Virus record (IMG/VR): IMGVR_UViG_3300024264_000011
Location: 43,376-107,375 of that record
Length of the DNA: 64,000 bases
Strand: one strand, 5' to 3'
DNA from: a virus
Shown piece after piece: positions 1-64,000 of the stretch. The stretch's first letter is position 1; each line of letters starts with the position of its first letter. The position numbers and the translations under genes were made by a program. The notes under the pieces are model-generated. The model saw only the letters and a list, made by a program, of their open reading frames with translations. It was not told where the DNA came from and did no database searches.

Positions 1-61
1 GTGTTGTCTTTTCTGTGAGTTTGGCAATATTACGTGCAAGAGCATTTTGTGTCTTAGACAT
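1..61 (-). CDS. hypothetical protein, N-terminal part (runs off the window)
   Basis: ATG at 61 reads MSKTQNALARNIAKLTEKTT with no stop before the edge; preceded by AAGGAAGG. Confidence 0.45.
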   Translation of the reverse strand, partial: MSKTQNALARNIAKLTEKTT

Positions 62-668
62 AAGGACCTTCCTTGATTGCATTCTTATCAAAGACATACT
101 CATCATACATTACATAATCATCCTTATCATAATCACATTGGAATACTGGATCTTGTTTAAACTCTTCCATCTCCTTGTAGAACTCATCTAGATCATCATA
201 CAATCCTTGATAGTATGAATCAAAGTGAACTAATTGATCAACTGGGAAGTGTTGAAGAAATACATTCACTGCATCATTAGAATATGTTGATGAATACCCT
301 TGATAGTCATCATAATACTTTTGAAACTGATCTAATGGTAGATTTTCTGTTGCTGCATCAAAGATATCATCAATGATCCAATTATGATTCTCTTTAAACG
401 TTTGTAGATCAGTTAGATATATGAGAAGATCAGTTTCTTGTTTATCACATGATGCTTCTTCAGCAACTTCTTCAAACTTATTCTCTCCAACATCAGAAAT
501 AATACTATTCACAATCTCATGAAAGATACTGATCTTTTCATATTCTTCAGTGAGATGTTCAAATAGAATTTCATTCTTTTCTGCATCAGACATATGTTCT
601 AATCTATACCATGTTGCAGCGGAGATGAGATCATACTCCTTAGAATCAATTTCAGAAAATACAGTCAT
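54..668 (-). CDS. acidic ArdA-like (antirestriction/DNA-mimic) protein
   Basis: Very D/E-rich; C-terminus DAVNVFLQHF..HFDSYYQGLYDDLDEF..DYVMYDEYVF resembles the ArdA C-terminal pattern; ATG at 668 overlaps the upstream stop (ATGA). Confidence 0.5.
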   Translation of the reverse strand: MTVFSEIDSKEYDLISAATWYRLEHMSDAEKNEILFEHLTEEYEKISIFHEIVNSIISDVGENKFEEVAEEASCDKQETDLLIYLTDLQTFKENHNWIIDDIFDAATENLPLDQFQKYYDDYQGYSSTYSNDAVNVFLQHFPVDQLVHFDSYYQGLYDDLDEFYKEMEEFKQDPVFQCDYDKDDYVMYDEYVFDKNAIKEGPYV

Positions 669-967
669 GAGTTCTCCCAATAAGGATTAAATACATACTT
701 ACCACAAATAAAGTAATCACATTCAAGTTCTTCTAGATTCACATCATTAATCTCATCAATGATTGCAAGATCAAAACAGTTGGCAAGATCACCAAATGCA
801 GCATCATATGAATCTTCCGCACATATGGTTTTCATATGATCTAAGAATTCATCAATTGTATTCTCATCATATGAATCAACATACCGTTCATACAAATCAA
901 AATAGTAATCAGTCTCAAATGAACATTCTCCATACAAAGAACGATAATGATCTAAAAGTTCAGTCAT
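665..967 (-). CDS. acidic ArdA-like paralog
   Basis: D/E-rich; ends DYFICGKYVFN like the neighbour and ArdA-type C-termini; ATG at 967 in a TGATG overlap. Confidence 0.4.
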   Translation of the reverse strand: MTELLDHYRSLYGECSFETDYYFDLYERYVDSYDENTIDEFLDHMKTICAEDSYDAAFGDLANCFDLAIIDEINDVNLEELECDYFICGKYVFNPYWENS

Positions 968-1164
968 CAGTGAGTTACCTTGAAACAAACAGAATTGAAT
1001 TTACCTGTGATACCTTCTAATGATACCTTTGTGTGTTGTCGATGAACTTCTACATCAGTGAGAATGTATACTTCATTCAGTATACATGGTGGCCAATCAT
1101 TGTTACCCCACTGTTGTTGTTCCTTGGTACAACCTATAAACTGTACACGATCACCTGGGTTCAT
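967..1164 (-). CDS. conserved cyanophage hypothetical protein
   Basis: 65 aa, FIGCTKEQQQWGNND...EVHRQHTK...FNSVCF; tightly packed in the operon. Confidence 0.7.
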   Translation of the reverse strand: MNPGDRVQFIGCTKEQQQWGNNDWPPCILNEVYILTDVEVHRQHTKVSLEGITGKFNSVCFKVTH

Positions 1165-1342
1165 TTCGATATTCCTCTAATATATCTACGTCGTTTCCAT
1201 ACAGTCCCATGTTCATGTAAACACAATCAAGAAATCTTAAATCATCAATCGATGCACCTAATGTAAACTCATCACAATAACGAATGATTGCTGGTGGAAC
1301 TGGAATTTCTTGGTAATTCATTTCAATAAAAAATGGAATCAT
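1151..1342 (-). CDS. hypothetical protein
   Basis: 63-aa ORF, ATGA-coupled to the upstream gene. Confidence 0.65.
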   Translation of the reverse strand: MIPFFIEMNYQEIPVPPAIIRYCDEFTLGASIDDLRFLDCVYMNMGLYGNDVDILEEYRNEPR

Positions 1343-1497
1343 TTCCCTCCTGTGTCATAGTTGAGTTTGTCATCATCTGATTTTAGATTTGCAATTTTAA
1401 CTCGATTGTGCAATTGATTTAATGCTGCAATCACTTCTGGAGTTTCTTCCCATTCCCAAGTTTCTCCACCTTTCTTAGTAAATTCTTTCTTTGTCAT
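1339..1497 (-). CDS. small hypothetical protein (EWEET motif family)
   Basis: MTKKEFTKKGGETWEWEETPEV; AGGAG SD before ATG 1497; paralog at 8444-8587. Confidence 0.7.
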   Translation of the reverse strand: MTKKEFTKKGGETWEWEETPEVIAALNQLHNRVKIANLKSDDDKLNYDTGGK

Positions 1498-1727
1498 TTG
1501 CGACTCTCCTGTAGTATTTGATTGACTTGAGTTTTTTCCTCGAAAGTCATAGCCTTCCAAAGACTATCTATCTTATCATACAATGGTTGTTTATGTCGAG
1601 TGTCTGTCCAGAGTGTAAACCAGATGTCCAAATACTCTTCCACCAATGATACTTTGAGTTTTTCTTGCATTTCTAGAGGTGAGCAGGGTGCAATGGGTCG
1701 GAAAGAGGGAAAATATGGAAAAAACAC
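1494..1727 (-). CDS. hypothetical protein
   Basis: 77-aa ORF (alternative ATG at 1670); stop overlaps the next ATG. Confidence 0.55.
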   Translation of the reverse strand: MFFPYFPSFRPIAPCSPLEMQEKLKVSLVEEYLDIWFTLWTDTRHKQPLYDKIDSLWKAMTFEEKTQVNQILQESRK

Positions 1728-1755
1728 GTCTTCCCTCTAGTGGTGGACTGGGTTC

Positions 1756-3162
1756 TCAGTACGTCCCGATCCAAGACCGACCCCGTACCACCGATGAACA
1801 GTATTGTTTGGTGAATACTTCTGTTGCACATTTCCACGTAGAAGTATTGGGCAAATAAACATCAAAAGAGTTATTTGCAACCAACTGATTAATTAATGTA
1901 GGGTTATCTTTGATAGACCTTGCATAATCAGTAAGATCATAATCATCAAGTTCAACACCAGGATTTAAACGCACAAGACGACCAAGTTGTTGAAGAAAAC
2001 TGATGATGATTTCTTCACCACTAGAATCACGTTTGATATTACTGCGGAATGACATATAAGATGACAAGTTCTTGATATCCATTCCACATTTACCTTTCTC
2101 AACTGTCAGTAGAAATGTCAGTGGATGTTCTGGATCACGAAGATTTTCTTTGATTTCATCGTCACCATCATCACACACAATACGAGATCCATTGATAGAA
2201 TACATTGCTTTTTCTTCAGCTGACATAATTGCAAGAATAGGTTCATCACGATCAAACCAAGGATTCTGTTCCAGATAGTCTAGAATTTGTTTTTTTGTAT
2301 ATTCAATAGTCCAGGGATTTGCATTTTTACTGTCAATATTTGGAGCACACTGAATCATCATAGTTTGTTTTTTGTTTGCAAGTCCACGACGATTAGTGAA
2401 TTTTGACAGTGCATTTTGCAGTGCAAAAACTGCATCTGACATGTCAAATAACTCACAATTATCTAACCATGCACTCCTACCAATCAAGAGTTCCTTTGGA
2501 CAAAATTGATTTACAATACAGAACTCCATACCAGGAGCTGGGTTAATCTTATTCAGATGTTCTGCATTGGGTGTTGCAGTGATACCAAAAATCTTTGATG
2601 TAATTTTAGATACATTCATACACCACTTAAACAAGACTGCATTATAGTCCGATGGAGTGTTACCAGTTACATTCTTGTAATTCTCAAAACAGGAAACAGT
2701 CCACAAATGTGCTTCGTCAATGATCACTGCACAATCTGTATTGGTTTTAACCAACCATTCACCAAACTCTTTTCCTGCAGTTCCACCAGACAGAGAAGCA
2801 TGATTAATTGTCAAAAGAACTGGAATACCTTTGTTGATTTCTTTTTTTACTTTTGCAAACAAACGTTTGTTGTTTTTATGTCCACGAGTGCTTTCAAATT
2901 TTGCACCACACTCGAATGCAATATCTTCAAACAGATCATCCTCACGAACAGAATCTTCTGGTACTGAGTATATGGTTAACTTAGTTTTTTTGTTACGAAT
3001 AAGTTCAGGAATCCAATCATATACACAAGAGTGAGTTTTACCCTGACCAGTCACACCAGTGAAGATGTGCATTTTATTCCTGAGAGTATCAAAATTATTA
3101 CGATCTACTAGTTCCATGAAAGGATTAACTAGGTAGTCAATGCGTGGATCAGTCATGGACAT
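1756..3162 (-). CDS. SF2 DEAH-box helicase/ATPase (ResIII-like)
   Basis: Walker A GVTGQGKT, IIDEAH, motif III ITAT, motif VI QQLGRLVR. Confidence 0.85.
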   Translation of the reverse strand: MSMTDPRIDYLVNPFMELVDRNNFDTLRNKMHIFTGVTGQGKTHSCVYDWIPELIRNKKTKLTIYSVPEDSVREDDLFEDIAFECGAKFESTRGHKNNKRLFAKVKKEINKGIPVLLTINHASLSGGTAGKEFGEWLVKTNTDCAVIIDEAHLWTVSCFENYKNVTGNTPSDYNAVLFKWCMNVSKITSKIFGITATPNAEHLNKINPAPGMEFCIVNQFCPKELLIGRSAWLDNCELFDMSDAVFALQNALSKFTNRRGLANKKQTMMIQCAPNIDSKNANPWTIEYTKKQILDYLEQNPWFDRDEPILAIMSAEEKAMYSINGSRIVCDDGDDEIKENLRDPEHPLTFLLTVEKGKCGMDIKNLSSYMSFRSNIKRDSSGEEIIISFLQQLGRLVRLNPGVELDDYDLTDYARSIKDNPTLINQLVANNSFDVYLPNTSTWKCATEVFTKQYCSSVVRGRSWIGTY

Positions 3163-3175
3163 TTGATTGATTACT

Positions 3176-3237
3176 TGGCTAATATACAGGTTATGGGGTC
3201 GGAAGTCAAGGGGTTGTGACCAGTTCGTAAACTGGAC
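3176..3237 (-). promoter_or_regulatory. early sigma70-type promoter with upstream dyad
   Basis: TTGACT (3209-3204) N17 TATATT (3186-3181); upstream GTCCAGTTTACGAACTGGTCAC. Confidence 0.8.
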
Positions 3238-4475
3238 TAAGCAAATACCTCAACCGACTTACCTTCCTTAAAAATAGAGTCAACAACATACTGGAGACGT
3301 TTTGCAACAGCACCACCATGATTCTTATGAACTGGGACAGTCACAAACCCAGTAGATTTGCGATAGAGTTGACACTGACCTGCAGGAATCTTACCGGATT
3401 GAATATCTTTGATATCGTCAATATGCAGACGGATAACACGACCGATAGTCTGTGCCATCTCAATCAATGGAAGATTACGCAGCAAAATGCAGTGAGTCAA
3501 ACCAGGTACGTTGATACCCTCAGACAGAATGGAATAGTGAAACAACAGGAATTTCTTGTTGTCATCTTTACCATAACGAGTCAGAGTGTCAAAGAATACC
3601 TCACGACTCACTTTTGTTTTGTTGACATATGCACCGTGTTTAGAGGTGATATGCATGATCTCAAAACCACGTTCTGTGAGTTGTTGAATCACATCAGATT
3701 GTGTCAACATGTTCCACAGAACGCGAGTCGATGGTGCAGCAACTAATACTTTGGATGCATTAGTTTCATCAAGTGTGTCAAGAATACTCAGGACAGTTTC
3801 ACTATCAACCTGTGCAGCAGTATCCTTCTGACGTACAATGTCAGTCTCGTGAGTATGAATAGTGGGAGGAATGATCGAACCAGACTCAATCAGTTCTTGT
3901 GCAGGTACTTTTTCAATCACATCTCCGTACACAAAAGTATTATTCATACCGTTTGCATGTGGGTCGCGATTGTTACGCGGAGTCGCAGTGAAGTAATACG
4001 AACGACGCGCAATCATGGACGCAGATGCAACAGACTTGAAGAAATCTCTGCGGGTAGAGTTATGTGCTTCATCACAATACATCACGTCAATGTCAATACC
4101 TGCACTCACAACCTTGTTCAAAGAGTTGTAAGTAGTGAAGATGATGCAGGACTCAGATGCAGCACGCGCAACGTTGTTGAACATTGCGATCTTGTCAGAT
4201 TTGGTGGAAGAGAAATACTCAGTCTCACCACTGTGAACATGACAAACATGCACCCATGTGCGAGAGATTTGTTCCATGAACTCACTGCAAAGTTGGTTTG
4301 CAAGGAGAATACGTGGAGAAACAACTACGATGGTCTTAGGACCACTCTTAAGAGCGTTGATTGCATCAACAATCATGCACAGAGTCTTACCACCACCAGT
4401 AGGAACAAAGATGCGACCTTTGTTGAATTCCTGCATCTTGTTAGTGATGCGGGTTTGGTGGGAACGAAGAATCAT
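3237..4475 (-). CDS. SF2 DEAH-box helicase (ResIII/UvsW-like)
   Basis: PTGGGKT, CDEAH, FTATP, SEGINVP, QTIGRVIR motifs. Confidence 0.88.
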   Translation of the reverse strand: MILRSHQTRITNKMQEFNKGRIFVPTGGGKTLCMIVDAINALKSGPKTIVVVSPRILLANQLCSEFMEQISRTWVHVCHVHSGETEYFSSTKSDKIAMFNNVARAASESCIIFTTYNSLNKVVSAGIDIDVMYCDEAHNSTRRDFFKSVASASMIARRSYYFTATPRNNRDPHANGMNNTFVYGDVIEKVPAQELIESGSIIPPTIHTHETDIVRQKDTAAQVDSETVLSILDTLDETNASKVLVAAPSTRVLWNMLTQSDVIQQLTERGFEIMHITSKHGAYVNKTKVSREVFFDTLTRYGKDDNKKFLLFHYSILSEGINVPGLTHCILLRNLPLIEMAQTIGRVIRLHIDDIKDIQSGKIPAGQCQLYRKSTGFVTVPVHKNHGGAVAKRLQYVVDSIFKEGKSVEVFA

Positions 4476-4493
4476 GCAGTACGTCTCTCAATG

Positions 4494-4527
4494 TGGCTAA
4501 TATACGCGAAAACCCCCTTGGGGTCAA
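4494..4527 (-). promoter_or_regulatory. early sigma70-type promoter
   Basis: TTGACC (4527-4522) N17 TATATT (4504-4499) followed by AGCCA. Confidence 0.8.
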
Positions 4528-4532
4528 GGGGG
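4509..4532 (-). terminator. intrinsic terminator overlapping the -35 box
   Basis: CCCCCTTG-ACCC-CAAGGGGG followed by TTTT. Confidence 0.7.
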
Positions 4533-4552
4533 CGAACGATCAGTCTCTCTTA

Positions 4553-4795
4553 TCAGTCTACTTGTTCTGTATTAGATATTCTTTCCAACCACAAAAAGGC
4601 ATAGTCGTCTCCTTCTTTTGCTGTTCCCCATTCTTTATACTCTTGCACCAAAGCGTATATGTCTCTCCACTTATTTTGTCTTTCTAGTTTGCACATCCGT
4701 TCTTCAACTATTTCTAGTTGAGTGTCAATGATTTCCTCTGCATTTGTATCAATGTCTTCAAACAGGATGAAGAACTTACTCAGTTGGTCACTCAT
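4553..4795 (-). CDS. hypothetical protein
   Basis: 80-aa ORF, ATGA-coupled. Confidence 0.65.
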   Translation of the reverse strand: MSDQLSKFFILFEDIDTNAEEIIDTQLEIVEERMCKLERQNKWRDIYALVQEYKEWGTAKEGDDYAFLWLERISNTEQVD

Positions 4796-5112
4796 TTTAG
4801 TTTCTTGAAGAATTTATAAGCACAGTATACTGCGCCGCCTACCAGAAGGAAAGGCCAGAAAGTTACAACCAGTAAAATTGTACCTCCTAGGACAATCCAG
4901 AAGAAAGTTACATCACTTGTGTTGTTTGAAACAAAGTTTACAGCGTTAGAAGCACCAGATCGGAATGAATCACTCACAGATCTGGTAGAAAGAACTTTGC
5001 CAGCATATTGTGCTGAACCTTGTTCACGTGCTTCTTTGTGAGTGATACAATCATCTACAGGTTTCCAACTAAGTCTACCTGAAGGTGTCCTAACTAATAC
5101 TTCAAATGCCAT
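4792..5112 (-). CDS. hypothetical membrane protein
   Basis: C-terminal hydrophobic stretch FFWIVLGGTILLVVTFWPFLLVGGAVY then a basic tail. Confidence 0.7.
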   Translation of the reverse strand: MAFEVLVRTPSGRLSWKPVDDCITHKEAREQGSAQYAGKVLSTRSVSDSFRSGASNAVNFVSNNTSDVTFFWIVLGGTILLVVTFWPFLLVGGAVYCAYKFFKKLK

Positions 5113-5360
5113 TAAAGTGTGCCTGCGTTGTTGATGAACTCTTTAGCGTCACTTACAGTATTGAAATTCCCAACAAACTGATACTCAGGTCCGCTGTCTG
5201 TTTCAATAACTTTTTTGATCGAGAAACCACCGTTCTCTTTATCTTCGTAGATAGCACCGATGATTTCACCATTGTTGTAGACGACCTCATTGTAAAGAAC
5301 AAACTTGAGATTGCGGTGGTATTTAATACCAGTAGTGTCTTCGATGTGCATCATAATCAA
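5112..5360 (-). CDS. hypothetical protein
   Basis: 82-aa ORF with coupled stop/start. Confidence 0.65.
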   Translation of the reverse strand: MIMMHIEDTTGIKYHRNLKFVLYNEVVYNNGEIIGAIYEDKENGGFSIKKVIETDSGPEYQFVGNFNTVSDAKEFINNAGTL

Positions 5361-5638
5361 ACGAATTGAAGATCGGGAACGTTAGTTACAGAGAAGTTAT
5401 TGAGTTGTTTAGGATTCTGTCCCACGGATACGTTAGGGGGCAAGATGCTGAATTGATCATACAGAACCCAGTCATCTTCATGTTCTGCAATAACAGCAAA
5501 ACCGAAAACTCCTGCGGTTGGCAACATGTAAAGACCATGTTTTTCTGCCTGTTTGAGTGATGCAAACCCACGAGCAGTGATGGTCCAGGTGATACCTGAC
5601 TGATCACCACCGAAGTAAGCGCAGATGAAGTCGGTCAT
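5357..5638 (-). CDS. hypothetical protein
   Basis: GAGG SD then ATG 5638 (MTDFICAYFGG), directly downstream of a promoter. Confidence 0.7.
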   Translation of the reverse strand: MTDFICAYFGGDQSGITWTITARGFASLKQAEKHGLYMLPTAGVFGFAVIAEHEDDWVLYDQFSILPPNVSVGQNPKQLNNFSVTNVPDLQFV

Positions 5639-5655
5639 TCGTGTTCCTCTCAACA

Positions 5656-5718
5656 TGGCTAATATACACCAGATCAGGGTCTGATGGGGAGATGGTGGAC
5701 ACTTCCCTGACTGTCACC
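5656..5718 (-). promoter_or_regulatory. early promoter (-10 only) with upstream dyad
   Basis: GTATATTAGCCA; no consensus -35; upstream GTGACAGTCAGGGAAGTGTCCAC. Confidence 0.7.
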
Positions 5719-5881
5719 AGATCTCAGTCCATCGTTTGTGGTTTGATTTGCTGATTCTACCTTGATTAAGCATGTTATCACACACTCTCACGAACACTTG
5801 AAACTTTTCCTCGCGAGTGAGAGTATCTGCACCGTCACATTTTGACATGACGTTGATCATTTGTGTTTTGGAAGTAATCAT
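5714..5881 (-). CDS. small cyanophage hypothetical protein (55 aa)
   Basis: Hand-translated MITSKTQMINVMSKCDGADTLTREEKFQVFVRVCDNMLNQGRISKSNHKRWTEIW; below the ORF-track cutoff. Confidence 0.65.
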   Translation of the reverse strand: MITSKTQMINVMSKCDGADTLTREEKFQVFVRVCDNMLNQGRISKSNHKRWTEIW

Positions 5882-5908
5882 CAGTCGAGAACAGAAATTA
5901 GCTAATAA

Positions 5909-6061
5909 TTAACCTCCAAACATGTCGTCGAATAGTTGTTGTCCAGAACGCTCATCATTTTCGTATTTCTTTGCATATTGCGCCATGCGTTCTAGTGCTT
6001 CATCGCGAGAGATTGACTCGGGGAAGAAATACTCACGGCCTGATGGAGTTGTGTAGCGCAT
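5909..6061 (-). CDS. small hypothetical protein (50 aa)
   Basis: MRYTTPSGREYFF...QQLFDDMFGG; ATG 6061 lies downstream of the promoter, so the longer ORF-track start is unlikely. Confidence 0.65.
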   Translation of the reverse strand: MRYTTPSGREYFFPESISRDEALERMAQYAKKYENDERSGQQLFDDMFGG

Positions 6062-6088
6062 TGGGTTTGTTCCCTTGAGTACCTTGTA

Positions 6089-6146
6089 ATTATAAACCCT
6101 CCGACAACTCGCCGAGGGCCTCCTGTAGACAGTTCTGCAAGTGGTT
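6089..6146 (-). promoter_or_regulatory. early promoter (-10 TATAAT) with upstream dyad
   Basis: TATAAT at 6094-6089; upstream AACCACTTGCAGAACTGTCTAC at the same spacing as the other sites. Confidence 0.65.
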
Positions 6147-6195
6147 GTAGAGACCACTGTCGTCAACGTCGTGATGGGCAGCAAGGTTTCTGGTG

Positions 6196-6747
6196 TCATT
6201 TAATGAAATGATGTGGATTATTTTTATTATGTAGTGCATCAAACATGAGTGAAATGCCTACGGTATTACCAACATTTACAATACCATATGGTAAATGATG
6301 ATTGAACCAATATAACACACCAGGATCCAAACGGAGTAAGTTCCCACCAATAAGCATATGGTAGGTTGACTGTAATGGCAAAAAATATCTATCTCTCGTC
6401 TTATAATAATTACCGTCATCAACGTTTGGTTTGACAACAGCACCTGGGTTCATCTTAATAAAACCAGTTCTACATGGTTTTTTTACTTTTATATCTCTAA
6501 AGAAGTCTTTTACTTCACTATATTTTTCTAAAAACTCGGTACTTACTTGTTTGTCATTATCTTTTACATTACAACTAAATGAGTTTTTAACAGTAATTAA
6601 GGGTACAATTTTAGTTTGTTCTAAATTGTGCCCAAATATAATACGATCTTGATCATTCATATAGTTCCAATCTTTCCAGTTATCATATAACTTAGAAACG
6701 AAAGGACTTACATCAATATTATTTTTTACTACTACTATACTATTCAT
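6196..6747 (-). CDS. Asp/Asn beta-hydroxylase-like (2OG-Fe(II)) protein with degenerate active site
   Basis: PGAVVKPNVDDGNYYKTRDRY...PGVLYWFNHHLPYGIVN...ISLMFD follows the family scaffold, but the metal ligands are substituted. Confidence 0.7.
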   Translation of the reverse strand: MNSIVVVKNNIDVSPFVSKLYDNWKDWNYMNDQDRIIFGHNLEQTKIVPLITVKNSFSCNVKDNDKQVSTEFLEKYSEVKDFFRDIKVKKPCRTGFIKMNPGAVVKPNVDDGNYYKTRDRYFLPLQSTYHMLIGGNLLRLDPGVLYWFNHHLPYGIVNVGNTVGISLMFDALHNKNNPHHFIK

Positions 6748-6752
6748 TTGTG

Positions 6753-6914
6753 TTACGATGTCATAATTTTTTCGTAAAGTGAATCAAACATCTCTTTGTC
6801 GTAATTAGTGCGACCACCAGCAATTCCATGCTCCCACACATCCATCATAATTTCTTGCAACAAAACTATTTCCTCGTAAGAAAGATTTTCAATAGAAAGA
6901 TTGTTAATTGACAT
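6753..6914 (-). CDS. small hypothetical protein (53 aa)
   Basis: Hand-translated MSINNLSIENLSYEEIVLLQEIMMDVWEHG...FDSLYEKIMTS. Confidence 0.6.
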   Translation of the reverse strand: MSINNLSIENLSYEEIVLLQEIMMDVWEHGIAGGRTNYDKEMFDSLYEKIMTS

Positions 6915-6916
6915 AA

Positions 6917-7168
6917 TTAGCATGAACAAGCGAGGGCAGAGTTAAAAAATTGTGGATCTGTGTGAATGTCGGTCACTTCGTAACCATAACCATAAACACG
7001 GGAATCAATCTCACGTTGCATATCTTTTTTGTTGATGTAACGCATGGATTGTTTATCTTTCATGAAAGTAACAATTTTGAGCATGTGACGGTTGTTGGTA
7101 GTTCCATCAGCATATTTGACGGGATAGAAATCAACAACCATGGAAGAATCTTTAGATGTGAGTTGCAT
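6917..7168 (-). CDS. cyanophage hypothetical protein
   Basis: MQLTSKDSSMVVDFYPVK...; first gene after a promoter. Confidence 0.7.
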   Translation of the reverse strand: MQLTSKDSSMVVDFYPVKYADGTTNNRHMLKIVTFMKDKQSMRYINKKDMQREIDSRVYGYGYEVTDIHTDPQFFNSALACSC

Positions 7169-7191
7169 CGTTTGGGGTGTTTCTCTTAACA

Positions 7192-7256
7192 TGGCTAATA
7201 TACATCACATGAGAGGGGTCTACAAGCGTCTGTGGGACACTTCAACCACCGTCTAC
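7192..7256 (-). promoter_or_regulatory. early sigma70-type promoter with upstream dyad
   Basis: TTGTAG (7225-7220) N17 TATATT (7202-7197); upstream GTAGACGGTGGTTGAAGTGTCCCAC. Confidence 0.7.
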
Positions 7257-7646
7257 CTGACAACCTACCATAGCACCACTAACTACACCTAAAGGAATCG
7301 ACCAGATCCAATTCTTTTTAGTAGCAAGAGTGCCACCTGCTGCACCACCTAGAATACCACCAACAACAGTACCCTCAACGCAAGAATTGTCATCAACATG
7401 TTTCTTAGAGTTATGATTATGGTGTGGGTGTGGATGAATAAACTTCACCTTTTTCTTACAAGGAATTTCTTTTTTGTCTGTATATGTGCGAACATAACCA
7501 GGATTTCTTCTAGTTCCTGGGATATATTCCTCACGATATACAGTCTTGTAACACTTCACATCTCTAGAATAGCCAGAACGTGATCCAGCAATGACATTAG
7601 TCGGGAGTAAGAGAATCGTTAGCAATAATAGAATCGATTTTTTCAT
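7242..7646 (-). CDS. secreted/membrane protein with glycine-zipper 2TM domain
   Basis: Signal peptide MKKSILLLLTILLLPTNVIA; REEYIPG motif; C-terminal DDNSCVEGTVVGGILGGAAGG...GAMVGC. Confidence 0.75.
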   Translation of the reverse strand: MKKSILLLLTILLLPTNVIAGSRSGYSRDVKCYKTVYREEYIPGTRRNPGYVRTYTDKKEIPCKKKVKFIHPHPHHNHNSKKHVDDNSCVEGTVVGGILGGAAGGTLATKKNWIWSIPLGVVSGAMVGCQVDGG

Positions 7647-7827
7647 TTTGGAGTACCTTGTCGGTATAGTTGTGAATAATTTCAGTAATTTCATCCTCTG
7701 TCATTGTATTTAACCATGACCACACTGGATCATCTGGATCCCACTCCATTGTAAAAGATCCATCATCATTCTCACTAACTTTCAGAGTATCAATCGGTGG
7801 GGATTCTGGGGTTTCTGAATGTTCCAT
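7597..7827 (-). CDS. hypothetical protein
   Basis: Acidic 76 aa, DDGSFTMEWDPDDPVWSWLN. Confidence 0.65.
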   Translation of the reverse strand: MEHSETPESPPIDTLKVSENDDGSFTMEWDPDDPVWSWLNTMTEDEITEIIHNYTDKVLQNEKIDSIIANDSLTPD

Positions 7828-7948
7828 AATAATTTACATATGCTAAAAATCTATTGATGTTTGGTGTTACTCCCAACGAAAGACAACACTCATACCAGGA
7901 TTGAAAATCTTCATTGACATCCTCCCCCAATTTAAAGTTGATGATCAT
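7790..7948 (-). CDS. small hypothetical protein (52 aa)
   Basis: Hand-translated MIINFKLGEDVNEDFQSWYECCLSLGVTPNINRFLAYVNYYG..; ATGA overlap with the upstream stop. Confidence 0.55.
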   Translation of the reverse strand: MIINFKLGEDVNEDFQSWYECCLSLGVTPNINRFLAYVNYYGTFRNPRIPTD

Positions 7949-8238
7949 AATTTACCATCAACAATAGCAGATCCTACTACTCTACTATATTGTTCTAATG
8001 TACCATCTTGTTCACACTTAAGATGCCATCGTGTCATATTGATAACAATTTCTTTTGTTAATCCAAACAGGAAATCTTTTCCTGTATCTTTTCTGACACT
8101 TTTCCATAGAAACCTAGTTTCTTCTACATAAAAAGCATCATCAATCCAATCAACTTCAGCAATCTTGGGATGTTCGTTTGTTTTTTCTCTACGTTGTGCT
8201 TCGTCAAACATTTCGTCTGGATAAGGTTCGATGTCCAT
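7945..8238 (-). CDS. cyanophage hypothetical protein
   Basis: 97 aa, WIDDAFYVEETRFLW...VGSAIVDGKL. Confidence 0.7.
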   Translation of the reverse strand: MDIEPYPDEMFDEAQRREKTNEHPKIAEVDWIDDAFYVEETRFLWKSVRKDTGKDFLFGLTKEIVINMTRWHLKCEQDGTLEQYSRVVGSAIVDGKL

Positions 8239-8447
8239 TATTCTTTGTTTTTATTAAATCCAAAAGGTCCTACTTTGTTCTTTACCCTATCTTTCATTAC
8301 AGCACCAGTCATTGCTTCCATGACTTTTAAAACATCTTCTGCTTTGGGTGGAACAGGACCAAGTCTTTCAGAAACAAAATTATATTTCTTAAAGAATTCA
8401 TCTGCTACTAGTTTGTAGTCTTCAACTGTAATTGGTTCATTACTCAT
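8238..8447 (-). CDS. hypothetical protein
   Basis: 69 aa, AEDVLKVMEAM...GPFGF. Confidence 0.7.
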   Translation of the reverse strand: MSNEPITVEDYKLVADEFFKKYNFVSERLGPVPPKAEDVLKVMEAMTGAVMKDRVKNKVGPFGFNKNKE

Positions 8448-8587
8448 TTACCTACTCCATAATCAGGTGCTTTCTTTTCAAGATCTCGAATAGTTTGATG
8501 CAGTCGTTCAACTGACTTACGAACCTCGTCGGTTTCTTCCCACTCAAAAATGTCACCAGACTTAGTTACATGTGTTTTTTTAGTCAT
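8444..8587 (-). CDS. small hypothetical protein (EWEET motif family, 47 aa)
   Basis: Hand-translated MTKKTHVTKSGDIFEWEETDEVRKSVERLHQTIRDLEKKAPDYGVGK; GGAG SD. Confidence 0.7.
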   Translation of the reverse strand: MTKKTHVTKSGDIFEWEETDEVRKSVERLHQTIRDLEKKAPDYGVGK

Positions 8588-8588
8588 G

Positions 8589-8822
8589 TTAATCTCCAGG
8601 TAGATTTTGTTCTTTACGATATTTTTTGATAAATCGTTTTATCTTCCACTGATCATACTTTATCCTTGGCCACATTGTCAAGATCATCCATCTACGACGA
8701 ATCCCAATCATTAGTTCTAAGAATCTTACATTAACTAATCTTGCGGCATTTTCATCAGTAACAATAAAATAAACTGCGATTGAAAAGATTACTAATACTG
8801 TGTAGTAAGATCCTGTATACAT
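8589..8822 (-). CDS. hypothetical membrane protein
   Basis: N-terminal TM helix, basic C-terminus. Confidence 0.65.
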   Translation of the reverse strand: MYTGSYYTVLVIFSIAVYFIVTDENAARLVNVRFLELMIGIRRRWMILTMWPRIKYDQWKIKRFIKKYRKEQNLPGD

Positions 8823-8824
8823 TC

Positions 8825-9001
8825 TCAGAACTCCTGATTTCTTTTAAAGTCTAGGTAAGCAAGAATTTCACTTCTCCACTCCATTAATTCATTAAAACAG
8901 AGTTGTTCATGAGCATCTCTCCTAAGATCTGGATCTGGTTTCAAAACACTCTCATAAAATAAATTAAATGCGTCTTTACGTTTAAGATGTTTTTCATCCA
9001 T
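8825..9001 (-). CDS. small cyanophage hypothetical protein (58 aa)
   Basis: Hand-translated MDEKHLKRKDAFNLFYESVLKPDPDLRRDAHEQLCFNELMEWRSEIL... Confidence 0.65.
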   Translation of the reverse strand: MDEKHLKRKDAFNLFYESVLKPDPDLRRDAHEQLCFNELMEWRSEILAYLDFKRNQEF

Positions 9002-9032
9002 GATAGTCTTGCGAATATGGTGATATCATAAC

Positions 9033-9209
9033 CTATGTAGGATCATTTTTGTGTTTTTTACGGTATTTTTTAAGAATTCCGTACCCTTCCTTTATCCGTT
9101 GATAAGCTTCTTCACTTGATAGTTTATCAGCAATTTCCATATTTACTGCATTAGTTACTACCATTTCAAATTGTCTCAGTTGTAAATCATAATTATCAAA
9201 ATTATACAT
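9033..9209 (-). CDS. small helical protein resembling a cyanobacterial/cyanophage family (58 aa)
   Basis: AGGAGG SD; MYNFDNYDLQLRQFEMVVTNAVNMEIADKLSSEEAYQRIKEGYGILKK. Confidence 0.7.
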   Translation of the reverse strand: MYNFDNYDLQLRQFEMVVTNAVNMEIADKLSSEEAYQRIKEGYGILKKYRKKHKNDPT

Positions 9210-9240
9210 AATTATCCTCCTTATACTACACAGTAGCTAT

Positions 9241-9266
9241 AAAAAAACCACCCCAAAGGGTGGTTT
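9241..9266 (-). terminator. intrinsic terminator
   Basis: CCACCC-TTTG-GGGTGG followed by T7 (stem can extend with AAA/TTT). Confidence 0.8.
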
Positions 9267-9355
9267 AATCGTTATTGGGGATAATTTAATCTCAAAGACC
9301 AATTAATATAGAACGTTCATGCGAACATTTTAGGTAATTAAACCACTCGCAGGAT

Positions 9356-9541
9356 TTATCCCCAATCATCTTTAGTATCAAAATCTGGATCAGATTTTCG
9401 ATTCCACCTCTTTTTACCTGAGATTTTATATCCACTAGCAAGTTCGTCATATTCATAGTCAGTGTTCATTGCATAATTAAGTTTTTCTTCCTTAGAAGTA
9501 TTGTACTTTTTAGCGGAATACTTGCGATGAGTTCGTGCCAT
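9356..9541 (-). CDS. hypothetical protein
   Basis: 61 aa, basic N-terminus; GGAG SD. Confidence 0.65.
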   Translation of the reverse strand: MARTHRKYSAKKYNTSKEEKLNYAMNTDYEYDELASGYKISGKKRWNRKSDPDFDTKDDWG

Positions 9542-9570
9542 TGTAGTTTAGTTTCTCCGTTAATAAAAAA

Positions 9571-9738
9571 TTACTCGTAATAAGAGTCGAAAGCGAATTC
9601 GTATTCAGATTGTGGATCATCATAGAAATCACAATCTTCTTTATCATTTATTTCAAACTTGCGATAATATTCGTCAAGTTGAATTTCATCCCTAATTTCG
9701 TCAATGATTGAACGTTTGTGGATGGGTGTTGAGAACAT
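9571..9738 (-). CDS. small acidic hypothetical protein (55 aa)
   Basis: Hand-translated MFSTPIHKRSIIDEIRDEIQLDEYY...EYEFAFDSYYE; GAGG SD; first gene after a promoter. Confidence 0.65.
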   Translation of the reverse strand: MFSTPIHKRSIIDEIRDEIQLDEYYRKFEINDKEDCDFYDDPQSEYEFAFDSYYE

Positions 9739-9765
9739 TGTCAGATTCCTCTGATGTACCTGGCT

Positions 9766-9794
9766 ATAATATAGGCAAGTTCCCTCCTTGTCAA
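9766..9794 (-). promoter_or_regulatory. sigma70-type promoter
   Basis: TTGACA N17 TATTAT then AGCCA. Confidence 0.75.
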
Positions 9795-9812
9795 GGGCCG
9801 GAACGAAAAAAA

Positions 9813-9959
9813 TTATTTATCTATCAATAGAGTACGAATCCACTCATCAAATTCTTCTCCGATGGAGATTGCATCTTCAAATTGTCCCTGATTTATCAGG
9901 GACTCAAGTCTCTCCATTCTCTCCTTGAGAATAAGTTTGATGTTTTCTTCAGTGATCAT
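9813..9959 (-). CDS. small hypothetical protein (48 aa)
   Basis: Hand-translated MITEENIKLILKERMERLESLINQGQFEDAISIGEEFDEWIRTLLIDK; ATGA overlap. Confidence 0.6.
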   Translation of the reverse strand: MITEENIKLILKERMERLESLINQGQFEDAISIGEEFDEWIRTLLIDK

Positions 9960-10237
9960 ATTTCTTTAGACCATTTTCCAATTGGACATGAGGAGTGTTT
10001 CAATCTTGTTTTAGCTGACATAAAGCACCCACAACGTTTACATTGTGTAGTAGATGAATTAAATTCATCACATGATCTACAAATTCTTAATCTGTTATCT
10101 ACAGTTTCTTTCGGGACAAATGCAGATCTACCTTTAGATATTTCACCAATAGAATCTGTAATATTTTCAGAGAGACCTTTCATTTTGTTGATAAGGTCTC
10201 TCTTCATTTTGTCCCTAATTTCTCGGGACTTAGACAT
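9956..10237 (-). CDS. Cys-rich protein (DUF6171-like)
   Basis: RLRICRSC...CKRCGCFMSAK...CPIGKW. Confidence 0.75.
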   Translation of the reverse strand: MSKSREIRDKMKRDLINKMKGLSENITDSIGEISKGRSAFVPKETVDNRLRICRSCDEFNSSTTQCKRCGCFMSAKTRLKHSSCPIGKWSKEI

Positions 10238-10473
10238 TATTCTTCAACAGTTCCAGAAGCGTCAGAAGTGGTTTCTGGAAGAGTTACTTGTTCACCTTCA
10301 GTAGGTGGTTCCAAGATATTCATGCTTTCAATAGCACCTTGGAGTTTCAGGAAAAGTTCTTTCCTCCTTGCAAGTTCAGCATCGAGTTGTTGAATTTCCT
10401 CTGCACACTTTTTCTGTTGTTCGAGGAAGTTTGCACGAAGTTCTGCGGGAGTTTGTGTAGGAGTTGCTGTCAT
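10237..10473 (-). CDS. coiled-coil hypothetical protein
   Basis: Heptad-like EQQKKCAEEIQQLDAELARRKELFLKLQGAIE. Confidence 0.7.
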   Translation of the reverse strand: MTATPTQTPAELRANFLEQQKKCAEEIQQLDAELARRKELFLKLQGAIESMNILEPPTEGEQVTLPETTSDASGTVEE

Positions 10474-10500
10474 TGTTGATAAAAGTTGATTACGATAACA

Positions 10501-10529
10501 ATCATAGATTATTTAGACGTGTTTGTCAA
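10501..10529 (-). promoter_or_regulatory. sigma70-type promoter with embedded late-type CTAAATA
   Basis: TTGACA (10529-10524) N17 TATGAT (10506-10501); CTAAATA at 10516-10510. Confidence 0.7.
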
Positions 10530-10534
10530 GGGTA

Positions 10535-10563
10535 TTGACACGGTTAACCGAACTCAGTAGAAT
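10535..10563 (+). promoter_or_regulatory. plus-strand sigma70-type promoter, antisense to the oxygenase genes
   Basis: TTGACA (10535-10540) N17 TAGAAT (10558-10563). Confidence 0.65.
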
Positions 10564-10594
10564 AACTCTGTCAGGGTTCAAAAGAGAAGCTATA

Positions 10595-11293
10595 TTACTT
10601 ATCAAATGCATGGTGTGATTTTAATCCATTAGCTCTTACATAATGAAAGAATATTTGGTGATGATATTCTGGTTCTCGTATTAATTTTCTTAGATTACTA
10701 AAGACAAAGTTATATTTGGATTTTAAAGGAGTTCTCCAGTGTTCAACATCACAACCCATATAGACAATACCATCACCATCTTTTAAATTAGCATAAACTT
10801 CTTTTCCACCTAAAGTTTTTAAACAAAAACTCCATGGTTTATGAGAAGCTTTGCTAATTTGTATTGATACTGAAATTTCACAAGCATCTCTATCTACATG
10901 TCTCTCTAGTTTTTGACCTAAAAAATAAAATCGTTCATAGTAATAGGTATTATATAATTCGTCATTCAATATTTTTTCTAAAATAGTTTTTACTTTAGAA
11001 TGAGTTGTTTTATATTTTGGATAACCATATCTTGCTAAAGAACCAGATACTTGAACTTCATCTGGTTCATGCGAGTATTTGTCATATGAACCATAATAAC
11101 TAAGTTTACCTCTTTCTCTTGGAACTTTAGTATAAAGTTCTTCTGGATCTACTAAATTACGAATAATTAGAAACCCATGTCTTTTTAAAAATTGTTGAGC
11201 ACCAATAGGCACAGTATCATCTCCTGGGTCTATTGATATACTCATATCTCTGTATTCTCTATAATCTTCAAAGATACGTGCTGCAATTTCCAT
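10595..11293 (-). CDS. 2OG-Fe(II) oxygenase-family protein
   Basis: HVDRDACEISVSIQI, EHWR, HQIFFHYVR; GGAGG SD before ATG 11293. Confidence 0.8.
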   Translation of the reverse strand: MEIAARIFEDYREYRDMSISIDPGDDTVPIGAQQFLKRHGFLIIRNLVDPEELYTKVPRERGKLSYYGSYDKYSHEPDEVQVSGSLARYGYPKYKTTHSKVKTILEKILNDELYNTYYYERFYFLGQKLERHVDRDACEISVSIQISKASHKPWSFCLKTLGGKEVYANLKDGDGIVYMGCDVEHWRTPLKSKYNFVFSNLRKLIREPEYHHQIFFHYVRANGLKSHHAFDK

Positions 11294-11295
11294 AA

Positions 11296-11925
11296 TTACC
11301 TCCAACGGGGTCCTACAACCCAACCAACTAATGATTTACGTAAACCAGATTTAACTTTTAAAACTCTATGTTTTGTTCTAGAATCAAATATAATTATTGT
11401 TCCTTTCTTTCTAGGGGCAAAATAACTTTGATCAGTTTCGTCGAGTAACTGGAGATTACCACCAGTATAATTTTCCGAATCAGATAACTGCAAGACAAAA
11501 GATAACTTTCTTACCATTTCACATTTTTCACTTACATAGTCTTCATTAGATTTAAATTTACCGTCTTCCAAAATATTAGTTGGAGAATAACAAGAAGCAA
11601 TACCAGCATCTATATGCCATTTATAGAACTCACCTGGATTATAATGTGTATACTGAATATTTTCTCCATCTACATTAGATATATCATAGAGAAAATTTTC
11701 TCTATTTGCTTTTTGTACATAGTGCCACAAAAAACCAGAAACCCAATGCGTAGTTGGTATCCACGCATTGTATGAGTTTCTTTTAGATTCATCTATTACA
11801 TCATTCTGTAGTTTTGATTTCTGCACGTGCTCATCAAAATTCTTAGATAAATCTTTTCCTAATACATCTACAATATCTTCTGGTAGGTTGGTATCAAACC
11901 AAATACTTTGATATGACATAAACAA
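11296..11925 (-). CDS. 2OG-Fe(II) oxygenase (prolyl-4-hydroxylase/PKHD type)
   Basis: WHID, RKLS, FDSRTKHRV, RKSLVGW: intact HxD..H..R. Confidence 0.88.
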   Translation of the reverse strand: MFMSYQSIWFDTNLPEDIVDVLGKDLSKNFDEHVQKSKLQNDVIDESKRNSYNAWIPTTHWVSGFLWHYVQKANRENFLYDISNVDGENIQYTHYNPGEFYKWHIDAGIASCYSPTNILEDGKFKSNEDYVSEKCEMVRKLSFVLQLSDSENYTGGNLQLLDETDQSYFAPRKKGTIIIFDSRTKHRVLKVKSGLRKSLVGWVVGPRWR

Positions 11926-11939
11926 ACATCAAATGTACA

Positions 11940-12320
11940 TTATATATGCTCAAACTTTAACCACGAATCAGTATCCTCATCCCAAAAATAGTTATATTCA
12001 TTATAATCATCTGGATATGGTATTGGAGGTTCCCATACCAAAGATTCCATATTTAATGTCCAAGATTCGTGTGGTTTGTTTTCAATGAAACAATCTCTAT
12101 CTGGTACGTATAAATTACCTATACCAGCAAATTTACTTCTAATATTTGAATTAAATGATGTCTGTAACCATGTAGAATTTGGATCACTTACAATTTGTCT
12201 ACAAAGTTCAATACCCGTAGATTCACTTTCATTACCATTCTCATCTAAAATTTCTTCATTTGCAATAACTATAGTTTTAATAACTATGTTATTTTCATCC
12301 AATTGTGTAAAATGTGCCAT
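11940..12320 (-). CDS. fibre-associated hypothetical protein (MAHF..WxQTS family)
   Basis: MAHFTQLDENNIV, WLQTSFN, WEPPIPYP, YFWDE; this type usually follows Gly-rich virion proteins in marine phages. Confidence 0.7.
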   Translation of the reverse strand: MAHFTQLDENNIVIKTIVIANEEILDENGNESESTGIELCRQIVSDPNSTWLQTSFNSNIRSKFAGIGNLYVPDRDCFIENKPHESWTLNMESLVWEPPIPYPDDYNEYNYFWDEDTDSWLKFEHI

Positions 12321-12326
12321 AATAGT

Positions 12327-13397
12327 TTACTGATACTTGTAAATAAATCTAACTAAACCTGATCCACCGTTACCACCAGCGCCTCTATATTGTGGGGCAT
12401 CTCTTTGACCTCCTCCACCTCCACCTGCTCCTCTATTAGCACTTCCAGCACCAGCATTAGCGGTATTAATGGATCCAGCACCACCTCCACCCGATCCACC
12501 CGATCCTGCTTGAGTTTGCGCTGGTGCATAAGCACCACCAGGTCTAGAACAACCTCCGCCACCTCCAGCTCCATATCTTATCGTTACCTGCATATTAGTT
12601 TGTTCAACTGACCACACAAGGCCATTGCCACCAGGGCCTCCTCTAAAAACACGTCCATCCTGAGTTGGATAAGGACCAGGGCAATTTCTTCCAGTTTGTT
12701 CAGCACCTCCGCCTCCACCTCCAGCGCCATTTCCTGGAATTGTATAAGATCCTGTACCACCATTTTTTCCTTGTGGTGGAGAAACAGCAGGAGTATTACC
12801 ATTTCCACCAGGCCAACCGCTAACTGGATTTCCTCTTACAGATCCACCTCCACCAGATCCTCCAGCATTACCAGCAGAAAATCTTCCACCTCTTCCACCA
12901 CCAGCAGATGTAATTCCATTAAAAGATGATGAACTTCCATTAGATCCATTACCAGAGTTTGGTCCTCCTGGACCACCAGATCCTCCAGCACCTACAACAA
13001 CTGGATAACTACCAGGTGATATATTCATAGTGCCGGTTCTCATACCACCTCCGCCTCCACCTCCAGAGATTCCGCCGCCTCCTCCACCGCCGCCACCGAC
13101 GACGCAATAATATAATTCGGGTGCATCATCAGGTGCATGATTTATAGTTAACGTACCACTACTACTAAATTCAACTCTTCTCCAATTACCATTAGTAGCA
13201 TTTGGTGAATTTCCAGGATATGATACTGACATATAAGTCCTATTAAGACCCCTAAAACTATTCATAGATATTGCACCTGTTGCAATTCCAATAGCTGCTC
13301 TCATTGCAGCATCACCAAGACTACGAGTTGCACCACTAGCATGTCCCACGTATGATTGAATTTGGTTTATACTAATAGATCCAGTAGGTAAAGGCAT
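12327..13397 (-). CDS. glycine-rich putative receptor-binding adhesin (gp38-like organisation)
   Basis: Many GGGGG runs separated by variable loops; start overlaps the fibre stop (TAATG). Confidence 0.65.
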   Translation of the reverse strand: MPLPTGSISINQIQSYVGHASGATRSLGDAAMRAAIGIATGAISMNSFRGLNRTYMSVSYPGNSPNATNGNWRRVEFSSSGTLTINHAPDDAPELYYCVVGGGGGGGGGISGGGGGGGMRTGTMNISPGSYPVVVGAGGSGGPGGPNSGNGSNGSSSSFNGITSAGGGRGGRFSAGNAGGSGGGGSVRGNPVSGWPGGNGNTPAVSPPQGKNGGTGSYTIPGNGAGGGGGGAEQTGRNCPGPYPTQDGRVFRGGPGGNGLVWSVEQTNMQVTIRYGAGGGGGCSRPGGAYAPAQTQAGSGGSGGGGAGSINTANAGAGSANRGAGGGGGGQRDAPQYRGAGGNGGSGLVRFIYKYQ

Positions 13398-16300
13398 TAG
13401 TTATCTCCTTTAAGTAATTTAATTTCTTCTTTGAGTATATTTATTTGTTCTTGTTGGTCTTTAATTGCTTCAATTAGCAGACCCACCATGTTGCCATAAG
13501 CAACAGATTTAGTTCCCTCCTCATCGGTAGAAACAAGTTCGGGGCAGACTTTTTCGACATCTTGAGCGATAACTCCCATCTGTCTTCCGAGTTCTGGAGT
13601 ATCTATTCTGTCAAATGTTACGCCATTGATCTGATTGACCTTATCAAGAGGGTTTGCAATAGGTTCAATGTTCTCTTTTAATTTAATGTCAGAGTATGCA
13701 GTAACGTTTCCAGTTGCTGTAAAGCTTCCATTGTCATCGAATGTGTATCTAGTTGTTGAACCATCACGGATGTAGAAGTTACCGATTCCGCTGTTAAGGT
13801 CCATATACATATGTGAACCATTACAGAAAAACTCAACATCATCACCACTTCCAAAATAGAGATATTCGTTATCTGGTAAATCTAGATGATTATTGATAGT
13901 TACTCGACCATTAAATGTCGAGGCTTTCGCAAAAGTAAGTGTACTAGCTGTCCATGAGGCAACTTCGGCGTTGTTACACCAAAACTTCAAATTACCGTCA
14001 GAGGGGCATTGAAATCCAGTATCGTTATCAGCACCTAAACAAATATCTACGTTAGTTCCTGGGTTAGAAGCTGTTCCAGCAGCAAGTTTTGTGCAATGGA
14101 TGTTTCCGTTGACATCTAATTTTGCAACTGGGGCAGTCGAGCCAATTCCCACATTGCCAGAGAAATAATTCTTTGTCTCGCCGGTAATATATGTACCCCA
14201 TTTAGTACCTACAGTTCCAGCATATGATCCGAAGAATAAGTATCCGGTTGTCACAGTACCAGCATTACGGTCAATGTGTGAATAAACTCCTTTTGCATCT
14301 CCAATAGTATCTTCATCACACTGAACCTCAAAATATCCACCAACGGCATTACCAGACTTACCAGAACCATTATCTGTGTTCTGTGCTCTACCATATACTG
14401 CGTATAAAGTACCTCCTGATGTATTGCCGCCTCTATATGCTATAGAGTGGATACCATAAGCATTAACCGCACCGCCTGCAGCATATGCTTGTGCATATGT
14501 ATATGCACCAAAGACGCTTTGCGTGCCTATTCCAGATCCATTACCTGTAACTTTGGCAAAACTATAAAGACCTCGATTGTCGTGAGTATATCCAGTAGAG
14601 TCTGAAGAAGTGTAAATGCCGTACATATTATGACGGTTGCCGTTAGTGCTTGTAGTGTTTGACTTTGAATTATCCACATCGACTCTAAGGCCAACTTGGG
14701 CTCTATTAGCAGTAAAAGCGGCAGTACCAGACCAGTCCGCATCGATATATACGGTGTTATAACTACTATTTTGTCCTGTTTGCCAAGTATTATCTACGTG
14801 CAATGGATGATCATGCCATCCAGTATCGGTTTCACCAGTACCTGTGTTAATACCTCTCGATACTGCAAGACCACCATCAGTTGATAGTGACATAGCACCA
14901 CCAGACGCATCATGAGCAGTATCTCTCCACAAGAATCCACGATCAGATTCATTATTGAATGTAAATGTCATTGCATAATCATTCAATCTACCATGAGTTC
15001 TGCCTGACATCATACCAATAGTATATGAACTACTATCCCAAACTCTTATTTTGTCTGCCGTATTAGTAGTATGGTGATTGATAATAGAACTACCCGTTAA
15101 AGTAATAGTACCACTTGTTGATAACCCACCAGCAATAGTTTGACCATTGTTTGAATGGAGTCTTCCAGTTCCAGTGTTAATATAGAATGGTCTTAAACCA
15201 TTCCAAGTATCACTAGCAGCTGCACCTGTATTAGATAAAAGAATATAATAATTAGTACCATCATTTCTATGAATAACAGTTTCATCTGCATCGTTGTATA
15301 AAAGAAGTTGATTGTTACTGCCGCTAATTTTACAAGATGTACTTCCAACAGTGAGATTAAATGCAGGTCCAATTAAACTACCATCTCCATTAATACCTTT
15401 AGACGTTCCATCAACAAAGAAACCGCCATCTGCACGAATATATCGCGGGGTGTAAATGTTTTTAGCAGTGTTCTGATTAATTCTCAGCCAAGTAGTATCA
15501 GATGTGGTAATCTCACCCATCGCGGTTGTATTACGGTGGAAGAAAATACCACCACCTGTGATATTTGTTCGTTGCTCTACATAACCGCTGCCCCAGTTAG
15601 AGACTGATGGTGTGGATATGCGAAGACCTCCCTCAGCGTTTACATAGACCAATTCACCAGTTTGGCTTGCGATCTTCCCAGCAGACTCGCCAGCATTTAA
15701 GACCAACTCAGTACCATTAGAGGTTCTAATTTCTTTGGTTTCTACACGAGTTGCTGGAGTAATTGTGTCAGGTATGCGGGCATCATTAATTGTTCCAGTT
15801 AGGTTAGCAGAATTAAGATTAGTCAAACCAGAACCATTACCACTAAACGAAATTCCAGATTCAGCAGTAATTGCCGAAGTTGTCAGCGTCATTATTGTGG
15901 AAAGTGATCTGGCTGTATTTGCAGTTGAACTATTACCTAGTTCAAAATACATATTAGCAGTAGTGCTATCAACAGAACATTCAATTCTTCCAGAAGAACC
16001 AGTTACATCTGGTACACCACCAAGATGATTAAATGCTAGGTTTGCATTACCATAACCATCATTAATTGTTAATGCAACACTTCCACTACCTTTTCCGGCT
16101 TCAATATAAGAGGCACTAGTTCTAAAGGTTCCAGTTGCGCTATCATTGTTTGCATTTGATCTCAGATATGCAGAACCCTGTTGACCATCAAGTAAATCAG
16201 CATTTAGATTAGTAACTACTTGAGTACTATCTACAGTAAATGGTGACGATGTTCCAGATGCACCACCATCAAATGCAGGTCTATTGCTAAATGTTAATGT

Positions 16301-18988
16301 ACTTCCAGATGCACTATTAACAATACAAGTACCAAATGTAACCATTTCGTTATTGTCAAAAGACCATCCAAGTGATGAAGTTCCAATTCTTAAATAACCA
16401 TTCGCAAAATTTGATCCAGCAATTGTTCCAGGACTGCCAGTAATTGCAATACCGTTAGTTGACAACAATGTATCTGTTTCAGTTTGTCCAGTAACATTAA
16501 CACCACCAGATGTTGTTGCTATTTTTGCGGCATCATCATAATAAAGAGTAGTTGCGGCATTGTGAGTTACTCTAACACCTAGTGTACCACTATTATTTGC
16601 ATATAATAGTAGATCCTCATTATATGAGCTAACAATTCCTTCATCAACAATAATTCTTTTATTGAAGTAAAATCTACTACGGTCAGTTTCAACGTGAGCA
16701 TACGTAGTATTACTTGGACCAATTTTAATCCACCCATTTCCAGTATTTGCAGTTACATGTCCAGCTGTAGTATTAATACCACCAGTTCCAGTAACTGTTA
16801 AGTTACTCTGGACTTCAGTACCACCAACAAAATCACCAGCATAGTTAACGACTAGTTTAGCACCAGCATTTTTTACAAGAGCTCTTGAAGTACCAGAGTT
16901 TCCTCTAGATGTCTGGTTTGATGCACCAAGTCTAAAATCAAATCCACCATTATTGACATTTCCTGTTACAAATGCTTCTCCAGAAACATGTAATTTATAC
17001 GTTGGTGTAACACCGATACCAAAATTACCATCTTTATCTAATGTTACTTTTGTGGAATATCCACTACCATTGTAAGTTCTGAAAAATACGCCACCTGCAG
17101 CTGCACCATATGTAAGATAAGTACTATACTGCGTACCATGATGGAAATGAGTGTTTCCATATCTGGTTATGTTAATCTCATTACTAAAAGTAATTGCGCC
17201 AGTAGCAGTATCAGTAGCGTCAGATCTTAAAAATGAAGATGCATGTAATCCATCAACTTGGTCCACATTTAGAGAACTTTCGTCGTTTGTGTTTAATACT
17301 CTGTACTTAGTTGAACTACTATATCTACCACCAGTGTATAAATCTCCAGTAACATAAACATTAGTATCACCACGAACATCAAAAATCGTATCTGCGCTAT
17401 TACTTGTAGCACTTAAGTCTGCTGTACTTTGAGCTGTTCTTCCCCTAACATCAAAAATACTTTCAGTTCCACTATCTGCATCACTAGAAATAATGACTGC
17501 AGGAACATCATTTGCATCATCATTTTTGTAAAATACTGCAACTGGATCAGCATTTTGAGAATTATTAGTTACAAATAATCCTACACCAGCATCTCCATCT
17601 ACTCTAAGTGCAGCAGTACTATCATAGGTTGCGTGACCACCATTATCATCATTACCAATAACAAGATCTTTATTGAATTTCCAGTTATCTCCAGCAGAAA
17701 CATAAGTCAATGTTGCACTAGCACCATCAATAGTAATACCAGCACCATTTGCAGCTGCAGCATTAGCAGCACCAGATGCTAGAGTAATATTGAGATCATC
17801 TACATTTACTGTAGTTGAATTGATTGTAGTTGTAGTACCATCAACCTGTAAATCACCAGCGATGACAAGAGTTCCTGTATTGTTGCCAACTCCTGCTGGA
17901 TCGATTGTAAGAGTTGCTGGACCACTAATTGTATTAGTTGAAATATTAATACCTGTACCAGAAGCACCTGTTGATAGTGTTGTTGCTGATGCAGTTCCAG
18001 TTACAGTAACACCACTACCATTTGTCTGGAGTTTTATATTATCTGATGTGCCAGAGTGATGTAATTTTACAGCACCAGTATTACCAGGTTTTAACTCAAT
18101 ATCAGTAATTAGTGCTGTATTATGTTGACCAATGGTAATGTCATCACCGTTTTTACCAATTAAAACTCTTAAATATCCACCATCATCAGTATAGATGGTA
18201 CTTGATTCTGGAATTACAAGAGCAGCATTGGTTACAGTATGTGATGCTGCTGCATAAGTACCACCGTCAGACTGGAAAACATCTGCGTTTGATAGTCCAG
18301 TTGTACTTGTTCCTAAAGTGGTAGTATTAAATTTTTGTACATTATCATAGTAGAGTTGAACATCAGCATTTGTGTTAAACACCGCCATATTTTCGGCATT
18401 AAATCTCACAACAACTTGATTACCTACAAGTCTTAGAGCTCCATCTCCAGTATCATTAATGTAACTATTACTGCCATCATGATAAATTTGTAAGTCGTTA
18501 CCAGTTCCAAAATTGGCAGTTTGGTTATCACCAAAATATTGATTACCAGATAGTGTAATATTACCAGTGAAAGATGCACCAGTTGTTGTGGTCTCAAATT
18601 TCTTGGAGTTGTTGTAGTAGAGTTCTACTGATCCATTTGGATTTGCGGCAACCATTTGATCGCCAGTAGTTTTAGTTATGAAAACTCCACCAACACTTGA
18701 TCTCAAATAAAGTTTTCCAACTCCATTATCATCAATAAAACTATTAGATCCATTATGGTAAAGTTTTAAATCTTCACTATCACCAATACTCAAATGATCA
18801 TTGTCACCTAAATTGACATTACTATCAAATATAACATCGCCAGTAAATCTACCAGTACCACCAACATCCAAATCATAAGAAGGGGTGGAATCTTTAATTC
18901 CAACCCTATTATTTGTGGGGTCAACAAACAGTGTATCGCCATCAACTTCTAAACCGTTTTTGACAATAAAATTTCTATTAGTTGCCAT
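13397..18988 (-). CDS. long tail fibre with C-terminal intramolecular chaperone (peptidase S74)
   Basis: NFIVKNGL N-terminus; repeated DLQIYHDGSNSYI / LYYDN..KFETT; C-terminal TAYSDIKLKENI...GVIAQ...YGNMVGLLIEAIK. Confidence 0.88.
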   Translation of the reverse strand: MATNRNFIVKNGLEVDGDTLFVDPTNNRVGIKDSTPSYDLDVGGTGRFTGDVIFDSNVNLGDNDHLSIGDSEDLKLYHNGSNSFIDDNGVGKLYLRSSVGGVFITKTTGDQMVAANPNGSVELYYNNSKKFETTTTGASFTGNITLSGNQYFGDNQTANFGTGNDLQIYHDGSNSYINDTGDGALRLVGNQVVVRFNAENMAVFNTNADVQLYYDNVQKFNTTTLGTSTTGLSNADVFQSDGGTYAAASHTVTNAALVIPESSTIYTDDGGYLRVLIGKNGDDITIGQHNTALITDIELKPGNTGAVKLHHSGTSDNIKLQTNGSGVTVTGTASATTLSTGASGTGINISTNTISGPATLTIDPAGVGNNTGTLVIAGDLQVDGTTTTINSTTVNVDDLNITLASGAANAAAANGAGITIDGASATLTYVSAGDNWKFNKDLVIGNDDNGGHATYDSTAALRVDGDAGVGLFVTNNSQNADPVAVFYKNDDANDVPAVIISSDADSGTESIFDVRGRTAQSTADLSATSNSADTIFDVRGDTNVYVTGDLYTGGRYSSSTKYRVLNTNDESSLNVDQVDGLHASSFLRSDATDTATGAITFSNEINITRYGNTHFHHGTQYSTYLTYGAAAGGVFFRTYNGSGYSTKVTLDKDGNFGIGVTPTYKLHVSGEAFVTGNVNNGGFDFRLGASNQTSRGNSGTSRALVKNAGAKLVVNYAGDFVGGTEVQSNLTVTGTGGINTTAGHVTANTGNGWIKIGPSNTTYAHVETDRSRFYFNKRIIVDEGIVSSYNEDLLLYANNSGTLGVRVTHNAATTLYYDDAAKIATTSGGVNVTGQTETDTLLSTNGIAITGSPGTIAGSNFANGYLRIGTSSLGWSFDNNEMVTFGTCIVNSASGSTLTFSNRPAFDGGASGTSSPFTVDSTQVVTNLNADLLDGQQGSAYLRSNANNDSATGTFRTSASYIEAGKGSGSVALTINDGYGNANLAFNHLGGVPDVTGSSGRIECSVDSTTANMYFELGNSSTANTARSLSTIMTLTTSAITAESGISFSGNGSGLTNLNSANLTGTINDARIPDTITPATRVETKEIRTSNGTELVLNAGESAGKIASQTGELVYVNAEGGLRISTPSVSNWGSGYVEQRTNITGGGIFFHRNTTAMGEITTSDTTWLRINQNTAKNIYTPRYIRADGGFFVDGTSKGINGDGSLIGPAFNLTVGSTSCKISGSNNQLLLYNDADETVIHRNDGTNYYILLSNTGAAASDTWNGLRPFYINTGTGRLHSNNGQTIAGGLSTSGTITLTGSSIINHHTTNTADKIRVWDSSSYTIGMMSGRTHGRLNDYAMTFTFNNESDRGFLWRDTAHDASGGAMSLSTDGGLAVSRGINTGTGETDTGWHDHPLHVDNTWQTGQNSSYNTVYIDADWSGTAAFTANRAQVGLRVDVDNSKSNTTSTNGNRHNMYGIYTSSDSTGYTHDNRGLYSFAKVTGNGSGIGTQSVFGAYTYAQAYAAGGAVNAYGIHSIAYRGGNTSGGTLYAVYGRAQNTDNGSGKSGNAVGGYFEVQCDEDTIGDAKGVYSHIDRNAGTVTTGYLFFGSYAGTVGTKWGTYITGETKNYFSGNVGIGSTAPVAKLDVNGNIHCTKLAAGTASNPGTNVDICLGADNDTGFQCPSDGNLKFWCNNAEVASWTASTLTFAKASTFNGRVTINNHLDLPDNEYLYFGSGDDVEFFCNGSHMYMDLNSGIGNFYIRDGSTTRYTFDDNGSFTATGNVTAYSDIKLKENIEPIANPLDKVNQINGVTFDRIDTPELGRQMGVIAQDVEKVCPELVSTDEEGTKSVAYGNMVGLLIEAIKDQQEQINILKEEIKLLKGDN

Positions 18989-19029
18989 AAGACTCCTTGG
19001 GGTTCACTTTCCCCCCATATTTGTCTAAT

Positions 19030-19037
19030 TATTTATA
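19030..19037 (-). promoter_or_regulatory. T4-type late promoter TATAAATA
   Basis: Exact octamer about 40 nt upstream of the fibre ATG. Confidence 0.75.
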
Positions 19038-19039
19038 AA

Positions 19040-22000
19040 TCAATACTTGATTGCAGTAGCAACAACTTTATAGGTAGTGGTGTTAGTAGACGATGCAGTT
19101 GCAAGCAGTCTGATTACGTTAGAAACAATATTAGTGTCAAATGTAGCAAGAACAGAACCAGAATGAACAGTACCATATGCAGTCATGTATGCAGTTGTTC
19201 CATCATGAACTACCAATACTTTTTCCATATGGAAGTTTGCATTTTCTGATACTTGAATCAAGAATTCGACAGATCTGTAAGTAGAACCATTAATAGAAGC
19301 AATTAGTGTTGCAGAAGTTGATGTTGTTGTAGCAGTGAATGACTTTTGTAGTGAATTTGCATCTGCAATTTCAGTTCCAGTAGTAACTATATCCCCAGTT
19401 ACAGTAACACCAGATGTAGTGGTTTCAAATTTCTTAGAATCGTCATAATAAAGATCAACTGAACCATTAGTAGTAAATGTTGCTTTTACTTCATTTCCAG
19501 ATGAATCATATACAACAATATTGTCACCCCAAATATTTAAGTCACCAGTTCCATTTTCTCTAATATTAGATGAGGAACCTGAATGATAAATCTGCAAATC
19601 ATTACTAGATCCAAAATTTATTCCAATAGAATCTGGTAAACTAATGTTATTTTGGAATTCTGAAGTGCCACTGACTTTAATACTACCAGAAACATCCAGA
19701 GCAACAGTAGGAGCAGAAACACCAATACCAACTCTATTGTTATCACCATCTACATATAAAGTATCTCTACCAAGAATATTTTTATAATATTTGATATCAT
19801 CTGTACCAATAGTATGCCCAGTGGTTTCAATATTAGATCTCCAGAGAGTTGTATTTGATGGGAGACCGTTTGAAACTAGAACATAACCAAGAGACATCTC
19901 AGCAACAGTATCATAATCACTAACTCTTGTCGCTGTAAATGCAGAGTTTGCACTACCTACAGTGGTAATTTGATACAGACCATTCTCTTCTGCATTTGTC
20001 TGACCATTGACCAGAACAATATCATTATTTCCGAATGTGACTCCATCTGCTGATGGGAATACACCATTTACAGAACCAGTTAGTGTAGCACCTACACCAG
20101 CAGTACCATTATTATAAGTTGCAGAAATATTAGATGTATGAATACCTTTAGCAATTGCAATACCAAAATTTACCCATGAAGGAACACCATTACTTACTGC
20201 AAGTACATTAGATTGATTACCAATACCCAACTTAGAAATGGTTGCACTACTGTTACCATATAAAATATCACCTTGAGCGTAAGTTGTGATATTAGTACCA
20301 CCTTTACCGACAGGTACAGTAGCAACAAGATTACCTGGGTTTAGATAATATTGATCGTTATTACCATTTAAAGTTAGAGCATCAACAGTACCACCAGAAG
20401 ATGCTGCCTTAATTGTAACATCACCAATAGAAGAAACATCAAATTGTTGATGGTTGTAAGCAGAAACACCTAATCTAGTATAACCAGAAGTACCAGTACT
20501 GCTACCAGTTACTGTTTGAATACCTATTTTAACTCTATTATAGTGTACAGTTTCATTCGGATTTACTGTGTTATCTACAAAACTATCACCAACTAAAGTA
20601 AGAGGAGAATCACCATCTTCCACAATACCTTGAACTGCTTCAGCCCATATAGAGTCTCCACGTAAGAATGTTTTATTATTTGCACTACCACTGGATGCAA
20701 GTCTATCTACAGAAATTACACCAGAAACAATGTTAGCAGCATCAACACTAGCACCAGACAAGACAGACCAGTTTGTTGTTGGTATGTTTGAGGTATTACA
20801 TTCACCATCAATAGTGATATTGAATACCCTCAGACTAGTATTGCCGGAACCAGTTGCAGTAACATTAACTGCAGAAACAACTAATCCCCCAGTAGAAGAT
20901 TCAGCTGCAGCTTTTGTGTTATGAAGAGTGAATGTGTTTGTAGTAACGGCACCAACAAAATAAAATGCTGTGTTAATTAATCCAGTAGGTAATGTAGTTC
21001 CCTCAGCTTTTACAGCATCACCAGTTGATAAACCATGTGTAACAACATAAAATTTATTTAAGTCTACATTAACATTGTTAAACGACAGTGAATGTGTTCC
21101 AGTTGATGATGACGAGAAAGATGCAAAATACTGTGTATCTAAATTGTAATTTGTATACAACTCAATTGTATTTCCATCGATAACTTTGACAAAATAATGA
21201 CTACCATTAGTTAAACCACCAATAGCAACATTAGGTGATGAATCATATTCTAAAAAGTCACCATTAGAAAGACCATGTGAAGTAAGTGTTATTCTGCTAG
21301 TACTATAGTTTACATCATTTGTAGCATCGAATGTAAATGACGTTGAACTTGCATTATTAAGTGTTTTTATAGGAGCATTATCATCATAAATGAAATCTGG
21401 TGCTCCAGATGAAGCACTAAATTTAACCTTCTCACCAGTCAAGTTAACAAAAAGTCTTTGGATTGTATTCACAACTGTAAACACAAAACCAGAACCAGTT
21501 CCGCCCAAATCGGAAGAACTTGCACTTAGTGTATCATTAGCGGCATAACCAGTACCACCTTTTCTTAAGTCAACGTTAGTGATTGTTCCATTCGTAACTG
21601 TGATATCAGCTCTAGCACCTGAACCAGATGAAGAAACATTAGTGAGAGCAACATTGGTATATACTTGAGATGCGCCAGTTGGAGTATATCCAGAACCTAC
21701 GTTAGTTACTGTTCCACTAAAAAGAACACCCTGTTCTAAACCATTAGTTCCTAGAGAAGTATCTACAGTTCCTTTAGCACCAGAAAGAACAGCTTCAATA
21801 GTTGTGGTATTTGTAAAAGTTGGACTTGTGTGTAAATTATCAATTACAAGGAATTGTGATATATTATCAGACTGAAGAACATAACTTGTATCAACACCAC
21901 CAACTTCTTCAGTAACAAAGTCACCAGCACCAACACTAATAAATGGAATATCTAAATGAATTTCTGCTCGTGCATCTTGACCAATAACTTTATATGTATT

Positions 22001-24877
22001 AAAGTTTCTAATTGGTGGAATAATATCAGTATTAAGTTTACCAGCAGAGTTTAACTGTACAACAGAGTTTGGAACAGAGTTAATACTTACAGATTTATCA
22101 ACAAAATCACCAAGTCTATTTGTAATAAAATCTCTTGATGCTTTTTGTGTGTTTAATCTAGTATGTGATGCACCACCAACTTCATTATCACCCAAACCAG
22201 CATCAAGTGAAATTTCTTCAATGGTTACGTTTGAGATAGATAACTTAAGTGAAGACAGTTCACCGATAACAACTCTCTGAGAGAAGGTAATTTCACCACT
22301 TCTGTTTTCTGCTTTAATAAATTTACCAACTTTAAAGTCACCTAATTCGTCAGTACCAGAACTATAAACCCTACCTGGTAAGTTTTCATATTGTTCATAT
22401 GCTTCTATTTTCTGACCACCGTTCTCTGGTAGTGCGTTATAGTCAATACCTGCACCAATAAATTCCCAAGTATGACCAGACGAGTTTACAATCGATGGTC
22501 TATGTAAACTAATATCTTTACTTACAGTCTGGTTGATATTTTGGATTTCATTACCAGCAATTGTACTCTTTATAATAAATTCAGTAGTATATAAGTCTGT
22601 TCTTGTTTCACAAGTTCCAATTGTTACTGTCTGTGGAGTTCCTGAATGATCACTAATTGTCATTCCCTCAACAAAAATATTTCTCAACAGGGCATCACCA
22701 ATCTGAACCTGATTTACAGATACAGTGAGTTTTCTTGTGGTTGCATCCCAGTCAAATACAGTTCCATTTGAATTGGTAGAACCATTAGTACCAGAAATAG
22801 TTTGACCAATAGTAAATGTATATGAACCCGCAGGAATTGTGATATTTTGATAACTATTGTGATGGTTATCTACTTTGCTAACAAAGAATTCTTCTACATC
22901 TTTTTCTAAAGAATGATCTGATTGATGTGTGATACCATTAGCATCTGCAGATACAAAAGTATGCGTTGATAGATCAGTAGAACTACCAACGTTGACTGTA
23001 AATGTATTTGTGGTAACAGCAGTAATACTTAACCAAGTATCAGCTGCAGGGTCTGTGGAACGAGGATAACCAACTTGAGTCTGATGATTATCATAAGAGC
23101 AAGTAAATACTAAAGATCCAGTAGCAATTTTAATTTTTTCACCAACTTCAAAACCATGACCAGCAATAGTAATTACCGATAAACCAGTTGAAGGATCATA
23201 GGTTGCATTAGTAGCGGTATATGACTTACCAATAACATCAGTTAGATCAACTTTGAAAGATAAAGACTCATCTTCATAGAGTTGAATAGTATTTGCATTA
23301 ATATACTGTACAAAATATTTTGTTCGGTCAATCAATCCACCAATTGGTTGATAAGTATTTGATTTATATTCAATACCATCACCATTACTTAAACCATGAT
23401 TGGGAATTGTGATATAATCGTCAGTTAAATTTACATCAGTTGTTGGGTCGAATGTAAACGTAGTACCAGCAGTTTTATATGTACCAGTGATTGCAGACCT
23501 TAGTTTGATAGCATTTGTTGCTGCAGAAACAAACGTATGGGTCGAGAGATCTGTAGACGCACCAACATTTACATCAAATGTATTTGTAGTTACGTTTGAG
23601 ATATATAACCAATTATTTGCTGCTGGGTCAGTAACTCTTGGGTAACCAGTCTGTGATACATTATTATCATAATCACAAGTAAATACTATAGAACCAGTTT
23701 TAATAAAAACTTGGTCACCATTGCTGTAACCGTGTGCATTTGCTGTGAATGTAGATACACCAGTAGAAGGATTATAAGTTACATTACTTGGTGTAAAGTA
23801 ATCTGTATCATATAATTTAACAACATAGTGGTTGATAACAGGTCTTAGTGTACCAATTACCTCAATAGCATCTTCACCATCAATAAGACTTGTAGCTGAT
23901 ACGTATCCATTATCAAAGATATATGAGTTTTGTCTAAATCCAGTACCACGAAGAGCATAGATACCAAAGTTTGATGCTGAGTTGGTAATTGAAGCATAAC
24001 CACCAGACTGAGCATAAACACCATGTTTACCAAATAGTTGGAAACAAGAAACCAACTGACAGTATGCATCATTAATAACGTGCCATGCTGTTCCACCAAA
24101 AGTTAGAATGGTGAAATAAGCAGCAACCATGGACTTACCTTGTACTGGTGCAGCACCAATAACAGGAAGTTCTACCTCACTTTGTTTAATTGGAGTGTTA
24201 AATTGATTAATTCTACTACCATCAATCAATACACCATTACCACCAATAAAAGAAATCAAAGAACAGTCTTTGATATATGGTGATGTTGAAATGATAGGTT
24301 TAGCTGAAGATAGACCACTATAAACAGTACGATCTACATCTACATCATCTACATCATCAAACGCTAATGCATATCTAAATGTATAGTCTGCCTCTCCATT
24401 ATTGTCTAAGTGGTCTCTAAAAACTACACCTTCAACTAAAATTTTATTCCTTATTCTAAAGATATCTTTCTTCGCATTTTGAGGACGTATAACAACGCCT
24501 CTAAGGTTATCACCAATAATTGAAATATTATCGTTAACGATAATGGGGTTATCTTCTACGTAATCACCAGTAGCAACATAAATTGTTACTGGTTTTGCCA
24601 TTCCAGAAGCAAGAATACATGCTTTCTTAATTGTCGCTACTGGAAATTCTATACCGTCATTGTTATCGTTTCCTTTTGCTGCAGAAACGTAAACTCTATT
24701 ACCACCATAACGATCAACTGGGTTTAGAGAAACAATCTCTTCGTTTGCACCCTGTTGTCGTTTAATATACGCTTGACCGTCGTATGTATTTAAACCTACT
24801 TCTCCTAGATCTAAATCTGACGTTGTTGGAACTCTGCCAGCTACAGCAGATCTTTTAAGCTTAATATTTGATGCCAT
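19040..24877 (-). CDS. large virion structural/tail fibre protein (1945 aa)
   Basis: IKLKRS..GEVGLNTYDG N-terminus; beta-rich HGLxxGD repeats; fibre-type C-terminal repeats. Confidence 0.8.
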   Translation of the reverse strand: MASNIKLKRSAVAGRVPTTSDLDLGEVGLNTYDGQAYIKRQQGANEEIVSLNPVDRYGGNRVYVSAAKGNDNNDGIEFPVATIKKACILASGMAKPVTIYVATGDYVEDNPIIVNDNISIIGDNLRGVVIRPQNAKKDIFRIRNKILVEGVVFRDHLDNNGEADYTFRYALAFDDVDDVDVDRTVYSGLSSAKPIISTSPYIKDCSLISFIGGNGVLIDGSRINQFNTPIKQSEVELPVIGAAPVQGKSMVAAYFTILTFGGTAWHVINDAYCQLVSCFQLFGKHGVYAQSGGYASITNSASNFGIYALRGTGFRQNSYIFDNGYVSATSLIDGEDAIEVIGTLRPVINHYVVKLYDTDYFTPSNVTYNPSTGVSTFTANAHGYSNGDQVFIKTGSIVFTCDYDNNVSQTGYPRVTDPAANNWLYISNVTTNTFDVNVGASTDLSTHTFVSAATNAIKLRSAITGTYKTAGTTFTFDPTTDVNLTDDYITIPNHGLSNGDGIEYKSNTYQPIGGLIDRTKYFVQYINANTIQLYEDESLSFKVDLTDVIGKSYTATNATYDPSTGLSVITIAGHGFEVGEKIKIATGSLVFTCSYDNHQTQVGYPRSTDPAADTWLSITAVTTNTFTVNVGSSTDLSTHTFVSADANGITHQSDHSLEKDVEEFFVSKVDNHHNSYQNITIPAGSYTFTIGQTISGTNGSTNSNGTVFDWDATTRKLTVSVNQVQIGDALLRNIFVEGMTISDHSGTPQTVTIGTCETRTDLYTTEFIIKSTIAGNEIQNINQTVSKDISLHRPSIVNSSGHTWEFIGAGIDYNALPENGGQKIEAYEQYENLPGRVYSSGTDELGDFKVGKFIKAENRSGEITFSQRVVIGELSSLKLSISNVTIEEISLDAGLGDNEVGGASHTRLNTQKASRDFITNRLGDFVDKSVSINSVPNSVVQLNSAGKLNTDIIPPIRNFNTYKVIGQDARAEIHLDIPFISVGAGDFVTEEVGGVDTSYVLQSDNISQFLVIDNLHTSPTFTNTTTIEAVLSGAKGTVDTSLGTNGLEQGVLFSGTVTNVGSGYTPTGASQVYTNVALTNVSSSGSGARADITVTNGTITNVDLRKGGTGYAANDTLSASSSDLGGTGSGFVFTVVNTIQRLFVNLTGEKVKFSASSGAPDFIYDDNAPIKTLNNASSTSFTFDATNDVNYSTSRITLTSHGLSNGDFLEYDSSPNVAIGGLTNGSHYFVKVIDGNTIELYTNYNLDTQYFASFSSSSTGTHSLSFNNVNVDLNKFYVVTHGLSTGDAVKAEGTTLPTGLINTAFYFVGAVTTNTFTLHNTKAAAESSTGGLVVSAVNVTATGSGNTSLRVFNITIDGECNTSNIPTTNWSVLSGASVDAANIVSGVISVDRLASSGSANNKTFLRGDSIWAEAVQGIVEDGDSPLTLVGDSFVDNTVNPNETVHYNRVKIGIQTVTGSSTGTSGYTRLGVSAYNHQQFDVSSIGDVTIKAASSGGTVDALTLNGNNDQYYLNPGNLVATVPVGKGGTNITTYAQGDILYGNSSATISKLGIGNQSNVLAVSNGVPSWVNFGIAIAKGIHTSNISATYNNGTAGVGATLTGSVNGVFPSADGVTFGNNDIVLVNGQTNAEENGLYQITTVGSANSAFTATRVSDYDTVAEMSLGYVLVSNGLPSNTTLWRSNIETTGHTIGTDDIKYYKNILGRDTLYVDGDNNRVGIGVSAPTVALDVSGSIKVSGTSEFQNNISLPDSIGINFGSSNDLQIYHSGSSSNIRENGTGDLNIWGDNIVVYDSSGNEVKATFTTNGSVDLYYDDSKKFETTTSGVTVTGDIVTTGTEIADANSLQKSFTATTTSTSATLIASINGSTYRSVEFLIQVSENANFHMEKVLVVHDGTTAYMTAYGTVHSGSVLATFDTNIVSNVIRLLATASSTNTTTYKVVATAIKY

Positions 24878-24895
24878 AGTGCGGTATATACCTAG

Positions 24896-24920
24896 AAAAA
24901 AAGAGGGTTATATAACCCTC
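24896..24920 (-). terminator. intrinsic terminator
   Basis: Perfect palindrome GAGGGTTATATAACCCTC followed by T7. Confidence 0.7.
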
Positions 24921-24927
24921 CTCTTAT

Positions 24928-25368
24928 TTATGTTGGTAGGTATATACCATCGTCTGTTTCAACTACATTACTAACAGTGTCATTTTTATCTGTCTCATCA
25001 TTTTCATCAGTAAATTGTACTGATTTTGTTTCTACTGGATCATCAGAATCTACTGGTTCTTCTTCCTCTTCTTCTACAGTCACAGTGACTGTAGATGGAT
25101 CAAAGATAGCGGCAGAAACACCAGATAGATGATGATGAACGTAAATTCTATTGCCATTTTCTGTAGGAGTAAATGATACTGTATAGTAACCTACTCTGGG
25201 ATCAAAAAATGGGACAGGAGAACCTGTTTCAATTGTCTTTTCGATGAGATCCCTAAACTCCTTAGGGATCTCTGTTTGATCAATTTGTTCATTACAGACT
25301 TTTAAGTTTTCTTCATTTAGAAATTCATTCAGGGCAACTTCTTGCTCTTCGTTTAGGAAAAATGACAT
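24928..25368 (-). CDS. acidic hypothetical protein
   Basis: 146 aa, GGAG SD, YTVSFTPT motif. Confidence 0.7.
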   Translation of the reverse strand: MSFFLNEEQEVALNEFLNEENLKVCNEQIDQTEIPKEFRDLIEKTIETGSPVPFFDPRVGYYTVSFTPTENGNRIYVHHHLSGVSAAIFDPSTVTVTVEEEEEEPVDSDDPVETKSVQFTDENDETDKNDTVSNVVETDDGIYLPT

Positions 25369-25378
25369 CGTGACTCCA

Positions 25379-28300
25379 TTAAATGTATACGTTGTTAACT
25401 CGGATGGTAGATGGGTTTGAGGTAATTGTTACCGCTTGTTCCAAGTGTACCTTAGGATTGAATCTAGTGATCATAATGTTCATTTGTGACCAGTTAAGAC
25501 CAGATAGATCACCAGCAGTTACTCTGATTGACTTGTGAGCGGCACTCGAACCCCAGTACCACCAGTAGTTACCAACTGCCTTCACTGTATTTAGTGTGTT
25601 ATTAGTTGGAGAAGTGTTATAGTTTCTCTTATTAATAATGACACTCATATTGTAGTTGTGGGAACCAGCCATACCAGCGGAAACAACAGACTCACCAACT
25701 TTCGATGAAAGACCATCAGAACTACCATCAGGAGCATACTTATCAAATTCATAATCATGAGTCTTCAGACCTTGTGGACGATAGTAATACAATTCATAAT
25801 CAGTACTTGTTGTCATTGTTTGACTATCAATCGCAGTTGGTAGATTTTCAGATAGAATAATTTCATTAGTATCATTCTCACCACCACCACCACCTACATA
25901 TCTAACTTGACCAACGTAAATGTAACCAGCAAGACCAGCAGTTGGACTGGATGGTTTTCTCAAGTAAATCTGGTCACCTCTAGCAATCTGTGTTGTATAT
26001 GCACGAAGTACTAATGTTGATCCAGCAGTAATTGTAAAACCAGTTACAGTTATTGAAGAACCACGAGCATAAGATGCATAGTTTGAATTATCAGCAGCTT
26101 CTACACTGTAGATTCCAGCTGGAACAACATCACCAGCATTATATAGTTTTCCTTTTCTGAGGTTTCCAGTTACAGTGTTGGAAGCATTTTTATTTACAAG
26201 TGTCTGTTTGTGGTGTTTATCTGTAGATGATCTATCAGACAATCTAACACGTATACCAGTATCAACAAAGATGTCAGCAGCGTTAGTTGCAGCACTATTA
26301 AGTGGACCTGCAGAATAATGTTGGATGTAATCAGCAGTGATTTGTTCCGACAATCTTGTCTTTCTACCAGAACCCCAGTTGATGTTACCACCATTATCAC
26401 CCTTTCTAAACGAGAGATCTTGTAATTGATAAGAAACTCTGTTTGGAATAGTAATTCTAGACTCGGCAATTGCATCGAATGTACTTGCCCACTGGTGTGG
26501 TTGATAAGTAACCGATCCAAATCCACCGTCATAATATCTTCCAGACCACCAGTCTTCTCTTAGGAACTTCTTAGAAGTCGAAAGTGACATTCTAATTGCA
26601 TCAGATGTGCTTGTGATGTGGTTGATTGGGTTACCATATGCAACTCTATCAAACACCTGATTATCTTCTGGGAGATAATTTAGGAAACTAGATGAGAAGA
26701 AGGAATTAGTTCCGTTTGTATAGAAGTATCTTTGTGCAGGAGTAAATGCAGCACCGTTATAGTTAACGTCAGTTGTAACACCTCTATGAGTCCAGATAGG
26801 ACGTACAGGTTGTGCAGTCTTCCAAATACTATTCGCTCTCTGTCTACCCCAGTTAACGACGAGTGAACCAAGTGATGTGAATCCAATTGGTCTAGACCCA
26901 TCAGATAGTCTACCCCAGTTACCAACCCATCCATGAGAACCATAGATACCATAACCTTTGTTCTGAGATCCTTGTCTATACCAGTCATTCCAGATATTAT
27001 AGTCATTAAACTCCATAGTACCACCCTTTTCACTATGGAAGATTCTCTTACATACAGCACCATCTTTAGCAAATAGGTCGGATGTGTGAGAGATCTGTAT
27101 ATCACTTACTGAAACCCAATCTGTAGTATCTGGATATTCTTTGAACAGAATATTATCTGGTGAATCCAGTGTAATTTCAGAATAACCGTCAGTGCCAGGA
27201 GTACCAACAGTGACAACAGTACCAGTAACTCTCTTCAATGATGGTTTTGGTTTAGCAAATATGAGTTTCATACCATTTGTAAATCCACCTTGATAGTTAA
27301 AGTTGAAGTCAATTAGTTCACCTTCTAGAGTTGGTACTTGTGCTGCAAGATAGACGACAGAACCACTAGTTGTATCAATAAAGATTGAATTATCTGGAAT
27401 GTATATACCATCAGAACCTGCTGTTGTGGTAGTATCATCAGAAGATCTGAATGGATGAGGATCAGATGATGTAAGATCAGTTAATGTACCACTATCTTCT
27501 CTCTGAATCAAGAATTTAGCAACAGTTGAATCATATCTTGCATACAGTACACTACCACTACCATTAGGAGAATTGTAAGAATCAGATTCTAATGCAAGGC
27601 GTGGTTCAAACGATAGAACACCACCATTTGAATCAACATCACTGACGTAGAAGTAGACATCTTTTGGATATCTTGGGTTATCATAACTGAATACAGCACC
27701 TTCGACTAGAATGTAATCATTAACTTCATAACCAGTACCCGCAGCAAGGATAGTAGCTTGTTCAACAGTATTGTTAATTACTCGGAATCCAATGTTACAT
27801 CCAACACCTGCTTTAGAGTTGGATCTTACTAATGAATTTCTCCAAGGATCAGCTGATTGTTGTGTAGCACCATTAACATCATAAACACCCATAGTATCAT
27901 TATTAAAGTCTTGGTTTAGAGCAGTCTCAATTGCTGTTGCATCACCTGTGATGGATGAGTAATCCCCAGCATCACCATTCGTAGTACCTCCACCAATATC
28001 AACGAAGAATCCATTAGAATTATCTGTTAATGAATTTATATCAACAATTGTACTAGTTGAATATCTATACTTGGTTGTTGGTTGATCTTCACTGAAGGTT
28101 GCACCATTCCAGAAACTGTTTGCATTTGAGTTACCAAATGCGTAGTTATCAGTTTCTTCACCTTTAGTATTTTCATATCTAACGTGGAATACATTATAAG
28201 TACCATTATTCTTGAATCTATCGTAAACACCGATGTTATTAATAGAACTTATATCTAATCCTGATAGAGTATCACCTTCTTCAACACTAATACCTCGTAG

Positions 28301-31300
28301 ATAGAATCTACCTTTGTTAATGTCTCTGTAACTATCTCTACTAATCTGTTGAACAACCTTACTTGCTTCATATGTATAGGCGAAACTATCACCCGCAAGA
28401 ATTCTTCCACTGAAGTTTGGTAGAGTAATCTTATTACTATTACCATTACCACCATCTACAAAGATTCTTGCCATATTTGATGGTAAGTAACTTGCACCAC
28501 TTCTTGGGAATGTCCATCCACCATGGTTAATCGAGATAAATCCAAAGTATCTAGATTCTGCAGAAGTAATGAAGTTTGTTTGTTCTGTACCATACCTTGT
28601 AGCATAATAAGTGTTTAGATCCATCTTACCATTATCACCAGAAGAACCATAGTCAAATGGATCTGATAAGTGAAGTCTAATTACCGCACCAGCGTCACCA
28701 TTTTCAGTATTCGTCAGTTTCTGAATATCAGAAATTCTTGACTGGAAGATCTCATTATGTCTTCTCCAAGCATGTCCTTCAGTATTGAACTGTGGAACAA
28801 TTTGGAACTCATCTCCTACAGCAAGATTACCGAGAAGTGGGTTGAATAGTTCAAATTCAAGATATCTTCTGTTGTCAAATGCAACAGGGAAGTTAGCAGG
28901 TAATGCAGTTAGTGGTTCCTTATTTGCTAAGATAGCATATGTATAAGAACCGGCTGAAGAACCTGATCTAGTTACAGATGTAATTGTTGTATTCTCTTCC
29001 CAATATGCTGTGGCACCAGTAACATTCAAGATTGAAATACCTGGTACAAGACCTTTACCAATGTCCTGATCACCATCCTGAGCGATAGTGAATTGTCTAG
29101 TTTTACCAGAAACAAGTGCTGCATTGTTATCACTGGAACTCGAAGCATTATTATCGGCGTGTGGTTTACCTAGAATCGTGGAGAAACTTGTCAAACCTCT
29201 AATCAAGGTCAATGGATCAATCTTATCATAGATATTATGAGTAGTTTTTCCAGTAGACCAAGTATTTGATGACTGGACAATATGATGGAGACTGGTTAGA
29301 TTATTTGATAATCTTGCGTGACCATCATTCTTATCAGTACTGTCTTTAATATCAGCATATGCTGGTTGGTCAGTAGTTACATAAGCACTAATTCTAGCAT
29401 CACCAAGTCTATTTGTAGAACCAGAAAGACCAGGATCACCTTCAGCAGTAGTAACTGTTACCTTAATATTGGATGGTGTATAGTGATACTTGTCAGTATA
29501 TCCAGAACCAGTGTCATAACCTCTATTGTTTGAACCTACACCAAGGTTTCTCCAAGGTAAGGAGACAATTTGACCAACTTCATATTTCTCAAGATCTTGA
29601 TTTAGATTGTCATCAGATGAATAGATGTCAATAAATGCACGCTGTTGAGTCTTGATACCTTCTTTAGAGAGGTATTCCTCATCTAAATTGATATAACCAA
29701 TAGACTTAACTCTCTTATATGTACAAGAAGTTGTATCAACAGGATCTGCAAGTTTAATTGGGGTTGACTTAACAGTACCAGTTGCAACACCAGGAACAGC
29801 TTCAGTTGGATTTGCTGGATCCAAACCAGCTTCAAAAGCAGTTGCAATTTCTAAACCATCCCAATCATGAATGTATGATGGCCAGAAATCAATATTACTT
29901 CTATTGAGAGTAATCTTATAACCTTGGTTATCATCAATATAAGTCTTAATGAAGCTACAGAGTTCAAGTTCACCGATTTCTGCTCTACCAGCGGTTGGCC
30001 AGTATCTTAGAATGTTATCATCTTCATAAAGGTAGAATCTAGTGATTACTTCATCTCCTCTCTTCTTGGTGTAATTAATCTCATAAGATGTTTCTTCAAG
30101 TCTTACAACTAGAGAAGTTCTAATATCTTCCGCATTTATTGGATTTGCATATTGGTGAATACCTAGGTATGGTCTACCTGGGAGACTATATGCAACCTTG
30201 TAATACTGACCACCATATTCAATGTAACTACCAGGAGAAATAATTGACTTAATTCTCTGCAATTCACCCTTGATACTGGTTAGGTTTGTTTCGCGGAAGT
30301 TATTAACAAGGAACGAAGCATTTTCTACATTATTGACAACCTCACCAGGAGCAAACATATCATAGTTTGTATCAGTGTCAGAAGTTCTAGTAGAAGTAGT
30401 TTCCAACATGGTTATCTTGAAACCATTGAATGTAGATTCATTTACAGATGTAAATGTAGTACCATTGTAGTAAAGAACATCATCTTGTGCATTATTAATT
30501 CCTAGAGAAACAATACTACAAGAAGCAACCTCATTATCAATATTTGTCTGTAGAATTACTCTTACATCATTATCATTGTTATTGCCAGTAGTATCAGCTT
30601 TTCTGAAGTTGATAATATTTACAGCACCAGATGCTTCCTCACTTACAGATACACCAGTACCTAACTTCTGGATCGCAAAATCCTTACTATTAGCAAAGAT
30701 TGATTGGTTTTGTGCTTCATCAAATCCTAATTCATACTTAGAGTGACCACTAGCATCTGCATTAGATCTCTTAATGTATCTGGTAGTTAGTGTAGAAACA
30801 TAGTTGAATCTCTGAGAAGGAATATACTTCGTCAAGAACTGTAATTCAAAGTCATCAAAATCACCAGTAGGAGTACCACCATCATCCATTCCTCTCATGT
30901 CATCTTCACCTTCGTATTGAACGTTACCAGAGTAACCAATCTCGAAGATTGCTATGTTTTGATCAGTTTTCTTATAGAATTCAAAGGATGTTACTGTACC
31001 GAGAACAGAGTCCTTGTTACCATTTCTGATAATTTCGGTGAAGTTTGGAATAATGTTCTTCGCAACTTCTTCTGCTTTTCCCTTATTAGCAGTGTTATTA
31101 TATGGCAACTCGAATGTAATAGTTTTTGGTTCTAGATCTCTAACACCGTCAGTGTGACCACCTTCATCTCTACCAAAGTCGCTTGCTCGGATAACAAGAC
31201 CACTAGAGTTATTAAATCTAAGTCTCCTACCAGAGAAGTCACCAGATGGTGAAGCAAGTGTAGAAATTTTGTCAGTCAAGAATCTTTCGTAAATATCTAC

Positions 31301-34300
31301 AGTGTCATTCCACTGACCAGTAGAGTTGAACTTAGGAATAGCATTTACAGTACTAATTGGGAAGGTTCTTGAGTCATAATCAACGATTTCACCAGTTGGT
31401 AATTGATTTGGTTCAATATAGAGGTTATTTTCATCTCTAAACATTGTGTAGTACTTATAGTTGATGTCTTCTTTACTTACATTCAACTCTTTATATGCAC
31501 TATTACCAAGTTTGGAAATATTAATGATACCAGCAGTTTCAACCAAATCTACAGAGTGACCATATGTAAATCTGTTCTCGGATGACAATCTAGCATCATT
31601 ATCCGTAAGTAATCCAGACCAATCCAAACTCAAGTTACCACGGAATCTTACACCCTGGAGACTTACAGTACCATTGTCGATTGCAATTAGACCACCATGA
31701 TAACCACCACCATAAGTGTTTGATCTATCATTAGCATCACTCATTGCGCCAATAGTACAATTGACGAGTTTAACAGTATTTGATGTACCTGGAACACCAG
31801 AGACCTTGATGAGTGTAGCACCCAAGTTACCAACAGTAGGTGGTGTTGAAGTTGGGAACTTCTTACGATTCACTTTATAGTTTTTAGCATAATTACATGT
31901 AACTCTTCTACCGATAGTAGTCAATCCAGAACCAGACTGTCTATAACCAGTTCCTGCTTGTTGTAGGTTATACTTTGCAATTGCTTCAAACTGTTGGTCA
32001 CTAGCAAACGTAGTTCTTCTTCTATCCTTAGGAGTGAAAGTAACATCACCCACCGTAATATTAGGTGAATTTTCATTAAAGTTAATGTCCTGATAACCAA
32101 AACCACTGAATTGTCCTTTAACAGAACCATTCACTCCATCATTATCACCAAGAGCTCCCATTTCAGATGCCTTGACTTCAAATAGAACATATCTAGTATC
32201 TTGTCTACCATAAAGTCTTCTATAACCATTTGCAAAACCAGGAATAGTTACAGAATATTCTTCACCGAGATGTGTACCGCCACTATTTGTTAGATAGACG
32301 GAGATTGATGGATAGAATGTGAATAGGTTAGTTGCAGGATATTGTTTCTTAGCAGGATATAGACTACCAACTGTTAATGTTAGGTCATTCGTTGGAGAAG
32401 TACCACCAAGAGCAGTACCCAAAATCGTTACTGTATCGTCTACAGCAAATCCAGTACCAGCATTTAATTCCTCAACAGTAACATCATATCTATAGAAACC
32501 ACCATTACCCGCAGCAATATCAACCTTGAATGTAGCACCAGAACCACTGCCAGATGTTGATACACCAGTAGAAGAACTAGTTAATGTGAAGGATGTCTCT
32601 GAAGATGAACCATTTGCAGCACCAGATCTTGAGAACGATCTAATACCACCACTATCTTTAGATGGGTTTGTATCAATAACTAGGTTAATAGTATCTGACT
32701 TATAACCAGCAACGATACCAAAGACAACTGGGATATCATATTCACTATCGTCAAAACCTTCACCACTGGTTGACATTGACTTAGGAACAATCTGGTTTCT
32801 CTTTTGTTTACACCAGTTATAAGTTAGAGTACAGAATTCATCACCATTTCTATTAACAAATATAATTTGAATACCAGATGTTAGAGAGTTGGGACTAGAA
32901 ATACCGGCATCAAGCATTCCGATATCACTTAGATCAATATCAGCATCACCTCTAGTTCTAGTAGTATTTGAAGGTTCAAATACAGCACAAATAACTTCAA
33001 TAGAATCAATCGTAGTTACACTATTTGCAGTTGATGTGTTTTTCTTAACATCGAGAACTCTGGTTCTCTTAGTAGATGCATCTTGTGTTTGACCTGACTG
33101 GTTGGGGAAATAATATAAAGTAGTACCAGGAATTACATATTCTGTTAATTGATTAAATCTAGCTTCATTTGTAGAGAACTTAGATCTCTCAAACTTGAAC
33201 TTGATGTATCTAGCATTTGGTGACTTCTTCGTAGTTGTATCTACAGTTGGAGATTTCTCATCTCTATCGTCTTCAGTAATTTCTCCACTATTAATAAAGT
33301 ATTCAAAACTACCTTGACCAGTACTATTTGTTCCAGTGTACTTGGTTTGGAAACTCATTCCACCAGAGACACCACCAGTAGCAGATGTTGAATTATCAAA
33401 GTCCTTAGACTCTTTAACATACCATGCTTTTCTTACTCTCCTTCTTGCAGAAACAGTATAACTATCTGTTGAGTATGCATTGTCTAGAATTTCATTTCTT
33501 GTGATTGATTCATTGAGACCCAAGAAGTGTACATTTTCAATATTAATACCACCAGTTGATTCTAATCTATCACCAACACTATTGATGTATAGTAAATCTG
33601 TTCTACCACCCCAACTATTACTAAATTTAGGACTTCTGTAGAAACTTACACTATCACCAGATTTGACAGTTTTATTTGAATAACCACCAATTCTTCCAGC
33701 TGGTTCATTAGCAAGTTCTTTAGAATACTGTTCAGTAGTCTTCTTAGAACCACTACCATTAATCTTCAACTGACATGGGAATGTAATTTGTGAGCCGTAC
33801 TCACTATCACTATCTGAATATAGTCTATAATAACCTGGTTTCATCATGACTTCAACAATATCATTCTGAGTGAAACCTGCATCCTGAGCAAAGTCTGCGA
33901 CCTGCTTAAGATTTTCAAATGGTTGGAACGTCTTAACAGTTCTCTTGGTTTGTAGGTTAGCACCTAATGCTTTAGATGTAACTGGGTTTGGTACAATACC
34001 TTCAGTATAAGTATCATCGATTCTGCCAGTAAATGGAACTGGTTTGGTTGGCAATTCGTATAGAGTTGCACTTTCGATGTCAACGTCTTCACTGATCTCT
34101 TCTACATCAGGAATAAATGCATTTTCTACAGTCCACTTATCACCATAAGATGAGTATGTTACAGAACCAGAGAAGTAGATTTCTGAACCATCGGAACTAG
34201 TATAAGATATACCAGTGTCATTGTTGGACTGAGTTGTTACTTTTCTGAGTAGTGAAATTCCTGGTGATGTTCTCTTTACGTATACGAAAGTACTATATTT

Positions 34301-37300
34301 AGTTTGTCCACCATCAACCTTTCTGAAGGTTACGGCACCTCTAGATGGTAATTTAGCGTGGAAGTTTGTTGCGATATTAACAAGTACACCATTATTTCCA
34401 CTACCATCAGTTTCAGTTCCACCCTCACCAACTACTGTAGATGAAACACTAGCACTTACACCAGTGGTTCCTCCATTCACAAGAGCACCGTAGAGATACT
34501 TTGGATCTAATAGTTCTTCTGAATCTTCAATTACTTGTACTACTGATGGATAATTTTTAATAATAGTATGTAAATCATATTGTGTTGCTTCTGGTAATAC
34601 AGAATTTACATAATTTTCATATGCAGCAAAGTTTTGTGAAGTTGAAACCGAAACAGTGTTTGTGGTATAATCAACTTCATCATACTGTAGTGAAATGTTG
34701 ATAACTGGATTCAAGTAGTACTTAACGTTACTAATTTCGATATAATCTTTTGATGTAACGTGATCTAGAGTTTGTTCAACATCAATTCTACCAAATGGTG
34801 GCATACCACTAGTATCAACCAATTCTAATTGATCAACAGCGAACATATCAATTGAAGAACCAGATGCAAATGATGCAGTTGTGTCCGAATTTACATATGC
34901 GAGTTGAATTGTAGTTGAAGTTACTGAAGTAACAACTGCTTCTTCTTTAATCTTATCTTTGTTTCTATTGGTCTGAGCAACTCTCATTCCAACTTTAATT
35001 ACATCATCAAGAGATGATCCAGAATTTTGACCACTTAATGTGACTGAAGAAATAGCACCAGTACCATTGATACTACCAGTGAGTGTAATTGGTTCTGCAA
35101 GTGCAGTAGTCAATGATTCATCATTCTTCTTAGCAGAAGTAAATGTTCTACTGAGTGGTTCAATGTAAACTCTGTTATTATCTAAGTTGATGTTAGTTGC
35201 GGAAAGAATCTTCTTCTTAATTCTCCAAGCATCAAGGAACTTAGGTGAAACATATAGTCTATCATTGGTATCAGTAGCAATGTAACCAGTCTTCTCTGGT
35301 CTTGCACCCTTCGTGAAACCATAACCTTCAGGACCACCTTCTGGGAATTTCTCACCATTGAGGATAGAGTTGTTTGCAATAAACATTCTATCAGTTACAT
35401 ATAGAGTCTGGATGTTTGCTCTATCGGTAACAGTTAGTCTAGCGGTGGTAAAGAAGTTCGATAGACCCTTGAGGAGATTCTGTTGTGCAGAACTCTTGTT
35501 AGGTGAAGCAATAACGTTGATAACGTTGTTTGCAATTCTATTCTCTAGGTCACTGACATCAACAGCGTTAGATTCGGATGACTTACGTACTTTAGGTACG
35601 TTTAGAGTAGTTGTTGATTGACCACCAGCCTGAATGACTTGATTACCAATATAGAAATCACCAGCAGAGTTAGTACCAGAAGATGCAACGAAACCACCAG
35701 CGTTTTCGTAACCCTGTGCAATAAACTGTTCGTATGCCTTGAGGACTCTTGTTTGTAGGTTGGGGAAACCAGTTGAATAGTTACCAGGACCAATACCAAT
35801 ATATTCCCAAGTGTGTGAAGAAGCACGTAGGATAGAAGGTCTTAGGAGTGGTACAACTGGTGCGATCGACTGTGGGTGGTTACCTGGAGTATTGCCAGTT
35901 ACAGCGTCATGTGTTCCACTAATAGTAGATGTTGTTGCGGAACAAACTGGGATCTTTCTTTCTTCATCTGAAAGTGCAAAACCATACTTGTTAGCATCAA
36001 CAGAATTTTGATCAGTGATTGTACTGGTTCCTTGACCAATACGATAAGATTGTGATGATGTAGCAGTACCATAAACATTAAATGATGTAGAAACAGTGCT
36101 ATAGTTAGACGTATCAGAAGCACGATCATCCCAAGATGCAACTGGTGCAACCTTTACATTTACTTCAGTACCAGCAGTTGACTTGATATAACATAGATCA
36201 AGTGCTTTTACCAATCTATGACAAGCTTCAGCGGTTAGTGATGTTAGAGCAGGAACTTCATGGAATGGAGTTGAATTATCATTTGATTTGTGATATTTCT
36301 TGTTTGGTACAGAGACATCTTTTGGTCTGAAACCGAAGTAGTTAGCATTTGATGATGTATCACCAGGCATCTGCTCGACAATTACACGAGAATCTGTCTG
36401 TGGTGGGTTCCAAAGTACTCTTGGGTTACCAATATTACCTTCTTCATTGGTTGAAGGATATAGGTAGTTAACGTTAGAAGAAACTCTATAGTTTCTATCA
36501 TCAAATGATAGTTCAGAAAGTCTGTCAGCAATAATGATATCATTATTGTCTTCTCTCTGAAGAACGTGTGGTGTATTTTCATAACCAGTTCCATCAGAAC
36601 CATCTATAAACTTATCAATATCTGCTCTTAGGATTGTTAGATAATATTCACCATCTCTTACACCTGCTTGCCATGTCTGTACTTCTTGTACATCCCAAAT
36701 AGTAAATCTATAGTTAGTATAAGGAACACCATCTTTATCATTTTGTGGACTTGTACCTTGGATGATAAATCTCTTTTCTGGTGGTTTTGGTGTAATTTTT
36801 TCACCATCAGTATTTACATAGTTCTTTGGAATTATATACTTAACTCTCCAAAGTAAGTCATTAGGTGTAGAAGCTCTCTGGTCAAGTAACTTAGCAGTAG
36901 TTACTGAACCAGGGAAACCTTCCCAATATTCTAGAACATTAATGTCTTTAGTAGTTGAAACAACAGAAGTACTTCCGTCGTCATTTGTTATTGTTTCAGT
37001 AACGAAAGTAGTTTCAACAATATCAGCGAAAATAAATTCAGAAACATAAGTTCTGGTATTTGATTTTGTTGAATCTAGTTCAACATAAACTTTTTGACGA
37101 ACTCTATCCCACTTATAACCGACACGTTCATGGTTCTTTGTTTCACTATCGTTAGTTGATGTTGCAATGGAAACAGTAGCTTCGTAAGTGGATAGTCCAC
37201 CACCTTCACCATCAACTTGGTTTACGATTACGCAATCATTTGCACTTAAGACACCACTTGTATCATAATATTCTCTGAATAAATTGTAGTTATTACCAGA

Positions 37301-40081
37301 ACCATAAGTCAAGAATCTCTTGACTACAGTACCACCACCATTAAGATCTTCCGATTCTACTACTAGTTCTGGAATCTCTTCTTCTTTTGTTACACCAGGA
37401 ATTTCAAAGTATAACTTGAAGAATGAGTTGCCGGATGTACTAAATCTTGTTTTAGAACTTGCCCATGATGTCTCATCCTTCGTAGCAGTTTCACCTAAGT
37501 TAACTTCCCAAGTAGTATCAGTAGCAATAGGATAAAGTTCTGAATACTGCGACTCCTTACTAATACCTGCGGGAGGAATGAGAGCAGTGATTTTACCAAA
37601 TGCAGATGGTGGGTCAGCTTGGAACTTATGTCCTGCTGCCCTGAGCGAAATTTGACCGAAGTTGGAGTTAGAGTTGGTGATTGACATATCACCACCATTA
37701 ACTGCTAAGAATTGGTCTGCGTAACCAACTGCGAAAACAGAAACGACCTGAATAAATGCACTGTTGGATGCCTTGATGTGGAAGTGTCTCCAATCATGTC
37801 TATATTCAGCATCTGGGTCAGCATAAACTGGACCTCTCTGAGTCGTATTGTTTGGATCAACAGCAGGGTTGTTTACGACACTATCATTGTCTGCATTAGT
37901 TGCTGAACCACTGGTATAAACTTTACCAGTTTTGTTTCTTGGTTGCCAATATGCGTTAGGGTCTTTCTGAAGCGAGATACCCGTGAACTGTGCAACAACC
38001 ATCGACTTGAAGCTGTTTGCTTTAACCTTGCTTCCATCGGTATGCATACCGTTGAGACCAAGAACAGAACGTAGCGAACAGTTGAAGATATATGGTGAAC
38101 AAGAATTAACGGTATCGATTGTCTTCGTAGATGAAGAATCACCAACAATCTGGAATTCTTCTGTACGAACTACTCTGTTGTTACCACCGTCAATTGTTGT
38201 ATCCCATGCGTCAATTCTCTTATAGTATCTCTCTAGTTCACCGTCAGTTGTTCTCTGGTCAGCATATGTGAAGGAAACAACTCTGTGGTGAGAATGTGCA
38301 TTAGGTAGGTTACCATTTACATCTGGTGTTAGTGACCATGTTCCAGAATACTCAGTAAATGTTGGAATACCACTTCCATCATACTGAACCTTGACTGTTG
38401 GAGTGCTCTTAGCATCCTTAAAGGTCATCTGCCAGAAATAACAACCACCAGTTACCTTAAAGATTGCAGTCTGGTGTGCAACTGGTACAGTCTTCTTAAT
38501 TAGATCGTTATATGTATCTGGGTTACCAACGATGGTTGTCATCGCTAGAGTTAAAGTATTGACTGCATCCCTAGCTTCAGCACACTCATTTGCAGCTGTC
38601 TCATTACCATTATAATCTACATTATTATTAATGTCTGGTCTCCATACAGTCTTATTGTAGGTAGTACTACCAGCAGTGATTGATGTTAATTCATTATAGT
38701 ATGATCCAAGAGATGTATCACCATGAGTAGATGTACCATTACCATTATTATTCCACTGACTTTGGATATCATAGTCTAAAGCTGCCTTCATGATATCGCG
38801 TGCTTTATTATAAGCAGCAATAGCAGCAGTTCTTTCGGTAGAATTATTATTACCTAGATTAATAGTGGTTGAACCATTGGTGTAATATTCACCAGCAATA
38901 AATGTATTTGCGTTACCACCTTCTCTCAAGTCACGAATAACTGAATCGATGAAGTAACCGATATCTCTCCTACATTTTTCATTAATATCAGATTCGGATG
39001 GATATGTATTCTTGATATGTAACCAAGCTTGTTCTTGAATATATCCACGACATTTTTCAATAATAGTAGCAGCGTCATAATTGACTGAGCTTACCTGATA
39101 AGAATCACCATCAATTGCACCACCATCAAGGTTTGGTGTTGGAACGAACTTAGGACGAATAACAGTCTTTCTGAGGTCATAACCTACAACAGAAGTACCT
39201 CTTGGAACGATGACACCACCGTTTCTTGGGTTGAATCTGTAAAGGTTTGCTTCAAATGAAGTTTGTTCGTGAAGAATACCACCAGTGGTTGCTGATACAA
39301 ATGTATGAGATGCTCTCTCTGCAGGATTGGCGGTCTCACCAACGTCAACAGTAAATGTGTTGGTTGTTATGTTAGAAACACTTAACCAAGTATCGTAAGC
39401 TGGGTCTGTTACGCGAGGATACGAGTGTTGGGTAGCATCACTATCTAGAGCGCATGTAAATGTTAAAGATCCAACTGTCAATTTAACACGATCACCATTC
39501 GAGAAACCATGATTAGGAACGGTAATTACGGAAAGACCTGTAGCCGGGTCGTAAGTAGCAGTTGTAGCAGTATATGTACCATCGGTTACTGGTGATGTGA
39601 CAACATCATAACCTGGTCTATTATCAATGGTGTAATCACCAGGCATAACCATAATGGTATATGCTTCAAATCTATCATCAGCACCCGAAACATAACTCTT
39701 TCTCGATGCTTCGATAAGTGCTCTTTCAATAGTTTTGAAAGGCTGGTTTAGATTACCACCATCATTTGACGACGAGTCTGATGCGTTCTTATCAGACTGG
39801 TTAACATACATGATAACGTTGATTGCGTTATCAAAGTCTGGGTTAGTACCACCAAGAATAGTACCATTACCAGAAATAATCTGACCGTCTCCTTTAATTC
39901 TGAGACGTTCTACGCCAGATGTTGAAAAAGCGATCTCATTCGTCGCTGGTTGGTACATACCTGTACCATCATCGCTAGAGTTATCAAAAGATAACGCTGG
40001 ATTAGTGGGTGTATTATCACTATCAAACTTAATTACAATACCAGGTGCTATACCACCTGACGTAACTCTTGTTAGAGCCAT
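25379..40081 (-). CDS. giant virion structural protein (4900 aa)
   Basis: Uninterrupted 14.7-kb ORF rich in T/S/G/N/D; shares modules with the 1945-aa protein; preceded by late promoters. Confidence 0.8.
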   Translation of the reverse strand: MALTRVTSGGIAPGIVIKFDSDNTPTNPALSFDNSSDDGTGMYQPATNEIAFSTSGVERLRIKGDGQIISGNGTILGGTNPDFDNAINVIMYVNQSDKNASDSSSNDGGNLNQPFKTIERALIEASRKSYVSGADDRFEAYTIMVMPGDYTIDNRPGYDVVTSPVTDGTYTATTATYDPATGLSVITVPNHGFSNGDRVKLTVGSLTFTCALDSDATQHSYPRVTDPAYDTWLSVSNITTNTFTVDVGETANPAERASHTFVSATTGGILHEQTSFEANLYRFNPRNGGVIVPRGTSVVGYDLRKTVIRPKFVPTPNLDGGAIDGDSYQVSSVNYDAATIIEKCRGYIQEQAWLHIKNTYPSESDINEKCRRDIGYFIDSVIRDLREGGNANTFIAGEYYTNGSTTINLGNNNSTERTAAIAAYNKARDIMKAALDYDIQSQWNNNGNGTSTHGDTSLGSYYNELTSITAGSTTYNKTVWRPDINNNVDYNGNETAANECAEARDAVNTLTLAMTTIVGNPDTYNDLIKKTVPVAHQTAIFKVTGGCYFWQMTFKDAKSTPTVKVQYDGSGIPTFTEYSGTWSLTPDVNGNLPNAHSHHRVVSFTYADQRTTDGELERYYKRIDAWDTTIDGGNNRVVRTEEFQIVGDSSSTKTIDTVNSCSPYIFNCSLRSVLGLNGMHTDGSKVKANSFKSMVVAQFTGISLQKDPNAYWQPRNKTGKVYTSGSATNADNDSVVNNPAVDPNNTTQRGPVYADPDAEYRHDWRHFHIKASNSAFIQVVSVFAVGYADQFLAVNGGDMSITNSNSNFGQISLRAAGHKFQADPPSAFGKITALIPPAGISKESQYSELYPIATDTTWEVNLGETATKDETSWASSKTRFSTSGNSFFKLYFEIPGVTKEEEIPELVVESEDLNGGGTVVKRFLTYGSGNNYNLFREYYDTSGVLSANDCVIVNQVDGEGGGLSTYEATVSIATSTNDSETKNHERVGYKWDRVRQKVYVELDSTKSNTRTYVSEFIFADIVETTFVTETITNDDGSTSVVSTTKDINVLEYWEGFPGSVTTAKLLDQRASTPNDLLWRVKYIIPKNYVNTDGEKITPKPPEKRFIIQGTSPQNDKDGVPYTNYRFTIWDVQEVQTWQAGVRDGEYYLTILRADIDKFIDGSDGTGYENTPHVLQREDNNDIIIADRLSELSFDDRNYRVSSNVNYLYPSTNEEGNIGNPRVLWNPPQTDSRVIVEQMPGDTSSNANYFGFRPKDVSVPNKKYHKSNDNSTPFHEVPALTSLTAEACHRLVKALDLCYIKSTAGTEVNVKVAPVASWDDRASDTSNYSTVSTSFNVYGTATSSQSYRIGQGTSTITDQNSVDANKYGFALSDEERKIPVCSATTSTISGTHDAVTGNTPGNHPQSIAPVVPLLRPSILRASSHTWEYIGIGPGNYSTGFPNLQTRVLKAYEQFIAQGYENAGGFVASSGTNSAGDFYIGNQVIQAGGQSTTTLNVPKVRKSSESNAVDVSDLENRIANNVINVIASPNKSSAQQNLLKGLSNFFTTARLTVTDRANIQTLYVTDRMFIANNSILNGEKFPEGGPEGYGFTKGARPEKTGYIATDTNDRLYVSPKFLDAWRIKKKILSATNINLDNNRVYIEPLSRTFTSAKKNDESLTTALAEPITLTGSINGTGAISSVTLSGQNSGSSLDDVIKVGMRVAQTNRNKDKIKEEAVVTSVTSTTIQLAYVNSDTTASFASGSSIDMFAVDQLELVDTSGMPPFGRIDVEQTLDHVTSKDYIEISNVKYYLNPVINISLQYDEVDYTTNTVSVSTSQNFAAYENYVNSVLPEATQYDLHTIIKNYPSVVQVIEDSEELLDPKYLYGALVNGGTTGVSASVSSTVVGEGGTETDGSGNNGVLVNIATNFHAKLPSRGAVTFRKVDGGQTKYSTFVYVKRTSPGISLLRKVTTQSNNDTGISYTSSDGSEIYFSGSVTYSSYGDKWTVENAFIPDVEEISEDVDIESATLYELPTKPVPFTGRIDDTYTEGIVPNPVTSKALGANLQTKRTVKTFQPFENLKQVADFAQDAGFTQNDIVEVMMKPGYYRLYSDSDSEYGSQITFPCQLKINGSGSKKTTEQYSKELANEPAGRIGGYSNKTVKSGDSVSFYRSPKFSNSWGGRTDLLYINSVGDRLESTGGINIENVHFLGLNESITRNEILDNAYSTDSYTVSARRRVRKAWYVKESKDFDNSTSATGGVSGGMSFQTKYTGTNSTGQGSFEYFINSGEITEDDRDEKSPTVDTTTKKSPNARYIKFKFERSKFSTNEARFNQLTEYVIPGTTLYYFPNQSGQTQDASTKRTRVLDVKKNTSTANSVTTIDSIEVICAVFEPSNTTRTRGDADIDLSDIGMLDAGISSPNSLTSGIQIIFVNRNGDEFCTLTYNWCKQKRNQIVPKSMSTSGEGFDDSEYDIPVVFGIVAGYKSDTINLVIDTNPSKDSGGIRSFSRSGAANGSSSETSFTLTSSSTGVSTSGSGSGATFKVDIAAGNGGFYRYDVTVEELNAGTGFAVDDTVTILGTALGGTSPTNDLTLTVGSLYPAKKQYPATNLFTFYPSISVYLTNSGGTHLGEEYSVTIPGFANGYRRLYGRQDTRYVLFEVKASEMGALGDNDGVNGSVKGQFSGFGYQDINFNENSPNITVGDVTFTPKDRRRTTFASDQQFEAIAKYNLQQAGTGYRQSGSGLTTIGRRVTCNYAKNYKVNRKKFPTSTPPTVGNLGATLIKVSGVPGTSNTVKLVNCTIGAMSDANDRSNTYGGGYHGGLIAIDNGTVSLQGVRFRGNLSLDWSGLLTDNDARLSSENRFTYGHSVDLVETAGIINISKLGNSAYKELNVSKEDINYKYYTMFRDENNLYIEPNQLPTGEIVDYDSRTFPISTVNAIPKFNSTGQWNDTVDIYERFLTDKISTLASPSGDFSGRRLRFNNSSGLVIRASDFGRDEGGHTDGVRDLEPKTITFELPYNNTANKGKAEEVAKNIIPNFTEIIRNGNKDSVLGTVTSFEFYKKTDQNIAIFEIGYSGNVQYEGEDDMRGMDDGGTPTGDFDDFELQFLTKYIPSQRFNYVSTLTTRYIKRSNADASGHSKYELGFDEAQNQSIFANSKDFAIQKLGTGVSVSEEASGAVNIINFRKADTTGNNNDNDVRVILQTNIDNEVASCSIVSLGINNAQDDVLYYNGTTFTSVNESTFNGFKITMLETTSTRTSDTDTNYDMFAPGEVVNNVENASFLVNNFRETNLTSIKGELQRIKSIISPGSYIEYGGQYYKVAYSLPGRPYLGIHQYANPINAEDIRTSLVVRLEETSYEINYTKKRGDEVITRFYLYEDDNILRYWPTAGRAEIGELELCSFIKTYIDDNQGYKITLNRSNIDFWPSYIHDWDGLEIATAFEAGLDPANPTEAVPGVATGTVKSTPIKLADPVDTTSCTYKRVKSIGYINLDEEYLSKEGIKTQQRAFIDIYSSDDNLNQDLEKYEVGQIVSLPWRNLGVGSNNRGYDTGSGYTDKYHYTPSNIKVTVTTAEGDPGLSGSTNRLGDARISAYVTTDQPAYADIKDSTDKNDGHARLSNNLTSLHHIVQSSNTWSTGKTTHNIYDKIDPLTLIRGLTSFSTILGKPHADNNASSSSDNNAALVSGKTRQFTIAQDGDQDIGKGLVPGISILNVTGATAYWEENTTITSVTRSGSSAGSYTYAILANKEPLTALPANFPVAFDNRRYLEFELFNPLLGNLAVGDEFQIVPQFNTEGHAWRRHNEIFQSRISDIQKLTNTENGDAGAVIRLHLSDPFDYGSSGDNGKMDLNTYYATRYGTEQTNFITSAESRYFGFISINHGGWTFPRSGASYLPSNMARIFVDGGNGNSNKITLPNFSGRILAGDSFAYTYEASKVVQQISRDSYRDINKGRFYLRGISVEEGDTLSGLDISSINNIGVYDRFKNNGTYNVFHVRYENTKGEETDNYAFGNSNANSFWNGATFSEDQPTTKYRYSTSTIVDINSLTDNSNGFFVDIGGGTTNGDAGDYSSITGDATAIETALNQDFNNDTMGVYDVNGATQQSADPWRNSLVRSNSKAGVGCNIGFRVINNTVEQATILAAGTGYEVNDYILVEGAVFSYDNPRYPKDVYFYVSDVDSNGGVLSFEPRLALESDSYNSPNGSGSVLYARYDSTVAKFLIQREDSGTLTDLTSSDPHPFRSSDDTTTTAGSDGIYIPDNSIFIDTTSGSVVYLAAQVPTLEGELIDFNFNYQGGFTNGMKLIFAKPKPSLKRVTGTVVTVGTPGTDGYSEITLDSPDNILFKEYPDTTDWVSVSDIQISHTSDLFAKDGAVCKRIFHSEKGGTMEFNDYNIWNDWYRQGSQNKGYGIYGSHGWVGNWGRLSDGSRPIGFTSLGSLVVNWGRQRANSIWKTAQPVRPIWTHRGVTTDVNYNGAAFTPAQRYFYTNGTNSFFSSSFLNYLPEDNQVFDRVAYGNPINHITSTSDAIRMSLSTSKKFLREDWWSGRYYDGGFGSVTYQPHQWASTFDAIAESRITIPNRVSYQLQDLSFRKGDNGGNINWGSGRKTRLSEQITADYIQHYSAGPLNSAATNAADIFVDTGIRVRLSDRSSTDKHHKQTLVNKNASNTVTGNLRKGKLYNAGDVVPAGIYSVEAADNSNYASYARGSSITVTGFTITAGSTLVLRAYTTQIARGDQIYLRKPSSPTAGLAGYIYVGQVRYVGGGGGENDTNEIILSENLPTAIDSQTMTTSTDYELYYYRPQGLKTHDYEFDKYAPDGSSDGLSSKVGESVVSAGMAGSHNYNMSVIINKRNYNTSPTNNTLNTVKAVGNYWWYWGSSAAHKSIRVTAGDLSGLNWSQMNIMITRFNPKVHLEQAVTITSNPSTIRVNNVYI

Positions 40082-40115
40082 ATTTTACTCCGAGTGCTGG
40101 AACTTTACCTGGTTT

Positions 40116-40123
40116 TATTTATA
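40116..40123 (-). promoter_or_regulatory. T4-type late promoter TATAAATA
   Basis: Exact octamer about 35 nt upstream of the giant gene. Confidence 0.75.
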
Positions 40124-40136
40124 GACTTTTTTGCTT

Positions 40137-40162
40137 AAAAAACCCCTGTATTTATAGGGGTT
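40137..40162 (-). terminator. terminator hairpin containing a second TATAAATA
   Basis: AACCCCTATAAATACAGGGGTT followed by TTTT. Confidence 0.6.
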
Positions 40163-40204
40163 GATGGAGTGCATTTTTGAGAAAAATACGGATAAAAAAT
40201 CAAT

Positions 40205-40227
40205 AAAAAAGGAGGACTAAATCCTCC
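40205..40227 (-). terminator. intrinsic terminator
   Basis: GGAGGA-TTTAG-TCCTCC followed by T6. Confidence 0.7.
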
Positions 40228-40365
40228 TCTGATCATATTAATGTATTTTTGTCAAAAAGGCCTAGAGTTAATTTTGGCCTGGAATTTTTTTCCCGAGTTT
40301 TTTGTAACTAAAGCCCGATTTTCATTGGGGTTTTCGAGAATTTATATGGTAGTTCCGCGATGAAA

Positions 40366-40551
40366 TTAGTAAGTATACTCTACCATGTCTTCGGTCAAAG
40401 TTTCGTTAATAAAGTTACACATCCTAGTAAATTCGTTACCAGTATTGTTTGGAATCTCTACTTCTTCTCCATCATACCCGATTAAAGTAACATTTCTCGT
40501 TAGGACATTTACTTTTACTTTGTGTAACAAAGAGTCTTGACGAACTTCCAT
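40366..40551 (-). CDS. small cyanophage hypothetical protein
   Basis: 61 aa with its own promoter and AAGGA SD. Confidence 0.7.
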   Translation of the reverse strand: MEVRQDSLLHKVKVNVLTRNVTLIGYDGEEVEIPNNTGNEFTRMCNFINETLTEDMVEYTY

Positions 40552-40574
40552 AAGATTTTCCTTTTAGTAGTAAT

Positions 40575-40603
40575 AGTATACCATATGAAAAGGTTAAAGT
40601 CAA
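40575..40603 (-). promoter_or_regulatory. sigma70-type promoter overlapping the gp5 stop codon
   Basis: TTGACT N17 TATACT with extended -10 TG. Confidence 0.7.
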
Positions 40604-43026
40604 CCAATAGAAATAATTGGCGCTTTGACAACAAAAGGTGATAGACTAGTCTCTGCAAATAGACCTTGTGCATTATCAAATAACAATCCAGTAGTTGATT
40701 TGAAAGCAGCTCCAATAGTTATATCTAATGAAGCAGATGCTTTTGCAAATTGAGTTATACCTAATGTATTCTCAGAATCAACACCGAGTTTGTTTTCACT
40801 CCAAACACCCATACCAACCTGTTGATGAGCACCACCCCACCATTCAGTTTCTGATCCAGTTTGGAAATAATTTGAAATTCCAATACCAGTATCAAATTTA
40901 GTTCCTAGTCTAGATAATATTTCATTACCAATAGTCATCTCCATCATGTTACCAGCAGTGTATCTATTGTAAAAAGTTGATGTGATATTAAACGATCCCA
41001 ATGCAAAGTGATTTTGTTCGGTACAGAATGTAGTTGCAATTGGAGAATGCAATTCGTATTGACCAGATGCAGACAAACCAATCTTAGAAGCAACAATTGC
41101 TAAACCATTGTTAGCTTCCAACTTAGAATCATTCTTGAAATATGTAGCATGTTCTCCCATGAAAGTAACTTTACTTTCTTGGTTAGCAGTTATATTATAC
41201 ATTCCGAGAACTTCTAAGTGATAGTCTCTACCAACTTTTAGATGGTAGTCACCATCAACAATCATTTTTACATTACCATGAACAATGACTTCTTGATCTT
41301 TAATAGTAACTTCTGTTTTCTTTGCCGCATTAGTTACTTTTACGTCACCATTATCATAAACATGAATACCAGATTTACTTGGACCATGTTCAATAACCAA
41401 TCTAGTATTATATGGTGTGTCATCCATAGCAACCATTGTGCCGGACTCAGAAAATGTTCCAATAATTTTTGAGTATTGTGGATTCCATTTTCCTTTCACG
41501 CCATCCATCCCTATTCCACTAATTCCTTGTCCGCAGTCAACAACTGCTGCAATAGAACATCCAGAAAAAGAAATGTCAAATGGATCTCTAGTATCTCTAT
41601 TACATCCTATTCCCAATAGAGAGAAAATAAAATCTAGTATACTAGTAATACCTAGTTGTGATATATCCGACAAATATGACATATCACCAATCGCACTGAT
41701 AGATGAGATGAGATCATTAACTGTGCTAAAAATATCATTAACAATATCAACCAAACTAAAAATAGCATCAAAAATAGCATCAAAAATACACTGGATCTGA
41801 TCAATTGCATCCATGATTGTATCAATCACAGACTGGATTGCATCTTCAATCGCACCAAAGATCATTTCAACAAGAGATTCATCCATAATACATGCAATCT
41901 CTCTCAAGATAAACATGATTATATCAGTTATTGTTTTCCCCATCATCGGAAAAGGAAAAATTGCTGCGACACCTATAGCGTTTAGAATCTTTGTAATTTG
42001 TCCCATCACAAAAGATTTTACCTGGTTGATTAACCACCAAATAGAATCTTTAATAAATTCAAGTTGTTTATCTATAAATCCTTTAATATCAACTAGAGAG
42101 TCTGTAAACGTTCCAATTACGTCTCCTTTCTTCGCAGTTTTTCCCTCTTGTTTTTCTCCAACATATTCACTTTTTAAAATTAATTTAACCTCATCACCCT
42201 TCTCATGATCTTCTGGTGTAGTAGCGTCAAAACCTCTCTTAGCTAGAACTAATTTTTTCTCCGCCTTATTTCCATAACCAATTAATTCTCCATTGATTTC
42301 TACAATACCTCTCTGTGGAAAATCTGTAGAGTCTTCAATTGGTATGGTTTGCTCTTCTTTATCTAGATCTAATGTTAGTTTTGATTTTGTATTCTTCTTG
42401 ATTCTTCTGACATGACTAGCAGTAGATACAATGTTAGTTACTGCATATGAAACATTAGAATCAAATGTTTTTTGTCCACCGCTTTTTCCATTTGCTATAG
42501 GAATTTCGTTCACAACTCCAGATGGATTAGCAGCAGAGTGATCTGCTGCTGCAGCAGATACAGATGTCGAAGTTGCATCACGACTTGCTAGTGATTCTGC
42601 ACTTTGACCAGTGTCTGTTGCATCATTACCACTGACAGTATTATTAAATCCTCTAGGATAATCTCTAGCTGCTTGTGAATCTTTTTTAAATATTGGTTTG
42701 ATTTTACTCAATAGAGAACCAATAACAACTGGTTGCTGACAATCTGGATAATCTAAAAAGAATCCGATTACAAAACTACCAGGTTTTAATTGATTACCCC
42801 CAGATCCAACACCATTTGCTCCAGCAGAATCTGTTGGTGACATTACCATTGCCCATGGTAACTTAGAAGGCTTTTCTCCTGGTTTATGATAACCAAGAAT
42901 ATTTACCTTCACCCTATTCAGTCTTGCATCAGGGTCATCAGCATTTTCTACTGTACCCAACCACCAAGAAAAATCACCATTACCGATGAAACTTGATGTT
43001 GGAAGTGTGGGGTTAATAGTTGACAT
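40600..43026 (-). CDS. gp5: baseplate hub/central spike protein gp5
   Basis: N-terminal OB-fold WWLGTVE..DP...RVKVNILGYH..LPWA..GFFLD..CQQPVVIG; C-terminal beta-helix repeats (V.GDYHLKVGRDY). Confidence 0.88.
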   Translation of the reverse strand: MSTINPTLPTSSFIGNGDFSWWLGTVENADDPDARLNRVKVNILGYHKPGEKPSKLPWAMVMSPTDSAGANGVGSGGNQLKPGSFVIGFFLDYPDCQQPVVIGSLLSKIKPIFKKDSQAARDYPRGFNNTVSGNDATDTGQSAESLASRDATSTSVSAAAADHSAANPSGVVNEIPIANGKSGGQKTFDSNVSYAVTNIVSTASHVRRIKKNTKSKLTLDLDKEEQTIPIEDSTDFPQRGIVEINGELIGYGNKAEKKLVLAKRGFDATTPEDHEKGDEVKLILKSEYVGEKQEGKTAKKGDVIGTFTDSLVDIKGFIDKQLEFIKDSIWWLINQVKSFVMGQITKILNAIGVAAIFPFPMMGKTITDIIMFILREIACIMDESLVEMIFGAIEDAIQSVIDTIMDAIDQIQCIFDAIFDAIFSLVDIVNDIFSTVNDLISSISAIGDMSYLSDISQLGITSILDFIFSLLGIGCNRDTRDPFDISFSGCSIAAVVDCGQGISGIGMDGVKGKWNPQYSKIIGTFSESGTMVAMDDTPYNTRLVIEHGPSKSGIHVYDNGDVKVTNAAKKTEVTIKDQEVIVHGNVKMIVDGDYHLKVGRDYHLEVLGMYNITANQESKVTFMGEHATYFKNDSKLEANNGLAIVASKIGLSASGQYELHSPIATTFCTEQNHFALGSFNITSTFYNRYTAGNMMEMTIGNEILSRLGTKFDTGIGISNYFQTGSETEWWGGAHQQVGMGVWSENKLGVDSENTLGITQFAKASASLDITIGAAFKSTTGLLFDNAQGLFAETSLSPFVVKAPIISIG

Positions 43027-43241
43027 TAGTCCTCATATATACGACATTCATCTGCTTCTGGGTTAGCATCACAATACATTTCAAACGTTGTTGGATCATG
43101 ATGATCATTTGGATTATGTTCATGATACTCTTCTAGATCATGAAGTTCTGATTCGATGTGTCTACGTCGTTGTGGTGAAATGTTTGGATCTTCAAGGATT
43201 TTTCTGTCCTTTTCGATATGGTCTTCGATAGATTTTTCCAT
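43026..43241 (-). CDS. cp12: CP12 Calvin-cycle inhibitor (auxiliary metabolic gene)
   Basis: Diagnostic C-terminus FEMYCDANPEADECRIYED; MEKSIEDHIEKD start of the marine type. Confidence 0.92.
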   Translation of the reverse strand: MEKSIEDHIEKDRKILEDPNISPQRRRHIESELHDLEEYHEHNPNDHHDPTTFEMYCDANPEADECRIYED

Positions 43242-44569
43242 TAGTTTGTACCGTCTAAGTTTACTTGTCCTCCAGACACTTCGATATCTGGTAATCTACT
43301 ACCGCCAAACGAGTCTCTTGAGAGCGTAATGTTAGTCCGAAGTTCACTTCTATTTAGAATGGTATGTTTGACGGCAGCTACAATATACCTCCCGCTGATC
43401 CTTTTGTCAATCTTTACGCGATCTGCTTTTTCTTTCTTTGGATCTGGGATTGCAATATTTATAACATTACCTGCACGATTTCTTAAGTCACCAGGAACCG
43501 CAATGTCTAATTGATTATATTCAATGAAATAATATCTATAGAAAGCTTTCTCAAAGTTCTTATTAATATCATCTATATTATTTTTTTCCGAATCATCAAT
43601 GTTCTCCCAGTCACCAAACGTACTAATTGTTGATGGTCTGTAAATAAATCTACTTCCTCTACTCAACATCTGTCCTATACCACCAGCAAGATATGGTTTA
43701 GTTTTTTCTAAGTGAGAACTAGAATCCCAGAACTCATCTGCATTTGTTCTAAAGACTCTATAAGTTGCTCTGTTAACATCGACATAGATAGAGTCATGAC
43801 AAAAAGCACCTCTCCTCAAGTCATCATAGATGTTGAATGCCTTTGGTGATGCATAATTCATAATACGATACTTATCAGCCGCAGTTAATCCTGGTCCAGT
43901 AGTATTACCTGGAAAATATGTATAAGTAAAATCTTTCTGGGGATATTCATCTTGATCCAACAAAGCATCTATAGACTTGTACCTGAATCCTTCAAATGTT
44001 TCATAGAATAAAAATCCAACAGAGTTTTGTTTATATTCGGGTACTGATCTTGTGGATAACCAATTGAAAAGATCAAACACTCTCCAATTTGGCACGTACA
44101 TATCAAATGGGAAAACAGTTTCGTCAGCATCTAATCCTTTTGTGGAGAAACTATCTCTACGTAAAATTTCTGTGATAATTTCGTTAGACTTCTTACCTTC
44201 AATCCTTTCACATATTCTATAGTTTTCGTTTCTTATACCTTCTAGTGAAATGCAACTCAAGACATATGTTTGCGCTCTCTCCTTCATAGATCTACCATCT
44301 ACCATGTAGACATAGAAGTTCAAGTTGTAATGATACCCATCACTGGAAATTATTATTTCAACTCTCTCCTGACCCATAATGGGCAAACTTGAAATTAAGT
44401 TCTGTCCAATATCTTCTATAGCAAGAGTTGCTTGAAGAGCAGAAGATAATATACTTTCATATAAAGTTATTTCTAACACCAAAGCTTTGATGTCGATCTT
44501 TCTTCTTCCATCCATTGAGTAAAGATTTACCTCACGTAGAGAAAAATCTCCTGGGAATTGGTTTGCCAT
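43241..44569 (-). CDS. baseplate hub protein (gp27-like)
   Basis: LYESILS...LPIMGQERV, FLFYETFEGFRYKSID, SGRYIVAAVKH; position upstream of gp5. Confidence 0.7.
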   Translation of the reverse strand: MANQFPGDFSLREVNLYSMDGRRKIDIKALVLEITLYESILSSALQATLAIEDIGQNLISSLPIMGQERVEIIISSDGYHYNLNFYVYMVDGRSMKERAQTYVLSCISLEGIRNENYRICERIEGKKSNEIITEILRRDSFSTKGLDADETVFPFDMYVPNWRVFDLFNWLSTRSVPEYKQNSVGFLFYETFEGFRYKSIDALLDQDEYPQKDFTYTYFPGNTTGPGLTAADKYRIMNYASPKAFNIYDDLRRGAFCHDSIYVDVNRATYRVFRTNADEFWDSSSHLEKTKPYLAGGIGQMLSRGSRFIYRPSTISTFGDWENIDDSEKNNIDDINKNFEKAFYRYYFIEYNQLDIAVPGDLRNRAGNVINIAIPDPKKEKADRVKIDKRISGRYIVAAVKHTILNRSELRTNITLSRDSFGGSRLPDIEVSGGQVNLDGTN

Positions 44570-47313
44570 TATATCCTATTAAGTACTAAAGTTTCTGAAA
44601 GACCTGATGTATTATTTAGATCCATACTTGTAGCGTTCATAACATTATAGTTATCTCCACGTTTAATTGTCGCGATAATTGATTGATTATTGGTTTGTCT
44701 TGATTGAAGAGTCTGTGTAATTGAGAAAGAAGAACTCAATGCAGGCATAGAAGCAGACGATGGTGTTGATGGAGTTATTTGTGCAGCTGGTATTGAATGT
44801 GCAGCAGAAGTTAGTGTGTCAGCAGATAAAGCAGGCATACCTGCCTTCTGGAACATTGTTGACTTCTGTTCTGGTATTGAATGTGCAGCAGAAGTTAGTG
44901 TGTCAGCAGATAAAGCAGGCATACTTGCCTTCTGGAACATTGTTGACTTCTGTTCTAGTGTTAAAGGTGTAGGAGTAACTCCAGGTGTTGCTGATGCAGT
45001 TGCTGATGGTGTAGTTTGTTTCGGAGACTTTTGCAGGTGTTGCAGTACCTGTTGTGCATAATGATATCTTTCTCCTACCTCTCCATATCCCCAGTATTGA
45101 TAAGATGCTTTCTCTAATTGTTGATCAGTAGAATTTGGATCCATGAAAACTTTATATGCTCCAGGATAATAATTCTTCATTTCCCATAGCATCGCATTAA
45201 TCTGTTCGCCGTCAGAAGCTTCTTTAATATTTTTACCTAAATACTTTTCAATCTTACCTAGACGAGCGGGGTCATCAGACCACGATGCCCAGGATACCAA
45301 ACCGCCATTACGTGATGTACCATCTCCCAAAACCTGTCCCCAATCACGTTGACCATTCCAAGATGATTCCTGTTGAATATTGCCAGCCAAATATGCAGCG
45401 CCCTTATCGGGAACTCCAGCATTTCTAAGCATTTCAGCACCTTTATTCATGTTACCTGCTTGTCCAGAAACAGATGAGGTAGTTCCTGATGGAGTGTTAC
45501 CAGCACCACCTCCAGCACCACCGCTAGCGCCACCACCTCCTCCACCACTAGTTGCTGCCTGAGCTGGTCCACCAAATAAAGATCCAAATATTGATCCACC
45601 ACCTATCAATAACATTTCACCAATCTCTTTGAAGACATCCTTACCAAACATTTTGTCGAGATCTTGCTTCTCTTTTTCATTGTTGATCTTATTCGTAATA
45701 GTTTCAGCGTTACCTTGTGTCTTTCCAATATCTTTATCTGCAACAGCTGTTTCCATGCCAAATAATTTCATAGCAGGAGCTAATACACTAATAGCAATTG
45801 GTTTTACAAATCTACCAACAGAACCCATAGCATCAACTACTGCAAATATTGAACCAAGTATATGAGAACCAAGTACCTTGAATGGTAGAGTTAATATCTC
45901 TGGTATCTTTGCAACTGGTATTACTGCCTCAGTACCATGGAGAATTGCAAGGAATCCTTTTTCTGGTCCAGATACTACACCGCCAGAAGCTAACTCAGGA
46001 GTATCTTCTTTCTTTTCTTCTTTCTTACCACCAAATAAACCTTTGACTCCCTTGTAAATTGATACAGCAATCCATTCACCGGCAAAACTTCCGAGTACTC
46101 CTCCTGCAGTAGCAGCTGCCTTACCTAGTAATAAATTACCAATAACTGGTAAAACACTACCAAGTATAGTACCGACAGTTCCTGCTAAAGTTGCACCGAG
46201 AGCACTACCCAACAATGCGCCAGCAGCTCTTACTAAAGCTTCATCAATTGGTGCGCCGAATGCTAGGTCAACTGCAATTCCTATCAGTGGACCTATAGCA
46301 GGTATCTTTCTGACAACTTTACCAACACTCTTAACAACAGTCTTTGTTACAGCAACCATTCCTTTTGTTATTGCTTTACCGAATACTTTTAGTAATACTC
46401 TTTGTATCATTCTACCAAGAGTCTTTCTAAATGCTTTTCCAGCTAACTTTAATATCCCACCAAAAGAATTCTTTAAACCTTTATCACCAAGTTTAAATAT
46501 ACCTCTGAATATTTTAGTAAATTTTTTGCCAAATTTAAATATATTTTTTAGATCTTTTAATATTTTAAGTGGATTTAGTAACCATCGCAAACCAACAACA
46601 CCAAGAACGAGTTTAAAAAACCCACCTATTTTTTCTAACATGCTATCGCCGCCAACAAGCTCGGCAAAACCAGTCAGCAAATTATCTACTACACCAGTTA
46701 CAAACCAATTAAAAAATGATGCAACATGCTTAAAGATAGTAGTGAATGTCTCTACTATCTTTTTATTTTTTGGATCTCCTATCCATGACAAAACATAATA
46801 CTGTAGAAGATCACCAAGCATACCAAAGACATTAAAGGATGCCTTAGCAATACCTTTATTGATTGTTTTGCCCATTGGCATTGGACCACTTTCTTTTTTA
46901 GTAGTCCTTGTCTTTGGTGTTGGTTGTACAGAATCTAAGTATTTTTCGTGTAGTCTTTTCTTCTCACTCTTTACTGTTACTAGTTTCTTAAATACAGATT
47001 CAACTTCAATAAATTTTTCTCTTATCTTAGTGTAATCTCTTTTAGGTTCTGATTCTTTCTTTTCTACCGTACCCTTTTCTGAAGAAACTATCGCACTAGT
47101 ATCTTGCACCGGCACCGGAGTTATTCTTACTATACCGCCACCGACTCCTCCATCTCCAGATTTCTGATTACCAGCAACTCCACTACGAAATGCCCCAACA
47201 TTAATGTTGGACTTCATCTTACCTTTTTTAAATAAAGATTTTCTTTCCTGGGGAGTTAGGTATTCCCCAGTCTCAGAATCAACACCGTGAGCAATTGCGT
47301 TTAAGTCTGACAT
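44569..47313 (-). CDS. hub/tape-measure-like protein with phage tail lysozyme domain
   Basis: Amphipathic helical and Gly-zipper region; LASGGVV..LHGTEAVIP; AAYLAGNIQQES...GLVSW lysozyme-like motif. Confidence 0.7.
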   Translation of the reverse strand: MSDLNAIAHGVDSETGEYLTPQERKSLFKKGKMKSNINVGAFRSGVAGNQKSGDGGVGGGIVRITPVPVQDTSAIVSSEKGTVEKKESEPKRDYTKIREKFIEVESVFKKLVTVKSEKKRLHEKYLDSVQPTPKTRTTKKESGPMPMGKTINKGIAKASFNVFGMLGDLLQYYVLSWIGDPKNKKIVETFTTIFKHVASFFNWFVTGVVDNLLTGFAELVGGDSMLEKIGGFFKLVLGVVGLRWLLNPLKILKDLKNIFKFGKKFTKIFRGIFKLGDKGLKNSFGGILKLAGKAFRKTLGRMIQRVLLKVFGKAITKGMVAVTKTVVKSVGKVVRKIPAIGPLIGIAVDLAFGAPIDEALVRAAGALLGSALGATLAGTVGTILGSVLPVIGNLLLGKAAATAGGVLGSFAGEWIAVSIYKGVKGLFGGKKEEKKEDTPELASGGVVSGPEKGFLAILHGTEAVIPVAKIPEILTLPFKVLGSHILGSIFAVVDAMGSVGRFVKPIAISVLAPAMKLFGMETAVADKDIGKTQGNAETITNKINNEKEKQDLDKMFGKDVFKEIGEMLLIGGGSIFGSLFGGPAQAATSGGGGGGASGGAGGGAGNTPSGTTSSVSGQAGNMNKGAEMLRNAGVPDKGAAYLAGNIQQESSWNGQRDWGQVLGDGTSRNGGLVSWASWSDDPARLGKIEKYLGKNIKEASDGEQINAMLWEMKNYYPGAYKVFMDPNSTDQQLEKASYQYWGYGEVGERYHYAQQVLQHLQKSPKQTTPSATASATPGVTPTPLTLEQKSTMFQKASMPALSADTLTSAAHSIPEQKSTMFQKAGMPALSADTLTSAAHSIPAAQITPSTPSSASMPALSSSFSITQTLQSRQTNNQSIIATIKRGDNYNVMNATSMDLNNTSGLSETLVLNRI
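44787..44956. repeat. 2 x 84-bp in-frame tandem duplication
   Basis: Copies start at 44787 and 44871 with one mismatch; encodes EQKSTMFQKA(S/G)MPALSADTLTSAAHSIP twice. Confidence 0.92.
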
Positions 47314-47317
47314 TTAA

Positions 47318-50035
47318 CTAGAGATTTGTTTTGAAAACTGCCCATAATCCATTGGCAGGTAAAGTCCCACCAAGAGACTGGGTTGTTTGAGTTGTTGATT
47401 GGAATGAAGATTTATCTTGACCTCCACCTAAATCAACAATGGTTGGAGTAGCACTAGAAGATGTTTTAGCTGATGATTGTAACTGTAAACTTTCTTGTTG
47501 CGTTGATTGTAAAGCACTACCAGAAGCTGAAGCAGTGGGAACTATACTAGCTGCAGGATTTTTGTTTTGTTTAAGATCTGTTGCAATATTTGGTGCATTA
47601 ATGTCAGCATTTGGTCTTCTATAAATTTTACCTTGACTACCATAATAATTATTATATCCTTGAGGACTAGCTTCCCAACTAAATGATGCTTTACCAGAAG
47701 AATTGGAAAGAACATTTCCATTAGCAAGAACAACTCCAATATGCGCTTGAGGTGGTGTTTTTCTATCATACATGACCATAACATCACCTGGTTGACGTTG
47801 ATCATATGAAACTTGGGCATAACCAGTACCAATCATATCTTTTTCAGCTGTAGGTACATATAATGATGAACCCCATGGTGGTGTAATTCCTGCTTTCTCA
47901 TATACTTTATTAACTGCCCACACGCAACCATTAGCACCACCATCAGGACCAGAAGCACTAGACATTCCTCTCAAAGATTCAGCGGCCGCTGCGAGACTTG
48001 GAGATGGAGATGATGCAGCAGCCATTTCAGACCAACCAGTTCCATCTTCATTTTTTTGATAAGACTTTCCAGTTTCAGTATTACTATACTGTGTTACTCC
48101 AGCAGCACCTGCATCAGCGTGAGAAGCAAAGGACTGCATTGGTGGTGAACTACTTCCACCTCCACTAGTAACACCAGATCCACTACTAGGAGATCTCAAT
48201 GAAGCCTGCGCTGGTGCAGAAATTAAATTACCCAAGAAATTACCAATACCACCCATCACCTGACCAGCACCACTGAAGAAAGATTGAAATACATTACCCC
48301 CACCTTCTTTCTTTGCGATCTCAACAGACTCTTTAACGTTCTTAATACTTTCCGAGAACTTTTCTAATAGTTTTTCTTTATCAACCTCTTTTATTTCTCT
48401 ATCTTCTCTTGTCTGAGTTTTTAATTGCGTCAATACATTTGTCGGTACACCGAATGTAGATGCAGCCATTCTTATGATAGGTTCTATAATGTTGCCAACA
48501 AATGGAATTTTACTAACAGTTTTTAATATCAATCCAACAATGGCAGTACCAATAATTTTAAATGGCGCAACCATCATATCCATGAATGGTTTCATTGCCT
48601 TAGTTAAGTTCTCAGATATTCCAGCTACATCAACTATTTTTTCTAAAGGATGTACAGTTACACTACCCTGAGTAAGTGATTTATCATCAGTACCTTTAGC
48701 ACCATCTATACCATCAGATCCAGAAGATCCATCAGTACCTTTAGCACCATCTATACCATCAGATCCAGAAGATCCATCAGATCCAGAAGATCCATCAGTA
48801 CCTTTAGCACCATTAGCTCCAGCTGGAGGAGAAACAATACCACCTTCTTTTAATTTTGGCAGTGACTCTGTATCTACTGTCTGTTTATCTCCACCGCCGA
48901 ACCAATTCATTGGATTCAACATGGACATTACACCGCCGCCACCACCTGTTTTCTTTTCTTGTGGTGGTTTTTGTTGAGTCTCTCCTTCCGAAGTAGTAGA
49001 AGTTTCTTCAGTTTCTTCTTTACCAAATCCTAATAATTTTAGTGGATTAAAATTAGATATAATATCACCAACCCATTTACCAAGATTCTCAAACAATCCA
49101 AATGTAATAAAGTTTGCTAGAGCCTTAAAAAGTTCTGGTATAGTTTCAAATAATATTTTTGGTATGTTTAATATATTTTTAAGAAACTCTTCGGGATTAG
49201 TTAACCATTTTAGTGTGATTAAATCCAATAAAGGTGTTAAAAAAGCGCCAAATATTTTCAACGCTGGGCCTATAACAGCAATCATTCTCCCTAACTGACC
49301 ACCAATAAAACTAAAAACTGCACCAAAGAATTTTACTGCACCTTGAAAAAATTCTACGATTCTTTGTACATTCTTTTTATTCTTTGGATCGCCAAACCAA
49401 TCTAATATCTTATATAGAATAAAGTCTTTTACGAAGTCACTTATTAAACCCCAGATTCCTTTAACTGCCTTTTTAGCACCTTTTACTATAGGACTTTCTG
49501 GTTTTTTTCTAGCTCTTCTTACTCTATCTTCTTCTTGTTTTTCTTGTTCTGCATCTCTAGATGCTCTTTCTTTCTCTCTTGATGCAGAAAGAATTCTATC
49601 CTTTATATTTTTCTGTTCTTCCTCTTCAATACTTATTATCTGTTCCAGTAAAGATTTTATATTATCTAGAGATGAAATAATTGCCGCATCTCCGTCATCA
49701 CCACTACTAGATTTTTTTGCTACTACTGTTTCACTCTTTGGTGCAGGAACAATTGCTGACGTATTAATGGCAGGAACTAGAGCACCTCCCCTAGGAACAA
49801 TTGCTCCTCCACCACCACCTTTAACTGTACCCGATTCCCCTTCTCTCAATAAGGATTTCATCTTACCTTTTCTACCACCAAGAGTTCTCTTTACAGCACC
49901 TCTTGCTGCTCCTCGAACACCTTCTCTTATACCACCAGTTATTGTCTGTTTAGCAGCACCCATCGCTGCTGCCCTACCTCCGGCGAGAGCCCCTTTAGCA
50001 AATATTCCTCCTAGTGCGGCGAGTGGTGCTGGCAT
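47318..50035 (-). CDS. hub/tape-measure-like protein with NlpC/P60-CHAP-type peptidase domain
   Basis: Helical N-terminal half; C-terminal GCVWAV...PGDVMV..HIGVV..SNSS (Cys/His); ATG 50035 just after the gp51-like stop. Confidence 0.7.
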   Translation of the reverse strand: MPAPLAALGGIFAKGALAGGRAAAMGAAKQTITGGIREGVRGAARGAVKRTLGGRKGKMKSLLREGESGTVKGGGGGAIVPRGGALVPAINTSAIVPAPKSETVVAKKSSSGDDGDAAIISSLDNIKSLLEQIISIEEEEQKNIKDRILSASREKERASRDAEQEKQEEDRVRRARKKPESPIVKGAKKAVKGIWGLISDFVKDFILYKILDWFGDPKNKKNVQRIVEFFQGAVKFFGAVFSFIGGQLGRMIAVIGPALKIFGAFLTPLLDLITLKWLTNPEEFLKNILNIPKILFETIPELFKALANFITFGLFENLGKWVGDIISNFNPLKLLGFGKEETEETSTTSEGETQQKPPQEKKTGGGGGVMSMLNPMNWFGGGDKQTVDTESLPKLKEGGIVSPPAGANGAKGTDGSSGSDGSSGSDGIDGAKGTDGSSGSDGIDGAKGTDDKSLTQGSVTVHPLEKIVDVAGISENLTKAMKPFMDMMVAPFKIIGTAIVGLILKTVSKIPFVGNIIEPIIRMAASTFGVPTNVLTQLKTQTREDREIKEVDKEKLLEKFSESIKNVKESVEIAKKEGGGNVFQSFFSGAGQVMGGIGNFLGNLISAPAQASLRSPSSGSGVTSGGGSSSPPMQSFASHADAGAAGVTQYSNTETGKSYQKNEDGTGWSEMAAASSPSPSLAAAAESLRGMSSASGPDGGANGCVWAVNKVYEKAGITPPWGSSLYVPTAEKDMIGTGYAQVSYDQRQPGDVMVMYDRKTPPQAHIGVVLANGNVLSNSSGKASFSWEASPQGYNNYYGSQGKIYRRPNADINAPNIATDLKQNKNPAASIVPTASASGSALQSTQQESLQLQSSAKTSSSATPTIVDLGGGQDKSSFQSTTQTTQSLGGTLPANGLWAVFKTNL
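48685..48813. repeat. 45/18-bp tandem repeats encoding a collagen-like Gly-X-Y run
   Basis: Two exact 45-bp units plus partial units; GAKGTDGSSGSDGID. Confidence 0.9.
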
Positions 50036-50036
50036 A

Positions 50037-50165
50037 TTACTGTTGATTCTTTTGACGTTCGTTTTCTTCCTTAATGTATTCAACCAACATCGTCACATAA
50101 ATCTCTCGTTCCCAAGGAATCATATTTTCTAACTCAGTTAAACTGTACTTATGATGTTGCATCAT
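50037..50165 (-). CDS. gp51: gp51-like baseplate hub assembly chaperone (probably the C-terminal part of a frameshift product)
   Basis: Hand-translated MMQHHKYSLTELENMIPWEREIYVTMLVEYIKEEN; the frame stays open upstream into the gp26 3' end. Confidence 0.75.
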   Translation of the reverse strand: MMQHHKYSLTELENMIPWEREIYVTMLVEYIKEENERQKNQQ

Positions 50166-50212
50166 TGCAAAGTTTACTCTGAAGAAATTTTCTAGAGACT
50201 CATGTGATAGGG

Positions 50213-50929
50213 CTACGCGAAAAAACTTGCTAATCCCTCAATAACAACCTCACTTTCAACTTTAGTATTTGGATTTTTTACCGTAACTGTATGTGATAAT
50301 TTAGGCATGGTCTCGAAGAATTTCTGGATACTAATGAACTGTTTAGTGTCCATACCCTCAAGAAATTCTAAGATCTCTTTCTTACTAAAGTTTGAAGATT
50401 CATATACTTCTTCACCTTCTACAATCTGATCAATACACATCGATGCAATTTCAAATACATCATCAACCTCAGACGTAGATTCTTTCATGTTGTTTTTAAT
50501 AAACAGATCCATACTTGGATACTTCATGACAACAGAGACATCATCATTCATTTTAATGATGTTATCATGATCATCAGACTTCTTGACTTGGATGTCATCA
50601 AGATCAATAACTACTGGAACTGTTGACTCGCCATCATCAGGACAAATAATATTTAACTCAACAGTTTCACCAACAGATTTACCTCTAATGTTTAGAAAAA
50701 TATACTCAATATCAAATAACGAAAGAGTATCAACTTTAAATCTAGAAGTCAAAATACAGTTAGAAAGAATTGTCTTCACAGCATTCGCCATCTGTTTTTC
50801 ATCTTCAGTTTCCATGGCAAGAAGAAGAATTTTTTCTTCTTTCACTAGGAAAGGTCTATACTTAATCTTTTTACCAGTTGAAGGAACAACCAACTCATAT
50901 GTAGGCGCAGAAAGCTTTGGTAAAGGCAT
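50213..50929 (-). CDS. gp26: baseplate hub subunit/assembly chaperone gp26
   Basis: MPLPKLSAPTYEL..YRPFLVKEEKILL..FDIEYIFLNIRGKSVGE..EGLASFF. Confidence 0.85.
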   Translation of the reverse strand: MPLPKLSAPTYELVVPSTGKKIKYRPFLVKEEKILLLAMETEDEKQMANAVKTILSNCILTSRFKVDTLSLFDIEYIFLNIRGKSVGETVELNIICPDDGESTVPVVIDLDDIQVKKSDDHDNIIKMNDDVSVVMKYPSMDLFIKNNMKESTSEVDDVFEIASMCIDQIVEGEEVYESSNFSKKEILEFLEGMDTKQFISIQKFFETMPKLSHTVTVKNPNTKVESEVVIEGLASFFA

Positions 50930-50965
50930 AATAACTCCTTATAATATAGGAATACTAACTCAAAT

Positions 50966-50973
50966 TATTTATA
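50966..50973 (-). promoter_or_regulatory. T4-type late promoter TATAAATA
   Basis: Exact octamer upstream of gp26 (AAGGAG SD follows). Confidence 0.78.
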
Positions 50974-50976
50974 GAC

Positions 50977-51816
50977 CTAGAATAGATTAAAAATGTCAAA
51001 CGCTCTGTCACCAGTGCCATCATTAACTGTGTCTATCCAATTGGTTGCTCTACCAGCGTTAAGAGCCGTAGTTGTATAAGTTTCATATTCAAAACCAACT
51101 GATAGTTTAGATAACTCGGAAGTTCCAGAGTTCAAAGCAATAGAAGAAATATTTGCTGGAAAAGCTTTAAATAACTTGACAGCATAAACTGGTATTGCTT
51201 TGTAAAATTTTGATCCTTGAACCGAAGAAGTAGAATCTGGAATAATATCTCTTAGAGAAAATGAAGGTTTCTCTCTCACATTACTATTCTTATCACTACT
51301 CATTGCTCTTTCATATTTTATTATAGTAATGTCAATTGCATAATCATCTCTATATCTAGTTCTAAATTTATTACGTGTGGAGACATCTCTTAATTGTAAG
51401 ATATCTGCTATATTATTACCACTATTCATATCTAAACTATAACCATAAATCCAGTTAGTCCATACATCAAAGATACTTTTAATAGTAGCATCGGCATCCA
51501 TGATAAATGAAAATGTTGCTTCACTAAAAACTGCACCGTATACATACTTCAGAGTAGGAGTATTAGTAACTCTATACTCTGATGTCGATAATTGCAAACC
51601 AGGTAGAGTTGCTTCATCAGTATATAATCGCATCAAATTGCGATTTGATTTCAAGTCAATTAAATTATTGGCAACTAATTGATTGTGCAATGGTACAGCT
51701 TCAGTAATCTCAAATTTAATATCATAAAAATTGTTTAGACTGAAACCATATTTTTGAACTGCGCTCTTAAATTCAGCGTAGTTCGACATTTCTTCTTCTA
51801 TTCCTTTAATACTCAT
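50977..51816 (-). CDS. tail tube initiator gp54-like (tube-protein fold)
   Basis: EATLPG, FDVWTNWI, LFKAFPANISSIAL..LSVGFEYE motifs. Confidence 0.65.
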   Translation of the reverse strand: MSIKGIEEEMSNYAEFKSAVQKYGFSLNNFYDIKFEITEAVPLHNQLVANNLIDLKSNRNLMRLYTDEATLPGLQLSTSEYRVTNTPTLKYVYGAVFSEATFSFIMDADATIKSIFDVWTNWIYGYSLDMNSGNNIADILQLRDVSTRNKFRTRYRDDYAIDITIIKYERAMSSDKNSNVREKPSFSLRDIIPDSTSSVQGSKFYKAIPVYAVKLFKAFPANISSIALNSGTSELSKLSVGFEYETYTTTALNAGRATNWIDTVNDGTGDRAFDIFNLF

Positions 51817-52319
51817 TGAGATGTTTCTCCCCAGACGGCTGATTTACTGTATTGTTGATACATACCTTTCCTTCTTGAAACAAAATTCTCAACGGGAAGA
51901 AAGATAGCTGTTTTATAATCTTCTCTATTTATTTTGTACATCGGAGTTTCTAATCCTTCGATGACATAATTGTGGTAACACTGTGTAGGAAATCTAACGC
52001 TACCTTTTTCAAGACCAAGTATTACATTCATTCTAGATCTGTAACGAAGATAATGTAGGTTAGCACCATAAAATTTAGGTCCGCCACTCAACACATATAC
52101 TAGAGGAAACTCATCATAGAATTTTAACTTCCTTGCATACGTTGCCTTATACTCAAAAAGATAAAGATCACCAGCAGAAGGAACCATAGTTTCTTCCATC
52201 TGTGTCATGTCTGAATATAAATCAGACCGTTGGAAATGCATCCTAACGGCATCCCTATACCAAGAGTAGGACCTTGGTTCTCCTCCTGCTAAATCTGTTA
52301 TCTCTTGAAAGATACTCAT
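51813..52319 (-). CDS. gp2: DNA end protector protein gp2
   Basis: SWYR, YLFEYKA, FYDEFPLV, GANLHYL; adjacent to gp4. Confidence 0.8.
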   Translation of the reverse strand: MSIFQEITDLAGGEPRSYSWYRDAVRMHFQRSDLYSDMTQMEETMVPSAGDLYLFEYKATYARKLKFYDEFPLVYVLSGGPKFYGANLHYLRYRSRMNVILGLEKGSVRFPTQCYHNYVIEGLETPMYKINREDYKTAIFLPVENFVSRRKGMYQQYSKSAVWGETSQ

Positions 52320-52753
52320 ACCTTAAGTTCGTCTTCTGTGATTAACATGAACTTATAATTTCTATCTTCACAAAACTCCTGAGCAGCTTTCCACTTAGCT
52401 TGATTTTTTGCGTACTCAGTAACTTCATTGATGTATCTTTTAGTCACCTTCTTTTGAACCTTGGGTTCTCTAGTTTGTTTTTTTGGTTTCACTTCAATAA
52501 GATACTTCTGGATATTGTTGTTAACATCTTGAACTTTAATATAAAAGTCAACAAAGTATCTATGAACTTTACCGTCTAGCGGAGATCTATATGGAATTAC
52601 AATCTCCTCACTACCCCATTCCAGAATACTTCTATTCATGTCACAGTATTTCATAAACTTAAGTTCCCATGATGACCTATAAATAATAGATCTATGATCA
52701 CCACGATATTTTTTAATATTTTTGGGAGAAAATTTTCCCTTTAAAGTATTCAT
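52316..52753 (-). CDS. gp4: head completion nuclease gp4
   Basis: YRSSWE, WGSEE, HRYFVDF, EVKP, NQAKW. Confidence 0.9.
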   Translation of the reverse strand: MNTLKGKFSPKNIKKYRGDHRSIIYRSSWELKFMKYCDMNRSILEWGSEEIVIPYRSPLDGKVHRYFVDFYIKVQDVNNNIQKYLIEVKPKKQTREPKVQKKVTKRYINEVTEYAKNQAKWKAAQEFCEDRNYKFMLITEDELKV

Positions 52754-52786
52754 ATATAGCTATAGGAAAATGTCATACAAATATTT

Positions 52787-53731
52787 ATGAGCAGAAGAGA
52801 ATATGGGGGATCCCCAGGCTTAAACTCAAATAATTTATATTGGCCTTCTAACTTGGTCGATACGTATGATTATATGCAACTTGATATATCCAATTTTAAA
52901 CCAAGTGCAACGGCTAACTCACCAAGTGCTACAGAAACTCCTAGTACTCCAAGATCAGGAGGACTAGATAGTTTCTTTCCATTTGGACTTAACTCACCAT
53001 TCATGTCATTTACATCAGCTGTTTTAAACAGGGAAAATACTATACTATTGCCAATTCCTGAAGATTTATCTTTTAAAGATAATCCTCAATGGTCTGACCA
53101 AGCAGTTGGTGTGTTGGGTAAGTTCGGACCAGAAGTTTTTAAAGGATTAAGTGGCGATGAAGCAGCTTCAGAAGTAACTGAAAGTATTCAAAAACTTGCA
53201 TCAGGAGGCGCAGTTGGAAAGTTACTTGATTTAATTAAAAAAACTGGAGCAGATCCTAATGCAATAACACAAAATATTAATGGTAAGGTTGCAAACCCTT
53301 ACATGGAACAGGTGTTTAGTGGTATTGGTCTGAGACAATTTGATTTTAATTGGAAACTAGTTCCAAGAAATGCTGGTGAACAAGCATCGATTCATAGTAT
53401 AATTAGAAAACTAAGAGAGTCTGTTCTACCAAATAAAAATGATTCATTTAATGATGGCGGTGGTTCTGGATTTGGTTCTGGTACAGATAGATGGTTGACC
53501 GTACCAAAAGTTTTTGATATCACTTGGAGAACAAAGGGGGAAGAGATAACTTCACTACCAAAACTTAAGAGTTGTGTATGTAAAGATATCCAAGTTCAAT
53601 TTACTCCAGATAATGTTTGGGCAACACATATGGTTTCGGAAGATAATCCATATCCAGTTGCTTACAACCTAACATTATCATTCGGTGAGATGGAAATTAT
53701 AACTAGCGATCTAGTAACACAAGGATACTAA
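52787..53731 (+). CDS. gp48: baseplate tail-tube cap gp48
   Basis: ILLPIP, NPYMEQVFSGIGLRQFDFNWKLVPRN, LSFGEMEIIT. Confidence 0.85.
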   Translation: MSRREYGGSPGLNSNNLYWPSNLVDTYDYMQLDISNFKPSATANSPSATETPSTPRSGGLDSFFPFGLNSPFMSFTSAVLNRENTILLPIPEDLSFKDNPQWSDQAVGVLGKFGPEVFKGLSGDEAASEVTESIQKLASGGAVGKLLDLIKKTGADPNAITQNINGKVANPYMEQVFSGIGLRQFDFNWKLVPRNAGEQASIHSIIRKLRESVLPNKNDSFNDGGGSGFGSGTDRWLTVPKVFDITWRTKGEEITSLPKLKSCVCKDIQVQFTPDNVWATHMVSEDNPYPVAYNLTLSFGEMEIITSDLVTQGY

Positions 53732-53733
53732 AA

Positions 53734-54726
53734 ATGTTTTTTACAGCAACACCAGATTTTCTATATCCAGACTTTAAAGAACGTGGAAAGTTTAAACTTT
53801 CTAAAAATCTTTTTAGAAGAGTAAGAACTAGAGATAGTTTTAACGCAATCTATGCTTCTTCAAAACAATACACTATAACACCAGGTGAAACTCCAGACTC
53901 CATCGCATACGATAAACTAGGTGACGGCGGTTATTATTGGGCAATTTTATTATTGAACAACATACTTGATATGCAAACTCAATGGCCTCTAGCTAGTGAC
54001 GAGTTAGATAAACACATTGAAGAAGTATATGGAGATCTAGCAGATAAACCTAGACACTGGGAGACAAATGAGATTAAGGATATTGATGGTAATGTTGTAC
54101 TCGAACGAGGAGTTATCGTAGAAGTATTTCAAAATAGAGCAGACCAAAATCTAGTAACATACTACCCAAAAATTAGAGATCAGACTGGTGGTATAGTTTC
54201 ATCATTTGATGTCATTAATCCAGGTTCTGGATACTCTGTCGGAAATAGTATACCTACTATTAGTGTTGGAAAAGATCTTCAAATAGATATCACATCAGTT
54301 TCTTCTGGTGGAATTACTGCAGCAGAAATTTCAGATGCTACAGGTGAAAATGGAGTTGGTTATAACGTAGGAGACTTGGTTACCGTTGGAGCTGGAAATA
54401 AAAACGCAGTTCTAAAAATAACTGGCGCATCTAGTCTAGAGAAAAACTGGGAGTATATATATGTCTATTCCACTACAGAAACATATGACACCAACACTGG
54501 CGATTTAACAGGACGATCAGTTACATATAGAACTGCAACCGTAAGTGATTTGACAAAAGTCACTAATAGAGAATACGAAAATTCTATTAATGAACTGAAG
54601 AGAGAAATTTTTATTCCTACATTTAATGCTGTAGAAGTTATGGAACAGGAAATTACCAGATTGCTCCGTTATGATACACAGTATAAGATAACAAAAGAAG
54701 GATACAGATTATCCGAAGAGATATAA
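53734..54726 (+). CDS. gp53: baseplate wedge gp53
   Basis: NLFRR, GETPDSIA, YWAILLLNNI..QWP, TNREYE..NELKREI. Confidence 0.85.
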   Translation: MFFTATPDFLYPDFKERGKFKLSKNLFRRVRTRDSFNAIYASSKQYTITPGETPDSIAYDKLGDGGYYWAILLLNNILDMQTQWPLASDELDKHIEEVYGDLADKPRHWETNEIKDIDGNVVLERGVIVEVFQNRADQNLVTYYPKIRDQTGGIVSSFDVINPGSGYSVGNSIPTISVGKDLQIDITSVSSGGITAAEISDATGENGVGYNVGDLVTVGAGNKNAVLKITGASSLEKNWEYIYVYSTTETYDTNTGDLTGRSVTYRTATVSDLTKVTNREYENSINELKREIFIPTFNAVEVMEQEITRLLRYDTQYKITKEGYRLSEEI

Positions 54727-54751
54727 AAAAAGGGGGTCGTTAGACCCCCTT
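54725..54751 (-). terminator. intrinsic terminator between convergent gp32 and gp53
   Basis: GGGGGTC-TAAC-GACCCCC followed by T7 on the minus strand. Confidence 0.85.
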
Positions 54752-54758
54752 CTCTGTA

Positions 54759-55706
54759 TCAATCATCTTCTTCTGCGAGTGCAGCAAAGAAACCTAGATC
54801 AGCTTCTTGTTCAGTTGCAGTCACCCGAGATTGAACTGGTTCCTCACGAACTGGTTGAGGAGTAGGACGAGACATTGTGATGTCTGGATCGTTGAATCCT
54901 CCACCCATCGGAGTATCGAAGACAGCTTCGTCTTCTTGAGTCTCTGCATCAATACGAGGTTGAGACTTTGCAGTCAAGACTGCAGCAAGACGTTTCTCAA
55001 GTTCATCAAAAGTTTTAAAGTTGGAAGGATCAGTAAATGCAGTCAGAGAATACTGTTTACTGTAGACTGATTCCAGTTTATCATCATCAAAGTTACCAAG
55101 AGTTCCTTGTGATGCGAACTCAGAAGAATCATAGTTCCAATAACCTGCAACCTTCTTGATCTTCAGTTTGAAGTCAGCACCCTGCCAGAAATCAAACGGG
55201 TTGATAGGAGTTTCATCTTCAAACTCAGGTTGCATTGCTGCGATGATTTTGTCGTGAATCTTCTTACCATACTTGAACAGGAAGACTCGACCCTCGTTCT
55301 CAGGATGCAGAGGATCACGAACAACATAGATGTTGCTGTAGTAAGACAGTTTACGTTTCTGTTTCCGAGCGACTTCCTTATCGGAATCACGACCACTGTT
55401 CCAGAGTTGACGATTCAGTTCACCAACGGGATCAGACTTGTTAATAGTGGTCAGAGAGTTTTCAATATACCATCCACCAGGTCCTTGGAAGGCATGACTG
55501 AAGACTTTTGCCCAAGGCATATCTTCACCTTCAGGTGCGGGAAGGAAACGAACTACAGCATAACCATTACCAGACTTATCAAGTTCTGGTTTCCAGAGAC
55601 GATCATCAGCACCTCCAGACTTCTCACTGTTGGAAATCTTATCCAATTCTTGAGTCAGTTTATCGAAGGAAGATGCAGAATTTTTTTTAAGTGCAGCGAA
55701 AGACAT
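54759..55706 (-). CDS. gp32: single-stranded DNA-binding protein gp32
   Basis: MSFAALKK, DDRLWKP, GNGYAVVRFLP, WYIENS, YGKKI, acidic tail; GGAG SD before ATG 55706. Confidence 0.95.
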   Translation of the reverse strand: MSFAALKKNSASSFDKLTQELDKISNSEKSGGADDRLWKPELDKSGNGYAVVRFLPAPEGEDMPWAKVFSHAFQGPGGWYIENSLTTINKSDPVGELNRQLWNSGRDSDKEVARKQKRKLSYYSNIYVVRDPLHPENEGRVFLFKYGKKIHDKIIAAMQPEFEDETPINPFDFWQGADFKLKIKKVAGYWNYDSSEFASQGTLGNFDDDKLESVYSKQYSLTAFTDPSNFKTFDELEKRLAAVLTAKSQPRIDAETQEDEAVFDTPMGGGFNDPDITMSRPTPQPVREEPVQSRVTATEQEADLGFFAALAEEDD

Positions 55707-55763
55707 GTGTGTTCTCCGTATTGTGTACGTATTTGGCCTGTGGTTTTTCCTGACCACCTGACT

Positions 55764-55792
55764 ATAGTACCAGGTTTCAGGGGTGGTGTCAA
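55764..55792 (-). promoter_or_regulatory. sigma70-type promoter for gp32
   Basis: TTGACA N17 TACTAT with extended TG. Confidence 0.8.
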
Positions 55793-56121
55793 GGTTCTTC
55801 GACGAGTTTTTTCATCTGGGAAATCTCCTCTCGCATACGGCGAAAGACTTGACTAGCATCCGTCTCTCCGGCTTGAGCGACGAATGGTAGAGTCCTAGTT
55901 AACATAATTACAAACTCCTTAGCATCATCTTCTGATGAATACCTTGCTCTAAAGTAAAGCATTTCTTGGAGTTCTAGAAGTCTTTCCATTTTAGAAAGAT
56001 ATTCTTTTCCACCTTCTTGAGAACGAAATTTATAACTCGACATGAGGTCATGGATATCCTCATATATTTGCATCATTTCTGCTGCTTCAGATCGAATTAT
56101 TTCGTTGTTAAAAAATTCCAT
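55789..56121 (-). CDS. conserved cyanophage protein (DUF1825-like)
   Basis: FFNNEIIR..LLELQEMLYFR..SSEDDAKE; usual position between gp59 and gp32. Confidence 0.6.
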   Translation of the reverse strand: MEFFNNEIIRSEAAEMMQIYEDIHDLMSSYKFRSQEGGKEYLSKMERLLELQEMLYFRARYSSEDDAKEFVIMLTRTLPFVAQAGETDASQVFRRMREEISQMKKLVEEP

Positions 56122-56699
56122 GTGTTAAGAAGGATTCTCTTATATTTAGTTCGTTCTATTGAGATGAAAGGTTCGTATTTCACTACTCTTTTCTTAACTT
56201 CAGGCCATACGATAGGTTCAGAAATTTGATTAGTGAAATGTGGAATGTAATTGATCAACTTCTGAAGTATAACCATACTCTCAAGACTTACATTTCCAGC
56301 AAGATGTTCCTTTAACATAATAGGATGTTGTCCGTTTTCAATCTTAAATAGACTATCAAAGTCTTGGGAGATATCTGATAGTGAATCCATTTCATTTTGA
56401 AAGACAAAAGACATACTCTGAATTTTGTTTTGCCACTCAGAGTATGTCTTTGATTTGTTTGGGTTTATGTTTCCTATCCAACAGTTACTGTCTTCTACAA
56501 AATGACTTACGAGAAACTGAACTATTTCATCTTGTTTATATTTTGTTCCAAGTTTTTTGAAAAAATACTTATCCTTCCTATTCTCAAACGACTTTAGACT
56601 AGCACGTGATTTACCATTGAATGTAAAAAAGTTGTAGTTGTCTTTAGAGAAATGCAGTTTTAACGAAAGATAAATTTTATATACTTCAAATCCATCCAT
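56097..56699 (-). CDS. gp59: helicase loader gp59
   Basis: YKIYLSLKLHF, FENRKDKYFFKKL, SLESMVIL, KYEPF. Confidence 0.85.
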   Translation of the reverse strand: MDGFEVYKIYLSLKLHFSKDNYNFFTFNGKSRASLKSFENRKDKYFFKKLGTKYKQDEIVQFLVSHFVEDSNCWIGNINPNKSKTYSEWQNKIQSMSFVFQNEMDSLSDISQDFDSLFKIENGQHPIMLKEHLAGNVSLESMVILQKLINYIPHFTNQISEPIVWPEVKKRVVKYEPFISIERTKYKRILLNTWNFLTTK

Positions 56700-56700
56700 A

Positions 56701-56970
56701 TTAAATAGGGAGTTTCGCCTTAGAAGATTTTTTCATGAAAGAAAGTCTTTGAGCATCATACTTAATCTTTTCTTTCAAAGCTTTGGATAATAGTTTAGGA
56801 ACTGATTCTATTTCAATCTCATTCTCTTCGCAAAAAGTAAGAACAGCCTCAATGTAATTAAGTTCTCCGTTACTTTGCAGTACGACCCTCTCAATTTCTA
56901 GAGAGAATTTTGATGATGTCATAAACTTATCGTTTATAACTTCATTGATGGCTTCTTTACTTTTACTCAT
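56701..56970 (-). CDS. gp33: late transcription co-activator gp33
   Basis: FSLEIE..NYIEAV..FCEENEIEIESVPKLLSKALKEKI; ATG 56970. Confidence 0.88.
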   Translation of the reverse strand: MSKSKEAINEVINDKFMTSSKFSLEIERVVLQSNGELNYIEAVLTFCEENEIEIESVPKLLSKALKEKIKYDAQRLSFMKKSSKAKLPI

Positions 56971-57622
56971 TAGCAGCTTTCCACTCTTGTATATACTGAG
57001 CAAGTTTTCTAATGTATTCTGATTTGTTTCGTTTTTCATAGACTTTGCATTCTCCATTTTCACAGGACATAATGATAACAAGTTTCTTGACTATTATACC
57101 AGTCATTTCATACAACATGCAAGCGTATGCAACAGCTTGAACAAAGTAACTTTCAATCCATTCTTCTGGTTTTGGTTTCTCTGATGTCTTAAAGTCTATT
57201 ACAGCAAGTTCTCCTTCGTATTCTGCAATACAATCGACAGTACCAGCTAACCCTAATGTCTTACTATATAGGGGTCTTTCCAGTGCATGAATATTATTTA
57301 TTTTTTTTAATTCTGGTTTAGCAATATTAAATAATATTTCTGGTAGAGGATTTGATTTTGGTAAAGGTTCATTTTTGAGAAAATGTTCTGTAAGAGTATG
57401 CATACCAGTTCCTCTACTAGTAGCACGTTTTGTTTTAAGGTTGGCAGCTTTCTCACCAACACGTTTTCTCCACTCCTTAATTTTTTTAGCAGATTGAAAA
57501 CTAGTTATTGTAGTGACAGAGACTAGTTTTATATCTTCACCAGGAATTTTGTAATATCTTTTACCATCTATATGAACTCTTTCAAGTTTATGTGGTAAGT
57601 CAATTTCTATATGATTAAACAT
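56963..57622 (-). CDS. PD-(D/E)XK exonuclease
   Basis: SVTT, RGTGMH, AGTVDCIAEY, IDFKTS, YFVQ. Confidence 0.85.
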   Translation of the reverse strand: MFNHIEIDLPHKLERVHIDGKRYYKIPGEDIKLVSVTTITSFQSAKKIKEWRKRVGEKAANLKTKRATSRGTGMHTLTEHFLKNEPLPKSNPLPEILFNIAKPELKKINNIHALERPLYSKTLGLAGTVDCIAEYEGELAVIDFKTSEKPKPEEWIESYFVQAVAYACMLYEMTGIIVKKLVIIMSCENGECKVYEKRNKSEYIRKLAQYIQEWKAANE

Positions 57623-58374
57623 CAGAAACCAAGATTAATTTTGTTGATTAGGTAACTACGGATTAAACCAGATCGTACAATATCCTCAACACCAAATTCA
57701 ATCATACCAAACTCATCCATGAGTCTAAGAATACTCATAAAATCTATAACACCATTTCGTTCACCAGCTTTAACAAGGTCTGACTGATGATGATCCCCAC
57801 AGAAAATAATTTTACTATCTTCACCAACACGAGTAATGATACTATCAAGTTCATGAAAATTTAAATTCTGACATTCATCAACAATAATGATTGCACGATC
57901 AAGAGTAGTACCACGAAGGAATGATGTAGACCAGAAAGAAATAGTCTCTTGTGTTTTAAGATTTTCATAAAGCATTTCAAACGAAGGATCGTCTGGCATC
58001 TCAAACATATATTTTACCATATTCTTATAGGGAATTTGGTATAGAGATGCTTTATCTTCATGTGTTCCAGGAAGAAAACCAATTTCACGGGTAGCAACTA
58101 AAGATCTAACAATATAAACTTTATCATATTGAGATTCTTCTTTTAAAACTTCTCTGAGAGCAAGATGCAACGCAACAAATGTTTTACCAGTACCAGCTGC
58201 ACCAGACATGAACAAGTTCTTGCCATTATCCCAATACTCAAATACCTTTTCTTGTGCTGGAGTTAGTGGTTCAATGTCCACTAACATATCAGAGTTAATC
58301 GGTTTCCTACGCTTCATTTGTTTTGCAGACATCCCATTGATGTCAGGCGTATTCTTTTTTCTTGCTCTTGGCAT
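57622..58374 (-). CDS. phoH: PhoH-family ATPase
   Basis: GAAGTGKT, REIGFLPG, SFLRGTT, DECQN, DIVRSGL. Confidence 0.93.
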   Translation of the reverse strand: MPRARKKNTPDINGMSAKQMKRRKPINSDMLVDIEPLTPAQEKVFEYWDNGKNLFMSGAAGTGKTFVALHLALREVLKEESQYDKVYIVRSLVATREIGFLPGTHEDKASLYQIPYKNMVKYMFEMPDDPSFEMLYENLKTQETISFWSTSFLRGTTLDRAIIIVDECQNLNFHELDSIITRVGEDSKIIFCGDHHQSDLVKAGERNGVIDFMSILRLMDEFGMIEFGVEDIVRSGLIRSYLINKINLGF

Positions 58375-58376
58375 AC

Positions 58377-58616
58377 TCAAAAACCTCGGATAGTGGACCC
58401 GTGATGTCCTTTTTTAATGTTATTGATCTTTGTTTGTAGATCTTTCGGAACTTTATTTCGCCAGTCTCCAATTTCACCAACAGCAGATGCACAACCTTGA
58501 GACCAGTCTTTATCCCAGTCTGGGTTATCTTTCTTCCACTGTTCGTATTCAGAGACTGTCATAGAGAGTTCTTTTGTCTCTCCTGTGGTTTTATTTATTA
58601 CTGGATATGTTGGCAT
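58377..58616 (-). CDS. conserved hypothetical protein (FmdB-like N-terminus without Cys)
   Basis: MPTYPVINKTTGETKE; usual position upstream of phoH. Confidence 0.7.
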   Translation of the reverse strand: MPTYPVINKTTGETKELSMTVSEYEQWKKDNPDWDKDWSQGCASAVGEIGDWRNKVPKDLQTKINNIKKGHHGSTIRGF

Positions 58617-58618
58617 AA

Positions 58619-59131
58619 TTAGACCCAATTTGGTTTTCTGGATTCGTCACGAAGATAATTAGATGCAACCCAAGGTTTGCTGCTAATGTACATTTTGTAA
58701 GCAGTAAAAGTGTCAATGCTTGTGTCATGTTTAAACTCATTTGGCATCGCCCTCACAAATGGTGTATGGTCCGACCATAGTGACTGTGGAAATAATTTTT
58801 CTGCAACTTTTAAAGTTTTCTCACATGTATGTGTTTTATCATATCGATGAGTGTATTCTTTACACAACATCAGACCATGTAGAATTAACCATCTAGCATT
58901 TGGTACAGTTTCATTTGCCCAAATGGTACATGGGTGGTTGCGAAAAGCACCTTTTTCAGTTGCATATGGTTTACCATCTGCTTTGGGAAGATCACCATAT
59001 CCATGTCCCCATTTATCAGACGCAACAATAGAAAGCATCTGACAACACTCCAGAGGCATCTTGACAATATGTTTGTCAGGAAGAACTTTGGCGGATGCAT
59101 GTGGACACTCATCAGTCACAAAAATGTTCAT
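58619..59131 (-). CDS. pyrimidine-dimer DNA glycosylase (DenV-like family)
   Basis: MNIF..DKHIVKMPLECCQML, NHPCTIWA, EYTHRY, AYKMYI. Confidence 0.7.
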   Translation of the reverse strand: MNIFVTDECPHASAKVLPDKHIVKMPLECCQMLSIVASDKWGHGYGDLPKADGKPYATEKGAFRNHPCTIWANETVPNARWLILHGLMLCKEYTHRYDKTHTCEKTLKVAEKLFPQSLWSDHTPFVRAMPNEFKHDTSIDTFTAYKMYISSKPWVASNYLRDESRKPNWV

Positions 59132-59197
59132 AGTATTTGGCACTCAGGGGTGATTCTGATCCTATCGTAGTCTGGGTTAGAACCTTTGACTCTCTTT

Positions 59198-59226
59198 ACT
59201 ATAGTACAGAATTCCTCATATGTCAA
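59198..59226 (-). promoter_or_regulatory. sigma70-type promoter
   Basis: TTGACA N17 TATAGT. Confidence 0.7.
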
Positions 59227-59276
59227 GAAACGACGATAAGGAATCCAGATATCATTATGATTTTTTTACTTCTACT

Positions 59277-59915
59277 TTATACAGTCCACTCGAGCGACTC
59301 GGCGACCGTGGGGAACTGTTCGATAAAGATTTTCCTACACCCTTCTGCGATTTGCATGTGTTCTTTTTGTGTTCCATGTGCCGACCTCAGATCGATGTAA
59401 TGGATCCATGAACGACAAGAGCCGGACATGTAGATTTTGGTTGGAGTGCAGAGTGGTAGCACATTACGAGCACATTCCTTAGCAACGCCTGCTCCCAACA
59501 TTTGTTGGTATAGTGCCATAGAAGAATCAAATAGAGTTTGCATTTGCATCTCTAGTTTCTGAACAAGAAACGGATCTAGATTATCAATGGAGTTTTGACG
59601 ATTCTTATCATCTTGTCGTCGCATTTCTGGAAGTGGGATTTGGTTTCCAAGGAGACTACTATCTGCATACCGTTGTGAAAATTCTTGAAATGTAAAGCTA
59701 CGATGACGAAGAATTTGAGCTGCAATAGCTCTGGTAGTTTCAATCTCCAAAGTCATGAAACTTTGTTCAAACACAGACCAATGTTGATGATCAACACAAT
59801 ACTTTAGAAGTCTTGAAACTTTAGGATTATCTTGATTAGCGGGATTACTCACACGAGCAACATACCCCATAGTTTGTTCAGCGTCGGGAGTGACGGTAAC
59901 GAGACTTACTTTCAT
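59277..59915 (-). CDS. thyX: flavin-dependent thymidylate synthase
   Basis: HWSVFE, QILRHRSFTFQEFSQRY, ARNVLP. Confidence 0.95.
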   Translation of the reverse strand: MKVSLVTVTPDAEQTMGYVARVSNPANQDNPKVSRLLKYCVDHQHWSVFEQSFMTLEIETTRAIAAQILRHRSFTFQEFSQRYADSSLLGNQIPLPEMRRQDDKNRQNSIDNLDPFLVQKLEMQMQTLFDSSMALYQQMLGAGVAKECARNVLPLCTPTKIYMSGSCRSWIHYIDLRSAHGTQKEHMQIAEGCRKIFIEQFPTVAESLEWTV

Positions 59916-59917
59916 AA

Positions 59918-60169
59918 TTACTTTTTCTTGGATTCTTTTGGTTTAATTCCCCACAGTTTGGGATTTACTCTTCCTTCTGTTTGTGTCATGTTCTTGAAAT
60001 CATGACGGTAATTATCATAGTAATGGTCAAAAATCTCTACTCGATTACGACCAATTACGATGTCAAACTTAGTCATCCCATCTTGCAGGTACTCAATTAA
60101 GTATGCAGTATAGGGTAAACTTCTGTCATTTGCAAGCGATGGATCACAGTCGCTATGGAGTACCTTCAA
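59918..60169 (-). CDS. conserved cyanophage hypothetical protein
   Basis: DCDPSLANDRSLPYTAYL..FDHYYD..GRVNPKLWG. Confidence 0.7.
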   Translation of the reverse strand: MKVLHSDCDPSLANDRSLPYTAYLIEYLQDGMTKFDIVIGRNRVEIFDHYYDNYRHDFKNMTQTEGRVNPKLWGIKPKESKKK

Positions 60170-60621
60170 GCCCTATTCCCCCATTGAATTTCAGGATACG
60201 CTTCAGAAACACATGCTTTAGTAATCTTATAGCGTTTACCAATTTGTTTATCTTTCACCAGACAAATTACATTTGCCTCATCAACATGTAGACCTTCAAG
60301 TAACTGAATAAAGATCAGCTCACGACGACCTCTTTGCAATCCATCATTACCACCTCTAACAAAATTATATAGTTTTTTGTATTCATGAAGTAGAATTGTA
60401 TGTTCAGTTCCTTTAGGAGAATCGTTTGGTGTAAACGGAACTTCACCCACAGGAAGCATCGATACTACACTCTCATCAAAATTCCAAATAAGAATTGATT
60501 GAAGTGCTGGTGTTTTAAACTTTTGTAGTAACGTAATCTTTTCTTTTTTTGTTTTAGCATTAGATACTTTCTGTAGCACCTCAGACAAAAGCATCTTTTC
60601 AACTGGTAATTCTGAAGCCAT
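60166..60621 (-). CDS. conserved T4-like phage hypothetical protein (DUF6433-like)
   Basis: LLSEVLQKVS, WNFD, RRELIFIQLLEGLH; follows rnh. Confidence 0.7.
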   Translation of the reverse strand: MASELPVEKMLLSEVLQKVSNAKTKKEKITLLQKFKTPALQSILIWNFDESVVSMLPVGEVPFTPNDSPKGTEHTILLHEYKKLYNFVRGGNDGLQRGRRELIFIQLLEGLHVDEANVICLVKDKQIGKRYKITKACVSEAYPEIQWGNRA

Positions 60622-60622
60622 T

Positions 60623-61474
60623 TTAAAAGTCCTCCATTTCAGACAATAGTGTAGTTAACTTATGTTTTACGAAGTAGTTAATTGGTACTCCTCGTTTTAC
60701 GTTACTATTTAACAACTCAAATTCATCAATGATTTTCTTAGTGATTTCCTCTGGTATACAACTGAGGTCAATAAGTTTCTTATTCCTCTCATAGTTTTTG
60801 AGTTGTTCTTTACTACAAAAAGTTTCTGGCGTAGAATCTATCCACTTACAGAGATTCTTTTTGCTGATAGGTTTTTGTCTTTTACCAGAAATAAATGTGT
60901 CATCATCTGATAGGAAGTTTGGAATACCATCACTTCTATCTCCCTTGATGATGTGTTCTAGTAAAAATTGTTTGGGATTATCTAGAGTCAGATACTTTTT
61001 CAGAATAGGATTATATTGACTTACAGAAGAATGTTTTGAGAGCTGTAGGAAGTCTTTATCACCAGAAAGAATAAGAATTTTTTCATCACAATTATTCACA
61101 ATGTGATTTGTAATAACACTGATAATATCATCAGCCTCCGCACCATAAACTTCTATTACAACGTAAGGAAAGTTATCACGAATTTCATCACGAATTGTAT
61201 TCAGACAATTAAAAATTGCACCCCAATCATGAGCAGAATTTTCTCTGTCTTTTTTTCTATTCTGTTTATAGAAAGGAAATAATTCACGTCTCCAATAAAA
61301 CTTGGAATCATAACACAGTACTAGTTCTCCGAATTCATCACTAAAAGTTTTTTTATAATACTTTAATGATCGGAGAACCATATGTCTGACAAGATTGATG
61401 TCAAGACCATCATTAGATTTCACTTGCATCATCAGATTGCTGATCATGCATTGATTCATGTCAATTAAGATCAT
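60623..61474 (-). CDS. rnh: T4-type RNase H (5'-3' exonuclease)
   Basis: MILIDMNQ, WRR..FPFYK, EADDII, SGDKDFLQL, GDRSDGIPN. Confidence 0.93.
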   Translation of the reverse strand: MILIDMNQCMISNLMMQVKSNDGLDINLVRHMVLRSLKYYKKTFSDEFGELVLCYDSKFYWRRELFPFYKQNRKKDRENSAHDWGAIFNCLNTIRDEIRDNFPYVVIEVYGAEADDIISVITNHIVNNCDEKILILSGDKDFLQLSKHSSVSQYNPILKKYLTLDNPKQFLLEHIIKGDRSDGIPNFLSDDDTFISGKRQKPISKKNLCKWIDSTPETFCSKEQLKNYERNKKLIDLSCIPEEITKKIIDEFELLNSNVKRGVPINYFVKHKLTTLLSEMEDF

Positions 61475-61476
61475 AA

Positions 61477-61710
61477 TTAATCCTCGTCGTCTTCACTCCA
61501 ATCTTCTTCATCAATAAATCTAACAGCAAGAAGTTCTTCAGTAACAAGATAACCTTCGTTATCCATCATCTCTGGATGAATGTTTTCTCCCATCTGAGAT
61601 TCCATAAAAGCAGTGAAGTAGTTGTTGCCAAACCACCCAAAAATAAATCCAATTGCTGTCCCTGTGACGCTGAACATGATTGTCAAAAGGATACTAGTTA
61701 CTTCCGTCAT
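61477..61710 (-). CDS. membrane-anchored hypothetical protein
   Basis: N-terminal TM, HPEMMD motif, acidic tail. Confidence 0.7.
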   Translation of the reverse strand: MTEVTSILLTIMFSVTGTAIGFIFGWFGNNYFTAFMESQMGENIHPEMMDNEGYLVTEELLAVRFIDEEDWSEDDED

Positions 61711-61720
61711 GTTCTTTCTC

Positions 61721-61930
61721 CTATGTATTTTCTCTGGTAAATTTAACCTCCAACCTAAAACCTTTCTTAAAAAAAGAAATAACTGTGTCTAGATGGAGGA
61801 TAGGTTTTCTTGACGGATCTGGAATTTCTTCCACATCTGGTTCTGATTCTGTTTCTGGCTCTGGCAACCCTCCACTTACCATGGCCCTCACATTAGTATT
61901 TAGATACTTGTCAGGGATTGATGATTTCAT
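61721..61930 (-). CDS. hypothetical protein
   Basis: 69-aa ORF, ATGA-coupled. Confidence 0.6.
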   Translation of the reverse strand: MKSSIPDKYLNTNVRAMVSGGLPEPETESEPDVEEIPDPSRKPILHLDTVISFFKKGFRLEVKFTRENT

Positions 61931-62631
61931 TGTAAAACTTTTATCAAAGCAAAATTAGGAGACACTGTACTAGGTACAGATCGTGATTTATTTGGTAGTG
62001 AGTCAAAGATTGAACAACAATTGTATGGAGTGGAACTCAAAATTAAATCAATAGTATTAATAACTTTTTTTAATTTCTTAAGTCCAGATAAATTGTTGTA
62101 TCCAGTAATCTTTGCTCCTTTGCAACTTAAAGACTCTCCGTTTAAGAATAGAAGATCATGAGTTACTGTATTGAATAAGAAAACCGACGTAGATCCAATA
62201 ATTTGGTCAGTCGGCACTGAAGTGTATTTGTTCTCTCCTATTATAAAGGGTTCTGTCTGAATATGCAAGCCCCTGACCAGTTGTTCAGGTGTCTTTACCT
62301 TTTTCCTACGAACAATTTTTTTATGGTCTTTATATCTCTCAACATCAGAAACAAATCGATTCAATAATGATTTAAATTCCTGAAGTTCTGGTTTTTTAAA
62401 ATGTGAATATGCTTCCTGTAGAAGTTCATCACCATCTAACGCACCACTGATCTCTTCTATGATATCAGTAACTTGATAAATGTAATTGGAAGCATATTCA
62501 TTAATCACTCTACGATCAATCTCTTCAGACTGAAAGTACTTATAAAAATCAACTCTTATTTTTTTCTTCGTAGCTGAATATTGATCTACAATAGTGTCTA
62601 CGAATTCACAAATTGTATCTGTCTTGCTCAT
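61927..62631 (-). CDS. conserved T4-like phage hypothetical protein
   Basis: LQEAYSH, IIGSTSVFLFNT motifs; ATGA-coupled. Confidence 0.7.
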   Translation of the reverse strand: MSKTDTICEFVDTIVDQYSATKKKIRVDFYKYFQSEEIDRRVINEYASNYIYQVTDIIEEISGALDGDELLQEAYSHFKKPELQEFKSLLNRFVSDVERYKDHKKIVRRKKVKTPEQLVRGLHIQTEPFIIGENKYTSVPTDQIIGSTSVFLFNTVTHDLLFLNGESLSCKGAKITGYNNLSGLKKLKKVINTIDLILSSTPYNCCSIFDSLPNKSRSVPSTVSPNFALIKVLQ

Positions 62632-62864
62632 AACACTTGATTGACTTGAAAATATTGAAGTGTATCTTTACATCCACCTATATGTTTATTATCTATAGAA
62701 ACTTGTGGGAAAGTTGCTCCTTCTCCAAACTCCGAATAGAATTGTTTTTTGGTGAAATCTTTATCATATTTATATTCAAGATAATCAATTTCTAAATGAC
62801 TAAGTAAATACTTAACCCTATCACACCACTGACAATTTTCTTTTGTGTAAACTACTGCTTTCAT
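62628..62864 (-). CDS. nrdC: glutaredoxin
   Basis: CQWC active site, TFPQV, IGGC. Confidence 0.88.
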   Translation of the reverse strand: MKAVVYTKENCQWCDRVKYLLSHLEIDYLEYKYDKDFTKKQFYSEFGEGATFPQVSIDNKHIGGCKDTLQYFQVNQVL

Positions 62865-63193
62865 GTCTTGTCTCTGTCTATAATTTGAGCAGTGTAATCT
62901 TTTGCTTCCAATTTCAATCCCATGTATATGGCACCACGTTTAGGATTAGCATCACCACAAGTGAATACATCGCATATCGCCATACCATTTTCAGGCCAAG
63001 TATGAATACTAATATGACTTTCTGCTAGTAGAGTTACAGCAGTTACTCCTTGAGGTTCAAACTTATGTGTATGGGTGTTTATAAAAGTAGCACCCATAAC
63101 ATGAGTCGTATCATAAAGAAGTTGTCTTATGTATTCCTCATCATTTAAAAGATTACTATTACAATCATACAATGTAAATAAGACGTGTTTCAT
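62861..63193 (-). CDS. speD: S-adenosylmethionine decarboxylase proenzyme (class 1b)
   Basis: FEPQGVT, LAESHISIHTWPE pyruvoyl cleavage motif, DVFTCG. Confidence 0.9.
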   Translation of the reverse strand: MKHVLFTLYDCNSNLLNDEEYIRQLLYDTTHVMGATFINTHTHKFEPQGVTAVTLLAESHISIHTWPENGMAICDVFTCGDANPKRGAIYMGLKLEAKDYTAQIIDRDKT

Positions 63194-63204
63194 ATGATTG
63201 TGTT

Positions 63205-63408
63205 TTATTTAGTATCCATTTTATTGATAATGGTCATAAAATTTTTCTCTCTTCTACGAATGGTCTTGAGTGCTCTATTAATTTTAGTAATTTTATCTCT
63301 CTGAAAACTTCTAAGTTGTTTATCAGACATCTGTGGAATTTCTTCTTCAGATTCTTCAATAACCTCAGCGTCAATATCTACTGCAATTTCTTTGTTTTCT
63401 TCGGACAT
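63205..63408 (-). CDS. hypothetical protein
   Basis: ATG 63408 (MSEENKE) downstream of a promoter; acidic N-half, basic C-half. Confidence 0.65.
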   Translation of the reverse strand: MSEENKEIAVDIDAEVIEESEEEIPQMSDKQLRSFQRDKITKINRALKTIRRREKNFMTIINKMDTK

Positions 63409-63433
63409 AATTTTAATAGATAGTTGAATACTA

Positions 63434-63490
63434 ATTATACAATAAAAAACCACCCCCGTCAAGCAGAGGTGGACAGTTCCTAGATTGGTT
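63434..63490 (-). promoter_or_regulatory. early promoter with upstream dyad and overlapping terminator hairpin
   Basis: TTGACG (63462-63457) N17 TATAAT (63439-63434); CCACCTCTG-CTTGA-CGGGGGTGG followed by T6; upstream AACCAATCTAGGAACTGTCCAC. Confidence 0.78.
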
Positions 63491-63745
63491 TCATTGGATT
63501 GCAAACGCAGCTTGTGAATAGTAATAATTAAACACAGCATGTCCTTTACACTTTACAAGTGACATATTATCAATGCGTTCTTCAAGAGTATGATGTGATG
63601 GTGGATTACTATTAGGATCAGAAAAATATCTATAGAAAGAACTACCACTAGGAGGCATTTCTCTTTTCAATTGTTTTTTTAGTTCCATCATTGCATAAGC
63701 ATTTTTATAGTTTTCTAATGCTTGATAAAAGTTTTGCGTGGTCAT
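63491..63745 (-). CDS. hypothetical protein
   Basis: 84-aa ORF. Confidence 0.6.
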   Translation of the reverse strand: MTTQNFYQALENYKNAYAMMELKKQLKREMPPSGSSFYRYFSDPNSNPPSHHTLEERIDNMSLVKCKGHAVFNYYYSQAAFAIQ

Positions 63746-63806
63746 TGAATAGCAAGTGGTTGTAGTCGGTCAAGGATCTCACGATAGTCAGGTATGTGGT
63801 GTTTCA

Positions 63807-63986
63807 TTATTTAAATAATATACTACAAAGTGCAGACAATCCCATTGCAGACCAGTATCCCAAAGTTGACAATCCAAAAATACCTGGTATGAAAGCATTC
63901 CATACCACCATAATTATCAAAGGTTCTGCAAGGAGAATTATAACTGCAGCTATAATATTTTGACCAAGAGGTGATGATTTTTTCAT
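63807..63986 (-). CDS. small membrane protein (59 aa)
   Basis: Hand-translated MKKSSPLGQNIIAAVIILLAEPLIIMVVWNAFIPGIFGLSTLGYWSAMGLSALCSILFK. Confidence 0.65.
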   Translation of the reverse strand: MKKSSPLGQNIIAAVIILLAEPLIIMVVWNAFIPGIFGLSTLGYWSAMGLSALCSILFK

Positions 63987-64000
63987 TGGATTGCCAGTGG

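Follow-up and report, generated by a model that had tools for sequence, protein, structure and literature searches.

Long-tailed phages carry a conserved -1 ribosomal frameshift in their tail assembly chaperone genes (Xu, Hendrix and Duda, 2004; reviewed in PMC5009743), and the review names T4 as the exception to this rule. In T4, hub assembly needs gp51, which the particle itself does not contain (Leiman et al., 2010, PMC3004832). According to the papers that cite it, the work of Vladimirov, Gautam and Davidson (Virology 2022;566:9-15, pmid 34826709) treats gp26 and gp51 as a chaperone pair, TAC-N/TAC-NC. The PRFect paper refers to it for the statement that T4, in place of a frameshift, has one short gene and one long fusion gene (PMC10274946), and the phage Adele paper for poly-T slippery sequences in TAC-N genes of T4-like phages, where they serve as -1 signals (PMC12846349). 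As far as these citations reach, the frameshift principle in T4-like phages was apparently already published in 2022, so that the locus described here is one more example of it and, taken singly, adds little. A full-text literature search on gp26, gp51 and frameshift terms returned no description of this particular slip.

The window, by which the whole analysed stretch of 64,000 nt is meant, covers positions 43,376 to 107,375 of the IMG/VR record IMGVR_UViG_3300024264_000011, a 107-kb virus record with an estimated completeness of 58%. It belongs to a T4-like cyanophage that, among named phages, comes closest to cyanophages of the same type such as S-SKS1 and P-SSM2, with about 67% DNA identity across the gp26 region. 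The phage is set apart from the known T4-like phages in being uncultured and in having a gp26 that is at most 87% identical to that of any locus compared. The best explanation of its gp26 locus, and in our judgment a highly probable one, is a programmed -1 ribosomal frameshift in a tail (baseplate-hub) assembly chaperone gene.

Layout of the gp26 region

The gp26-like gene lies on the minus strand (50213..50929) and encodes in the zero frame a protein of 238 aa, the presumed short chaperone (TAC-N), which ends at the stop TAG 50215..50213. The protein matches PF12322 (T4_baseplate) over the whole length of the profile (positions 2-219 of 219, E 1.7e-73) and phrog_150 over profile positions 5-232 (E 1.9e-80). 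A ribosome-binding site, AAGGAG, is found 5 nt ahead of the ATG (50935..50940, minus), and just 5' of the gene there is an exact match to the T4 late-promoter-like box TATAAATA (50966..50973, minus); with 7 occurrences in the window, a number not above chance, this box may serve as a positional hint only.

At its 3' end the gene reads GAG GGA TTA GCA AGT TTT TTC GCG TAG, whereby the T run forms the slippery heptamer T_TTT_TTC in X_XXY_YYZ phase (50219..50225, minus), and GAGG, a Shine-Dalgarno-like candidate stimulator, is placed 10 nt 5' of it (50236..50239, minus). C 50219 would be read twice in a slip: the -1 frame that begins with it reads RVALSHESLENFFRVNFAMMQHH... and stays open for 60 codons up to TAA 50039..50037. 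This extension (50037..50219, minus; TAC-C, or 'gp51' in relatives) matches phrog_634 with an E of 5.3e-29. Joined to gp26 codons 1-237, the 60 codons give a conceptual long form of 297 aa with the junction peptide ...EGLASFFR/VALSHESLENFFR. The first ATG of the -1 frame is codon 19 (50163..50165, minus), from which a product of 42 aa would begin, and upstream of it the window's -1 frame has no ATG, GTG or TTG. Direct re-reading reproduced the elements of the original prediction, namely the 3' end of gp26 with its phased heptamer, the GAGG 10 nt upstream, the -1 frame open to 50037, the lengths of 238 and 297 aa and the ATG at 50165. A single TTTTTTC is by itself not significant, the window being AT-rich and containing 29 occurrences against 26.3 expected; the heptamer owes its significance to an invariance, phase and context that hold across relatives, and not to a motif count alone.

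On the minus strand, gp26 is preceded by genes for a gp4-like head closure protein, a gp2-like DNA end protector and a tail-tube-family protein, and is followed, after the -1 extension, by two large Gly-rich proteins of 921 and 914 aa, which are paralogous and have lysin-like parts. The product of the upstream tail-tube gene (T4 gp54-like, 279 aa; 50977..51816, minus) matches Pfam Phage_TTP_2 (E 3e-12) and phrog_45 'tail tube' (E 3.8e-26), the latter PHROG being shared with T4 gp54. A complex prediction for this tube protein and the 60-aa extension scored 0.00, which speaks neither for nor against an interaction.

The 921-aa gene (47318..50035, minus), whose likely start is ATG 50035, one base past the TAA of the extension, is a plausible candidate for the tape measure gene, and the corresponding gene in the Caulobacter Cr30 record is annotated as such. 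Its product has collagen-like repeats (Pfam; GxxGxx at about residues 420-470) and a lysin-like C-terminal part; its PHROG matches are to endolysin-like and unknown families, and the PHROG search gave no match to phrog_1283 of T4 gp29. The 914-aa ORF, which does not match T4 gp29 either, contains a Phage_lysozyme2 domain as well as a sequence repeated in tandem, in two nearly perfect copies (EQKSTMFQKA.MPALSADTLTSAAHSIP). The two adjacent ORFs (44569-50035, minus) have the N-terminal matches phrog_1200, 2588, 17500 and 17778 in common. The extension stops and the next gene starts within TAAtATG (50033-50039, minus), and in P-SSM2 stop and start overlap as ATGGCTGA. The TAAtATG arrangement suggests that the downstream large gene is translationally coupled to the frameshifted frame and not to the zero frame of gp26.

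Conservation of the heptamer and of the -1 frame

The slippery site was compared in 179 gp26-type ORFs complete at the 3' end, which came from the window, from GenBank phage records and from IMG/VR loci collected with the window's gp26 and with distant homologues. The GenBank records, about ten, were those of P-SSM2, Sinorhizobium phiM19, Caulobacter Cr30, Stenotrophomonas BUCT608, Citrobacter Ci1 and Aeromonas Aszh-1, and further of Vibrio ValKK3, T4, Acinetobacter Octan, RB16, KFS-EC and 44RR. The gp26 identity to the window ranged from 22 to 87%, and the census counts, which are not phylogenetically independent, nevertheless reach down to identities of 22-30%.

An in-phase T_TTT_TTY is present at the same profile position in 172 of the 179 ORFs (156 with C and 16 with T at the last position), and the T4-like phages bearing it infect cyanobacteria, Vibrio, Aeromonas, Citrobacter, Caulobacter, Rhizobium and Stenotrophomonas. 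The gp26 stop follows 0-8 codons past the heptamer, at a distance of exactly one codon in 135 loci. All 142 non-identical contexts read NNT TTT TTY: the codon before Phe-Phe always ends in T although its residue varies (S, N, D, A, T, H; background T3 0.31-0.82), and the first Phe is TTT without exception against a background of 0.667, while the second is TTC in 132 contexts against a background of 0.333. Other Phe-Phe pairs within the same ORFs form the heptamer in only 4 of 136 cases, and the Gly and Leu codons a few positions upstream of it use every synonym. Overall, the canonical X_XXY_YYZ heptamer is kept among the relatives beyond coding need; two of the checks proposed with the original prediction, conservation of TTTTTTY against synonymous drift and an invariant -1 offset across the heptamer loci, came out in its favor.

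Six of the seven ORFs lacking the heptamer are T4-type loci with a separate full-length gene 51. The seventh, the IMG/VR locus L185, was considered as an exception to the heptamer rule and discarded: it has five instead of six T in the slippery run (1940-1960) compared to L184 and L084 of the BUCT608 group, from which it otherwise differs by one base substitution over 181 aligned bases, so that its gp26 continues in the third frame as an ORF of 281 aa. The loss of one T compared to L184 and BUCT608 is most likely a homopolymer sequencing error or a mutant.

A T run could also act during transcription, if the RNA polymerase added an extra U on it and part of the mRNAs then contained the fusion as a single frame. 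The strict X_XXY_YYZ phase is in line with tandem re-pairing of tRNAs instead, and six T are short for efficient polymerase slippage. The prevalence of C at position 7, although TTT is the preferred Phe codon, is the opposite of what selection for run length would produce; it shortens the homopolymer against the codon bias and thus argues for tandem tRNA slippage over polymerase slippage. These points outweigh what speaks for a transcriptional origin, namely that the site is a run of one base, six T long and 7-8 T in 16 loci, that a single T in this run separates L185 from its identical relatives and that T runs are known slippage and indel sites (PMC4066793). Moreover, no inserted base is seen at the site in the contigs from three RNA libraries that span it, a weak argument since contigs hide rare variants. 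All in all, slippage of the polymerase appears improbable as the source of the fusion.

Beyond the heptamer, the -1 frame is open in all 172 loci for 56-73 codons, making up 114 distinct peptides, and no stop separates the slip site from the MQHH motif in any of them. The mean column entropy for codons 1-17 of this frame is 1.02/0.79/1.47 at codon positions 1/2/3, and four residues situated ahead of the Met at codon 18/19 (H, L, N and F) reach a conservation of 95% or more; the amino-acid conservation upstream of the first Met, expected from the original prediction, was therefore found. To judge from this substitution pattern, the -1 frame evolves as coding sequence. The AF2 model of the 60-aa extension (pLDDT 80) has three helices, at residues 9-23, 27-31 and 35-59, and since ATG 50165 lies within the first of them, a product begun there would lose most of helix 1. 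In RNA-library contigs of a 97%-identical relative there is no substitution over 49998-50233, across the whole -1 extension, and the flanks have about one difference per 40 bases.

In part of the sequences, the conserved residues are out of reach of a start codon. Among 124 gaplessly aligned sequences, 56 have no ATG in -1 codons 0-17, and 28 distinct ones have no ATG, GTG or TTG ahead of the conserved residues (codons 0-17). In several sequences, e.g., Aeromonas Aszh-1 and the loci L012, L036, L042, L129 and L148, translation could not begin before codon 31-32, which lies within the core motif, and the -1 frame of L043 is devoid of any ATG. This bears directly on the view that nothing is recoded here, with gp26 and an independent small protein made separately and the T run kept for Phe-Phe and a T-rich codon preference. 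The small protein would then have 42 aa from ATG 50165 in the window and about 57 aa from a stop-adjacent ATG elsewhere. Public records indeed annotate two separate genes, and an ATG stands three codons past the slip site in 56 of the 124 sequences (in the window, at codon 19). However, the residues conserved to at least 95% lie upstream of any start codon in 28-56 of the 124, a start at ATG 50165 would cut the predicted helix 9-23, and none of the 56 ATG-bearing sequences has a Shine-Dalgarno-like 4-mer 4-16 nt upstream. Codon bias cannot yield NNT and TTT in 142 of 142 contexts each, and it is just in the lineages with a full-length gp51 gene that Phe-Phe and the T run decay. Separate synthesis as the whole explanation is very improbable; the codon-3 ATG of about half of the lineages could additionally give rise to a free small protein beside the fusion.

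The least credible alternative is termination-reinitiation or a non-canonical start (e.g., CTA or GTA beside the gp26 stop) that would release a free 57-60-aa protein and no fusion: the conserved -1 peptide does begin within 0-1 codons of the gp26 stop in 155 of 172 loci, a geometry suited to coupling, but the invariant phased heptamer is left unexplained, six loci have the stop 8 codons downstream with the conserved peptide still starting at the heptamer, the codon at the 'Met' position is CTC, CTG, CTA or CTT in 63 of 124 sequences, and T4 gp51 shows that both parts are meant as one chain.

Proposed slip mechanism and its stimulators

With a programmed -1 frameshift, most ribosomes would read gp26 to the TAG and release the 238-aa short form (TAC-N). 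A minority would slip back by one base with two tRNA-Phe on T_TTT_TTC (50225..50219), re-read C 50219 and go on for 60 codons in the -1 frame, giving the 297-aa long form (TAC-NC), whose additional domain, predicted to consist of three helices, would be the small 'gp51' of the databases. The upstream GAGG, held by synonymous codon choice, may act as a stimulator as in dnaX, by pairing with the tail of the 16S rRNA. From the conserved signal and the homologies we infer that slippage occurs, and the slip rate, the role of the GAGG and the binding partners of the two forms are to be understood in the same conditional sense.

A heptamer of the X_XXY_YYZ type and a Shine-Dalgarno-like element about 10 nt upstream of it are features that the window has in common with E. 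coli dnaX. In dnaX a downstream hairpin is also needed, and the shifted frame ends almost at once. In contrast, the window shows no conserved hairpin, and its shifted frame adds a 60-aa domain. RNAalifold on the 124 gaplessly aligned sequences found no consensus pairs downstream of the heptamer (energy 0.0), and the window sequence alone has no stem within 40 nt of the heptamer; with no conserved downstream RNA structure, the classical 3' stimulator is missing. Of the -1 motifs whose efficiency was measured in E. coli, U_UU.U_UU.Y and H_HH.U_UU.Y belong to the best (PMC4066793).

As for the upstream element, the Glu codon at the GAGG site is GAG in 91 of 117 contexts compared to a background of 27.8%, and where it is GAA, the next Gly codon is GGG in 16 of 26 cases compared to 5%. 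A Shine-Dalgarno-like element at about 10 nt is thus present, and this codon choice backs it as a candidate stimulator. Part of its conservation is protein-driven because GAGG overlaps a conserved Glu-Gly, which is Arg-Gly in T4, where there is no frameshift. A more far-reaching idea, rather doubtful at present, is that the slip is tuned solely by the upstream GAGG/AGGG, with no downstream structure, and that the lineages with an ATG at codon 3 also make a free 57-aa C-domain. If true, and if outside the 2022 paper, such upstream-only tuning together with a third product would add a new point to what is known of the control of the chaperone ratio. That paper may or may not contain the synonymous codon bias behind GAGG, the absent 3' structure and the share of start-less lineages.

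Comparison with lambda-type chaperones and T4 gp26/gp51

The AF2 model of gp26 (pLDDT 88) gave its three best structural matches on residues 1-96 in VIA-align. Residues 1-91 align with the HK97 tail assembly chaperone 2ob9_B (Z 7.4, rmsd 4.1, 85 of 104 residues), and the other top matches are 3fgx_B (Z 7.8) and YqbN 3klu_A (Z 7.2), with the remaining ones at 5.3 or less. Foldseek gave 2ob9_B its highest probability, 0.41, and found no match to the gp26 model in the PDB at E 0.001 or better. The gp26 profile searched against the sequences of solved structures gave nothing below E 0.29, and a Pfam scan of gp26 at E up to 10 gave no tail-chaperone family. We assign a tail-assembly-chaperone fold to the N-terminal domain of gp26 with moderate confidence, as the model-based Z values stay below 8, in a range where chance arrangements occur.

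Together, fold match and gene order suggest that the pair is the functional counterpart of lambda gpG/gpGT. The pair stands after a tube-family gene and before a large Gly-rich protein, a candidate tape measure, and the N-domain of gp26 is similar in fold to the HK97 chaperone. Unlike in lambda, there is no detectable sequence similarity to gpG/gpGT, the short form of the window is larger (238 aa, with a second domain) and the T4 homologues act in hub assembly. The slippery motif of lambda is G_GGA_AAG, whereas the window has T_TTT_TTC.

The relation to T4 rests on direct sequence homology. PF12322 covers residues 1-206 of T4 gp26 and residues 1-201 of T4 gp51, and the long form would carry a gp51-type C-terminal extension directly after this domain. 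Within phrog_150, positions 5-232 are taken up by the window's gp26 and 235-278 by its -1 peptide (E 3.4e-6), compared to 14-235 for T4 gp26 and 13-280 for T4 gp51. A profile of 84 conceptual fusions aligns with T4 gp51 residues 65-246 in one stretch across the junction, and T4 gp26 ends there. The original naming of the -1 ORF as gp51-like therefore holds as regards homology, but the ORF corresponds only to the C-terminal extension of T4 gp51 and not to the whole protein. T4 genes 26 and 51 are separate genes, as had been stated at the outset, and T4 gp51 is a gp26 paralogue plus the extension in one frame. Moreover, the central claim of the original prediction, a frameshifted chaperone of the lambda G/GT type, is supported by the near-universal heptamer, by the open -1 frame and by this colinearity with T4 gp51. 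By homology, the short and long forms would correspond to the T4 hub-assembly chaperones gp26 and gp51, respectively, and, by analogy with T4 gp51, the pair would be required for tail assembly and absent from virions. The GenBank record of Octan labels gp26, gp51 and gp28 'tape measure protein assembly chaperone'.

The T4-type phages offer a natural control. T4 gene 51 is a separate, divergently transcribed gene for 249 aa, and T4 gene 26, for 208 aa and followed by gene 25, ends GAG TTC TTT GAG TTA CTA TAA, that is, with Phe-Phe but without the slippery run. T4, Octan, RB16, KFS-EC and 44RR all have a full-length gp51 together with a gp26 that lacks the heptamer and usually also Phe-Phe. There is one PF12322 copy in P-SSM2, phiM19, Ci1, ValKK3 and the window's record, and there are two in T4. 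In RB16 (L194:710-3287), genes 48, 54, 51, 26 and 25 follow one another on the same strand, and full-length gp51 immediately precedes a 185-aa gp26, a layout that looks like an intermediate between the frameshift type and the divergent 26/51 pair of T4. The gp26 of proteobacterial T4-like phages and of T4 keeps a Cys pair and CP(K/E)CG before Phe-Phe (alignment A1, columns about 110-150 and 285-295), a zinc-ribbon-like pattern whose cysteines are lost in the cyanophage proteins, including that of the window.

These comparisons explain the exceptional status of T4: the lineages of the T4, RB49, RB43, 44RR and Acinetobacter type replaced the frameshift by gene duplication (gp26 + gp51), and the T4-like phages outside them carry the frameshift. 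Hundreds of cyanophage and vibriophage records annotate a free-standing small 'gp51' or 'hypothetical protein' in place of a frameshift product of the 297-aa type. The pair described by Vladimirov et al. (2022), as far as the citing papers convey it, belongs to the same family as that of the window (PF12322, phrog_150/634), and the same picture was reached here independently. Set against T4 itself, the window has one gene with a slippery site where T4 has two divergent paralogous genes, with no such site in gene 26; yet T4 gp26 can be aligned to the zero-frame product, with the same Phe-Phe at its end, and T4 gp51 to the fusion.
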